A stretch of DNA of 64,000 bases from Eledone cirrhosa (lineage: Eukaryota): positions 20,088,001 through 20,152,000 of the forward strand of contig OZ024756.1 in NCBI GenBank assembly GCA_964016885.1, given 5' to 3'. Position numbers and translations under genes: made by a program. Below the pieces are notes generated by a model. The model had not been told where the DNA came from, made no database searches, and saw nothing but the letters and a program-made list of their open reading frames with translations. Position 1 is the first letter of the stretch. The number at the start of each line of letters is the position of its first letter. Shown piece after piece: positions 1 to 64,000 of the stretch.

Positions 1-92
1 CTATATACCACAAAGAATGGTGCCCAATGCTCTACCAATTACTCCCGATCCACGGTCATTAAGATTTAATAATGACAGAAAGCCTATGTTAC

Positions 93-232
93 CTTGAGTT
101 AGTGTCAAGTAGCACTTGTCAGTTAGAGGTGTGTGTACCAGCTTCTGGATGTTTCCCTGGTACTCAAATGTGTAGTTAAACTCAGCGTCTACCATTTTGA
201 CCACACAAAGGTTAGTGCCTTGCAGGTAAAAC
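93..232 (-). CDS. DYNC2H1: Dynein-2 heavy chain, exon 19 (FYLQG...[25 protein letters not shown]), start of AAA1; gene continues left of window
   Basis: tatag| and |gtaaca; [21 protein letters not shown] motif. Confidence 0.94.
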
Positions 233-602
233 CTATAAAAAAAAGTGGTAACCTCAAGATTCTAGAAAACTAATTCATTCAATGGATTAAAGACAGGGGC
301 CACATATGTTCCTGCATATTAATAAAACAAATAAAAGGTAGCAGTGTGCAGGTGTATGGTGCATGAGTGCATTTGTACATGTGTGTGTGTGCATTCCGCA
401 CACACACACACATACATTGAACAATTCAAGCTAGCATGAAAAAGTCAACATAAAATAAGGATAATGATAATGGTTTCTGATTTAGTCACAAGGCCAACAA
501 TTTGGAGAGAAGTTGATTAAACTGACCCCAGTATGTTACTGGTACTTTATTTTATCAACCACATAAGGATGATAGACAAAGCTAACCATGGCTAACTTAC
601 TC

Positions 603-658
<56 letters not shown>

Positions 659-882
659 AAAGTTTTATTTAAAATTGTTGGGTTACAACAAGTAAAAATT
701 TTATAACTGATATAAAGCACTCAACAAGTTTTGGAGTAGATATACGATATTAAACAAATGGAAACTATATTTATAAAACCATATTTATTTCATTATACAT
801 ATTTCGGGGATACCATATTAAAAATATGGCATGCCTTCTTCAGATAAAATACAATATTATTTATAAAACTGTTTATATATTG

Positions 883-948
883 TATTTTATCTGAAGAAGG
901 CATGCCATATTTTTAATATGGTATCCCCGAAATATGTATAATGAAATA
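883..948 (+). ncRNA. Type-I hammerhead ribozyme motif, family A (mirror copy on minus strand at 786-851)
   Basis: TATTTTAT-CTGAAGA-stem II(GG..TGCCATATT/AATATGGTA..CC)-GAAA-T-ATGT-ATA-ATGAAATA; A.C mismatch at base of stem II. Confidence 0.7.
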
Positions 949-991
949 AATATGGTTTTATAAATATAGTTTCCATTTGTTTAATATCGAA

Positions 992-1076
<85 letters not shown>

Positions 1077-1099
1077 GTAAAAGGTAAACAGAAATAACA

Positions 1100-1235
1100 A
1101 CACAATCCGTACAGTATATGGATGGAATATAATATAATATAATGAAATTATTGTGTAAAGTGCTCAGGTGCACTACAACTCGTCAAAGGTGTATGTATAG
1201 TACATAGAATAATACACAAATGTCAGGGAAGTACA
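1100..1235 (-). mobile_element. 3' end of CR1/L2-like LINE
   Basis: Reverse complement resembles the 3' UTR at 56585-56820 without the SINE insertion. Confidence 0.5.
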
Positions 1236-1564
1236 TATATTAGGTTAACGCTTGAAATAGCAGGAAGAGGGTCTTAACATTTCAGATGCTAGTCCTTCAT
1301 ATAATATATAGTAATATATATAATATATAGTAATAATAATTATGAAGACTAAAATCCGAAGAGGGTTCGATAAGGATTATATATATATAATGATTTCTAG
1401 TATAGGCACAAGGCCAGTAATTTGGGGGAAGGGTAAAGTCGATTAAATCGACCCCAGTACGTTACTGGTGCTTTATTTATCGACCCTGTAAGGATGAAGG
1501 GCAAAGTTAACCTCGGGAGGATTTGAACTCAGACTGTAAAGGACCGTAACTCTATGCTGACGAT

Positions 1565-1661
<97 letters not shown>

Positions 1662-1835
1662 TGTATAATGAGTAACTTAGTCATATTACTAAATCCCACG
1701 AAATTATTATTTTCAAAATGATTTGGAAAAAAATTATAGACAGTTTCAGTGTCTTTTATTAGAAATATGGTATTAAAATGGATAAAATGGAAATGTCTAA
1801 AACAAACAAACAAACAAACACAGTTGTGTTTTCAC

Positions 1836-2095
1836 CTGAGTTGTTTCTGCCAATGCCAGTCAGAGAGTGAAGTGACATTTGCTGCCATAAGCTGTTGGAT
1901 TACATCCATATTATGAACCATATCTAGGATAAGGGCTTTCAGTTTCAGTTCAAGAACTTCGGTACACTTCACATTTTTGCTTGTAAGAATGTCAAGCTTA
2001 CGCCTTACTTCCTGCAGGAATCCATTCAAGTTGTTTTTCTTGATAGCGCTCTCACAGTCCTGAGTGAATTGTATCTGTTCCACCAGGCAGAGAAT
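1836..2095 (-). CDS. DYNC2H1: Dynein-2 heavy chain, exon 18 (ILCLVEQIQFT...WHWQKQLR)
   Basis: ttcag| and |gtgaaa; LELKLKALILD and W.KQLR motifs; phase 0-2. Confidence 0.94.
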
Positions 2096-2218
2096 CTGAA
2101 ATAAGAAAACTCAGTCTTTAGAGTGCAGCTAAATACTATGCTGTGATGTATGACTTTCTCTATCACATAATAAATGTATATATATATTTTATATATATAT
2201 AAATATATATATATATTA

Positions 2219-2575
2219 TCATCATCATCATCATCATCATCATTTTACGTCCGCTTTTCCCTGCTTGCAAGGGTGGGACGGGAACTGATTCTGGCTTGAT
2301 TTCTACAGCTGGATGGCCTTCCTAACACCAACCTCATTTACAGTGAGTGCTGGGTGCTTTTTTTCCGTGGTGCCTACATGTCCAATTTACAGTGTGGGCT
2401 GGGTGCTTTTTTGCCATGGCATCTCCACAACCACTTGGCAGTGGAATGATAGGGACCCCATCTCATTTCTACAGCTGAGTAAACTGGAGCAATGTGAAAT
2501 AAAGTGTCTTGCTCAAGGAAACAACGCATCACCCGGTCTGAGAATTGAACTCACAACCTTTCGATTGCAAGGCCA
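2219..2575 (-). mobile_element. tRNA-derived SINE family B (CORE-like body, (GAT)n tail)
   Basis: Reverse complement of the 14936/55787 copies. Confidence 0.8.
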
Positions 2576-2585
2576 ATTATGTACA

Positions 2586-2634
<49 letters not shown>

Positions 2635-3594
2635 GCATATATATTACATGTATATTATGCATATATATATATATATATATATTACATATATATTATGTAT
2701 ATATATTACATATATATATCATCATCATCATCATTTAACGTCTATCTTCCACGCTAGCATGGGTTAGATATATATATATATATATATCATCATCATCATC
2801 ATCACAGTTTTACGTCCGTTCTTCCACACTAGCATGGGTTAGACGGGTTGTCCTGTTGTAAGCAGTGTCCAGTCGGCTGACCTTGTCTTGCTCATACGGG
2901 AACTGATTCTGGCTTGATTTCTACAGCTGGATGCCCTTCCTAACACCAACCTCATTTACAGCGAGTGCTGGGTGCTTTTTTCCGTGGGGCCTACACGTCC
3001 ACTTTACAGTGTGGGCTGGGTGCTTTTTTTGCCATGGCACCTCCACGACCACTTTGCAGTGGGAGGGTGTGGGTGTATATTGTCTATATGCTTCAGCTTC
3101 GGCTTGTAGCCGTGGAGGGTCGGGTATTCTGTATTACTGTGTGACGCCAGAGGTCACGGTCGTGTATCATCCCCTTTGAGAGGTGTAATTGGGTAAGGTC
3201 GGCTTTATATATATATATATCAAGATGGATTCAGTTAGAAACTGGTTAGACCATTACAGAGTACTCAATAATTAAAGTATTAGAGTATGGTTATATGAAA
3301 AAGTTGAGACTTCGACGGCTGAGCTGTTGCCATTTCAACAGCTAGTTTCCGACTCTGAAACTAGCTGTTGAAACGGCAAGAGCTCAGCTGTCGGGGTCCC
3401 AACTCTTTCACATATATATATATATATATATTTAATATAACCATACTCTACTACCCCAAGAATCAATAAACTATAATAATGAAGTAGAAATCAGTAGGTT
3501 AAAATTTACATCTATCCTGTGTACACTAGTGTCAGTTGATTAACTAACACAAAATATACCAAGTATATACAAAAGAGCTGGCAAATTGGATTAC

Positions 3595-3708
3595 CTGTGA
3601 AGGGTATTTGTTTGAATCAGGTGGTCCTATCTGAGAATCTTGGAGACATTCTTTCAGTAATTCTTTCAAAGTCTCTTTCATTTCGGTAGCAAGACTGCTC
3701 ATCCACTT
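3595..3708 (-). CDS. DYNC2H1: Dynein-2 heavy chain, exon 17 (KWMSSLATEMKETLKELL...KYPSQ)
   Basis: cacag| and |gtaatc; 114 nt; W...L..EM..TL and PSQ motifs. Confidence 0.9.
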
Positions 3709-3787
3709 CTGTGAAAGACAAACAATTTAAGAATAAAGAATTAGTTTAATTTTATTAACTCTTAATACTAAACCACCTGAAACCACA

Positions 3788-4197
3788 CTTGTTGAGCAAT
3801 GAAACATGGGTCTGTCGCTGAAAACGGCAGGTTGGCACTGAACCAGTCAGGCAGTCAGTGGATCAAAAATCTTCAGCTTGTTGAGCAAAGAAACCTGGGT
3901 CTGTTGCTGAAAACACCAGGTTGGCACTGAAGATAAGAGTCACATTAATTTAAGCAGTCAGGCAGTTAGTGGATCAAAATCTTTAGCTTGTTGAGCAATG
4001 AAACCTGGGTCTGTTGCTGAAAACACCAGGTTGGCACTGAAGATAAGAGTCACATTAATTTAAGCAGTCAGGCAGTTAGTGGATCAAAATCTTTAGCTTG
4101 TTGAGCAATGAAACCTGGGTCTGTTGCTGAAAACACCAGGTTGGCACTGAAGATAAGAGTCACATTAATTTAAGCAGTCAGGCAGTTAGTGGATCAA
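3788..4197. repeat. Tandem repeat, 110-bp unit x ~3 plus a shorter first unit
   Basis: gcttgttgagca recurs at 3876, 3986, 4096. Confidence 0.9.
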
Positions 4198-5114
4198 ACA
4201 GCTGGAAGGTTCAACATTGAAACTAACAAAAGATCCACCACTGAAGATACTAAGGTTTAACAAAGACTGCCAGTTTAACAAATTATAAATATTGATTTCA
4301 ATTAAGGTAAATTAAGGTACAAAACCAGGTAAATTTGGGGTAAGGGCAAAATTGATTAAATCGACCCCAGTACTTGACTGGTACTTTATTTTATGGACCC
4401 TAGAAGTATGAATGGCAAAGTTAAATCTTGGTGGGATTTGAACTCAGAATGTAAAGAGTCAGAACAAATACTGCAATGGCATTTTATCTGATACACTACT
4501 GATCATATCAATCAACCATCCTCATAAATAATGGTTTCTTATATAGGCACAAGGCCAAACATTTTGGGGGAGGGGAAAGTCGATTAAATCGACCCCAGTG
4601 TGTAACTGGTACTTTATTTTATCAACCCCGTAAGGATGAAAAGCAAAGTTAACCTCAGAAGGATTTAAACTAAGAACATAAAGGGACGTAACTATATGCC
4701 ACAAAACATTGCCTATGCCGCAAAGTATGTTGTCAGATACTCTGCTCTACCGATACTGGCAATCCCCTCCTGCAAAATATAAATATCAAAATTGTAAATC
4801 TTCATACAAAAGAGTTAAATTTAAGCCTCACAGACTAATGTATGTAAGAAAAAGAGAAACCAAAAAATATAAAAAAACAAAGAACAAAAAAAAGACTAAA
4901 AGGAAATATTTGGAGAGATCTTATTAAAGAGACAGCTTCTGGATGTGAAAGAGTAAATATGGATGCGGCATTAGTAGTGATTTCTTGTATATTAGGCACA
5001 CTGCCAATTCTTATATTGAGAACAATGTAGCCAGTTGTATTGAACTGTAGTAGAAGATCATCTTTTGAAAATGGCAGTAAAGAAGCAGATGATAATGGAA
5101 TTTATATTTATAAT

Positions 5115-6367
5115 GGATTTAGTGGAGAAGTCTGTTATTTCTGCCATTCTATTGCCATATTTAGTGGAGAAGTCTGTTATTTCTACCATTCTATTGTCAT
5201 ATTTAGTGGAGAAGTCTGAATTTTTACCATTTTATTGCCATATTTAGTAGAGAAGTCTGTTATTTCTACCATTCTATTACCATATTTAGTAGAGAAGTCT
5301 GTTATTTCTACCATTCTATTACCATATTTAGTAGAGAAGTCTGTTATTTCTACCATTCTATTACCATATTTAGTAGAGAAGTCTGTTATTTCTACCATTC
5401 TATTACCATATTTAGTGGAGAAGTCTGAATTTCTACCATTCTATTGTCATATTTAGTGGAGAAGTCTGTTATTTCTACCATTCTATTACCATATTTAGTG
5501 GAGAAGTCTGAATTTCTACCATTCTATTGCCATATTTAGTAGAGAAGTTGGTTATTTCTACCATTCTATTACCATATTTAGTAGAGAAGTCTGTTATTTC
5601 TACCATTCTATTACCATATTTAGTAGAGAAGTCTGTTATTTCTACCATTCTATTACCATATTTAGTAGAGAAGTCTGTTATTTCTACCATTCTATTACCA
5701 TATTTAGTAGAGAAGTCTGTTATTTCTACCATTCTATTACCATATTTAGTAGAGAAGTCTGTTATTTCTACCATTCTATTACCATATTTAGTGGAGAAGT
5801 CTGAATTTCTACCATTCTATTGTCATATTTAGTGGAGAAGTCTGTTATTTCTACCATTCTATTACCATATTTAGTGGAGAAGTCTGAATTTCTACCATTC
5901 TATTGCCATATTTAGTAGAGAAGTTGGTTATTTCTACCATTCTATTACCATATTTAGTAGAGAAGTCTGTTATTTCTACCATTCTATTACCATATTTAGT
6001 AGAGAAGTCTGTTATTTCTACCATTCTATTACCATATTTAGTAGAGAAGTCTGTTATTTCTACCATTCTATTACCATATTTAGTAGAGAAGTCTGTTATT
6101 TCTACCATTCTATGACCATATTTAGTAGAGAAGTCTGTTATTTCTACCATTCTATTACCATATTTAGTAGAGAAGTCTGTTATTTCTACCATTCTATTAC
6201 CATATTTAGTAGAGAAGTCTGTTATTTCTACCATTCTATTACCATATTTAGTAGAGAAGTCTGTTATTTCTACCATTCTATTACCATATTTAGTAGAGAA
6301 GTCTGTTATTTCTACCATTCTATTACCATATTTAGTAGAGAAGTTGGTTATTTCTACCATTCTATTG
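5115..6367. repeat. 42-bp minisatellite (~30 units)
   Basis: Unit tttagtagagaagtctgttatttctaccattctattaccata; 14-aa periodic ORFs. Confidence 0.95.
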
Positions 6368-7269
6368 TCATTAAGTGTTGTCAACATATAACATTCTAAC
6401 CGCACAAAGAACAATGTGATGATGATGATGATGATGGGGAGGATGGTGGGAGGAGTAGGAGGAGAGGAGGAGGAAGAGGAGGAGGAGAAGTGGGGAGAGG
6501 AGGAGAGGGGGAGAAGAAGAGGATGGGGAAGAGGAAGAGGAGAAGGACGATAATTTGGTAGCATGGCTTTGTAGTAAAGAAGTTTCATTTTGCAACAGTC
6601 TGGTCTCAGGTTCTATCCTACTGCGCAGACACCTCGAACAAATGTCTTCTAAACTAATACTTAATCTCAGACCGCTAGAACAGTGTTCACCTTAGTAGGA
6701 TTTTAACCCAGAAGATGTCACGGAAATGTGTGACGAAAGAACTCTGATAAATTATATTTATATTTATAGATACTTTTAACTGTTGGTCAATCAGTGATAA
6801 ACATTGATTACCAGCTAAATTATTTATAAAAATATAAAAATATAAAAATATAAAAATATACTGAAGCAAAAACCAAACCAAACCAAACTGAGTGTGTCTT
6901 ACTATTTTTTGGCAATATTAGGACAACAGAAAATTGATTCCATCGAATACTATCGGCATTTGGCGTCATTCTCATGAATAGCGAAATAACCACAAAAAAA
7001 AAATAAATAAAAAAAAAAATCGCTTGAAAACAATTTAAAAAATTTAAATCTAAAATTAATCCCAATGAGAAGAAACCAGAACATTATTCTCTGAAAGTTC
7101 CTTGGAATTTTAAGTCCGAAATATTAGGATGGAAGAATCGACAGCAACAATGAAAAAATAAAACAAAGATTACCAGGTAACTTATTTTTTTCGTTACCTT
7201 TATCTTACAGTCCATTTTGCATTGTTTAGCCTGATATCTCTTTTCACATTAACAATGTAAATATTTTCA

Positions 7270-7875
7270 GGAAGGGTCCTTGGAGTAACATTACCTCATG
7301 AAGTGCGTAGCTTGGAGATCAGAGAGTCACTCCAAGTAAAGCCACTACTTCTCCAAATTGAGAGATCACAGCTCCGATACTATGGGCATGTGGTTAGAAT
7401 GTTTCAGGAAAGCATCACTGAACAGATCGGTAGCTCGGAGATTAGAGAGTCACTCCAGGTAAAGCCACTTCTTCTCCAAATTGAGAGATCACAGCTCCGA
7501 TACTGTGAGCATGTGGTTAGAATGTTTCAGGAAAGCATCACTGAACAGATCGGTAGCTCGGAGATTAGAGAGTCACTCCAGGTAAAGACGCTACTTCTCG
7601 AATTGAGAAATCACAGCTCTGATACTATGGGCATGTGGTTAGAATGTCTCAGGAAAGAATTGTTGGACAGATTTTACAGGCAAAATCAACAGTTAGGAGA
7701 CCCAGGGGTACACCCTGAGCAAGATGGTTGAATAACATCCATGAGCTTGGCTGGTCACGCTTGGAGATCCAGCCAGCTCAGTTGGAGATGGTTGCTTCTG
7801 ACAGGACACGCTGGAAGGAGTGTTTGAGGACTCTGCCCCCATGACCCATTCAAGAAGGCAAAGAAGAAGAAGAAC
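7270..7875 (+). mobile_element. RTE-clade LINE 3' fragment with internal 123-bp triplication
   Basis: EIRESLQV..LL.IERSQLRY.GHV.RM peptide repeated; frameshifted; ends in (GAA)n. Confidence 0.8.
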
Positions 7876-7938
7876 AACAACAACAACAACAAACAAAACA
7901 CAAACAAATAAAACAGAAGACTAAAATATCCCACAAAC

Positions 7939-8169
7939 CTCAACATCATTGGTGATGTGGACTTGTTCACGAAGGGGCACAATCTCTCCATGTAGCGACC
8001 TCATACTTAAAATCTGGCTACTGTCTTCATTAAACTGGACACTGTTGATGCCAGCAAACAGCTTCTTCAGGTGGCTTTGAATTACATTTGGTTTGGTTGA
8101 CTGACCAAGAATCTCCAGCAGGTCCTCGTCCCCGATGAAATAAAAACGGGGAAATGATGACCTTTTATC
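7939..8169 (-). CDS. DYNC2H1: Dynein-2 heavy chain, exon 16 ([25 protein letters not shown]...NDVE)
   Basis: tccag| and |gtttgt; FPRFYF..D.DLLEIL dynein linker motif; not in ORF track. Confidence 0.95.
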
Positions 8170-8588
8170 CTGGAATTAGATTAAATACAGAAGGGCATAT
8201 TTAATTACATGACAGCAATAACAACAACAGCAATGACAACAACAACAACAACAATGACAACAAAAACAATAACAGATTAAATACAGAAGAGCATATTTAA
8301 TTATATGGTTTTAACATCAATAACAATGACAAAAACAACAATAACATTGACAACAACAATGACAAAAACAACAATAATGACAACAACAATGACAGCAACA
8401 ACAACATCAATGACAACAATAACAATAACAATAACAACAACAACACCTTAAATAGTTATCAGATTTGACTATTCAATGTATTTAGCACAAGTTTTTTTTT
8501 TCTATCATAGCTTCAGCACACTTTAAACCTCATCAGGGAATTATAAAATATAAAGGAAAGAGATGAAGGAGTAGAATAGAATAAAAAC

Positions 8589-8721
8589 CTCTAAGAATTC
8601 ATTGAGAGCTTTCTGGCATCTCTGCAGTTGGTCTACCATTGTCTTTAGTTGGTCACAAAGTCCTACTCGATTAGCAAGAGAAACATACCGATGATCACGC
8701 TGTATATCCATCATAATGGCC
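8589..8721 (-). CDS. DYNC2H1: Dynein-2 heavy chain, exon 15 (AIMMDIQRD...DQLQRCQKALNEFLE)
   Basis: gtcag| and |gttttt; LQRCQKxLNEFLE motif; phase 2-0. Confidence 0.93.
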
Positions 8722-9311
8722 CTGACAAAATAGAACATGTTAAAACATATGAGACTATTTTTGCATGCAATTATTTTGAGCTCATAGAGTTAATGTCAGA
8801 TTTATTTAGAGGCTTAAAATCTGCATAACATGCTATATATATCTTTATTTTAATGATAAGGAACAAGGATTCGATGTTGCATCATACCATATTTAATAAC
8901 ATATTACATATGTTTCTCTACCGATCAGCTCGAAGCAAGATCTATTATAGATTGAACCCAACTCTGCATCGAGTGCTCAACCGGCATACTTCCTACGGAC
9001 GCATTTATCTTGCAACCTTACAACTATATCTTTATTATATATATATAAATGACTTCTACAGTACTAGAACTGTTTCATACATATGAAATCATCAGAAAAA
9101 TGCCTATACTCTACCAGTGTACTGAGTACCTATTTTAATCTACATATTATATATATGATCATGGTGTCACTATTCCTTAACTTTTGTGTCCACTCTGAGG
9201 AGAAATTTATCAATTACTCACTCATTGAGTGCTTCGTGACAGCCTCCAATAATTCAATTGTTCATCTGCAACTTCGGTTATACTTATTATTATTATTATT
9301 AACATTATATT

Positions 9312-9406
<95 letters not shown>

Positions 9407-9434
9407 TTTTTTTTTTTTTTTTTTTATCAATTAA

Positions 9435-9486
9435 ATTTTATTATACATATTTCAGAGGTACAAAGTACATCCTCATCAGACAAAAT
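9435..9486 (-). ncRNA. Type-I hammerhead motif, family A'
   Basis: minus: ATTTTGT-CTGATGA-GGATGTAC TTT GTACCTCT-GAAA-TATGTATA-ATAAAAT. Confidence 0.72.
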
Positions 9487-9874
9487 ATATTGATACATGA
9501 CATACCCTGAGATGTTAAATGGTTAAGATTTAATCAAATATGTATAAAATTTAATTGATCAAAAGAACATCTATTTTATTATATCGGTAATCTAACTTAC
9601 TCGGTCCTCAATGTTCCCATTGACTGATCTGTATTATTTTTGACCGTCGGTCAGTCAATGGCAACATTGAGGACCGAGTAAGTTAGATTACCGGTATTTT
9701 ATTATATATATATATATATATATATATAAGGTGTCCTTAAAGTCACTTAGATATTTGAAAGTCAAATATTATGCTTGTTTATTAGAATATAAAAAAAAAT
9801 ATCATGGTAACTTTTGGGACCCCTGTATATATATATGTGTGTGTGTGTATATATACATATATATATATATATTC

Positions 9875-10120
9875 CAGGGCGGGTAAAATTCCCGAGATCC
9901 ATGGACGAGTTCTCTCCAGCGGTCTCTGTCCCTCATTATCGCTGCCATGTCCTGCGTCTCCAACAGACCAGTGTCTGTCCTTAGGGCATCAACATACGTT
10001 AACCTTGGTCTTCCTCTTCCAGTGTGTCCATGTAGGGGCTCCCACAGGAGCACTGAGTGCAATGTCAACTCTGGATGTCGGTGAGCATGTCCAGCCAACC
10101 TCAGTCTCCTCTGATCTATT
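9875..10120 (-). mobile_element. RTE-like LINE 3' fragment
   Basis: RRLRLAGHAHRH...GRGRPRLTYVD...RDRWRELV; near-identical to 62658-62902. Confidence 0.85.
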
Positions 10121-10304
10121 CTTTGTAAGGTCTTAATATCTTTCCCATTTATCTTTTCCCTGTGTCTAAAAGGGAAACTAAGGTTACAAGATCTCTGTCT
10201 GAGTTTATTTTTAATCATGCTAATATAGTGTTTGTATACCATGATGATGTTTCTACATTACAAAACATTTTTTAACAGGTTTTACTGTTTACACATGATC
10301 TTAC

Positions 10305-10528
10305 CTGAAATCACTATCAACTCGCTTGAAGCGGCTCTGTTCTTTTGGCAACGCCCCACGACCAAATATTGGTTCTAAGTAAACCCATTTATGCTGAATT
10401 TGGTTGATGTTTTGTAGGTACTCATCCAGATTTGCCAGGCGTTTCTCCCAGATTGTGGCTTTATCCAGAAAGTTTTTGAAGTATGGTGAGTCTTTAAGAG
10501 ATTGTAATAAGCACTGTTGGTCTCCTAC
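10305..10528 (-). CDS. DYNC2H1: Dynein-2 heavy chain, exon 14 (VGDQQCLLQSLKDSPYF...KWVYLEPIFGRGALPKEQSRF...)
   Basis: tgcag| and |gtaaga; WVYLEPIFGRGALPKEQ is characteristic of dynein-2 heavy chain. Confidence 0.95.
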
Positions 10529-11810
10529 CTGCAAATTGAAGACAGAGTTAATAGAACATAGTGGGTCACCAGAGACTTGTTGGTGCCATAAACATTTCCC
10601 CCATCTACTAATCTAATACACTGTATAGCACATTGGTGAGTGCCACTATAACTCCATCAGGAATTACAGGTACATACATACATATGCACACACACTTATA
10701 TATCATCACCGTTTTACGTCCGTTCTTCCACGCTAGCATGGGTTAGACGGGTTGTCCTGTTGTGGGCAGTAGCCGGTCGGCTGACCATGCCTTGCTCATA
10801 CGGGAAATATAACACCACTGACGATGTTGCAGATGTGCAACGAAAGATTTATGATAAACTATATATATATGTGTTTGTGTCTATATTGTATCTGTATTAT
10901 TTTTGACCGTCGGTCAGTCAATGGCAACATTGAGGACCGAGTAAGTTAGATCGCAGATATAAAAGACAAGGAGAAGCGAAAACCAACCAAACAGTGAGTG
11001 TGTTCTGTTATTAATTCTGGCAATATTACACAAATATGACCCTCCCCAAGTATAACAATATATATATCCAGGCCGAAACAAATGAGGTCGTGTAGGTGTC
11101 ACGACAAAAAAACACACAGTCCACGCTGTAATGTGGCCGTGTAGGCAACACGGTAAAAATCTCCCAGACCCACACTGTAAATGTGGTTGGTGTTAGGAAG
11201 GGCATCCAACTGTAGAAAACCTGCCAGACAGTCCTATGCGAGCAAGACAATCACTCTTGCCTCAAGTGGGACTACCCCCGTCCAAACCCATGCAAGCGTG
11301 GAACACGGACGTTAAACATTGATGATGATGATGATGATGATGATATATATATATATACACACATTTAAGTTTGGTTGTTCACTACTGGATAGAACTGGTC
11401 ATTTCTGTATAGTCATCCATGATGTAATATTAGGAAAAGCACTCAACGTTATGCAACTCATCCATCTTTGATGTTGAATCTTGTTGGTGGTGCAAGAATG
11501 GAGTTAATTATTATTGAGTAAAATGACAGGAAGCCGGAAATTCCTTCAAAGATTTATTTTAGCAAACACTATGCACATTTCAGTGGCCAAGTTACGTAAG
11601 ATCCTCGTGACATCATCATGTTTTAGTGTTCACACATGATCTTACCTTTGAGACTCAAAGGCAGTCAGCCAAACTTGCAACAACTGATCCTCTTGATCGC
11701 CTTCAAGTCAAAAACATTTTTCTCTGTTTTTTTTAAAATCTGCTTTCTCTCCTTATAGCCTCTTGGATTGTGTTTACCATTATTCCTTTATTATATAACT
11801 ATTATGCAAT

Positions 11811-11872
11811 AAACACCTGATGATGTCACCAGGGTCTTGCGTAACCTGGCCACTGAAATGAACATCGTGTTT
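11811..11872 (+). ncRNA. Type-I hammerhead motif, family B
   Basis: AAACAC-CTGATGA-T GT..CCAGG/CCTGG..AC T-GAAA-TG AA CA-TC-GTGTTT; perfect 6-bp stem I, AUC triplet. Confidence 0.8.
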
Positions 11873-11926
11873 GCTAACATAAATCTCTGAAGGAATTTCA
11901 CCAGTTTGGCCTCCAGTCATTTTACT

Positions 11927-11973
<47 letters not shown>

Positions 11974-12001
11974 GTGGTTACACAACAGTTAGTTCACCAT
12001 A

Positions 12002-12041
12002 CTGAGAACAATTGTTTCACCTTAGCGGATCTTCAGCTCGG
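12002..12041 (-). ncRNA. Minimal type-I hammerhead motif, family C
   Basis: minus: CCGAG-CTGAAGA-TCC GCTAA GGT-GAAA-CAATTG-TT-CTCAG; palindromic stem III ACAATTGT. Confidence 0.68.
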
Positions 12042-13492
12042 AATATATATGTATATATATATAGAAATATTAAAACAATGAAATTAAACACAAAACGGTT
12101 AATTCATAGTAAAACTCATTATTTTACCATCGTTTCTGGGGGGTAGTTCCCCATATTTCCATTCAATTATTGATCTATGTAAAATATTACAAAATATCAT
12201 GTTTTAATATTTTTATTTTTTACTCTGTATCAAATGAATTATATCGTTGAAAATTTTGTATTTTAAACTTTGCTTCACGACATCTACATACGGATTTCAA
12301 TTCAATTCTCAGACCGGGTGATGTGTTGTTTCCTTGAGCAAGACACTTTATTTCACATTGCTCCAGTTTAATCAGCTGTAGAAATGAGATGATAGGGACT
12401 AGGGTCCATATCATTCCACTGCAAAGTGGTCGTGGAGGTGCCACGGCAAAAAAGCACCCAGCACTCACTGTAAATGAGGTTGGTGTTAGGAAGGGCATCC
12501 AACCAGAATCAAGCCAGAATCAGTTCCCGTCCAACCCTTGCAAGCAGGGAAAAGCGGACGTAAAATGATGATGATGATGATGAATATATATATATATACA
12601 CGCACACACATATATATGTATGTGTGAAGGTGTATGCGTGCATGTGTATATGAATGGATTAATAGTAAAAACAACTATTAGTGGGATTTGAACTTCAAAC
12701 TTAGAAGAACAGCTCGGTAGTGAGTGAGTGAATGAATGAATGAGTGAGTGAGTGTGTGAGTGAATGAGTGTGTGAGTAAGTGTGTGAGTAAGTGAGTGAG
12801 CGAGTGTGTGAGTAAGTGAGTGAGTGAGTGAGTTTGTGAGTGAGTGGGTGAGTGAGGGTTTGGAGTGAGGGAATAAGTGAGACAGTGAGTGAGTGAGTGA
12901 GTTTTTGAGTGAATAAGTGAGACAGTGAGTGAGTGAATGAGTGAGTGAGTGAGTTAGAGAGAGTCTGGAGTGAGTGAGTGAGAGAGAGTCTGGAGTGAGT
13001 GAGAGTTAGTTATGAGAAGCAGTGGGAATAAAAGAAAGAGGAGAGAGGAATGAACTAAGTGACTTTACTGGTAAGAGAAGAGAAATTAGATTTAATAAGT
13101 TCAGTAGAACAAAGACCAATGTTCTATTGATCGTATTGAGGTAGTTTAATTATATGTCTGTGCTGCTGAGAGAAAGATTGCATCAGACAAATAGCCATAT
13201 GATATCTAAAACCGTTTGATGAGATAATAGTGAAAAACATAATAACTTTGTATTTTTTATAGCTTTTGATTCATCTATAGGTTGTTGTTGTTGTTTTGTA
13301 GACGTTGCTCAGCTCCGACTTAGCAGATTTTCTATAGTCAAAAGCTTTCTGGTTATGAGCATCCTTATTATAGACCAAAAGTCCATAAATATAGTCTATA
13401 AGTCTATAAAACTGATAGACCCTTAGCCTATATAAAATACAGACCCCAAGTCTATAAAACCTGTAAACCCTATGTCCATAAACATTATAGAC

Positions 13493-13827
13493 CAGGGGTT
13501 TCCAACCTCTTTTGCGTCATCGTCCACTTTTGCATGAACAAATTTCCCACCACCCACCTGTATAGTAAATATTCAAAAGCAAACCAAAAATGTTTGGTAA
13601 AAGTTTGTTACTGGTTCATTATTCCCATTTAGCTTCCTGGTTTATTTCATACAGGTTCTTTGCATATCTCCTTTGAATATGTTTTTCTTTGGGTAGCATA
13701 TGTTGAAATACCTTCTTGATACTCAAAATCCTGAATCATCCACCAAAATTCCCAATTGCTCACTATTTTTAGTTAGGTTGTTCATCGCCCACCCAACAGT
13801 TGAAATCACCCAGGTTGGGAAACCCTG
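13493..13827. mobile_element. hAT-type MITE
   Basis: TIRs CAGGGGTTTCCAACCT / AGGTTGGGAAACCCTG; 8-bp flanks ttatagac / ttatcaac (6 of 8 match). Confidence 0.8.
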
Positions 13828-14935
13828 TTATCAACCATAAATTTATATACAATATAGACCTACAGGTCTATAAATATAGCCAAAATATTACTATATGTCA
13901 ATGCAGATTATAAACCCATAAATCTACAAACATAGACCAGAAACCTATAAATATTATAAGACCATAAGTGTATATAAGACTATAGACAATAAGTCTAATG
14001 ATGATAGATTATAAGTTTAAGTCCAGCGTAGTATAACAAGCTGCATCGGACACTGGAATAGTTCCTTTATTTTCCTCGGAAGAAGAGATATTAATATCGA
14101 AATATCAGGTCATATGAATAAATTAAGGTAAAAAAACACCCCTCATTTCTTATGACTTAATTATTTTCTGTCCAATCCGCATTGTTGTGGCTTTCAAACT
14201 TCGAATTCTTTAAGTCTTTAGACAGTAAGTCTAAAGATAATAAGTTTAATGACTATAGATAATAAGTCTAAAGGCTATAGACAATAAGTCTAAAGATGAT
14301 AGATTATAAGTCTAAAGATTATAGATAAGTCTAAGTTTAATATATAAAGACTTTAGACAATAAGTCTAATATATAAATACTACAGACTAAATCTAAAGAC
14401 TATAGATTATAAGTCTAATATATAAAGACTTTAGACAATCATTCTAAAGATGATAGATAAGTGTGTAAAGATAAACAATAAATCTATAAACATTATAAGG
14501 TCAGAAGTGTACAAGTAGAAAAGTTATACAATAGATTAATTACAAAAGCTTGTTGAAAGTCAGACAATATATTTACTGCATTATAATCAATATTCCTTTT
14601 CCATATTTTGTGAGAAGATTGCTTTTATGATACAAGACCTAACTTCAGTTAAAAGAAGTCCTAGAGGTGTTTAACAGACATTATTGTCAAGAATATTGGT
14701 ATAAAATAAATCCAATAGAAGTGGTTGTAGTATTTTATATTTTAGTATCAATTCTTGACAAAAGACTACTGCTTACAATTAAAGAAAAAAGTGGCGAGCG
14801 TCTACACAAATAAAGGAAAATCTCAAAGACAGTTTCTCATTATAGTCTTTTGATGAAGGGTATTTAGACCCAAAATATTAGGACAGGTAAATAAAATAAC
14901 AGATGACACACTAACATCTCCATTATTATCACCAA

Positions 14936-15337
14936 TGGAAGCACATGGCTTAGTGGTTAGAGCATTGACCTTGCAATCGAAAGGTTGTGAGTTCAATTCT
15001 CAGACCGGGTGATGTGTTGTTTCCTTGAGCAAGACACTTTATTTCAGATTGCTCCAGTTTACTCAGCTGTAGAAATGAGATGATAAGGACTGGGGTCCCT
15101 ATCATTCCACTGCAAAGTGGTCGTGGAGGTGCCACGGCAAAAAAGCACCCAGCCCACACTGTAAAGTGGACGTGTAGGCGCCACGGAAAAAAAGCACCCA
15201 GCACTCACTGTAAAATGAGGTTGGTGTTAGGAAGGGCATCTAGCTGTAGAAATCAAGCCAGAATCAGTTCCCATCCCACCCTTGCAAGCAGGGAAAAGCG
15301 GACGTAAAATGAAATGATGATGATGATGATGATGATG
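14936..15337 (+). mobile_element. Full-length tRNA-derived SINE family B
   Basis: A box tggcttagtgg, B box gttcaattct, body ccttgagcaagacacttt, (GAT)n tail; further copies ~12300-12582, 31528-31849, 52570-52846, 55787-56178, 63235-63616. Confidence 0.88.
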
Positions 15338-15599
15338 AATCAATTTACATCAATTTTTCCATGGTAGCATTCATGTTGCCTTCAATCTATTCCAGCCTTC
15401 AATCTATTGTAGCCTTCAAATAATACTGTTTTAAATCTTGACATTTTAATCTAGTAATACATTTAGTATGTCTGTTTTAACACTCATATTTGAGCTTTGT
15501 CATATGTGAATGGGACATCATAGAAACTACATAAGGGAGATAGTTCATTCAATATTTTTTAATTTATTTTATATATGCAGGGGTATCCCATTAATTTTG

Positions 15600-16140
15600 C
15601 AATTATCAATATCGATTTCCTCGTCATCATTCTCAAATTCATCATCATCAACATCAGTTTCACCACCATCACTCCCAAATTAATCATCGTCAACATAATT
15701 TTTATCACCATCACTCCAAAATTCATCATCATCAACATCATTTTCACCACCATCACTCCAAAATTAATCATCATCATCAACAGTTTTACCACCATCACTC
15801 CCAAATTCATCACCATCATCATTTTCACTACCATCACTCCCAAATTCATCATCATCATCATCATTTTCACCATCACTCCCAAATTCATCATCATCATCAT
15901 CATCATTTTCACCATCACTCCCAAATTCATCATCATCATCATCATCATCATTTTCACCACCATCACTCCCAAATTCATCATCATCATCATTTTCACCACC
16001 ATCACTCCCAAATTCATCATAATCATCATCATCATCATCAGTTTCATCACCATCACTCCCAAACCCATCATCAACTTTATTTTCATTATCATCAGTATCC
16101 AATTTCTCATCACCAACTTTAATTCTGTCATCATCAATTT
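15600..16140. repeat. Degenerate (CAT)n-based minisatellite
   Basis: Unit ccatcactcccaaatt(cat)n tttcacca. Confidence 0.85.
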
Positions 16141-17599
16141 CCACTCCTCATTATTGTAGGATGGAGCAAATTTCATTTTTTATTATGAAGAGAGAGATAT
16201 TGACATCAGTGATGACAAAGTGGATGCTAAAGGATGGTGATGATGATGATGACGATAAAAATTGTAAAAGAATGAAAATTATTTTTAAGTTTTGTAAATG
16301 ATTACAAATTTTATATAGAGAAATTATAGCACCCTATATTACCATAAATATGGTTTGATTTAAACCAGCCATATCTGGCCAGGATTCCTTCACCTCTTTC
16401 TCTTCAAACCGGTTGTAATTGGCCACTCATACTGATGTTAAGGTATTGTTCTCGAAATAAATAATATTAAAATCATATAGATTCGATATTATGTGGAATA
16501 ATTATGAGAGGTAAAGTGATTACAGTGAAAATACAATAGTAAATATAGAGTAATGTGAATGCTAAAAGGCTAAGCACAAGGCCATCGATTTTTTTTTTTT
16601 GGGGGGGGGGGGGCGTCAATTAAATTGACTCCCAGTGCATGACTGGTACTTTATTTTATCGACCCCATAAGGATGAAAGGCAAAGCTAACCTCGGCAGGA
16701 TATGAAATCAAAACGTAAAGGGCCGTAACTCTACGCAGCGAGGCATGCTGTCTGACGCTCTACCGATTACTGCCAATCCACTGCGCTTATATTACCATAA
16801 ATATACAGACAATTAAAACTATGTAATATACTATATCCGAGGTCAACTTTGCCTTTCATCCTTTTGAGGTTGATAAAAAAAAAATACCAGTCTAGTACTG
16901 GGGTCGATTCTTCCTCTATATCTCTTTCTCATTTCCTCTCTCTCACTTTCTATCTTTCTCTGGAAGAAATCTGCTGTACTCAGCATATGTCACTACGGCA
17001 CTCCTACAACTCTATCAGGAGTTACAGGGCCCTACATACATATATAACAGAATGGAAGTTACAGAAAGGGTTCTACTTCCTATCTAGAGAGCGTTAATCT
17101 ATTGGTGATGTGAGTGTCACAACAAGGGAGGCAACTCCTGCTACACATACAATATACTATATGCAACACAACAAAGACAAAAATGAATAACATTAGTTTT
17201 AACCTTTTATTTATTATTCTAAACTCTGTCTCAAGCCCAGAGACTCATGAGGCTGGTGTTTATCCCAGTTTCTGTGGTGTGAATTGACTGAGAGTATAAG
17301 ACTTCTTCCCCCTTGACAGGACACCAGTCCATCGCAGGGTTAAACTCCCAGCTATTGCTGGTACTCATCTTCAACTGAGTATACTGGAGCAATGTGAAAT
17401 GAAGTGTTTTGCTCAAGAACATAACACACAACCCAGCTTAAGAATCGAACCTACGACATTATGATCGTAAGTCCAACACTCTTACCACTAAACCATTTGC
17501 TTCCATTATTCACATTTCTTAAAAAAAAAATCTAATGCAAGCATCTTGTTAATCAAGGTCAGCCAGGTGTTGATTAAATTATTCAACGTAAGTATGTAA

Positions 17600-18000
17600 A
17601 ATTGAAGTTGATGATGTGGCGGAAATTAAAGTTGGTGAGGATGGTATTGAGACTGATGGTGATGAAAGTGATGATGAGGAATTTGAAGTTGATGATGACG
17701 AAACTGAAGTTAACGGTGACGAAATTGAAGTTGATGGGGACGGAATTGAGGTTGATGGTGACGAAATTGAGGTTGATGGTGACGAAATTGAAGTTAACAG
17801 GGACGAAACTGAGGTTGATGGTGACGAAATTGAAGTTAGTTGACGGTAACGAAATTGAAGTTGACGAAATTGAAGTTGATGATGACGAAACTGGTGATGA
17901 ATGTGAGATTGATGATGACATGATGACAACAAAATTAATGAGGATGGAAATTGAAGTTGATGAAGGTGAATTTGAGATTGGACAAAATTGATGAAGGTGG
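17600..18000. repeat. Degenerate ~21-bp minisatellite
   Basis: gatggtgacgaaattgaggtt repeats. Confidence 0.8.
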
Positions 18001-18254
18001 AGATGACGAAGGACCGTGACAAGTGGAGAGATGCTGTGCTGAATGGAACCCATCCCACCCTTGCAAGCAGGGAAAAGCGGACGTAAAATGATGATCATGA
18101 TGATGATGTAAATATGAGATTGATGATATGATGACAAAACTGACATTGAGGATGACAAATTTGAAGGGAGAAACCCCTATAATATAATAGGTTATATAGT
18201 ACTAAAGATAAAGATATTATTACATTCACTTGTACTATTGGTCACAACAATGCA

Positions 18255-18578
18255 AAGACAGTGTAGAATGAATTCTCCTCCAAAACCTAGAGAACACTTA
18301 CAAAGTTAGTGTAGACTAAACTCTCCTCCAAAAACTAGAGAACACTTACAAAGACAGTATAGAGTGAACTCTCCTCCAAAACCTAGAGAACATTTACAAA
18401 GTCAGTGTAGACTAAACTCTCCTCCAAAACCTAGAGAACATTTACAAAGTCAGTGTAGACTAAACTCTCCTCCCAAACCTAGAGAACACTTACAAAGTCA
18501 GTGTAGACTAAACTCTCCTCCAAAACCTAGAGAACACTTACAAAGACAGTATAGAGTGAACTCTCCTCCAAAACCTAG
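18255..18578. repeat. 48-bp minisatellite (6-7 units); lone diverged unit at ~19653-19705
   Basis: ctctcctccaaaacctagagaacacttacaaag... periodicity; 16-aa periodic ORF. Confidence 0.9.
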
Positions 18579-19732
18579 GCCCTAGTTACTATCTTATATA
18601 TAATTGTTTCTACTTTTGGCACAAGGCCAGCAATTACCCAGTACACTACTGGTACTTTATTTTATCGACCCCGAAAGGATGAAAGCAAAGTTAACCTCGG
18701 CGGGATTTGAACTCAGATGGTAGAGGGACGTAACTCTTTGTGTCAAAGCATGGCGTCCGACCCTCTACTGATACTGCCAATCCACCACCCTTATATATAA
18801 TGATTGGAGGCCTGCGAGACTGTGTCAGAAATATTTTTTCTGAACACGTTATCAAAATAAGTTGGATTACTTTGACTAAATCATAAATGAACATTATGTA
18901 ATTAATCTACTAAATTTCGTAGCTCTTGATTAAACATAAATATTCTTATATATAATGAATTGCTTATTTTAAGATTCACTTCTTTTAAAATTTTCAAATG
19001 TCTACACTTTCGGTTAGCGACTGTACGCTATATCACATTGCTTATATAAACGTTCATAGATGTACTTCGTTATATAACGTTTATATTTCCGTTGTTAATT
19101 TTTTCCTTTTTCGTTTACATAAAATTTCACTCTAATGCAGTTTATATATAATATCGACTATTTTTTAAATGTATCATGGATTACTTTACTGATTACAGAA
19201 GAGTGTAACAGTCGCTCTTCAATTTCTGTGCATATTATCAATTACGATTTTATTTGATTATTATACCTACATGCATATATATTTGCGCATAATATCAATA
19301 TGCACACTACACATGCTAGCAGAAAACCACCCATCAGGTGTTTTTCTGCTAGTATTCTTAATACTTGATATAATGCAAAAGTATCACAATGATAAAATCA
19401 GTCAATAATTATTTTTGACTATTTATACTGGGACTCATGCATGTAATTTAGAAGTAATCCATAATAATATTTGAAATTTTGAAATCATGTTTATTTTTGG
19501 CATATGAATTTTTTGAAACTGTTTCTAAATCTTTGACTGTCTTTCAATCATTCCGCCACACCTGCCATCCTCTTCTGCTGCACATATGAGGCATACCACA
19601 CCTACGAGGCATGCCGCACCATTTGTGAACCACTGACCCAGGGAAAATTTGTAAAGACAGTGCATATTGAACTCTCCACCTAAACCTAGGAAACATTTGC
19701 AAAGATGTTTTGTTAGTTTTTGTTAGACTTAC

Positions 19733-19891
19733 CTCATTGAAAATATCTTTCCAGCCTTTAATTAATTTCACTGTTTGTTTATTGGTGTCCTCATAGTCAG
19801 TCATGGAAAATCCAGCTCCAACTCCCCACATTTCAATCTCTCTCATGGCATCTCGAATAATTATTTCACCTTGAGCACGATGATTCAATTC
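19733..19891 (-). CDS. DYNC2H1: Dynein-2 heavy chain, exon 13 (ELNHRAQGEIIIRDAMREIEMWG...WKDIFNE)
   Basis: tttag| and |gtaagt; RAQGE..IR.A.RE...WG motif of DHC linker region. Confidence 0.93.
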
Positions 19892-20443
19892 CTAAAGTAA
19901 AGACAGTTTATACAAACAGAGTTTCAAGCTCAATGTAGTTCCACAATCAACAAGACAAGTCAAACTGAGGCATCATGGGATTAATCTGGTAAAGTAATAG
20001 TCAAACTTTGAGTAAACAAATCTGATGGTGGTTCGTATGAATGTAGAGGTAGTGAGTTTATAAATTTTAATTAACCACATGACCACATTTCTAATGAAAT
20101 ACACTCTATTTTAATTAATGAAGAAATTTTAGGGATTTACTAAAATTATCAATTATTTTGTTACTAAAATAGTAATATAATGAAAGGTTCTTATATAAAA
20201 ATTATTTTGGAAGATTTAAATTTAAATAAAAACACTAACCCTTTCATGACTTCATTTCTAATGAAATACACACTCTATTTAATTAGTTAATGAAGAATTT
20301 TGAGGGATTTACTAAAATTATTAGTAAAGGTGACCATGTCTTGCTCATACAGAACTGATTTTGGCTTGATTTCTACAGCTGGATGCCCTTCCTAACACCA
20401 ACCTCATTTACAGTGAGTACTGGGTGCTTTTTACCATGGCGCC

Positions 20444-20493
<50 letters not shown>

Positions 20494-20542
20494 CAAGAAG
20501 TGTAAGTCAACAGGTTAAAATTAACTTTGTTTATCCATATTC

Positions 20543-20601
20543 GCTGTTATATATATTTCGGTGATAACCATTATACAACAGCTATGAACTCATCAGGCAG
20601 C
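20543..20601 (-). ncRNA. Type-I hammerhead motif, family D
   Basis: minus: GCTGC-CTGATGA-G..ATAGCTGTTG/TAATGGTTAT..C-GAAA-TATATATA-ACAGC. Confidence 0.65.
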
Positions 20602-20986
20602 TAGAGTTTGAGCAGAAAAAACAGAAAAACAATGATGGAATAAAGCTTATTTCTGTTATTTCGATTTTTTTATATGCTCAGTGTTGAAGTTTGGTGTTGT
20701 TTTTTTCAAAGCACTGGTCGCATATCTATCTATCTTTATATATTCCTACTTACTTCAAAGACTGTAATAACAGACTTCAGGCAGACTAGCCACCACGCAA
20801 GAATGAATATGCTGACTTGACCAACTGCTGAGTCATAGGCTGCTCCCTCAACAGAGATTTGATCGAATACAACTCAACAGGTTCAATGTGAAGATGACAA
20901 ATTCCTTTAACAGAGTGTGTGACAGCATAAAAGAATGAACCAGGATAAATATCCAACCACTCTTAGACACGAGTCTACATGTTAAC

Positions 20987-21078
20987 ACATATCTGAGGAG
21001 CTTCCGATTTCAGAGTCAGAATCGATCATTAATCGATCGTTCCTCGAGCTGATCGACAGTGAAACACATGTAATATGT
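20987..21078 (+). ncRNA. Type-I hammerhead motif with enlarged stem II region, family E
   Basis: ACATAT-CTGAGGA-GCT(~55 nt)AGT-GAAA-CACATG-TA-ATATGT; perfect 6-bp stem I. Confidence 0.68.
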
Positions 21079-21988
21079 AATTAAATATGTGTATGATGCA
21101 ACACTGATTCTTTCTTCCTTTAGAATCGGATGCCATGCATTGACGTATAGAATTACGGCCCTTGCCATTCTGAGTTCAAATCCCGCCGAGGTTAACTTTG
21201 CCTTTCATCCTTACGGGGTTGATAAAATAAAGTACCAGTAATGCACTGGGTAATTGCTGGACTTGTGCAAAACGTACAAACAATTATATATATATATCGA
21301 CAGTCGATCAACCCTCGTCAAATCGGACCGAGGAAACAATGTTTCCGTTGGTGTTTCTAATTGCTAATACTCTCTATCGGTCACAACTCCAGGTAGAAGG
21401 AGCAACGTGAAATAAAGTGTCTTGCCGAAGGACATAACGCTTCGCCTGGTCCAGGAATCGAACTCACAACCTCACGATTGTGAATCCAATTCTCTAACCA
21501 CTCAGCCACGCGCTTTCACTATATATATATCATCATCATCATCACCGTTTTACGTCCGTTCTTCCACGCTAGCATGGATTAGACGGGTTGTCCTGTTGTG
21601 GGCAGTGTCTGGTCGGCTGACCTTGTCTTGCTCATACAGGAACTGATTCTGGCTTGATTTCTACAGCTGGATGCCCTTCCTAACACCAACCTCATTTCCA
21701 GTGAGTGCTGGGTGCTTTTTTCCGTGGCGCCTACATGTCCACTTTACAGTGTGGGCTGGGTGCTTTTTTGCCGTGGCACCTCCACAACCACTTTGCAGTG
21801 GGAGGGTGTGGGGGCATATTCTCTATATGCTTCAGCTTCGGCTTGTACCCGTGGGGGGTCGGGTCTTGTGTATTACTGAGTGACGCCAGAGGTCACGGTC
21901 GTGTGTCATCACCTTTGAGAGGTGTAATTGGGTAAGGTCGGCTTTTATCACCTCATCCCAGGTCTTCTTGGGTCTCCCCACTCCGCGG

Positions 21989-22022
<34 letters not shown>

Positions 22023-22024
<2 letters not shown>

Positions 22025-22063
22025 CTTTCCTGATGATTTCTCCTGAATGAAACAGTTCTAGCC
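22023..22063 (+). ncRNA. Minimal hammerhead-like motif, family F
   Basis: GGCTTTC-CTGATGA-T TTC TCCT GAA T-GAAAC-AGTT-CTAGCC, between (TA)n tracts; stem I interrupted. Confidence 0.5.
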
Positions 22064-22363
22064 TTGTAGAAGCCATTTCTATATTATATATATATATATA
22101 TATATAAACACATATGTGTACATAAACATTATAATTGTTTCTACTTTAGGCACAAGGCCAGCAATTACCCAGTGCATTACTGGTACTTTATTTTATCGAC
22201 CCCCGTAAGGATGAAAGGCAAAGTCAACCTCGGCGGGATTTGAACTCAGATCGTAAAGGGACGTAACTATGCTGGAAAGCATGGCGTCCGACCCTGTGTA
22301 CATAAACATTATAATGGTTCCTAATTTTGGTTATAAAAATAAACAATAGATAATTGTACTTAC

Positions 22364-22534
22364 TTTTAATGTATCAACATTTTTGATGATATATTCACTG
22401 GCTCCGAGGATCATACCAAACGTAAGTTTTTCTGGTTTGGTGTTTTGTGGCAATTGAAGCAATGAGTTCAGCTCCACCCAGTGACTAGGACTAAACTGGT
22501 CCCCTCGTACCCATTTTAGTACAGGCAGAACATT
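22364..22534 (-). CDS. DYNC2H1: Dynein-2 heavy chain, exon 12 (NVLPVLKWVRGDQFSPSHWVELNSLL...DTLK)
   Basis: tccag| and |gtaagt; PxLKxVRG...HW motif; 171 nt; not in ORF track. Confidence 0.9.
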
Positions 22535-22633
22535 CTGGAAAAGTTAGAAAAGAAATTTAAAAAAAACAAAAACAAACTAGAATTGAGTCCAGCCAGTCAA
22601 CCAGCTAGCCAGCCAGTAATGGTAGCCATCTAA

Positions 22634-23236
22634 CCCTTTCATGACTACATTTTTAATGAGATACATTCTATTTTAACCCTTTAGCATTTAAACTGGCCAG
22701 AATTCTCTCATCTCTTTCTCTTCAAACCAGTTATAACTGGCTGCTCAAACTGATGATAAAGTATTGTTCCCAAAATAAATAATATCAAAATCTCATAGAT
22801 TCGATATTGTGTGAGATAATTATGTTAAGTAAAGTGTTTACCATGAAAATATTATAGTATGTATAGAGTAATGTAAATACTAAAGGGTTAATTAATTAAT
22901 GAAGAATTTTGAAGGATTTACTAAAATTATTAATTATTTCAATACTAAAATAGTAACTTAATGTAAGGTTCTTATATAAAATCGATTATATTGAAGATTA
23001 TATTGAAACACTAATCCTTTCATGACTTCATTTCTAATGAAATACACTATTTTAATTAATTAATGAAGAATTTTGAGGGATTAACTAAAAGTGGTAATTA
23101 TACCATTACTAAGATAATGTAAGGTTCTTATATAAAATGATGTTGGAAGATTTTAATTTAAATTGGGAACCTTTAAAATTGGTGGTTTTATTTCATAGAA
23201 CCAGAGCCATTTTGGGCCAGGTTGACAACTAAAGGG
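22634..23236. mobile_element. piggyBac-type MITE containing a nested second piggyBac-type MITE (22677-22887)
   Basis: Inner element TTAA|CCCTTTAGCATTTA ... TAAATACTAAAGGG|TTAA; outer element TAA|CCCTTT ... AAAGGG|TTAA. Confidence 0.7.
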
Positions 23237-24879
23237 TTAAAGTACATACAACTCATGTACCTACTTTTCCATGGTGGTATAGGTTGAATGGAGTGTTTTG
23301 AGGCGATGTTTTACAGCTACATATCTTTCTTAACACCAACCTCTTTAGCTTCTCCTTACAACATTTAGGGATACAGTGTATATCATCATCATCATCCTCA
23401 TCATCATTTAGGATTCACTTTCCATGCTAGTAAGGGTTCGATGAGTCATCAAAGACCCAGTCATTATCTATCACAGCCACTGATCTCACACTCTACAGAG
23501 TCAACAGTGATTCATATCTTATCTATCATTTTCCATCACAAAAACGGTCTGTTACAATTCTATTGTTTCTTTCTACAGCATTCAGGTATCTGAGCTTTGT
23601 GATAGAGGAGATGTTGCACAACAAGGGGTCTGAAACCATCCCATCTTTTGCACGGAAGCAGTAATCAGCAAACCTTGTATGATGACGTGATTCACAATAG
23701 ACGCTGAATGGAGGAATATCATGTCAATGACCAAGATGAAAAGATTTCAGTAAGAGAAAGCCTGCAGCAGGCATTGATGAGTGGAACTGGTTACGTATAT
23801 CAATACACAATTGAGATTCATTATTTGATGTCAGTCGATATAGATAAAATAAGATCTAAGTAATATATTCCATTAGAAATACGTTTACAACTGAAACTCA
23901 TTATGTGATGGTAGTCAGCAAAAATAAGAAACAGTGCTGGACTTACCTATAAGCTAAATAAACTATAGCTTAGGGCCACACACCCTCGGGGGTCTTACTT
24001 TTTTAAAACATATTTCTATTTTATCATGAGTTTTTATTGTTTAATACTATATCATCAAAAATTATATATATGTACTAGATCTCTGGTGATACACAGTAAT
24101 ACAGAAGACCCGACTTCCCAAGAGCACAAGCTGAAGCATATATACAGTATGCCCCAGCCCACCCTTCCATACACCCCCATGAGGACAGGCCAAAGTAAAT
24201 GCATCCAGTGAAGCCCTCAGCCCACACTGTAAAGTGGTCGTGTAGGTGTCATGACAAAAAGCACCCAGTCCACACTGTAATGTGGTCATGTAGGTGTCAC
24301 GACAAAAAGCAGATATTCACACAGTGTCTATAATAGATGACAAAGGTCACAGGTGTATACCAACATCATAATTTTATATTAATTTTTCCCTGTTGATATG
24401 GGTTGCACAGCAACAGAGAAAAATATTATTATGAGTGAGAGATTTGTTTTTTTTTGCCAAGTCTGTACAGATATTTGCCCTACCTATCACCAACTAGTTA
24501 ACAACATGAACAAGGGGAATTTGTACCTTGCCTTCAACACTAGAGAAGTATCACATTTGCCAATACTAAAGACTTTCATATGCCCTCCATTGAAAACTAG
24601 TGTAAGCAGAAATAGAAAACTTAAGATTGATAATGTGATAAACTCCTAATACTTAACGATATTTATATTTAGTAAGTATTTCAAAGGATTGTAGTCTTCA
24701 GAAACTACAAACGGTTAATGTCACTGGTAGCAGCAGTTAGATCTATATATAGACATAACTGCTACTATGGTGAGTGCCTCCAGCAATCTTTGACTTGAAA
24801 AGATTTCTCTGGATTCCGAAAGACTAAAGAAAGAATATTAGGCAAATTGGAGTAAAAAGAAAAAGGCAGAAAAAAAATA

Positions 24880-24930
<51 letters not shown>

Positions 24931-24969
24931 AGAAAACTGATGAAGGAAAATCACAATAAAGAAATTTAC

Positions 24970-25081
24970 CCTGTATCTGTCAATGTCGTTAACCAAACGA
25001 GCAATTAGGGTATTAACTTGTAAAGTTTGCAGTTTCTCAAACCATTTGTTGATAAATTCTTCAAAGTGATGTAATTTCTTA
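24970..25081 (-). CDS. DYNC2H1: Dynein-2 heavy chain, exon 11 (KKLHHFEEFINKWFEKL...IDRYR)
   Basis: accag| and |gtaaat; phase 2-0; FEEF..W..L motif. Confidence 0.9.
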
Positions 25082-26020
25082 CTGGTTGAGGAAATGTAAA
25101 AGACAAAAAAAAAAAAAAGAGAGAGAAATACCATACCTTTATATATGTAATAGCGAGGCATGATCAAATATCAATAGAGTCTATAAGGTGACCTCTGGAA
25201 ATCAATAAAATCAATAATGTAAATAGGGAATCTCAACTCTTAATATCCTGTAATGATTTAGTGGAAAATAGCTAAAATAAACAAGTTTGTTAATACAAAT
25301 GTTTATAGTATCTTTACTAGTGGACAGATTGTTGTGAAAATTTGTAGTATTATCTCTTAATATTCTGTAATGATTTAACAGAAAATATCTAAAAAAAAGG
25401 TTTGTTAATTCAAATGTTTATAGTATCATTACTAGTGCACAGATTGTTGTGAAAATGTACAATAAACTAAAGTTAAGACTTTAATTTTTATTGCGATGCA
25501 GTCATAGAGCTGTTTTGTACTTTTCAAGAAAGTTTTGCTAATGTGGTTTCATGAGGTTTGTTAATTCAAATATTTATAGTATCATTACTAGAGGACAGAT
25601 TGTTGTGAAAATTCGCAATAAGACATTAGCCAAAATCAAACATCCACCAAATTGTCGTCTTTCTCTGCCTTTTCTTCTTCTTCTAACTTATTCTCGAGAA
25701 GTTCATGAAAGTAGAGTCCTCACACACACTACCAGAGGGTCCTATCAAGAGCAAGCATCTCCAAAAAATTCAGCTTCATCCCCAAACAAGACAAATACAG
25801 GCTTATTAATGTTATCCACCATCTTGCTCATGGTCTACTCCTGTGTCTCCTGCCAGCTGGTTGGCTTTGCCCATAAAATCTGTCCTGTGATTCTTTCCCT
25901 AGACATTCTAACCACATGTATGTAGTACTAGAAATGTGATCTTTAAATGCAACAACAACAGAACAGCAGTAACAGCAGTAGCAATAACAAACAACAACAG
26001 CAACAATAGCGTCAACTTAC

Positions 26021-26176
26021 CCAAACGATATCCAATCCTCTTTGTTCAAGATATCCATATCCTTCTTATAATCATTGTATACAAGAACTATTCCTTCAAA
26101 ACCAGCCAGCCTCTCTTTCAGTCCGTTAATCTGACTTGGGTCAGGTGGAGAGAGTTGAAACTTTTCACAGGCTTGT
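26021..26176 (-). CDS. DYNC2H1: Dynein-2 heavy chain, exon 10 (QACEKFQLSPPD...KEDWISF)
   Basis: tctag| and |gtaagt; EDWIxF motif; phase 2-2. Confidence 0.9.
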
Positions 26177-27484
26177 CTAGAAACAACAAACACAGCCAAA
26201 CATTAATGGTTTGGGATTTAGGTACTAGGTCAACAATTTGGGGGCAGGGAAAAGTTGGTTAAATTGACCTCAGTGCATTACTGGTACTTTATTTTATTGA
26301 CCTTGTAAGGATGAAAGGCAAAGTTAACCTCGGCGGGATTTGAACTCAGAACATAAAGGGCCGTAACTCTATGTTGCAAAGCATGGCGTCCGACTCTCTA
26401 CCGATACTGCCAATAATAATGGTTTCTTATATAGGCACAAGGCCAGCAATTTTGGGGGAGGGGAAAGTCAATCAAATCAACCCGAGTGTATTACTGGTAC
26501 TTTATATTATCAACCCAGTAAGTATGAAAGGCAAAGCAAACCTTGGCGGGATTTGAACTGAGAATGTAAAGGGACACATATATAAACTAAGAGAAGGCCG
26601 TCTTTGGTCATGGCTGATCATGGTTTTGCACCTGGAAAAGTTCCTCTCTGAGGCACAAGCTTGAGCAAGGTGTGTTTTTGTGGAAGATCAGCAGTTGCCC
26701 ATGGATGCCAATCTTCTTGCTCCATGTCACAAATGTGGGCCAAGTATAAAGCCAAAAATTAATACAGCTCAGCAGCAGAGAGAGAAGGACCCCCTTCGGT
26801 TACAAACGACCATGAGATTTGCACCCAGAAAGTTCCACCCCAAGGCACAAGTCTGGGCAAGGTTGTTTGTGGAAGACCAACAGTCGCCCAAACATACCAG
26901 TTTCCCCTCTCCACACCACCGATGTCCAAGGGAAAGGCAAATGTTGATACAGCTTGACACTAGTGACATCACACCTCATTTCCACAGCTGAGTGAACTAG
27001 AGCAACATGAAATAAAGTGTCTTGCTCAAGAACACAATGCAAAGACCGATCCGAGAATTGCACTCACAACCTCAGGATTGTAAGCCCAATGCTCTAACCA
27101 CTAAGCCATGCGCTTTCACAGCTCAGCAGCAGTGACATCGAAACACATTTTTTCCAAGTGAGTTAATTGGAACTAGGTGAAATAAAGTGTCTTGCTCAAG
27201 GTCACAAAACACTATCCCAGTCTGGGAAAAGAACACACAACCTCACAATTGTAAGCCCAACACTCTAACCACCAGAAGAGAATGACTGAAAATTATTCCT
27301 TGCAACCTATATCTGAACTTGAGGTTGTTTAGATTATAGAACATATCTTCAGATGTGAACCTAACAAGGTACAAAAATTGAGTGAATGCATTTATCACTT
27401 CTATACGTTATATTTGTCATATTTATATGTCTATATACTAAAAAATTGTGTAAATTTATATGCACACTTCCGCAGCCTCCTCCT

Positions 27485-28140
27485 CATCATCATCAGTGTT
27501 TTACGTCCATTCTTCCATGCTAGCATGGGTTAGACGGGTTGTCCTGTTGTGAGCAGTGTCCAGTCAGCTGACCTTGTCTTGCTCATACGGGAACTGATTC
27601 TGGCTTGATTTCTACAGCTGGATGCTCTTCCTAACACCAACCTCATTTACAGTGAGTGCTGGGTGCTTTTTTTCCGTGGCACCTCCACGTCCTATTTACA
27701 GTGTGGGCTGGGTGCTTTTTTGATGTGGCGCCTACACGTCCACTTTACAGTGTGGGCTGGGTGCTTTTTTGATGTGGCGCCTACACGTCCACTTTACAGT
27801 GTGGGCTGGGTGCTTTTTTGATGTGGCACCTCCACGACCACTTTGCGGTGGGAGGGTGTGGGGGCATATTGTCTATATGCTTCAGCTTCGGCTTGTACCT
27901 GTGGGGGGGTCGGGTATTCTGTATTACTGCGTGACGCCAGAGGTCACGGTCGTGTGTCATTGCCTTTGAGAGGTGTAATTGGGTAAGGTCGGCTTTTATC
28001 ACCTCATCCCAGGTCTTCTTGGGTCTCCCCACTCCACGGTTTCCATCGACTTCTAGTGCTCTGCACCTTTTTATGCAGCTGTCATCCTTCATACGCATCA
28101 CATGTCCATACCAACGCAACCGCAGCCTCTCAGTTATCCT
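27485..28140 (-). mobile_element. RTE-clade LINE 3' end plus 3' UTR; shorter copies at 2790-3205 and 21530-21990
   Basis: ERLRLRWYGHVMRM...GRPKKTWDEVI..DL...DRDLWR; (GAT)n tail shared with SINE B. Confidence 0.85.
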
Positions 28141-28294
28141 TATACAATGCACATACATCATCATCATCATCATCTTCGTTTAACGTCCATCTTCCACGCT
28201 AGCATACATATATATATATATATATATATACATACATGTGTGTGTGTACATATATATATATTTATGCATTCTCTCTCTCTATATATATATATAC

Positions 28295-28327
<33 letters not shown>

Positions 28328-28338
28328 GAGAGAGAGAA

Positions 28339-28388
<50 letters not shown>

Positions 28389-28421
28389 AAGTGAGAGAGA
28401 GAGAAGGAGAGAGAGAGAGAA

Positions 28422-28492
<71 letters not shown>

Positions 28493-29425
28493 AAGCGAGA
28501 GAGAGAGAGAGAGAGAGAGCGAGAAAGGGGGAGATTTTGCAAATAGTTTACAGCAATGGAATTTTCATCAAAAGAAAAGTTAAAGTGTGTGTGTAATATA
28601 AATATGTAAAGTTATGTATGTGTATGTGTACATGAGTGCATGTATGTGTGTATGTGCGTGTGTGTATGTGTGCATGAATGCATGTATGTGTGTATGTGCG
28701 TGTGTGTGTGAATGCATTTATGTGTATCTGTGTGTGTATTAGTATGTGTGTGTGATTGTGTGCATGTGTGTATATTGTGTGTGTGTGTGTGTGTATGTGT
28801 ATGTGAATGCATGTATGTATGTATCTGCGTATGTATGTATGTGTATGGGTATCTGGTGTGTATATGTATGTATGAGTATGTGTACGTATGTATGTATGTG
28901 TGTATGTATGTGTGTATGTGTGTGTGTATGTGTGTATGTGAATGCATGTATGTATCTGCGTATGTATGTATGTGTATGGGCATCTGTGTGTGTGTATATG
29001 TATGTATGTGTGTGTGTATGTATGAGTATGTGTGTATGTATGTATGTATGTATGTGTGTGTGTATGTATGTATGTGTGTATGTATGTGTGTGTATGTGTG
29101 TATGTATGAGTTTGTGTGTATGTATGAGTATGTGTGTGTATGTATGTATGTGTTTATGTATGTGTATGTGTGTGTGTATGTATGAGTATGTGTACGTATG
29201 TATGTATGTATGTGTGTATGTATGTGTGTATGTATGTATGTGTTTGTGTATGTGTGTGTGTATGTGTGTATGTATGAGTTTGTGTGTATGTATGAGTATG
29301 TGTGTGTATGTATGTATGAGTATGTGTGCGTATGTATGTATGTATGTATGTATGTATGTATGTGTGTATGTGTGTGTGTATGTGTGTGTGTGTATGTATG
29401 AGTGTGTGTATGTGTATGTGTATAT
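28295..29425. repeat. (GA)n then complex (TG/TATG)n microsatellite
   Basis: Direct inspection. Confidence 0.95.
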
Positions 29426-29718
29426 CTACTTCCTTGCAGCAAAGCCATTTATTCCACGTTTGAACTACTCTATCTGTTACCATATTTATTTAGTGTTTCA
29501 TCACTGTTGTCACGAAATTCTGCAGACTTCAATACCATAGTGAAGAAATGCTTCCACAAATATTCTCTACAATGCTGGAGGGTGAAGGTATGGCTGTGTG
29601 GTTAACATACTTGATTCCTAACTTCATGCTTTCAGGTTTTACACCTTAATTCAGTAAGTACCTTTCACTATAGCCCCCTCAAATGACTGGTACCTTAATT
29701 CAGCAAATACCTTTCACT

Positions 29719-30389
29719 TCTTGTGACGCTAAACTCCGCCAGTTGCTGACTGCACATCAACATGTGATATCTCTCTCCACAAAGTTCGATCACCAGCAGC
29801 AGAGTTCAAAGAGCAAAGATCAAGTCCAGTCCATAAGTTGACATTGTTAAGCCATCGTTTTGGCTGCCGGCCTCTGCTTCTCTTACCAGCCAACCTTCCT
29901 TCCAGGCATAACCTACTCACACCACGAGTTGATCTTTTTATATGGCCGTATAGTTTGAGTACTCTTAACTTGACAATTGATGTAATTAGTCTAAGTTTGG
30001 TAATGTTGAGCAGCTCACTGATACAGAAACGGTCGCTGAGCCGCTTGCCAGTCATAAGTTTCATGATGTGGTTCTGGAATGTAGAGAGCTTCTGAAGTGA
30101 CCTTGTCGTTCAATTAACTCAGTCAAGACCATATAATGCACTAGTAGGATGTAAGTATCAAAGATCTTAGCCTTCAAATGATAGGAAACACGTTTTGATG
30201 TTAGTACTTCTTTGTTCTTGTTGAAAGCTGCCCAACCTAGAGCAGTTTGATATTGCACAGCAACCATTCCATTGTTGTTTGTGACCAAGGTATACAAACT
30301 CCGTAACTTGAGCAATTTGCTGGTTGGAGATTGTGAGTTGGAGATTGGCATTGTTTTTATCAGTTGTCATACATTTTGTTTTGGAGATG
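29719..30389 (-). mobile_element. Degenerate RTE-clade LINE 3' fragment
   Basis: QVTEFVYLGH, KAKIFDTYIL, LKLYGHI.R, GKRSRGRQPKRW, DRTLWR across frameshifts. Confidence 0.85.
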
Positions 30390-31285
30390 TTTCACTATAA
30401 CCCCTCAAATGACTGGTACCTTAATTCACCAAGTACCTTTCACTATATTTCGAGTTGAATTTGGAAGTTAGAAGCTAGTGCAGAAGCTTGCCCTAAGTAT
30501 ATATGGCACAAAAATGCACCCGGTATACTCCATAAGGGAGGTTGATGACAAGAAATGCACCCAGCTATAGAAACCATACCTAAAAAGGGTTGAGAGGACC
30601 CTTAAGTTGTGTCAAAAACACAACAATGTCTTTAGTGTTGGTGATCTATATGATAAATGCACCCAGTACATGTTGTAAAGAAAGCTTGTCAAACAAAGAG
30701 TTGGGAGGACTCTTTAGTTATGTCAAGAATATGACATCCTCCCTAGGGCTGGTGATCTACACAATAAAAGCACCCAGTACATGCTGTAAAGTGGTTGGTG
30801 TTAGGAAGGGAATCCAACTATAGAAAATTTACCAAACAAGGAGTTATGAGGACCCTTCAGTTGTGTCAAAGACATGACAACTCCTTCTCTGCTCTTCATA
30901 GAATGTATGACTGTATGTACACAGCATGCAGACCCCTTAGCCTGTCAGGGATGTCAGCTGCCTTGCTTCCACAATGACTTGGTCTATGTAGACCCATCCA
31001 ACCCTTTCTAGTAGCAAACGCGGACGTTAAATGACAAACTGATGATGATTATATATATGTGGATTGGCAGTATTGGTAGAGGGTCGGACGCCTTGCTTTG
31101 ACGCATAGAGTTACGGCCCTTGCCATTCTGAGTTCAAATCCCGCCGAGGTTAACTTTGCCTTTCATCCTTACAGGGTCGATAAAATAAAGTACCAGTAAT
31201 ATACTGGGTAATTGTTGGCCTTGTGCCTAAAGTAGAAATAATTATATATATACATTCACTCTGACAGTTGGCAGGTAAGCAGTAT

Positions 31286-31332
31286 ACTGTACTGATGAAG
31301 GTTAATCACCCAGAAACATTAGTGTCTGCAGT
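31286..31332 (+). ncRNA. Type-I hammerhead motif, family G (GUC triplet)
   Basis: ACTGTA-CTGATGA-AGGT TAATC ACCCA-GAAA-CATTAGTG-TC-TGCAGT. Confidence 0.7.
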
Positions 31333-32242
31333 TCTGTTTACATGCCAATACAAGAACAAAAATGACGGTCATTCTACTGACATGGCTTAAAAAGAGGGTG
31401 TTTGCATAATTGCAAATGAATCAAATATTATTATTAATATTCGAAAAACTCAGATACATTTATTGTATTCAGCCACAGAGAGTGAGAAACTATTTGTTTG
31501 TTATACACACACATATATATATATATATGGAGACACATGGCTTAGTGGTTATAGCATTGGGCTTGCAATCAAAAGGTTGTGAGTTCAATTCTCAGACCGG
31601 GTGATGTGTTGTTTCCTTGAGCAAGACACTTTATTTCACATTGCTCCAGTTTACTCAGCTGTAGAAATGAGATGATAGGGACTGGGGTCCCTATCATTCC
31701 ACTGCAAAGTGGTTGTGGAGGTGCTACGGCAAAAAAGTACCCAGCACTCACTGTAAATGAGGTTGGTGTTAGGAAGGGCATCCAGCTGTAGCAAACAAGC
31801 CAGAATCAGTTCCCGCAAGCAGGGAAAAGCGGACGTAAAGTGATGATGATATATATATATATATATATATATATCATCATCATCAACGTTTAACGTCCGT
31901 GTTCCACGCTTGCATGGGTTTGGATGGGGGTATTCCCACTTGAGGCAAGAGTGATTGTCTTGCTCGCATAGGACTGTCTGGCAGGTTTTCTACAGTTGGA
32001 TGCCCTTCCTAACACCAACCACATTTACAGTGTGGGTCTGGGAGGTTTTTACCGTGTTGCCTACACGGCCACATTACAGCATGGACTGTGTGTTTTTTTG
32101 TCGTGACACCTACACGATCTCATTTGTTTCGGCCTGGATGGCGCGGCACCAACATAACTTTACATAGAACGGGGTGGTGTGGATGGGGTGGGGGTGGTGG
32201 GACGGGGTGTATTTTGTTAGAGATGCCTACTGGCTATAGTAG

Positions 32243-32277
<35 letters not shown>

Positions 32278-32356
32278 GCATATATATATAGTGCTTTCAC
32301 AGAATGAAAGTTCTAAAATAAATTTTCCAATCTCGCCTTCTGCTGTTCTTTTAATG

Positions 32357-32410
<54 letters not shown>

Positions 32411-33410
32411 GTGAGTGTGTGTATGCAGTTATATATATGTATGCATATATATGCAGTTATATATATGTATGTATGTATATGCAGTTATATATATGTAAAT
32501 ATTTATATGCAGTTATATATAGACATTGTGGCTTATGGGGTAAGCCATAATAATGCAGATAATTGTAATTAATAGTTAAATATGTTGGGTCCAGAACTGC
32601 TGGAGATAGAAAGAAAAGTAGACAGAGACATCTGCAGGAATTCTAGCTAACGTACCTTCTAATTTCAATTTCCCCCAATACTTTGTAAATTAACCAAACC
32701 AAACATTGCTTTCAATTCTACCTGAACACTTAAGGTTTCTAGAAGACAGTAAATAACATCCAGATGTGCCCTGCAGTAATAGTTAATTGCAGTCTACCAG
32801 CATTTGGCAGATGCATGGTTTGATTCCTGCAGGTGTTTCTTCTCAATTTTGTTTCCACCTACAGAGGTATTCTACCCAACTTCTTTAACTATAGCTAAAA
32901 TTCCTTTATAACAAATACTACTATAACAAATTTTTCAGTATAACAAAACCTTTTTCAATCCCTGAAGTAATAACAAACAAACGTTTTTCGATACAACAAA
33001 TTTGTTTTTTATACCCCATGAATTTCGTTAGAACGGAATTTCACTGATTTATTTATAGCTGTTTGTTATGGTAAAGGGTGGAAACACCCAATGTATGTAG
33101 CGCAAACACCGACTGATGACATCATCACCCCCTGACCAAGGCTATATTCACTGAAGATGAAGAAATGTGAGGCATCTTCTTTAAAACTTAATTATGCCTA
33201 TATACATGCATCATCATCATCATCATCATCTTCGTTTAACGTCCATTTTCCACGCTAGCATGGGTTAGATGGGAAATATATATATATATACGTATATACA
33301 TATACATATATACATAGATATTATATATATATTACATTTATTCACTATATTTATTATATACCATATATCATCATCACTGTATGATGTCCATTTTTCCATG
33401 CTAGCATGGG

Positions 33411-33414
<4 letters not shown>

Positions 33415-33450
<36 letters not shown>

Positions 33451-33466
33451 ATATATATATATATGC

Positions 33467-33497
<31 letters not shown>

Positions 33498-33688
33498 TCA
33501 TATATATTATATCTATTTATTATATATCATATATATCATATATATCATATATATATATATATACACACACACACAAACATATATATATTATATCTATTTA
33601 TTATATATCATATATATCATATATATATATATATACACACACAAACATATATATATATTATATCTATTTATTATATATCATATATATC

Positions 33689-33727
<39 letters not shown>

Positions 33728-33778
33728 AACATATATATATTATATCTATTTATTATATATCATATATATCATATATAT

Positions 33779-33814
<36 letters not shown>

Positions 33815-33874
33815 CACACAAACATATATATATTATATCTATTTATTATATATCATATATATCATATATATCAC

Positions 33875-33907
<33 letters not shown>

Positions 33908-34020
33908 AACATATATATATTATATCTATTTATTATATATCATATATATCATATATATATATATATACACACACACAAACATATATATATTATATCTATT
34001 TATTATATATCATATATATA
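33415..34020. repeat. Compound TA/CA microsatellite amplified as ~65-85-bp blocks
   Basis: acacaaacatatatatattatatctatttattatatatcatatat block recurs ~7 times. Confidence 0.9.
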
Positions 34021-34402
34021 TCATCATCATTTTGTATAAACAATCTCTTTTTCTCTCCCTCTCCGTCTTCCTTGTTAACCATGTCTCGAAGACATTCCAT
34101 TTCTAAAGTTAGGCAAGCAAGAAAGTCGAAATGCAAATCTATTTAGTGAAAAGTTAATTAAGATGGACAAGATATAAAGACATATACAACACATGTTTAG
34201 ACTTTATTCCAAGCCATTTCCGATTGGTGAAAACATTTGCACATTTTTCCAGACAACTGTGAGAAAATTGTATTCTAATAAACCAGAAATTAGTTGCAAC
34301 ATTTAAAAGGTTTCCAAGTGGTTCCACCGATACAAAGAATTAGAAAGAAACAGAATTTTTCAGTAAATAATTAGGAATAAACAGAATAATGGATATAAGA
34401 AA

Positions 34403-35062
34403 TAATTGTTTCTACTTTAGGCACAAGGCCAGCAATCACCCAGTGCATTACTGATACTTTATTTTATCGACCCCGTAAGGATGAAAGGCAAAGTCAACCT
34501 CGGCGGGATTTGAACTCAGATCATAAAGGGACGTAACTATGCTGGAAAGCATGGCGTCCGACAATAATATGTCGAATAATAATAATAATTGTTTCTACTT
34601 TTTGGCACAAGGCCAGCAATTATTCCAGTGTATTACTGGTACTTTATTTTATCGACTCTGTAAGGATGAAAGGCAAAGTTAACCTCAGTGGGATTTGAAC
34701 TCAGACCATAAAGGGCCGTAATTCTTTGCTGCAAAGCATGGTATCCGATCCACTACCGATAGGATCACGGCCAGCAATTTTTGGGGATGGGAAAAATTGA
34801 TTAAATTGACCCCAGTGCATGACTGGTGCTTTATTTTATTGACCCTGTAAGGATGAAAGGCAAAGATAACCTCGGCGGGATTTGAACTCAGAACGTAAAG
34901 GGCCATAACTACATACCACAAAGTATGTTGTCCAATGCTCTACCATTACTGCCAATCCTTGCAATAGTGTAATAATGGTTTCTGATTTCGGCACAAGGCC
35001 AACAATTTTGGGGGAGAGGAAAGTCGACTAAATCAACCCCAATGCATTACTGGTACTTTATT
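34403..35062 (-). mobile_element. Tandem cluster of tRNA-derived SINE family A
   Basis: On minus: tggcagtatcggtagag (A box), gttcaaatcc (B box), gcctttcatccttacggggtcgataaaataaagtaccag core; many copies window-wide (e.g. 1392, 4530, 16570, 18603, 22133, 26205, 31060, 43475, 50435, 56836, 59004, 60310). Confidence 0.88.
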
Positions 35063-35322
35063 TCTAAACTAGATACACACAAATAAACATAACAAAAAAA
35101 ATAATATAAAGTATGGTGAGCTTATGCACAGAGATGCTATAAAAGAGGGTGAAGACCTTTAAAGACAGAATAGGCACTTGCCATTGGACGCTATGAGGTC
35201 ACTTCTTTTTCTGTCTTTTAGGGCCTTCACTCTATTTCAGAAGTTATCTTATAGCATCTCTATGCATGAGCACACCACTCTTTAAATTAACTTTATGCCC
35301 TCAGCACTTTGTAAAAATCCTA

Positions 35323-35760
35323 GAGATCAACTACTTGTAATATAAAGTCCAAGAGATCAGTTACTTATAATATAAAGTCCAAGAGATCAACTACTTGTAA
35401 TATAAAGTCCAAGAGATCAACTACTTGTAATATAAAGTCCAAGAGATCAACTACTTGTAATAAAAGGTCCGAGAGATCAACTATGTATAATATAAAGTCT
35501 GAGAGATCAGCTACTTATAATAAAACGTCCTAGAGATCAACTACTTATAATAAAAAGTCAGAGATCAACTACTTGTAATAAAAAGTCCGAGAGATCAACT
35601 ACTTGTAATAAAAAGTCTGAGAGATCAGCTACTTGTAATATAAAGTACGAGAGATCAGCTACTTGTAATATAAAGTACGAGAGATCAGCTACTTATAATA
35701 AAAAGTCTGAGAGATCAGCTATGTATAATATAATGTCCGAGATCAGTAATCTATAATAAA
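35323..35760. repeat. 30-bp minisatellite (~14 units)
   Basis: gagatcaactacttgtaatataaagtccaa. Confidence 0.92.
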
Positions 35761-35813
35761 AAGAGTTTTGAAAAAATAAAATTCTAGTAAATAAAACAAA
35801 AAAGCCTAAATAC

Positions 35814-36013
35814 CTGAGACTGTCCTCAGTTTCACACAACTTGGTGAATTCCTCTAGTTGCTCTTTAACAGACTCAAGATCTTGATCACATTGGGAAATG
35901 TCACCTTCAAAAGTTAAGTTCTGTTCTACTTGCACCCATCTGTCAGTGAATTTTTGAACGTCAGTGTGGAATTTTCCAATATCAGATTCTAATTCCTTTC
36001 TCATGGTATCCAT
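35814..36013 (-). CDS. DYNC2H1: Dynein-2 heavy chain, exon 9 (MDTMRKELESDIGKFHTDVQKFTDRW...EDSL)
   Basis: ttcag| and |gtattt; phase 0-2 fits neighbours; coiled-coil-like tail sequence. Confidence 0.85.
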
Positions 36014-36214
36014 CTGAAGCAGAAAGAGAAGAATGGTTAGATATAGACAATGGTTAGATATAGAGGATGGTTAGATAGAGAGATGGTTAGATAGAGAGAT
36101 ATAGAGGATGGTTAGATAGAGAGATGGTTAGAGATAGAATGGTTAGATACAGAAAAAAAAAATCAAGAGAGTAACTAAATACACATACAGACAAACACAC
36201 ACACAAACCTGCAG

Positions 36215-37025
36215 CTCTAAGGCCAATAACGTTTTTTTGGGGAGGTGGTGGGGGGGTCGATTAGATCGACCCCAGTGCGTTACTGGTACTTTATTTTATC
36301 GAGCCTGTAAGTATGAAAGTCACAGCTAACTCCAGCGGGATGCAAACACAGAACACAAAGGGCCATAACTCTATGCCATGAAGCATATAGTCCAACACTC
36401 TATTGATACTGCCAATCCAGTGCACAAGAGGCAATAATAATAACTGTTTCTAGTTTTGGCACAGGGCCTGAAATTACCCCAGTGTATTACTGGTGCTTTA
36501 TTTTATCGACACCGTAAGGATAAAAGGCAAAGTTAACCTCAGCGGGATTTGAACTCAGAACGTAAATGGCCATAACTCTATGCTACAAAGCGGGTAATTG
36601 CTGTCCTTGTGCCAAAAGTAGAAACAATTATTATTATTGCCATTGGCAGTATTGGTAGAGGGTCGGATGCCATGCTTTCCAGCATAGTTACGTCCCTTAA
36701 CGATCTGAGTTCAAATCCCACCGAGGTTAACTTTGCCTTTCATCCTTACGGAGTCGATAAAATAAAGTACCAGTAATGCACTGGGTAATTGCTGGCCTTG
36801 TGCCAAAAGTAGAAACAATTATTGCCTTAGATATAATAATTGTTTCTACTATTGGCACAAGGCCAGCAATTATCCCAGTGCATTACTGGTACTTTATTTT
36901 ATCGACCCCGTAAGGATGAAAGCCTCAGCTAACCTCAGCAGGAGTTGAACACAGAATGTAAAGGGCCATAACTCTATGCTTAAAAGCATGTCCGATGCTC
37001 TATGAATTACTGCCAATCTACCACC
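36215..37025. mobile_element. Cluster of SINE family A copies in alternating orientation
   Basis: minus 36215-36420 and 36440-36590, plus 36641-36822, minus 36838-37025. Confidence 0.85.
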
Positions 37026-37259
37026 CTAGAGACAATAATAATAATTTATAAGGGTATCCAACCATAAGATAGTGCCGCACAAAGACCAGTCCGTCCAATG
37101 CTCCCGACTGAATTAGTGTGGCTGTACATAGGGGCCAACGCTACAGAGATCTTATATTCTATCTACATCTTTACTATTTCCATAAATTTGTTGGTCTTGA
37201 GCCTATATTAGAAATCAACAGAATGTCTAACATCTGAGCAATCCAATAAAAGATCTCAA

Positions 37260-39775
37260 CAAACACAGTTACAAACTAACACGCTACAGACAAACACAGC
37301 TACAGACTAACACACTACAGACAAGCACAGCTACAGACAAACACAGCTACAGACATACACAGCTACAGACAAACACAGCTACAGACAAACACAGCTACAG
37401 ACAAACACAGCTACAGACATACACAGCTACAGACAAGCACAGCTACAGACATGCACAGCTACAGACATACACAGCTACAGACATACACAGCTACAGACAT
37501 ACACAGCTACAGACATACACAGATACAGACATACACAGCTACAGACATACACAGCTACAGACAAACACAGCTACAGACAAACACAGCTACAGACAAACAC
37601 AGCTACAGACAAGCACAGCTACAGACAAGCACAGCTACAGACAAGCACAGCTACAGACATACACAACTACAGACATACACAGCTACAGACAAACACAGCT
37701 ACAGACAAACACAGCTACAGACAAGCACAGCTACAGACATACACAGCTACAGACAAGCACAGCTACAGACATACACAGCTACAGACAAGCACAGCTACAA
37801 ACAAACACAGCTGCAGACATACACAGCTACAGACAAACACAGCTACAGACATACACAGCTACAGACATACACAGCTACAGACAAGCACAGCTACAGACAA
37901 GCACAGCTACAGACAAACACAGCTACAGACATACACAGCTACAGACTAACACAGCTACAGACATACACAGCTACAGACAAACACAGCTACAGACAAACAC
38001 AGCTACAGACAAACACAGCTACAGACAAGCACAGCTACAGACATACACAGCTACAGACAAACACAGCTACAGACATACACAGCTACAAACAAACACAGCT
38101 ACAGATATACACAGCTACAGATATACACAGCTACAGACAAACACAGCTACAGACAAGCACAGCTACAGACAAACACAGCTACAGACAAGCACAGCTACAG
38201 ACAAACACAGCTACAGACAAGCACAGCTACAGACAAACACAGCTACAGACAAACACAGCTACAGACAAGCACAGCTACAGACAAACACAGCTACAGACAT
38301 ACACAGCTACAGATATACACAGCTACAGACAAACACAGCTACAGACAAACACAGCTACAGACAAAGACAGCTACAGACAAACACAGCTACAGACATACAC
38401 AGCTACATACATACACAGCTACAGACATACACAGCTACAGACAAACACAGCTACAGATATACACAGCTACAGACAAACACAGCTACAGACAAACACAGCT
38501 ACAGACAAGCACAGCTACAGACAAGCACAGCTACAGACAAACACAGCTACAGACAAACACAGCTACAGACATACACAGCTACAGACATACACAGCTACAG
38601 ACATACACAGCTACAAACAAACACAGCTACAGACATACACAGCTACAAACAAACACAGCTACAGACAAACACAGCTACAGACATACACAGCTACAGACAA
38701 ACACAGCTACAGACATACACAGCTACAGACAAACACAGCTACAAGCTACAGACAAACACAGCTACAGACAAACACAGCTACAGACATACACAGCTACAGA
38801 CATACACAGCTACAGACATACACAGCTAGAGACAAACACAGCTACAGACATACACAGCTACAGACAAACACAGCTACAAGCTACAGACAAACACAGCTAC
38901 AGACAAATACAGCTACAGACATACACAGCTACAGACATTCACAGCTACAGACAAACACAGCTACAGACAAACACAGCTACAGACATACACAGCTACAGAC
39001 ATACACAGCTACAGACATACACAGCTACAGACATACACAGCTACAGACATACACAGCTACAGACATACACAGCTACAGACATACACAGCTACAGACATAC
39101 ACAGCTACAGACAAACACAGCTACAGACAAACACAGCTACAGACATACACAGCTACAGACAAACACAGCTACAGACATACACAGCTACAGACAAACACAG
39201 CTACAAGCTACAGACAAACACAGCTACAGACAAACACAGCTACAGACATACACAGCTACAGACATACACAGCTACAGACATACACAGCTAGAGACAAACA
39301 CAGCTACAGACATACACAGCTACAGACAAACACAGCTACAAGCTACAGACAAACACAGCTACAGACAAATACAGCTACAGACATACACAGCTACAGACAT
39401 TCACAGCTACAGACAAACACAGCTACAAGCTACAGACAAACACAGCTACAGACAAACACAGCTACAGACATACACAGCTACAGACATACACAGCTACAGA
39501 CATACACAGCTACAGACATACACAGCTACAGACATACACAGCTACAGACATACACAGCTACAGACATACACAGCTACAGACATACACAGCTACAGACAAA
39601 CACAGCTACAGACATACACAGCTACAGACAAACACAGCTACAAACAAACACAGCTACAGACAAACACAGCTACAGACATACACAGCTACAGACAAACAAA
39701 CACAGCTAGAGACAAACACAGCTACAGACAAACACAGCTACAGACATACACAGCTACCAAACACAGCTACAGACA
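37260..39775. repeat. 16-bp minisatellite, ~2.5 kb
   Basis: agctacagaca(a/t)(a/g)cac unit; produces the spurious 752-aa ORF. Confidence 0.97.
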
Positions 39776-39786
39776 CACACACTTAC

Positions 39787-39936
39787 TCGTTTCGTTATCA
39801 TAGAACTATGGCTGTCCAGAGTAAGTTCAAAGCTGTCCCAGTGCGAGTCAAGTTTCATGATGGTGTCTAGTCCTTGGCCAGCAAAGGAACGCAATAGCTT
39901 ATTCTTGGCCAGCACCTTTTCGAACATGTCTTTTAT
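39787..39936 (-). CDS. DYNC2H1: Dynein-2 heavy chain, exon 8 (IKDMFEKVLAKNKLLRSFAGQG...WDSFELTLDSHSSMITKR)
   Basis: ttcag| and |gtaagt; 150 nt; KN.LLR..AG.G and WD.FEL..SH motifs. Confidence 0.9.
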
Positions 39937-41449
39937 CTGAAAGAGAAACGAATCAAAGATTATATTTCAAGCACTATTATAGCATTGGAAACCAATTTTA
40001 AGTTTCATTAACACCAATATCTAAAAAAAAAAGCGAAAACCACAAAAACCCAAACACCAAATGCACCTCTCAGAAAATTTTATTTCTAGTAAACAAAGAC
40101 ATTTTTCAGAAGCCAACAGTAATTACCAGCTCTCCTTCATAGCCAATCTATTTTCCATTTAACAAAAACAGACAAAAAATGAAATCTATTCTCTCTTTTC
40201 TTCTGCTTAGATGGACTTCATTAAAAAGTGCATTACGATTAATAGCATTATTCCCTTTGTTTTTACCATGCTGTTTTCTCTGCCGCCTTTCTTGTCACAG
40301 TCAACGACATAATGGGGGAGTAGTAGTGGTGGTGGTGGTGGTGGTGGTGCCATCATTACCATCCTCATGTTATCATCATCATCACCACCATCATCATCAA
40401 TATCAATATCATCACCATCATCATTAGAATAAGCATGACAATCATCTATTTTTATCACCACCATCACCATCTCCACTACCACACCACCACCACCCCTACC
40501 AATTACACCTCATCAATGTTTCATTCCTCCCCATCATATACTACAATACAACTATCTTCTCCATATACACTAGATTATATTCTAATTTATCGACCAATAA
40601 ATTGTTTCTGCAATTATTTTCTAATTACTTTTCTTTGCTTTAGTCTTTAACCTCTCTCTCTCTATATATATGTGTGTGTGTGTGTGTGTAGTTAAAGAGT
40701 AACATTATTACACAGTGGGGCCAGTCCATTATAAGCAGTGGGGGAGAGGCAGTAGTGTTGACAGGTTGTTGACTTGCCCAGAAATTAAATATATATATAT
40801 ATATTGTATTCATTGTTAAACAGTCACAAGTATTAGCTGTTTGATGTAACAAACAGCAGGACCAGTCCATTATAGAGCTGTGGGGAAGTCTCTCTTCCCC
40901 ACAGCCAATAGGGTGGACAGGCAGTCCACTTTTGATGGTTTATTCTTAAATCTACATATTTATATTTATATATTTATTGTTAAACAGTTACAAGTAACAC
41001 ACAGCAGGGCCAATCCATTATAGAGCAGTGGGGGTAAGAGGTAATAAGGTGGACAAGTGGTCCACTTTCTCAGCTGCTAAATATATACTGTATTTATTGT
41101 TAAACAGCCACAAGTATCAGCTGTTTGATGTAACACACAGTGGGGCCAGCCCATTATAGAGCAGTGTGGGAAAGAGGTAGTACTGTTTACAGGCAATCCA
41201 CATGCTCAACAATTAAATACATTAACAAATATTTAGTTTCTTCTTTTTTAGCTTTGTCATGTGAAAGTTTGAAAAACTGTCCTAGTTAAGATTCTCTTTC
41301 ATCTTACCAGAGGTCAACAAACCAAACAGAAACCAATCATCTTGATCAGCCAATCAGAAACCATTTATCCTAATCAACCAATCAGAAACCATGGATCCTG
41401 ATCAACCAATCAGAAACCATGGATCCTAATCAGCCTATCCGAAACCATC

Positions 41450-42720
41450 CATCTGTATTTTATTGTGGCACAAGCAGTGTCACTTTACAGAATGTGCTGA
41501 GTATATTTTACTGTGGCACCATCACTACCACTTTACAGAATCTATTGGGTGTATTTTATTGTGGCACCATCACTACCACTTTACAGAATGTATTGGGTGT
41601 ATTTTACTGTGGTCCATCACTACGACTTCACAGAATGCACTGGGTGTATTTTATTGTGACACCATCACTACCACTTTACAGAATCTATTGGGTGTATTTT
41701 ATTGTGGCACCATCACTACCACTTTACAGAATGTATTGGGTGTATTTTACTGTGGTCCATCACTACGACTTTACAGAATGCACTGGGTGTATTTTATTGT
41801 GGCACCATCACTACCACTTTACAGAATGTATTGGGTGTATTTTATTGTGGCACCATTATTACTACTTTGCAGAATGTACTGGGTGTATTTTACTGTGAAC
41901 CAACACTACCACTTTACAGAATGTATTGGGTGTATTTTACTATGGCACCATCACCACCACTTTAAAGAATGTACTGGGTGTATTTTATTATGGCACCATC
42001 GCTACCACTTTACAGAATGTACTGGGTGTATTTTATTGTGGCACCATTATTACTACTTTGCAGAATGTACTGGGTGTATTTTACTGTGAACCAACACTAC
42101 CACTTTACAGAATCTATTGGGTGTATTTTACTATGGCACCATCACCACCACTTTAAAGAATGTACTGGGTGTATTTTATTATGGCACCATCACTACCACT
42201 TTACAGAATGTACTGGGTGTATTTTATTGTGGCACCATTATTACTACTTTGCAGAATGTACTGGGTGTATTTTACTGTGAACCAACACTACCACTTTACA
42301 GAATGTATTGGGTGTATTTTACTATGGCACTATCACTACCACTTTAAAGAATGTACTGGGTGTATTTTATTATGGCACCATCACTACCACTTTACAGAAT
42401 GTACTGGGTGTATTTTATTGTGGCACCATTATTACTACTTTGCAGAATGTACTGGGTGTATTTTACTGTGAACCAACACTACCACTTTACAGAATCTATT
42501 GGGTGTATTTTACTGTGACACCATTACTACCTCTTTACAGAATGTACTGGGTGTATTTTATTATGGCACCATCACCACCACTTTACAGAATGTACTGGGT
42601 GTATTTTATTATGGCACCATCACCACCACTTTACAGAATGTACTGGGTGTATTTTATTGTAGACCCAGCAATAACATATTACACAGTGTACTAGGTGTAT
42701 TTTATCATGGCACCATCACT
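41450..42720. repeat. 48-bp minisatellite with 191-bp higher-order repeat
   Basis: actttacagaatgtactgggtgtattttattgtggcaccatcactacc; ORF starts spaced 191 bp (41926, 42117, 42308, 42499). Confidence 0.95.
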
Positions 42721-44259
42721 AGAGAGGTTGACAAATCATCGACAAGGCCAAAGAGTCCTTTCTATTATTTGTCGTCAGAGGACCGTGTAAATTCCACTGT
42801 CATACCACTACTAAAGAGACTGGATCATCCACAGCAGGCTAATGGGACCTCTCCACTCCAACAATTCTCCAATATCTCTCCATATTCACTTACTGTTAGC
42901 ATGGTGGTGCTGGTGGGCTGATCTTTTCTAGAACAGAAAAGCACCATGTAACATGGTTCTGTGTTGTCTCCTCCATGATGTTCAGTTTCTTGAGGTTACT
43001 TTTCACACACACACACACATACATGTAGACGTGACGTTTATTAAGCTCTCATAAAACATACATATTCATGACAGCAGTTTCACTAAATATTAGTTTTTAG
43101 CTTTTGCTTAGGAAATTAACACATGGTGCATCTATTCTAAAACCCAATACTATTAATGCTTAACCTCCTGTACCACATGGAACCACATTAACCTCTTTAA
43201 TGCCGTAGACGAGATAACTTGTCCTAACATGCTTGAACTCCTCTCCAATAGTTCATAACTTCAAAGCTATGAACTCCTTTCCAACAGTACATAACTTCAA
43301 AGCTAGATGGGGTTACTAGTTTATTGATGTGATGTTTGTCAATCAAAACAGTCATTTTACTGAAAAAAAAACCCAGCACAGCAACTGTAGCTGTGTAAAA
43401 TATATGCGGCAGCAACAGGTTAAGACATTCTTGAAAAGTACTAAATGGCACTATAATTGCATCACATTATATAGGGCGGTGGATTGGCAGTATCGGTAGA
43501 GGGTCGGACACCATGCTGTGCAGCATAGAATTACGGCCCTTTATGGTCTGAGTTCAAATCATGCCGAGGTTAACTTTGCCTTTTATCCTTACGGGGTCGA
43601 TAAAATAAAGTACCAGTAATATACTGGGATAATTTCTGGCCTTGGATTAGAATTATCGGTAGAGGGTCGGACACCATGCTTTGCAGCACAGAGTTATGGT
43701 CCTTTGCGTTCTGAGTTAGCTTTACCATTCATCCTTATGGGGGTCTTTAAAATAAAGTATCAGTAATACACTGTGACAATTTATGCTGGCTTTGTGCCTA
43801 AATCAGAAACAATTAAATAGAAATGTCTTTAGCTTAATAATTTACGAATTTTTACAATAATCTGTCTGCTAATAGTAAAAAAAAGGATATAAACATTTCA
43901 CCCACATCCTAACACCCTACCCATCCCCAGATAAGTCCCCCACCCGACCCTAGATCTGCAGTTCCAATCCCCACATACCTAACCCACCACATTGCCCATC
44001 CCACATTGTGGCGTATAGGCAGGGCATCCAGTCATAGAAGCAAAGCCAAATTACAGTTCTGTGAGATCTAGCTTGTTTCACCATGTCAAAACAACTTGTC
44101 CAACCCATGCTAGTGTGGAAAAATGGACGTTAAGCAGTAATGATGATGATGATGATGATGATTTGAATTATCACTTCTGCTGAATCATTACAGGATGTGT
44201 TTGAAGGGTTAAAGAACACACAGATGGCTAGAGTATCAAATAAAACAATTATCTCTTAC

Positions 44260-44503
44260 TTCTTTCTGCTTCTCAACATATTCCATATGGCAGGTGTTGG
44301 CTGAAGTTATCTCATCCAGTGTATTAGGCTGGGTGGAGAGTTTCTCTATGGCTTCAGTGAGGAATGTGTCAATATACTTGACATCAGCACCGGTCTTCCG
44401 TTGCAAGCAGTTGACGAGGGCATCAAACAGTTGCTGGATGAGTTCATCAATGACAATCTTCACTGGAGATGTGTTTACTGTGATACAGCCGACTTTTACT
44501 TGG
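44260..44503 (-). CDS. DYNC2H1: Dynein-2 heavy chain, exon 7 (QVKVGCITVNTSPVKIVIDELIQQLFDAL...KQKE)
   Basis: attag| and |gtaaga; phase 2-0; PVKxVIDxLIQxLFD motif. Confidence 0.92.
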
Positions 44504-45949
44504 CTAATAAAATCAGAAGAAAAGAAAAAAAAAATTGTATTAAGAGAAACGCAGAGCTTGTATGAACCGAGGGAGAAGCTGGGTTCTAAGAGGAATCTGA
44601 AGTAGTGTGCAGGAGAGAAGACTGCGATGGTACAGACATGTGATCGTCATCATCATCATCATCGTTTAATGTCCATCTTTGACGCTAGCATAGGTTAGAC
44701 GGTTTTGTTCCATTTGATGCGGGATTGGTCAGGAGACCATGTCTTGCTCCTATGGAAGTGTCTCTGGCAGATTTTCTATGGCTGGATGCCCTTCCTAACA
44801 CCAACCAACCACTTTTACAGTGTGGCTGCACATGGATAATGATCATTGGGTGAAGAAGTGCCAGGAAATGCCAGTGGAAGGAAACAGCAGTAGAGATAGA
44901 CCAAAGAAGACCTGAGCAGAGGTGGTGAGAGTTGACCTCAAATTGAAGAGACTCACAGAGATGATGAAGGAATACAGCAAAAGGAAAAAGGCTGTACTGA
45001 AAAGACCCGTCTTATCCATGTAAGCATGGGAAAATGGTCATAAAAATGCTGCTGATGATGATTATGGAATTAGTAAAGTCAATTGATGAAAAACACCCAA
45101 TCTACCCTGTAAGGTGGACTGGGTGTTTTTCATCTGGCTTTCATCTGGTTTTTCATTGGCTGCTAACAAGAGTGAGACAGGTCTTCACAGACTGAGTCAG
45201 TACTCAGGATGAGTTGGAGGTCTTCATCTTGCTTTGATATGATCTCAGACTCTGCTAACTGTATTTTATCATGACACCAGCTCTAGTGAGGTTGTTATGT
45301 CTTTAACACAGATGAAGGGTGCATCCAACCCCCCCTTTTTTTTTTTGCAGGTTTTATATGGTTAGTGTACCTATTCTAAACACTGGGGTACAAAACCTTA
45401 TATGTAAGGACCCATAACTTGTAAGGGTGTTATAGGGAAGTCATATTGACATACAGCATTTATAGGGCATTTTTTAAAACTTGGTGCAGCCCATCTCCTC
45501 TCCAGGTCTGAACAGAGCAGATTTCTTCCAGAGAAGGATAGAGCGTGAGAGAATGGAAGTGCGAAAGAGATATAGAAGAATAAATTGACCCCAGTACTAG
45601 ACTGGTACTTTTTTTTTTATCGACCTCAAAAAAATAGATGAAAGACAAAGTTGACCTCAACAAAAAATACAACTGTTAAAATCTTATTAACAATATGAAT
45701 GTAAAATCCCACTGTGATTAGCTTTGCTTTTCATCCTTACAAAGTTGATAAAATAAAGTACCAGTAATGCACTGGGGTCGATTCAAACAACTTTCTCTTT
45801 CCCAAAAAATTGTTGGCCTTGTGCCTAAAGTAGAAACCATTATGAATACTAAATAGTGAATAGAACCAACAACACAGAATTTGGGAAATGGAATCAAGAA
45901 CAAAGAATTTTTTGAATAGAACCAAGAATAAAGAATTGGGAAAAATTAC

Positions 45950-46077
45950 TTTGGTAATTTGTCAGTGTTTCGGCTACGGAGCTTTAGTGCTTTTATGTTT
46001 CGTTCCCAGTCAGTAATATCCACAAGACATTGGTCTGCAAGTTCATTTATGTCAATGGTTCCAAGAGCAACCCAGTC
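45950..46077 (-). CDS. DYNC2H1: Dynein-2 heavy chain, exon 6 (DWVALGTIDINELADQCLVDITDWERNIKALKLRSRNTDKLP)
   Basis: cctag| and |gtaatt; DWE.N.KALK motif; phase 0-2; not in ORF track. Confidence 0.9.
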
Positions 46078-46672
46078 CTAGGAGATATCAGAGGAAAAAA
46101 GATTAACCCTTTCATTAATGTATTTCTAATGAGACACACTCTCCCCTATGGTTTTCAAATAATTTGGAAAATAATCAAGAAATTAGAAAGATTCAGCAAC
46201 ATAACTATCTGTTTCATTATTAAGCTGTTGTGTGGAAAATAATACATAAAATTGAAGGGTTTTAGATAAATATAGACACTTTAAAAGGAAACATTTTCTT
46301 TTTTGTAGAACCAGACAGTTAAACTTCCACATTATATGTTGATTGTTTTGTTTTTTCATTTGTTTGTATCAACACCTGTATATATAAATATATATATATT
46401 TATATATAAACAAAGAGATATTTAATTTGTTGGTTATTGAACAAATTTATTTATAACAGATTCAAAGCACTCTACAGATTTCTTCTGGAGTATAATATCA
46501 ATGATATTAATAAATGGAAACTATCTTTATAAAACCATATTTAATTTATTATATATATTTCAAAGGTACCAAAATATTTTGGTATACTCTCATCAGATAA
46601 AATACAAAAGTTGTTTCATAAATATTGACGTATCCAAAAAACAAGAACTTATCATTTTAAGTTCAACTTTTG

Positions 46673-46733
46673 TATCTTATCTGATGAGAGCCTACCAAAA
46701 TTTTGGTACCCTTGAAATATATATAATAAAATA
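46673..46733 (+). ncRNA. Type-I hammerhead motif, family A (mirror copy on minus strand at 46542-46604)
   Basis: TATCTTAT-CTGATGA-GAG CC TACCAAAA/TTTTGGTA CC CTT-GAAA-TATATATA-ATAAAATA. Confidence 0.75.
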
Positions 46734-46787
46734 AATATGGTTTTATAAAGATAATTTCCATTTATTAATATCATTGACATGTATATT

Positions 46788-46826
<39 letters not shown>

Positions 46827-47000
46827 GCTCTACCTGGAGCGACTCTCTGATCTATGCACTCTATCAAGTAACATTACTCCAAAATACTGTGGGTCTGCAT
46901 ATTTGACCAAATTACTTTTGAGGCCATTGTCCACAGCAAGCGATATAAAGAAATACAGAAATCAATAAAAATGTAAAGAAATTGATATTAAAGAAATCAC

Positions 47001-47229
47001 CTTGAATTGTTCATACACTGATTTCAGCTGCTTGAAGAGATTATCCATGTTTCTGTAACAAGTTACAAATCCACGCACATTCTTGTCGACAATCGTTCGA
47101 AACATCTGTGCATGGATTTTGTCAGACACACCCAAGAAGGTGTAGGGTTGACTCAGGAATTTCTTCATTTCTCTTGAGTACTTCTGTTTGGTCTGCTCAA
47201 ACGATGGAGAAAACTGTAGCTTCTGGTGC
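47001..47229 (-). CDS. DYNC2H1: Dynein-2 heavy chain, exon 5 (HQKLQFSPSFEQTKQKYSREMKKF...EQFK)
   Basis: ctcag| and |gtgatt; phase 2-0; LQFxPxFE..KY.REMK.F motif. Confidence 0.92.
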
Positions 47230-47301
47230 CTGAGAAATGAAACCGAAACCCTTTCATTTGTAGCAACTGATTGTTATAAGCTGATCAATTAAGCTGCTTA
47301 A

Positions 47302-47335
<34 letters not shown>

Positions 47336-47545
47336 TTCGTTTCTGAATTTGTTTAGCAAGATTCTTTATCTGAAATCGTGTGTTGAAACCGATATTGTTA
47401 TACTTTGGGAGGGTCATGTTGCCAATAAGAAACACACGCACCAGTTGCTTTCACTTCAATTTATTATAATAAATTTATAAATTTAGGAATTTATAAATTT
47501 CTGGTTGGTTGGTTGGTTCCACAACCAGATAGTTGTTTATATATT

Positions 47546-47588
47546 GTCAAAGTTCTTTCGTCACACATTCTGTGACTTCTTCAGTGAC
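47546..47588 (-). ncRNA. Type-I hammerhead motif, family H
   Basis: minus: GTCA-CTGAAGA-A-GTCACA GAATG TGTGAC-GAAA-GAAC-TT-TGAC; one extra A after the core. Confidence 0.7.
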
Positions 47589-47904
47589 TGGGGATTCTTT
47601 TCTTTGTTTTTGTGCCTCTCTTTTGTTCTGTCCTACGCCATTTTGTTTCTGTGTGTGTGTTGTGTGCTCAGTCTGCGCATGCGCCACATCCGGGTGTCTG
47701 TGTGTGTTTATATTTGTTTATTTATTTGTTTATTTACATGTTACCGGTTGGTTGTTTGTTCTATGTGTGTGTGTGTTTTCATTTTGTCCTTAATTGTAAG
47801 TTGTGATGTTGCTGTTCCACTCATATTTTCTATTATAATAAATTGAAGTGAAAGCAACTGGTGCGTGTGTTTCTTATTGGCAACATGACCCTCCCAAAGT
47901 ATAA

Positions 47905-47942
<38 letters not shown>

Positions 47943-47957
47943 GTATATATATATATA

Positions 47958-47997
<40 letters not shown>

Positions 47998-49229
47998 AAT
48001 CAGGAAAGAAGAGTGACACGGTTTGCTATACAACAAAGGTTTTTAATCTCCTTGCTGACAATTGTTTCTCTGAACTGGTAGGTCTAGAGATCGCTACCCG
48101 CTTATTTTCACGTTACTCGATCGCCAATACAAAGTTATAACCAGTCAGTTCATCGGAGCTTGCGAGAATGACGACAATATACAGGCATGAAAAGAATATA
48201 CAGGCTACTATATGTAGTAGTAATGGCATTCAGTCAGAACAATAACAACAATATCAACAATGCTAGCAATAAATTATTTGAAATAATCACAACATCAATC
48301 TAGGTGGGAAGTATAGTATATCCACGATTTTAGCGTGTAAAACTAGCTGACATGAGGCAGATGTATAAAATTGACATGTAAAAACTGTCGTAGGGTGTAT
48401 TATATCTAGTGTAAAGATAAGCTGGTGTCTTTAAACAATGTAGGTCAGGTGGTCGTAGTAAGATTCGGTTTTTATCTGACAGATGAAGGATTTATCACTG
48501 TAGTGAAATTTGTGTGGTCTATATTAGATGAGATTATATATCATCATCATCATCATCACCGTTTAACGTCCGTGTTCCACGCTTGCATGGGTTTGGACGG
48601 GGGTAGTCCCACTTGAGGCAAGAGTGATTGTCTTGCTCGCATAGGACTGTCTGGCAGGTTTTCTACAGTTGGATGCCCTTCCTAACACCAACCACATTTA
48701 CAGTGTGGGGCTGGGAGGTTTTTACCGTGTTGCCTACACGGCCACATTACAGCGTGGACTGTGTGTTTTTTTGTCGTGACACCTACACGATCTCATTTGT
48801 TTCGGCCTGGATGGTGTGGCACCAACATAACTTTACATAGAACGGGGTGGCGTGGATGGGTTGGGGGGTGGTGGGACGGGGGAACGAAGGAATTGTGGTA
48901 AGGAACCAGATGGACTATAACGCACCAGAGTACTCAATGCTTAGGGTAGTAGAGTGAGTAATAGGAAAAAGTATGACCCCGACGGCAGAGCTCAAGCCGT
49001 CGGGGTCATACTTTTTCCTATATATATACACGTATAAGTGGACATGGCAAAAAGCACTCAGTACACAGTCAATGTGGTTGGCATTAGGAAGGGCACCCAG
49101 CCATAGAAAACTGGCGAGAAACACACCTATATGAGCGAGACACGGTCACCCGACCCAACTTGCCTCTAAATGGGACCTGTCTAACCTATGCTAGCATGGA
49201 AGATATACGTTAATCAATGATGATGATGA

Positions 49230-49262
<33 letters not shown>

Positions 49263-50962
49263 AGTAGTCTGGTGACTCGGTTTAAACCCACTCGACCAAA
49301 GCAGTTTTTATATTTAGTAAGGAGGGGAGGGTAAGGAAGAGGAGGTACAGCTAGTTGTCCAGGTAGTTCTGAGGCACTGTAGGTCCTCAGCTACTCACTC
49401 GGACATGTTCTAATATAATTGCATTATTTTAGACACCATCATATGATTTCTGTGGCAAATTGGCTTCATTATGGCATTAATGTACTGACAAATTTCATTA
49501 ATTTACTTCTAGAAAAATAGCATTGAAAGTGAATATGAAGTGAAAGTAAATCTAAGTACTGGATTATTGCTACAATATCACAAAAGTAATTGAGATTCCT
49601 TGAAACAAAGTTACAAGTGAAAACAACGATCTTGTTGTATAAATACTGAAATATTTATATATATATAAATCTCGGACAGGGTGATGTGTTGTTTCCTTGA
49701 GCAAGACACTTTATTTCACATTGCACCAGTTTACTCAGCTGTAGAAATGGTCGTGGAGGTACCACGGCAAAAAAGCACCCAGCCCACACTGTAAAGTGGA
49801 TGTGTAGGCGCCACGGGAAAAAAAGCACCCAGCACTCACTGTAAATGAAGTTGGTGTTAGGAAGTTGGTGTAGAAATTAAGCCAGAATCAGTTCCCGTAT
49901 GAGCAAGACAAGGTCAGCCGACTGGACACTGCCCACAACAGGACAACCCATCTAACCCATGCTAGCGTGGAAGAACGAACGTAAAACGGTGATGATGATA
50001 ATGATATATATATATATAAATATATTCAAAATTAAATTAAGGGTTGTCATGTCTGAGACACATGCGCCATATCCACTGCAGAATAAGCTCAAAGATTCCA
50101 ATGAATAGATCCGAGCATTTTATATCGATTAGAAATTGATTGACATATATATATATACAGCATTTGATCTTTAACTTGATAAACAACAGAGGACAAGTGG
50201 CACATATCTTGCCATTTAAAAGAGACATTTTTTTTCTATTTTTTTTTCTCTTTAGTGAAAAGGGAAGGGCAATGTTCATGTATGACCTTTCTTCAAGGCC
50301 TCCCATACTGGTGTGTAAGAGAAAGGGAGGAAAGTCCAAATGCTTACAACAGAGTGGACTGCACTAAAGGCACCCACAAAGTGGTCCTACAGCATGGAAC
50401 CAGGAGAAGTGTATACCAACAAATACCAATAAATAAATGTTTCTACTTTTGGCACAAGGCCAGCAATTACCCCAGTGCATTACTGGTACTTTATTTTATC
50501 GATTCCGTAAGGATGAAAGGCAAAGTTAACCTCGGCGGGATTTGAACGCAGACCGTAAGGGGCCGTAACTCTATGCTGCAAAGTATAGCGTCCGACCCTC
50601 TACTGATACTGCCAATCCACTGGCATCCCGTAAATAAATAATTGCTTCTACTTTTTGGCACAAGGCCAGCAATTACCCCAGTGCATTACTGGTACTTTAT
50701 TTTATCAACCCCGTAAAGATGAAAGGCGAAGTTAACCTCGATGGGATTTGAACTCAGACCGTAAAGGGACGTAACTATGCTAGAAAGCACGGCATCCAAC
50801 ACTCTACCGATACTGCTAATTCAAGCCTTTACTGTGAAAATACAATAGTAAATATAGAGTAATGTAAATGCTAAAGAGTTAAAACACTCCATCCATTTTG
50901 GCTATTTTGACTCCCATCTCTCACCTCCTCACCACCATTTTAAATTAATGTGATATACTGAC

Positions 50963-51102
50963 TTAAACACAAGCTCAATCTTGATTTCTGCAATGTTTGT
51001 ATTGAGAGCTTCCAGGCCCCGCTGGTATTGATGTTCCAGAGTTTTGTAGAGTTGGTAGTTCCAGTGTAGGCGCCAACTGGTCATGCAGTCGCTTGAGTAA
51101 CC
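50963..51102 (-). CDS. DYNC2H1: Dynein-2 heavy chain, exon 4 (GYSSDCMTSWRLHWNYQLYKTLEHQYQRGLEALN...)
   Basis: tccag| and |gtcagt; HWNxQLYKxLEHQYQxGLEALN motif. Confidence 0.93.
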
Positions 51103-51657
51103 CTGGATGGGAGAAACAGAAGGGCAACAACAATAATAATGGTTAGGGCACAAGGCCAGCAATTTGGCGAGTGGGGAGGGAAGAGTGGAAAGTCCATGAT
51201 ATCAACCCCAGTATGTTACAGGTACTTTATTTTATCGACCCAGGAAGAATGAAATGTAAAGTTGACCATATCAGAATTTCAACTCAGAACAGAAAGGGTT
51301 GTAATTAAATGACACAAAGCATTTTGTTGGATGCTCTAATGATTCTGTCAATCCTCTGTTAGGAGAGAGAGAGATACAGTACCACATCTGTTTAGAGACA
51401 GTACATCTGTTAAGAGCAAGAGAGAGTACCACATCTGTTGTTCAGGGAATACAACAGAAACAGTGTAGGAATATTCAACATTCTCAATCAATTGATTTGT
51501 TAAAAGTACATTTGAAAGGTGAAACACGTCCTTCTAAATGATGAAAATAAAATTAAAATAAAATATAATGAAAGTGATTTAATAGAAAATTCTTGCTGAG
51601 TTTCCGTACATAAGTTTTATGATGTAATAAATGAGAGTTCTCTAAGAGCAAACAAAC

Positions 51658-51756
51658 CTGATTGAAAACAGCTGTTAGTGTATGCTTGATGTCCATTACA
51701 TAGTCTTTACATCTTTGCTGCTGGCGTAACAGATCTAGATTCATCAACTGTTGGAC
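51658..51756 (-). CDS. DYNC2H1: Dynein-2 heavy chain, exon 3 (VQQLMNLDLLRQQQRCKD...VFNQ)
   Basis: ggcag| and |gtttgt; LMNxDLLRQQQR motif; 99 nt, phase 0-0. Confidence 0.92.
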
Positions 51757-52380
51757 CTGCCAGTAATAGACAGAAAATGATACACAGTTATACACACACA
51801 AATTATATATATATATATATATAACAAAGGAAATGTGGTAAGGAACCAGATGGACCATAACGCACCAGAGTACTCAATACTTCGGGTAGTAGAGTGGGAA
51901 ATAGGAAAAAAGTATGGCCCCGACGGCAGAGCTCAAGCCGTTTCGACGGCTATTTCTGAGCTCTGCCGTCGGGGGTTATACTTTTTCCTATATATATATA
52001 TATATATATCATCACCATCGTTTAACGTCCATCTTCCTCCCCAAGTATAACAATATATATACTACCAAAATTATATTAAGGATGTCATATCTGAGAAGAA
52101 CAGAATCATGCGCCATACCATCTGTGGAATAAGCTCAAAGATTCCAAGTAGTAAATTTGAGCATTTATATTAAATTAAAAGTAGGATGACATATATATAT
52201 TAAATCAACACATCAAACAGGGGATAATTTTTAAAGAGTGTAAACACACATAGTTATGAGGTAACTATTGTCAGGTATATTCAAGGTTCTTGTTTAATTT
52301 TTAATATCAACGAACCTGCAGCAGCTGGGGCATCAAGGTATATAGGTAAAAGTTTTTTTCCTATCTTGCTTACTTTTCCC

Positions 52381-52412
<32 letters not shown>

Positions 52413-52472
52413 GTGGTGGAACACTGGAAGGTAATATCCGTAGTGATAGAACACTCAGTCCATTCACCATAC

Positions 52473-52510
52473 CGAGAACAATTGTTTCACCTTAGCGGAT
52501 CTTCAGCTCG
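52473..52510 (-). ncRNA. Minimal type-I hammerhead motif, family C (second copy; inverted partial copy at 52521-52544)
   Basis: minus: CGAG-CTGAAGA-TCCGCTAAGGT-GAAA-CAATTG-TT-CTCG. Confidence 0.7.
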
Positions 52511-52842
52511 TAATGTTTATGAGCTGAGGATCCGCTAAGGTGAAGTAACTGTTGTGTAACCACTTCTATCATTTCATCATCATTTCATTTTACGTCCGCT
52601 TTTCCCTGCTTGCAAGGGTGGGACGGGAACTGATACTGGCTTGATCTCTACAGCTGGATGCCCTTCCTAACACCAACCTCATTTACAGTGAGTGCTGGGT
52701 GCTTTTTTGCCGTGGCACCTACACGACCACTTTGCAGTGGAATGATAAGGACCTCAGTCCCTATCATCTCATTTCTACAGCTGAGTAAACTGGAGCAATG
52801 TGAAATAAAGTGTCTTGCTCAAGGAAACAACACATCACCCGG

Positions 52843-52879
<37 letters not shown>

Positions 52880-53067
52880 TACACACTGTGAATGTGGTTG
52901 GTGTTAGGGAGGGCATCCAGCCATAGAAAACCTACCAGAAACAATTCTGTATGAGTGAGACACAGTTTCCTGACCAATCTCGCCTCAAGTGGGACAAAAC
53001 CGTCCAACCCATGCTAGCATGGAAGATGGACATTAAACAATGATGATGATGATGATGATATTTATAT

Positions 53068-53114
<47 letters not shown>

Positions 53115-53297
53115 ATATAGAAAGGCTTCTACAGGACTAGAACTGTTTCATTCGGTAGAAAACATTTGGAAGTACTGAGTACCTTACTTACTGTGGTTAC
53201 CTCCCCCCCCCCCCCCCCCCGATTAAACCCGGGATAAAGGCAAAGTTAATGAATAATAATAATAATGCATAAGGGAACAAAGAATCTACATGTTAAC

Positions 53298-53389
53298 ACA
53301 TATCTGAGGAGCTTCCAATTCCAGATTCAGGATCGATCATTAATCGATCGTTCCTCGAGCCCATCCACAGTGAAACATATGTAATATGT
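53298..53389 (+). ncRNA. Type-I hammerhead motif, family E (second copy)
   Basis: ACATAT-CTGAGGA-GCT...AGT-GAAA-CATATG-TA-ATATGT; palindromic stem III ACATATGT. Confidence 0.7.
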
Positions 53390-53479
53390 AATTAAATATG
53401 TATATGATGCAATACTGATTCTTTCTTCCCTTGTATATTATTTTCTCTCTATATATATATTAGAGAGAGAATAATATAC

Positions 53480-54112
53480 AAGAAACCGTTGCGCACGCAT
53501 TCATACACTGCCCGGGCGTCACCGACCTGTGGGGCTATGTAGAACGACTATTGTCGTGGGTGGGACCAATCCGGTTGACCACCGAGTCCATTGTCATGAT
53601 CAAACCGCCACCCTCCTTCAAAAATGAAGGAGAGGCGGTTTTCCTTTGTGTGATAGCTATGGCGAAAGAGGTTGTATGGTGGACAAGTTTAAAAGGACTG
53701 AGGTCAGACACCTTTCTCTCCGGCCTACAACTGATTCTTTTTTTCAAATACCACTTTAGAAGAAGAATCAGGATGAAGAGAGAGGTGCTGTACCCCAGCA
53801 AGTTTTATGAAAGGTGGGTGAAAGTGGCGAGAATGGCCCGAGTGAATGGGCCTTCTCTCTATATCAGCCTGTAGGTTGAGGAAAAGGAGGAGGAGAGGAA
53901 AGGAGTACAAACTCTTTGTACTCCTGGAGATGAGGGTTGCACATTTTTTCGGGGGTATGTGTTACCCATATGAACTGTCTCCCCCTATTGGGGAAAATCG
54001 ACTAATTTTTTAAATTACATTTGTGATAACATTTTACACGTTTTTATTGTATGTAAACTTCCCCCTTTGTATTTGTCCCCTTCTTTTGTGCCCCTGTGGC
54101 TAATAAAGAAAC
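53480..54112 (+). mobile_element. L1/Tx1-like LINE 3' end
   Basis: ETVAHAFIHCPGV (end of CCHC knuckle) at 53482 leading into ORF ..AKEVVWW..ERW; AATAAA at ~54102 then TA tract. Confidence 0.7.
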
Positions 54113-54449
54113 ATATGTATCTATATATATTGCAAACGAATCAAATATTATTATTATTAATATTCGAAAAACTCAGATTACATTTATTGTATTCAGCCAT
54201 ATAGAGCGAAAATTTAAAAAAAATTCTTTTTATTTGAATATGGTAAAGCCGACCATTAATCACTCGTATATAGGAAACTGACTGGCCAGTCTGCTGATAT
54301 GTAAGTCTGGCTGATCAGTGGATCTGCTAATATGCAGATCTAACTGATCAGCCAGTCTGCTAATATGCAAATCAGGCCGAACAGTCACCGTATATTTTAG
54401 AAAATATCATATATTTGCACTAGCTCTGACAGTTTGGCAGGTGAACAGT

Positions 54450-54499
54450 GAACTGTACTAATGAAGGGTAATACCCAGAAACATTAGTGTCTGTAGTTC
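54450..54499 (+). ncRNA. Hammerhead motif, family G, core-mutated (CUAAUGA, G5A)
   Basis: GAACTGTA-CTAATGA-A GGGT AAT ACCC A-GAAA-CATTAGTG-TC-TGTAGTTC. Confidence 0.55.
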
Positions 54500-54673
54500 T
54501 GTTTACATGCCAATGAGGGGCTCATTCTGCTGACATGGCTTTAACAAAGAGGCTGTTTGCATAATTGCAAACGTCTCGAATATTATTATTAATATTTGAA
54601 AAACTCAGATTACATTTATATATATATATATACGATATTAAATAAATGGAAATTATATTTATAAAACCATATT

Positions 54674-54739
54674 TATTTCATTATATATATTTCAGGGATA
54701 TCATATTAAAAATATGTTATGCCTTCTTCAGACAAAATA
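54674..54739 (-). ncRNA. Type-I hammerhead motif, family A
   Basis: minus: TATTTTGT-CTGAAGA-AGG..CATATT/AATATG..CCT-GAAA-TATATATA-ATGAAATA. Confidence 0.7.
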
Positions 54740-55069
54740 CAATATAAACAGTCTTATAAATAGATAGATTCGACATACCTTTCAACTTCGACTTGCATTT
54801 GAAAAGTTGATTTGGTAGTGAAAAATATTATTCAGTGCTTTGAGTGCTTTTATATCAGTTATAAATATTTACTCGTTGTAACCCAACAATTTAAATAAAA
54901 CTTTGCATATATATATATATATATATTTTAAATAGTTAAACAAGATTCAATGAGTATGTCAAGGAATGAGTTTTACAGTAGATTGGAAGCACTCTACGGA
55001 AAAAATAATATTACTACCTTGATATATTACTAACCATTTAATATCTCAGGGTATGTCATGTATCATTAT

Positions 55070-55122
55070 ATTTTGTCTGATGAGGACGTACAGTTGTACA
55101 TCCGAAATATGTATAATAAAAT
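55070..55122 (+). ncRNA. Type-I hammerhead motif, family A' (best-formed copy; predicted cleavage after 55115)
   Basis: ATTTTGT-CTGATGA-GGA C GTACA GT TGTAC A TCC-GAAA-T ATGT A-TA-ATAAAAT; canonical G10.1-C11.1 pair. Confidence 0.85.
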
Positions 55123-55162
55123 GTAATTGATCAAAAGAACATCTATTTTATTAATATTTGTA

Positions 55163-55228
<66 letters not shown>

Positions 55229-55318
55229 TATACATATATATACATATATATATTTATATATATATAATAATAGTAATAATATATGTCAAGACTAAAATCT
55301 GAAGAGAGCTCCATAAGG

Positions 55319-55371
<53 letters not shown>

Positions 55372-55373
55372 CC

Positions 55374-55414
<41 letters not shown>

Positions 55415-55668
55415 GTAGAGTAAATATTTATTATAAGTACAGATTATAGTTTAAGCAAAGAATCGCTGCTTTCACCCTTTTACGGGATCTTCTGAAACTT
55501 CAGAGTTTGAGAGGATCCCGTAAAAGGGGTGAAAGCAGTGATTCTTTGCTTAAACTTTAATCTGTACATATAATATATATGTGTATATATATTCCGGGAG
55601 CTTCCAACAGAAATGGTCGCATTCTTTAACGGTATGTCAATATTTATTTATAAAACTGCTCTATATTA

Positions 55669-55733
55669 TATTTTATCTGATGAAAGTACACCATAATTTA
55701 ACTTGGTGTCCTTGAAATATGTATAATGAAATA
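55669..55733 (+). ncRNA. Type-I hammerhead motif, family A
   Basis: TATTTTAT-CTGATGA-AAG T ACACCA..TGGTGT C CTT-GAAA-TATGTATA-ATGAAATA. Confidence 0.8.
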
Positions 55734-56214
55734 AATATGGTTTTATAAATATAGTTTCCATTTGTTAATATATCGCATATATACACGGAGGCACATGGCT
55801 TAGTGGTTAGAGCATTGGCCCTGCAATCGAAAAGTTGTGAGTTCAATTCTCAGACCGGGTGATGTGTTGTTTCCTTGAGCAAGACACTTTATTTCACATT
55901 GCTCCAGTTTACTCAGCTGTAGAAATGAGATGATAGGGACTGGGGTCCCTATCATTCCACTGCAAGGTGGTCGTAGAGGTGCCACGGCAAAAAAGCACCC
56001 AGCCCACACTGAAAAGTGAACATGTAGGCGCCACGGAAAAAAGCACCCAGCACTCACTGTAAATGAGGTTGGTGTTAGGAAGGGCATCCAGCTGTAGAAA
56101 TCAAGCCAGAATCAGTTCCCGTCCCACCCTTGCAAGCAGGGAAAAGCGGATGTAAAATGATGATGATGATGATGATGATACATATATATATCCCTTCCAT
56201 CAGGCATCTACCAT

Positions 56215-56832
56215 AATCTGAATGCCTTGTTTCCCTGCACATAAATACATTAAAGCTCTAGCGTCCGGCAACTGACTTGGTAGACACCCACAAACTTATT
56301 AACCATCTTGAACACCTTTTTGAATTCCATATGTCTAACACCTGTGAAGATGCTTACAAAATCAGAAAACAGCACAGCTCCCATCACTATCAGAAACGTT
56401 TTTTCACGCTCAGAGTTTCTGAAGCATGGAACAAACTACCTGCATCAGTTGTTAGTTTTCGGGACACTGCATCCTTCAAAACTTCCATGCTTCCCCAAAT
56501 TTGCCAACACTGCACCTGATATTCCCCCTTCATACACACGCACGCATGTATCTGTGTGTATATCATGACTCATACACTGTTCTCTTTCCTGACATTTGTA
56601 CATTATTCTATCTACTATACTATATGAGTTCAAATCCCGCCGAGGTTAACTTTGCCTTTCATCCTTACGGGGTCGATAAAATAAAGTACCAGTAATGTAC
56701 TGGTTAAATGCTGGCCTTGTGCCAAAAGTAGAAACAATTATTCTATCTACTATACATGCACCTTTGATGGTTGTAGTGCGCCTGAGCACTGTACACAATA
56801 ATTTTCATTACTTTTATTATTATTATTATTAT
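56215..56832 (+). mobile_element. CR1/L2-like LINE 3' end interrupted by a truncated SINE A
   Basis: RFFTLRVSEAWNKLP..VV...SFK motif; (ATT)n tail; SINE at ~56627-56736 flanked by 19-bp TSD attattctatctactatac. Confidence 0.8.
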
Positions 56833-57773
56833 TAAGGGTGGTGGATTGGCAGAGGGTCGGACGCCATGCTGTGCAGCATAGAGTTGCGGCTCTTTACGGT
56901 CTGAGTGCAAATCCCGCCGAGGTTAACTTTTCCTTTCATCCTTACGGGGTCGATAAAATAAAGTACCAGTAATGCACTGGGTAATTGCTGGCCTTGTGCC
57001 TAAAGTAGAAACAATTATTATAACATCAACAACAACTAAGTGGGGGATGTCACAGCTGCTAAACATGACACAAATGTTATGTTGGAAAGGCTAAACACAA
57101 TAGTTGTTTACCCTGTTAATTCAGGTGATGTGAGCTGTCCATCCATTTAACTAACCATCTCCACCGCCATAACCATTACCTACCTCACCCCCACCCAGAC
57201 ACCTTCTTCCTCTGCCTCCTCCTCTCTTGCTTTCAGCACTGGAACTGACATTAACACTATCACCATGACACAAATGGCATCACCATCACCATCACTATCA
57301 TTACTGTCACCATCACCACCATCATTATCATTACTGTCACCATCACCACCGCTATCATCACCATCACCATCATCATTACTGTCACCATCACCGATATACC
57401 ACTATCACCACCATCATTATCACTATCATCACCGTCACCACCGCTATCATCATCACCATCACCGTTAATATACCATCACCACCACCATAACCATCACCAT
57501 CACCATCATCAGTGTCATCATTATCACCAACGACTACAGTACCAGCAGCAGCACCACCACCACCACACCACACCCCTCCCCTAGTCACCACCACCAGCAA
57601 CACCCCCTCAGTCACCACCACCACCACCACCACCACCTCTAGTCACCCAACCACCAGTCACCACCACCACCACTTCTAGTCACCCCCCCACCACCACAGT
57701 CACCCCCCCCCCCACTACCACCATCATGTAAATGATGTGAGAGCAGCCTCTATCATCTCTTCGCCTAGCCTAC

Positions 57774-57922
57774 CTTCTCACAGATATTGCCATGGTATTG
57801 TCGTAGCATCCGATTCTCGGAAGTGAGTTTCTCAGCAGCCTTCTGCAGCCTCTCAATGTAGCTCTCCAGTTCTTCAGGGTTATCCCACGTCACCTTGGTG
57901 ATGCCATGGTGTCCTTTTGTAT
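57774..57922 (-). CDS. DYNC2H1: Dynein-2 heavy chain, exon 2 (TKGHHGITKVTWDNPEELESYIERLQKAAEKLTSENRMLRQYHGNICEK)
   Basis: ttcag| and |gtaggc; TWDNP.ELE.YI..LQ.AAE.L..ENR motif typical of DYNC2H1 tail. Confidence 0.92.
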
Positions 57923-58009
57923 CTGAAACATCACAACAACACAACAGATGGAAGCTAATTACTTGTCTCTCACTTTCATCTCTTTCTTTGTCACCGTCGT
58001 CGTCAACCT

Positions 58010-58640
58010 TCTGTCTTTGTCTTTGTTTTTTGTTTGTTTGTGTGTTTGTTTTTCTTTGTGTCGTGTTTGTGTTGTGTTTATTTGTCTTTGTGTTTTTTGT
58101 TTGTTTGTGTTGTGTTTATTTGTGTTTGTGTTTTTTTGTGTTTGTGTGTATGTTTTTCTTTGTGTTGAGTTTGTGTTGTGTTTATTTGTCTGTGCGTGTT
58201 TGTGTGTTTGTTTTCCTTTGTGTTGAGTTTGTGTTGTGTTTATTTGTCTGTTTTTGTGTTTGTTTTTCTTTGTGTTGTGTTTATTTGTCTTTGTGTTTTT
58301 TTGTGTGTTTGTGTGTTGTTTTCCTATGTTGAGTTTGCGTTGTGTTTATTTGTCTTTGTGTGTGTTTGTGTGTTTGTTTTCCTTTGTGTTGAGTTTGTGT
58401 TGTGTTTATTTGTCTTTGTGTGTGTTTGTGTGTTTGTTTTTCTTTGTGTTGTGTTTATTTGTCTGTGTTTTTTTGTGTGTTTATGTGTTTGTTTTTCTTC
58501 GTGTTGAGTTTGTGTTGTGTTTATTTGTCTTTGTGCTTGTTTTCCTTTGTGTTGAGTTTGTGTTGTGTTTATTTGTCTGTGTTTTTTTGTGTGTTTGCAT
58601 GTTTTTCTTTGTGTTGTGTTTATTTGTCTTTGTGTGTTTT
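58010..58640. repeat. T/G-rich degenerate tandem repeat
   Basis: tttgtgttgagtttgtgttgtgtttatttgtct blocks. Confidence 0.9.
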
Positions 58641-59531
58641 GATCATTATTGATCTGGTTCAGTTGAAGATAATTAACTTAGGTAAAATTGGAGGCAGCCA
58701 TCTTGTTACCCATAGGCAGATCTCACATAATGCAGTCTCGACAGAAGAATATTGCTCACCTATGGCAGACAATAGATATACCCAGGACACCATAGTGAAA
58801 TACCAATATATGGAACATTACATTCATGTAACCATCTTTTTTACCTTAATTTATATTCCTTTTGAAGTTCCGATGAACTGCTCCAATTTTACCTAAGTTA
58901 ATTATTTTCAACTGAACCAGATCAATAATGATCTATAATCATTTGATCCAAAAACATGGAGTAGCGAAACAATTGTAAATGGACATTATTAGTATTATTA
59001 TTAGAGGGTTGGACGCCATGCTTTCTAGCATAGTTACGTCCCTTTACAGTCAAATCCCGCCGAGGTTAATTTTGCCTTTCATCCTTACGGGGTCGATAAA
59101 ATAAAGTACCAGTAATGTACTGGGTAATTGGTGGCCTTGTGCCTAAAGTAGAAACAATTATTATTATTATTCTCTACATTCCTTACATTAAACTAAAATA
59201 TGTTGACAATTTTTAATAATGTCTTCCTTGTGAAATTTGTGGTCTTGTTTTGCTTAACTAATGAATATTTCCAGCTCTGCGCACCTAACCTCTGCATGAA
59301 CCCAGCCACCTAGCTGCCTTCCACTGCATATTGCACATTGAGCACATGCCTTTACGCTTTGGCTTCTAACTAATTCACCAATCTCTCCTCTCCTCTCCTA
59401 TCTCCATGTCTCTCTTTAAGATTGGTTACTCTTGAACTGTGTATATATTTATATATATATATATATATATATATTTTATAATATATATATATATATATGT
59501 ATATATATATTTATATATATCTATATCTATC

Positions 59532-59566
<35 letters not shown>

Positions 59567-59682
59567 TTATATATATCTATATCTATCTATATATATTTAT
59601 ATATATCTATATATATCTATATCTATATCTATCTATATATCTATATATATCTATATCTATATCTATCTATATATATTATATA

Positions 59683-59723
<41 letters not shown>

Positions 59724-59763
59724 CACACACACACATATATATATATCTTCTTCTTCACCCACT

Positions 59764-59878
59764 TATAGAAATGGCTTCTACAGGACTAGAACTGTTTCAT
59801 TTGAAGGAAATCATCAGGAAAGCCCTGATGATTTCCTTCGAATGAAACAGTTCTAGTCCTGTAGAAGCCATTTCTATA
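59764..59878. mobile_element. Fold-back element, family F, with CUGAUGA...GAAAC core on both strands
   Basis: 55-bp arms (59764-59818 / 59824-59878), near-perfect; relatives at ~9050-9110, 22023-22085, 53117-53170. Confidence 0.7.
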
Positions 59879-60173
59879 TTAAATTTGTTGTATGCACTCT
59901 ACTAATGTATTGATTACCCTACTAACTCCGGTTACGCCCGATTGAACCTGGGACTCACATATATACGTATATATATATATATATATATATATATCTCCCA
60001 GACCCACACTGTAAATGTGGTTGGTGTTAGGAAGGGCATCCAACTGTAGAAAACCTGCCAGACAGTCCTATGCGAGCAAGACAATCACTCTTGCCTCAAG
60101 TGGGAAAACCCCCGTCCAAACCCATGCAAGCGTGGAACACGGACGTTAAACGTTGATGATGATGATGATGATG

Positions 60174-60205
<32 letters not shown>

Positions 60206-60705
60206 ACATTTGGGAAAGAGCAAACTGTACAGGCCTGGCTGGACAGTTTATCTCAGTTGTGCCTTGTGGACAAGAGGGTGAAACCCAAGAATTTCTGCTA
60301 CAACAGTCAGCCTCGGAAGGATGAAAGGCAAAGCCAACCTCGGCGGGATCTGAACTCAGAACGTAAAAGGCCATAACTCTATGCCACTAAACACGTTGTG
60401 CGACTCTCTACCGATTCTGCCAAGCCACCACCCAAACAATAATAATTGTTTCTACTTTAGGCACAAGGCCAGCAATTACCCAGTGCATTACTGGTACTTT
60501 ATTTTATCGACCCCCGTAAGGATGAAAGGCAAAGTCAACCTCGGCGGGATTTGAACTCCGATCGTAAAGGGACGTAACTATGCTGGAAAGCATGGCGTCC
60601 GACCCTCTACCGATACTGCCAATCCACCGCCAAACAATAATAATGATTTCTAATTTAAGGACAAGGCCAGCATATTTGGGCGAAGGGCAAAGTTGACTAT
60701 CTTTA

Positions 60706-61099
60706 CCCTTTAGCATTTACATTACTCTATATATACTGTTATATTTTCAAGAGGGTCGGACGCCATGCTTTCCAGCATAGTTACGTCCCTTTACGATCTG
60801 AGTTCAAATCCTGCCGAGGTTACTTTGCCTTTCATCCTTACGGGGTCGATAAAATAAAGTACCAGTAATGAACTGGGTAATTGCTGGCCTTGTGCCTAAA
60901 GTAGAAACAATTATATTTTCATGGTAAAGGCTTTATCTCGCATAATTATCTCACATACTATCGAATCTATGAGAGGCTCATATTATATATTTTGAAAACA
61001 ATACCTTAACATCAGTATGAGTGGCCGATTGCAGTCGGTTTGAACAGAAAGAGGTGAGAGAATTCTGGCCGTATACGGCCGGTTTAAATTGCTAAAGGG
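60706..61099. mobile_element. piggyBac-type MITE with SINE A inserted (~60750-60910)
   Basis: CCCTTTAGCATTTA ... GCTAAAGGG|TTAA; SINE flanked by ttatattttca duplication. Confidence 0.75.
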
Positions 61100-61487
61100 T
61101 TAAGGTCAAGGCCTTTCGAAAACAACAATGCCACTGGAAAAATAATTTCTTTTTTTTTTTAAGTACTGTACTAATTTACATAATTATTCTAAATGAACCA
61201 ATTTTCTAATCAATATTATTTTCCAGTATCTGTTACATTGCTGGGATAGCAAAGTATATCAATATCTGTCTCTACACACAATTTCACATTAAGAAAACGT
61301 AATATATACATTCACTTTTATATTTACAGTAGTTGATGTTTATAATAGTAAAAACAGAACATTCTGGAAAAGTTAGGAAAGAAATTAAAAAAAAAAAAAC
61401 TACAATTGAGTCCAGCTAGCCAGGCAGTGGTGATAGCCATGTAACCCTTTCATGACTACATTTTTAATGAGATACATTCTATTTTAA

Positions 61488-61694
61488 CCCTTTAGCATTT
61501 AAACCAAGTCATCTGGCCAGAATTCTCTCACTTCTTTCTGTTCAAACCTGCTGTAACTGGCCATTCATACTGACATTAAAGTATTACTCTCAAAATAAAT
61601 GATATATCAAAATCTCATAGATTCGATATTATGGAGATAATTATGTTAGATAAAGCTTTTACTGTGAAAATACAACAGTGTCAATGCTAAAGGG
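61488..61694. mobile_element. piggyBac-type MITE
   Basis: TTAA|CCCTTTAGCATT ... AATGCTAAAGGG|TTAA. Confidence 0.82.
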
Positions 61695-61862
61695 TTAATA
61701 GAAAAAGAAAAAACTAGATTGAGAAGAAAGAATGGAATGTAAAATAAGAAAATATGAAAAAAAATGAAAAGGAAAGGAAAGGCAAGGGCTCTAGTGACAC
61801 AGATGAGTTTGGAGGGGGTGGGGGAAGGGGGAGAGTGATGGGCTCTGGGCCTTTATATTTAA

Positions 61863-62184
61863 CCCTTTAACATTTACATTACTCTATATATGCGAGCAAG
61901 ACAATCACTCTTGCCTCAAGTGGGAATACCCCCGTCCAAACCCATGCAAGCGTGGAACACGGACGTTAAACGTTGATGATGATGATGATGATACTATTAT
62001 ATTTTTGTGGTAATTACTTTATTTCACATAATTATCTCACATAATATCGAATCTATGGGATTTGGGGATTATTTACTTTGAGAACAATACCTTAACATCA
62101 GTACGAGTGGCCAGTTATAGCCGGTTTGAACAGATAGAGGTGAGAGAATTCTGGCTAGATACGGCCAGTTTAAATGCTAAAAGG
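61863..62184. mobile_element. piggyBac-type MITE with an inserted RTE/SINE tail
   Basis: TTAA|CCCTTTAACATTTA ... TAAATGCTAAAAGG|TTAA. Confidence 0.75.
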
Positions 62185-62215
62185 TTAAATGTAATATAAA
62201 AAAAAAATGACTCAC

Positions 62216-62324
62216 TCTCTTTTGGCTTTGAAATCAATTGTTCAAAAGCCCTTGCTGAAGCAATCATCATGGGTTTCTGGGAAGGTATCATCTGTTCGTC
62301 AATGGTGTTATAGAAGTGAGCAAC
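62216..62324 (-). CDS. DYNC2H1: Dynein-2 heavy chain, window exon 1 of 19 (VAHFYNTIDEQMIPSQKPMMIASARAFEQLISKPKE)
   Basis: aacag| acceptor, |gtgagt donor; peptide recalls vertebrate DYNC2H1 VAHFYNSIDQQMI..; ends phase 1, matching the next exon; not in ORF track. Confidence 0.9.
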
Positions 62325-62366
62325 CTGTTGATAACATAATGAAATAAATTATTATAATATCTTACT

Positions 62367-62917
62367 TTCAAGCTTACTTTTGGGAGGCTCCCGTACAGCT
62401 CTGAGTTCTTCATCCTCAGTGTATACTGATTAATGTTCAGAGCCATCCTCAGCATTTTCGTGTAGCACCCATCCACTATCTGAGTGAGTTTCTTGGTCAG
62501 TGTCCAAGTCTCAGACCCGTACAGCAGCACAGACCCCACTACAGCAACGAATAGACGGATCTTCAGGTCTTTACAAAGGTCCGACTTCCACACCGATCTC
62601 AAGCTGTGGCACGCCGCCCAAGCTTTGTTCTTCCTCTCAACCACATCATCTTCGAAAGTGACACAGAGGAGACTGAGGTTAGCTGGACATGCTCACCGAC
62701 ATCCAGAGTTGACACTGCACTCAGTGCTCCTGTGGGAGCCCCTGCATGGACACACTGGAAGAGGAAGATGGAGGTTAGCATATGCTGATGCCCTAAGGAC
62801 AGACACTGGTCTGTTGGAGACGCAGGACATGGCAGCGATAATGAGGGACAGAGACCGCTGGAGAGAACTCGTCCATGGATCTCGGGAATTTTACCCGCCC
62901 TAGATATATATATATAG
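62367..62917 (+). mobile_element. RTE-like LINE insertion with inverted 5' part
   Basis: Minus ORF LLYGSETW..LPKVSLKV joined to plus ORF KVTQRRLRLAGH; TSD aatatcttact at 62356-62366 and 62918-62928. Confidence 0.88.
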
Positions 62918-63629
62918 AATATCTTACTATGTCAGCTTTTCTCTCCCTTCTCTACTAACTCTTCCAGCATGGTGGGAGGAGGGGGATGTAAAATGGTGAT
63001 GACATACACATACACACAATCATCTCCCCTTCCTCCTCCTCCTCTGTCTTCTTCCCCTCCTCCTCCTCCTTCAATCATCACCACATTCACTGTTTGGTTT
63101 GGTTTTCTCTGGCCAGGTGCCCTCCTTAATGCAACCACTTTACAACTTTACAACCATTTTATTTAGATAAAAAGATAGTTTTTTGGTGTATGTAACATGT
63201 GTGGTAAATAAACATATATATATATATATATATAGGCACATGGGTTAGTGGTTAGACCATTGGCCTTGCAATCGAAAGGTTGTGAGTTCAATTCTCGGAC
63301 TAGGTGATGTGTTGTTTCCTTGAGCAAGACACTTTATTTCACATTGCTCCAGTTTACTCAGCTGTAGAAATGAGATGATAGGGACTGGGGTCCCTATCAT
63401 TCCACTGCAAAGTGGTTGTGGAGGTGCCACAGCAAAAAAGCACCCAGCCCACACTGTAAAGTGGACATGTAGGAGCCATGGAAAAAAAGCACCCAGCACT
63501 CACTGTAAATGAGGTTGGCGTTAGGAAGGGCATCCAGCTGTAGAAATCAAGCCAGAATCAGTTCCCGTCCCACCCTTGCAAGCAGGGAAAAGCAGACGTA
63601 AAATGATGATGATGATATACATATACACC

Positions 63630-63955
63630 AGGTCTGATCACAAAGGAACCAAACTCCCACTGTCACTGCCTCCATCTCTCTCACTCTCCTCATCTCTCAC
63701 TATTATGAGCAAATGGATGGCGAAGGAGACGTGCCACTGGAAGAGCCATTCCAGCTCGCGAGGTTCACACCTGCAGGTAGCCACTTCTGTGCTGATGGTG
63801 GTGAGTAGGTACGTGGCACTAGGGCCAAGGACACCAGAAGAAGTCTTCACTGTTTTGCTGGGAGTTATTTTCCACTCAATTCAATTGTCAAATTCCACCA
63901 TTGGCTTCTAATTATGTGATGTTTGAAGACAAGAGAATCTGGATGCCCTCATGGC
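63630..63955 (-). mobile_element. Possible CRE-clade non-LTR element C-terminal (restriction-like endonuclease) fragment
   Basis: P..VKTSSGVLGPSA..LL..I....EPRELEWLFQ..S.AI resembles the CRE RLE tail motif; degenerate. Confidence 0.45.
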
Positions 63956-64000
63956 AACGATGAATTAGTCCTGATACATTAACCCTTTAGCATTCACCTT

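Follow-up and report, generated by a model that had tools for sequence, protein, structure and literature searches.

Four islands with ribozyme-like motifs in Eledone cirrhosa DNA are very probably 5'-truncated pseudo-LTR (pLTR) ends of four separate families of Penelope-like elements (PLEs), likely of the Hydra clade, which landed successively in (TA)n. Three of them carry predicted consensus type I hammerheads that likely cut RNA as dimers; the fourth consists of two head-to-head ends, whose predicted fold has A in place of U at core position 4 (U4A) and likely cuts poorly.

The window (the whole stretch of 64,000 nucleotides that was analysed) is AT-rich repeat DNA, and the assembly searched comprises 3.0 Gb. 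A core scan and a reading of the window located the four islands where a preliminary description of this DNA had placed them, interspersed with (TA)n runs. Its statement that the A and A' copies share a constant core followed by TAT[AG]TATA was borne out: CTGAnGA, a stem, GAAA and TAT[AG]TATA occur in this order at 54731 (minus strand), 55077 (plus) and 55677 (plus). The palindrome reported at 55437-55567 is predicted to fold with -98.9 kcal/mol (z -19.6). A fifth hammerhead end, mutated, at 54458 had been overlooked in the island count. The features of the stack are the following.

54128..54620, plus strand: end of family Q, the fifth repeat family; a direct repeat occurs at each end and the hammerhead it contains is mutated (core CTAATGA at 54458, C17 at 54491). 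It stops in (TA)n where the stack starts.
54633..54831, minus strand: 5'-truncated inverted pLTR of family A-minus, ending in (TA)n (43 rows, 97-100% identical; RT and GIY-YIG upstream in L222-L225).
54674..54739, minus strand: predicted type I hammerhead of A-minus, core CTGAAGA at 54731-54725, predicted cut after A54682.
54840..54907, plus strand: leader/'tail' extension of A-minus in opposite orientation, the other half of the inverted insertion; it directly follows the pLTR in L163, L164, L168, L170 and others.
54926..55000, minus strand: leader/'tail' extension of A', inverted (direct order in L139-L141).
55012..55166, plus strand: A' pLTR ending in (TA)n, with GGTATGTC at 55050 (2,168 exact 22-mers genome-wide; RT and EN upstream in L309 and L310).
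55070..55122, plus strand: predicted type I hammerhead of A', with its core at 55077-55083 and cleavage predicted after A55115.
55265..55430, minus strand: family P leader, inverted, with an internal TA-rich tract at 55322-55407; in L151, L277 and L278 the same leader connects the motif with the ORF start.
55431..55502, minus strand: left arm of the palindrome, a pLTR end of family P, with a hammerhead-like fold at 55499-55448, core CAGAAGA (U4A) at 55494, U.U at 10.1-11.1, a 5-bp helix III and U17 at 55453.
55503..55575, plus strand: right arm of the palindrome, a second P end with a more mutated core (GAGAGGA at 55509).
55590..55775, plus strand: 5'-truncated pLTR of family A ending in TA, with GGTATGTC at 55631 (44 rows, 97-100% identical; full element L138).
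55669..55733, plus strand: predicted type I hammerhead of A, with its core at 55677-55683 and cleavage predicted after A55725.

Judged from their sequence, the motifs of A-minus, A' and A are type I hammerheads with a palindromic helix III. All three contain the consensus core (C3UGAnGA9, G12AAA15.1, U16.1 and H17) and three helices with an open helix I and covarying pairs, helix I varying on one side only. Helix I has 7-8 AU-rich pairs, and helix II consists of three pairs, a mismatch and four to seven further pairs. Helix III is short and palindromic, ATAT[AG]TAT here and ATGCGCAT in a sister subfamily; across families it is palindromic or self-paired, with a change from A-U to G-C in three of 15 representatives. 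A17 falls at 54682 in A-minus, at 55115 in A' and at 55725 in A; the position in A' agrees with the cut site proposed earlier. These hammerheads likely cut the RNA of their element. An Rfam search of the window at gathering and E-value thresholds matched no hammerhead family, and its miRNA-type matches were rejected as artefacts of hairpin and TA sequence.

Cleavage of the 55070-55122 monomer had been put forward as a refuting assay. It is weak in that role and could fail for trivial reasons, because the monomer is predicted to misfold (MFE of -9.3 kcal/mol, versus -3.1 kcal/mol in the hammerhead fold) and monomers of PLE hammerheads have been reported as silent (PMC4209133). Those with a short palindromic helix III are described as inactive monomers and weakly active dimers, and have been proposed to release unit RNAs, possibly circularising (PMC4209133, PMC6765202). 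The AUAUGUAU dimer helix is itself predicted to be weak (-2.2 kcal/mol).

The core scan gave further matches in the window at 9479 (minus), 46596 (minus) and 46681 (plus), and an additional pair at 805 (minus) and 929 (plus) was recognised by its GAAA half. These belong to insertions of the A clan at 655-1000, 9420-9530 and 46395-46780, which form inverted pairs (805/929 and 46596/46681) or, at 9479, a lone A' type. Family Q, likely another PLE end without a linked ORF, reads CTGATGA or CTGAGGA in five other copies in fetched DNA; it is also present at 31236-31463, where the core is intact near 31290, with helix III ACATTAGTGT and C17. Hammerheads of other families lie at 20596 (minus), 20993 (plus), 47584 (minus) and 53304 (plus); their self-paired helix III sequences are ATATATAT, ACAYATGT and AGAACT, and the helix II region spans about 60 nt in the 20993 and 53304 copies. 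The window also contains tRNA-like SINE heads at 31538-31595 and 55796-55853 (one adjoining the family A end), a fragment at 56190-56620 that is 76% identical to the 3' end of a LINE RT from L047, and another long hairpin amid TA runs (9585-9700), which may be two ends of one more family in inverted arrangement.

The link to PLEs comes from the loci in which the islands continue into coding sequence. The order in full elements is pLTR (with the hammerhead), leader, ORF (RT, Zn-finger linker, GIY-YIG), long 3' UTR, pLTR, tail and (TA)n, often preceded by an inverted truncated copy. For family A, whose copies occur on many contigs, walking upstream led to a GIY-YIG-type ORF and then to RT on the same strand, and walking from the ORF start led to pLTR, hammerhead and leader in front of it. 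A whole family A element (L138) comprises an inverted truncated copy (hammerhead at 1356, minus), a 5' pLTR at 2414, an ORF that starts at 2651 and runs for 611 aa before the frame shifts into EN, a 3' UTR well in excess of 1 kb, a 3' pLTR at 6505, the tail and (TA)n. The unit measures 4,091 nt in this element and 3,676 nt in L313. RT/EN was found upstream of A-minus in 4/4 long loci, and RT/EN or EN upstream of A' in two of the four inverted pairs fetched. Family A-minus is young: nine other copies are 100% identical over 142 nt, and copies with full identity lie on several chromosomes. A 20-mer pattern of the clan has 57,167 exact matches genome-wide (control, 3). In every case the motif lies on the ORF sense strand, and pLTRs in tandem or inverted order, a one-end tail and 5' truncation are found in L138, L313, L222-L225, L274 and L309.

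The single ORF encodes RT and, at the C-terminal end, a GIY-YIG domain. Every copy seen carries frameshifts or truncations, and no wholly intact ORF was present among the copies examined (the L138 frame shifts before EN). The RT matched Pfam RVT_1 with an E-value of 1.6e-4 and 21.9 bits, below the Pfam cut-off of 29.6 bits; its Atlas look-alikes (0.95-0.97) are among HTH_animal/RVT_1 clusters. For EN, the Atlas gave 0.97 to a cluster named GIY-YIG and 0.95 to a cluster with PF01541 on 31% of its members, while a Pfam search of the EN piece gave no match. Comparison with solved structures gave no significant match. Marks of the Hydra clade were recognised by eye in the translations (CxCX5C linker, DKT, CxxC and CxH in EN, no CCHH; the RWK motif reads RWR in families A and P), and insertions lie in (TA)n across loci. 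On these motifs, the families likely belong to the Hydra clade. A different PLE-like ORF (708 aa open) is nested beside family A in L103 (minus strand, about 3615-5738) and in L017:3-1424; its GIY-YIG is C-terminal, and its RT motifs A and B are separated by a long insert.

The word GGTATGTC, noted earlier upstream of the cores, was found at 55050 (plus), 55631 (plus) and 54779 (minus), and also at 9506 (minus). It lies in the clan pLTR, 27 to 48 nt before the core, and is common to the families because it is part of this pLTR, shared by descent. In Penelope of D. virilis, the pLTR contains an intron with its 5' splice site. We lean against GGTATGTC being such a site: subfamily D reads GATAYGTC, with no GT at that place (three copies), and B and P lack the word. 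Contigs of four runs of unknown kind from one study contained no GT..AG joint at GGTATGTC, which is no evidence either way. In full-length family A, GGTATGTC is predicted to supply one of the two strands of a long helix, ORF codons 12-14 supplying the other (pair probability about 1.0), and in short A copies to pair with the pLTR end instead (0.5-0.8). No covariation of the helix with the ORF was found, the sole sister leader recovered (L313) differing on the ORF side only. In L138:2350-2720, GGTATGTC together with the flank upstream of it shows complementarity to ORF codons 12-20 in three segments, amounting to about 21 predicted pairs, and the predicted helix encloses the hammerhead, the leader and the start codon. 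In L048 (core at 1972, minus), one copy of a family whose helix III reads ACTAGT/ACTGGT has a perfect donor-like site, AG/GTAAGT, about 45 nt before the core; three sister copies have AGGAAAGT or lack the site.

The palindrome consists of two ends of a fourth such family, P, joined head to head. Its arm is a dispersed repeat (60 rows) that occurs singly or head-to-head with variable centres. Upstream of the arm come a 3' UTR and then an RT-EN ORF sharing about 40% identity with that of family A (L274), and downstream is the leader, which reaches the ORF start (L151, L277, L278). The insertion in the window accordingly covers 55265-55575, including the TA tract. An antisense ORF in the family P body was discarded as no real frame. 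At the place of the hammerhead, the arm reads AGTTT-CAGAAGA-T-CCC-loop-GGG-T-GAAA-GCAG-loop-TTGCT-T-AAACT, so that three helices surround the remaining core and U4 of the CUGA turn is missing; helix I has a bulged distal extension, and the U.U at 10.1-11.1, the 5-bp helix III and U17 are family features. A relaxed three-helix descriptor, written after the motif had been seen, matched the arm and 0/20,000 shuffles. The substitution at position 4 is family-wide. Among 61 copies found (7 not countable), CAGAAGA is present in 44 of the 54 countable ones and CTGAAGA in none; copies selected by the body read CA in 33/40, with 5 unreadable and 2 other. Exact 17-mers number 25,693 with A4 and 125 with U4 genome-wide, a ratio that fits later point mutation.

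The U4A fold is likely weakened in cutting, judging from published core mutants: single mutants of the CUGA turn were all of low activity in a mutational scan (PMC9901934). What else the fold could do is a more tentative matter. We consider it quite possible, short of probable, that in a family of more than 25,000 copies with a broken U-turn and constant stems and core, the fold is an RNA handle, for end recognition by RT/EN or for end joining, and not a nuclease. Alternatively, U4A would be an active natural variant of the core, rescued by tertiary contacts or by protein, which we regard as unlikely. Conservation speaks for activity: in three P subfamilies (9, 18 and 29 copies), 24/123 upstream columns vary versus 6/78 motif columns, and these six are all in loops 1 and 2, leaving stems, core and loop III unchanged. 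Moreover, three family P 3' ends checked contain no CTGAnGA other than the motif, and a U4C viroid variant stays sufficient in vivo, the U.U also being tolerated (PMC3088659). End recognition could explain the same conservation, however, and besides the low activity of the CUGA-turn mutants, the predicted MFE structure of the window arm differs from the hammerhead fold. The three subfamilies offer no two-sided covariation. No natural U4A hammerhead was found in the literature searched; the figures and supplements of PMC3088659 and PMC4209133 may hold one.

The preliminary description had claimed a stem II that covaries with pairing kept, and this was recovered on a wider basis. With the majority arms of seven subfamilies, drawn from 145 motif instances in fetched DNA deduplicated by their flanks, 48/49 were paired within families versus 223/294 across families, and the true matching of arms was the best of 5040 permutations. 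A second test used 15 representatives, hand-picked from 70 arm types: 95.8% of cells paired versus 87.8% after shuffling (0/500), and the covariation score was 0.397 versus 0.244 (0/500), with slid controls at 38-52%. Of the five measures, two fell short of significance (31/500 and 458/500), and the subfamilies are related, which inflates such tests. Of the eight helix II pairs, seven changed on both sides, as did one pair of helix III. The internal mismatch also stood: pair 4 is C.C, C.A or C.U in 7/7 subfamilies, and its 5' base is C in 15/15 representatives. The T.C of the 55677 copy is a minor form (17 versus 46 C.C). Of the three stems quoted, the third (GAG-CC...) comes from 46681, outside the range described, and its second mismatch is absent from other copies of that subfamily.

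Selection at this locus, which had been read from the covariation, was not upheld: the islands are copies of families numbering thousands to tens of thousands, with decay within families. Among 23 distinct stem II variants of family A, 12 break a pair, 7 are one-sided and none is compensatory; therefore selection would act on the transposing masters, not on this locus, and copies decay once inserted.

Pairing in stem II could also be kept at the DNA level, by inverted-repeat correction or as a hairpin used by the endonuclease or RT, and not for RNA catalysis. Template switching can homogenise hairpins, and family P thrives despite its non-consensus core. In addition, Naiads spread without canonical hammerheads (PMC8557442). 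We nevertheless judge a DNA-level cause improbable, in view of the unpaired core (CTGAnGA/GAAA/TA), which is kept while the stems change, of the G.U pairs tolerated in helices I and II, and of the constant position of the motif on the ORF sense strand.

The cluster had been presented as a special hotspot, which the analysis did not support: every island represents one truncated end, each from a different family of retroelements, and comparable stacks are common elsewhere. In 30 P loci and 30 A' loci, pattern-picked and taken in genome order, the end of another family was present within 1.5 kb at 9 and 8 loci, respectively, where about 8% was expected from exact-match density (a low baseline, the patterns having allowed mismatches). 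Five clan matches lie within 2.7 kb on C1. The clan inserts in (TA)n, a preference described for the Hydra clade (PMC8557442); we infer that (TA)n targeting, leaving TA at each end, accounts for them. A host-selected ribozyme array acting on a transcript of the locus, for instance as a heterodimer of A' and A on one plus-strand RNA, might be imagined from the intactness of the three consensus cores and from the fact that A' and A are on the same strand, 600 nt apart, with identical helix III. It is very improbable, since each island is a young or common repeat copy, the orientations are mixed, similar stacks occur elsewhere and copies decay without compensation. There is practically no chance that the palindrome has nothing to do with ribozymes and is instead the MITE of a DNA transposon that duplicates a TA target: it is a near-perfect 130-bp inverted repeat bounded by TA, but its centre differs between copies, single arms are common, and the arm is continued on one side by a 3' UTR with an RT-EN ORF and on the opposite side by a leader with the ORF start (L274, L277, L278), where a MITE would have fixed ends on both sides and no retroelement body.

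The successive landing of PLE ends can be pictured as follows. Transcription would run across two pLTRs, the palindromic helix III of the two hammerheads would pair, and a unit RNA (4,091 nt in L138, 3,676 in L313) would be released. In A, A' and A-minus, insertions appear to extend beyond the cut site by about 50 nt at a short end or by about 140 nt where the tail is included; the RT template would therefore include sequence 3' of the cut, as uncut, rejoined or jumped RNA. Reverse transcription would be primed at a nick in (TA)n and would mostly stop early, and the TA left at the insertion ends would invite the next insertion. Selection for the fold would operate in transposing masters; the copies in the window are likely dead.

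PLE pLTR hammerheads were published in 2014, and those of the Hydra clade, octopus included, in 2021. The families described here share with the former (Cervera & De la Pena 2014, PMC4209133) the type I motif in pLTRs, the short palindromic helix III, the long helix II, solo copies in the thousands, pairs on opposite strands at distances of 100-700 bp and covarying consensus families. They differ in lacking both an extra base between A9 and 10.1 and a fixed G10.1-C11.1, and in having the C.H mismatch at helix II pair 4 in all subfamilies and a long AU-rich helix I. With the Hydra clade, including Hydra-1_Obim (Craig et al. 2021, PMC8557442), they share CxCX5C, DKT, CxxC/CxH, (TA)n targets, inverted truncated copies and tails, and perhaps also RW[K/R], which reads RWR in families A and P, whereas their 3' UTRs are long and their units of 3.7-4.1 kb exceed the Hydra tendency of under 3 kb. 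In the Hydra rows of File S2 of that paper, 14/26 have U.U flanking helix II and 10/26 are cut after U, like family P, but all 26 listed cores begin with CUGA where family P reads CAGA. An octopus Hydra element with a hammerhead is listed there; six motifs of the present families were not found in the supplement, in which a match might be concealed by line breaks. Animal non-LTR retrozymes (PMC7229834; bioRxiv 10.64898/2026.07.22.740005) also carry type I hammerheads, in short non-coding repeats related to pLTRs; they are tandem non-coding monomers each with a hammerhead, whereas the islands here form no tandem arrays and are truncated ends of coding elements in mixed orientation, and this candidate was set aside. 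Among natural core variants (Perreault et al. 2011, PMC3088659), the U10.1-U11.1 mismatch and U4C are known, whereas U4A, family-wide in P, does not appear in the text consulted (the figures may differ). Recently active Penelope families are reported in an octopus repeat annotation of 2026, whose text leaves ribozymes unmentioned (PMC13282606).

What is added here to the known PLE hammerheads is a set of young, possibly active families, together with a clean series of covarying stems in which the C.H mismatch is invariant. The single unusual part of the cluster is the U4A family, which bears on whether PLE mobility needs cleavage. Hammerhead function in EN+ PLEs has been called unclear, with the suggestion that the motifs may merely be parasites of PLEs (PMC8557442); an abundant family with a conserved fold and an altered core base makes this question testable. 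If the RNA handle reading is true, the A4 family and the 125 natural U4 copies would be a ready-made pair for testing the role of cleavage in PLE mobility.
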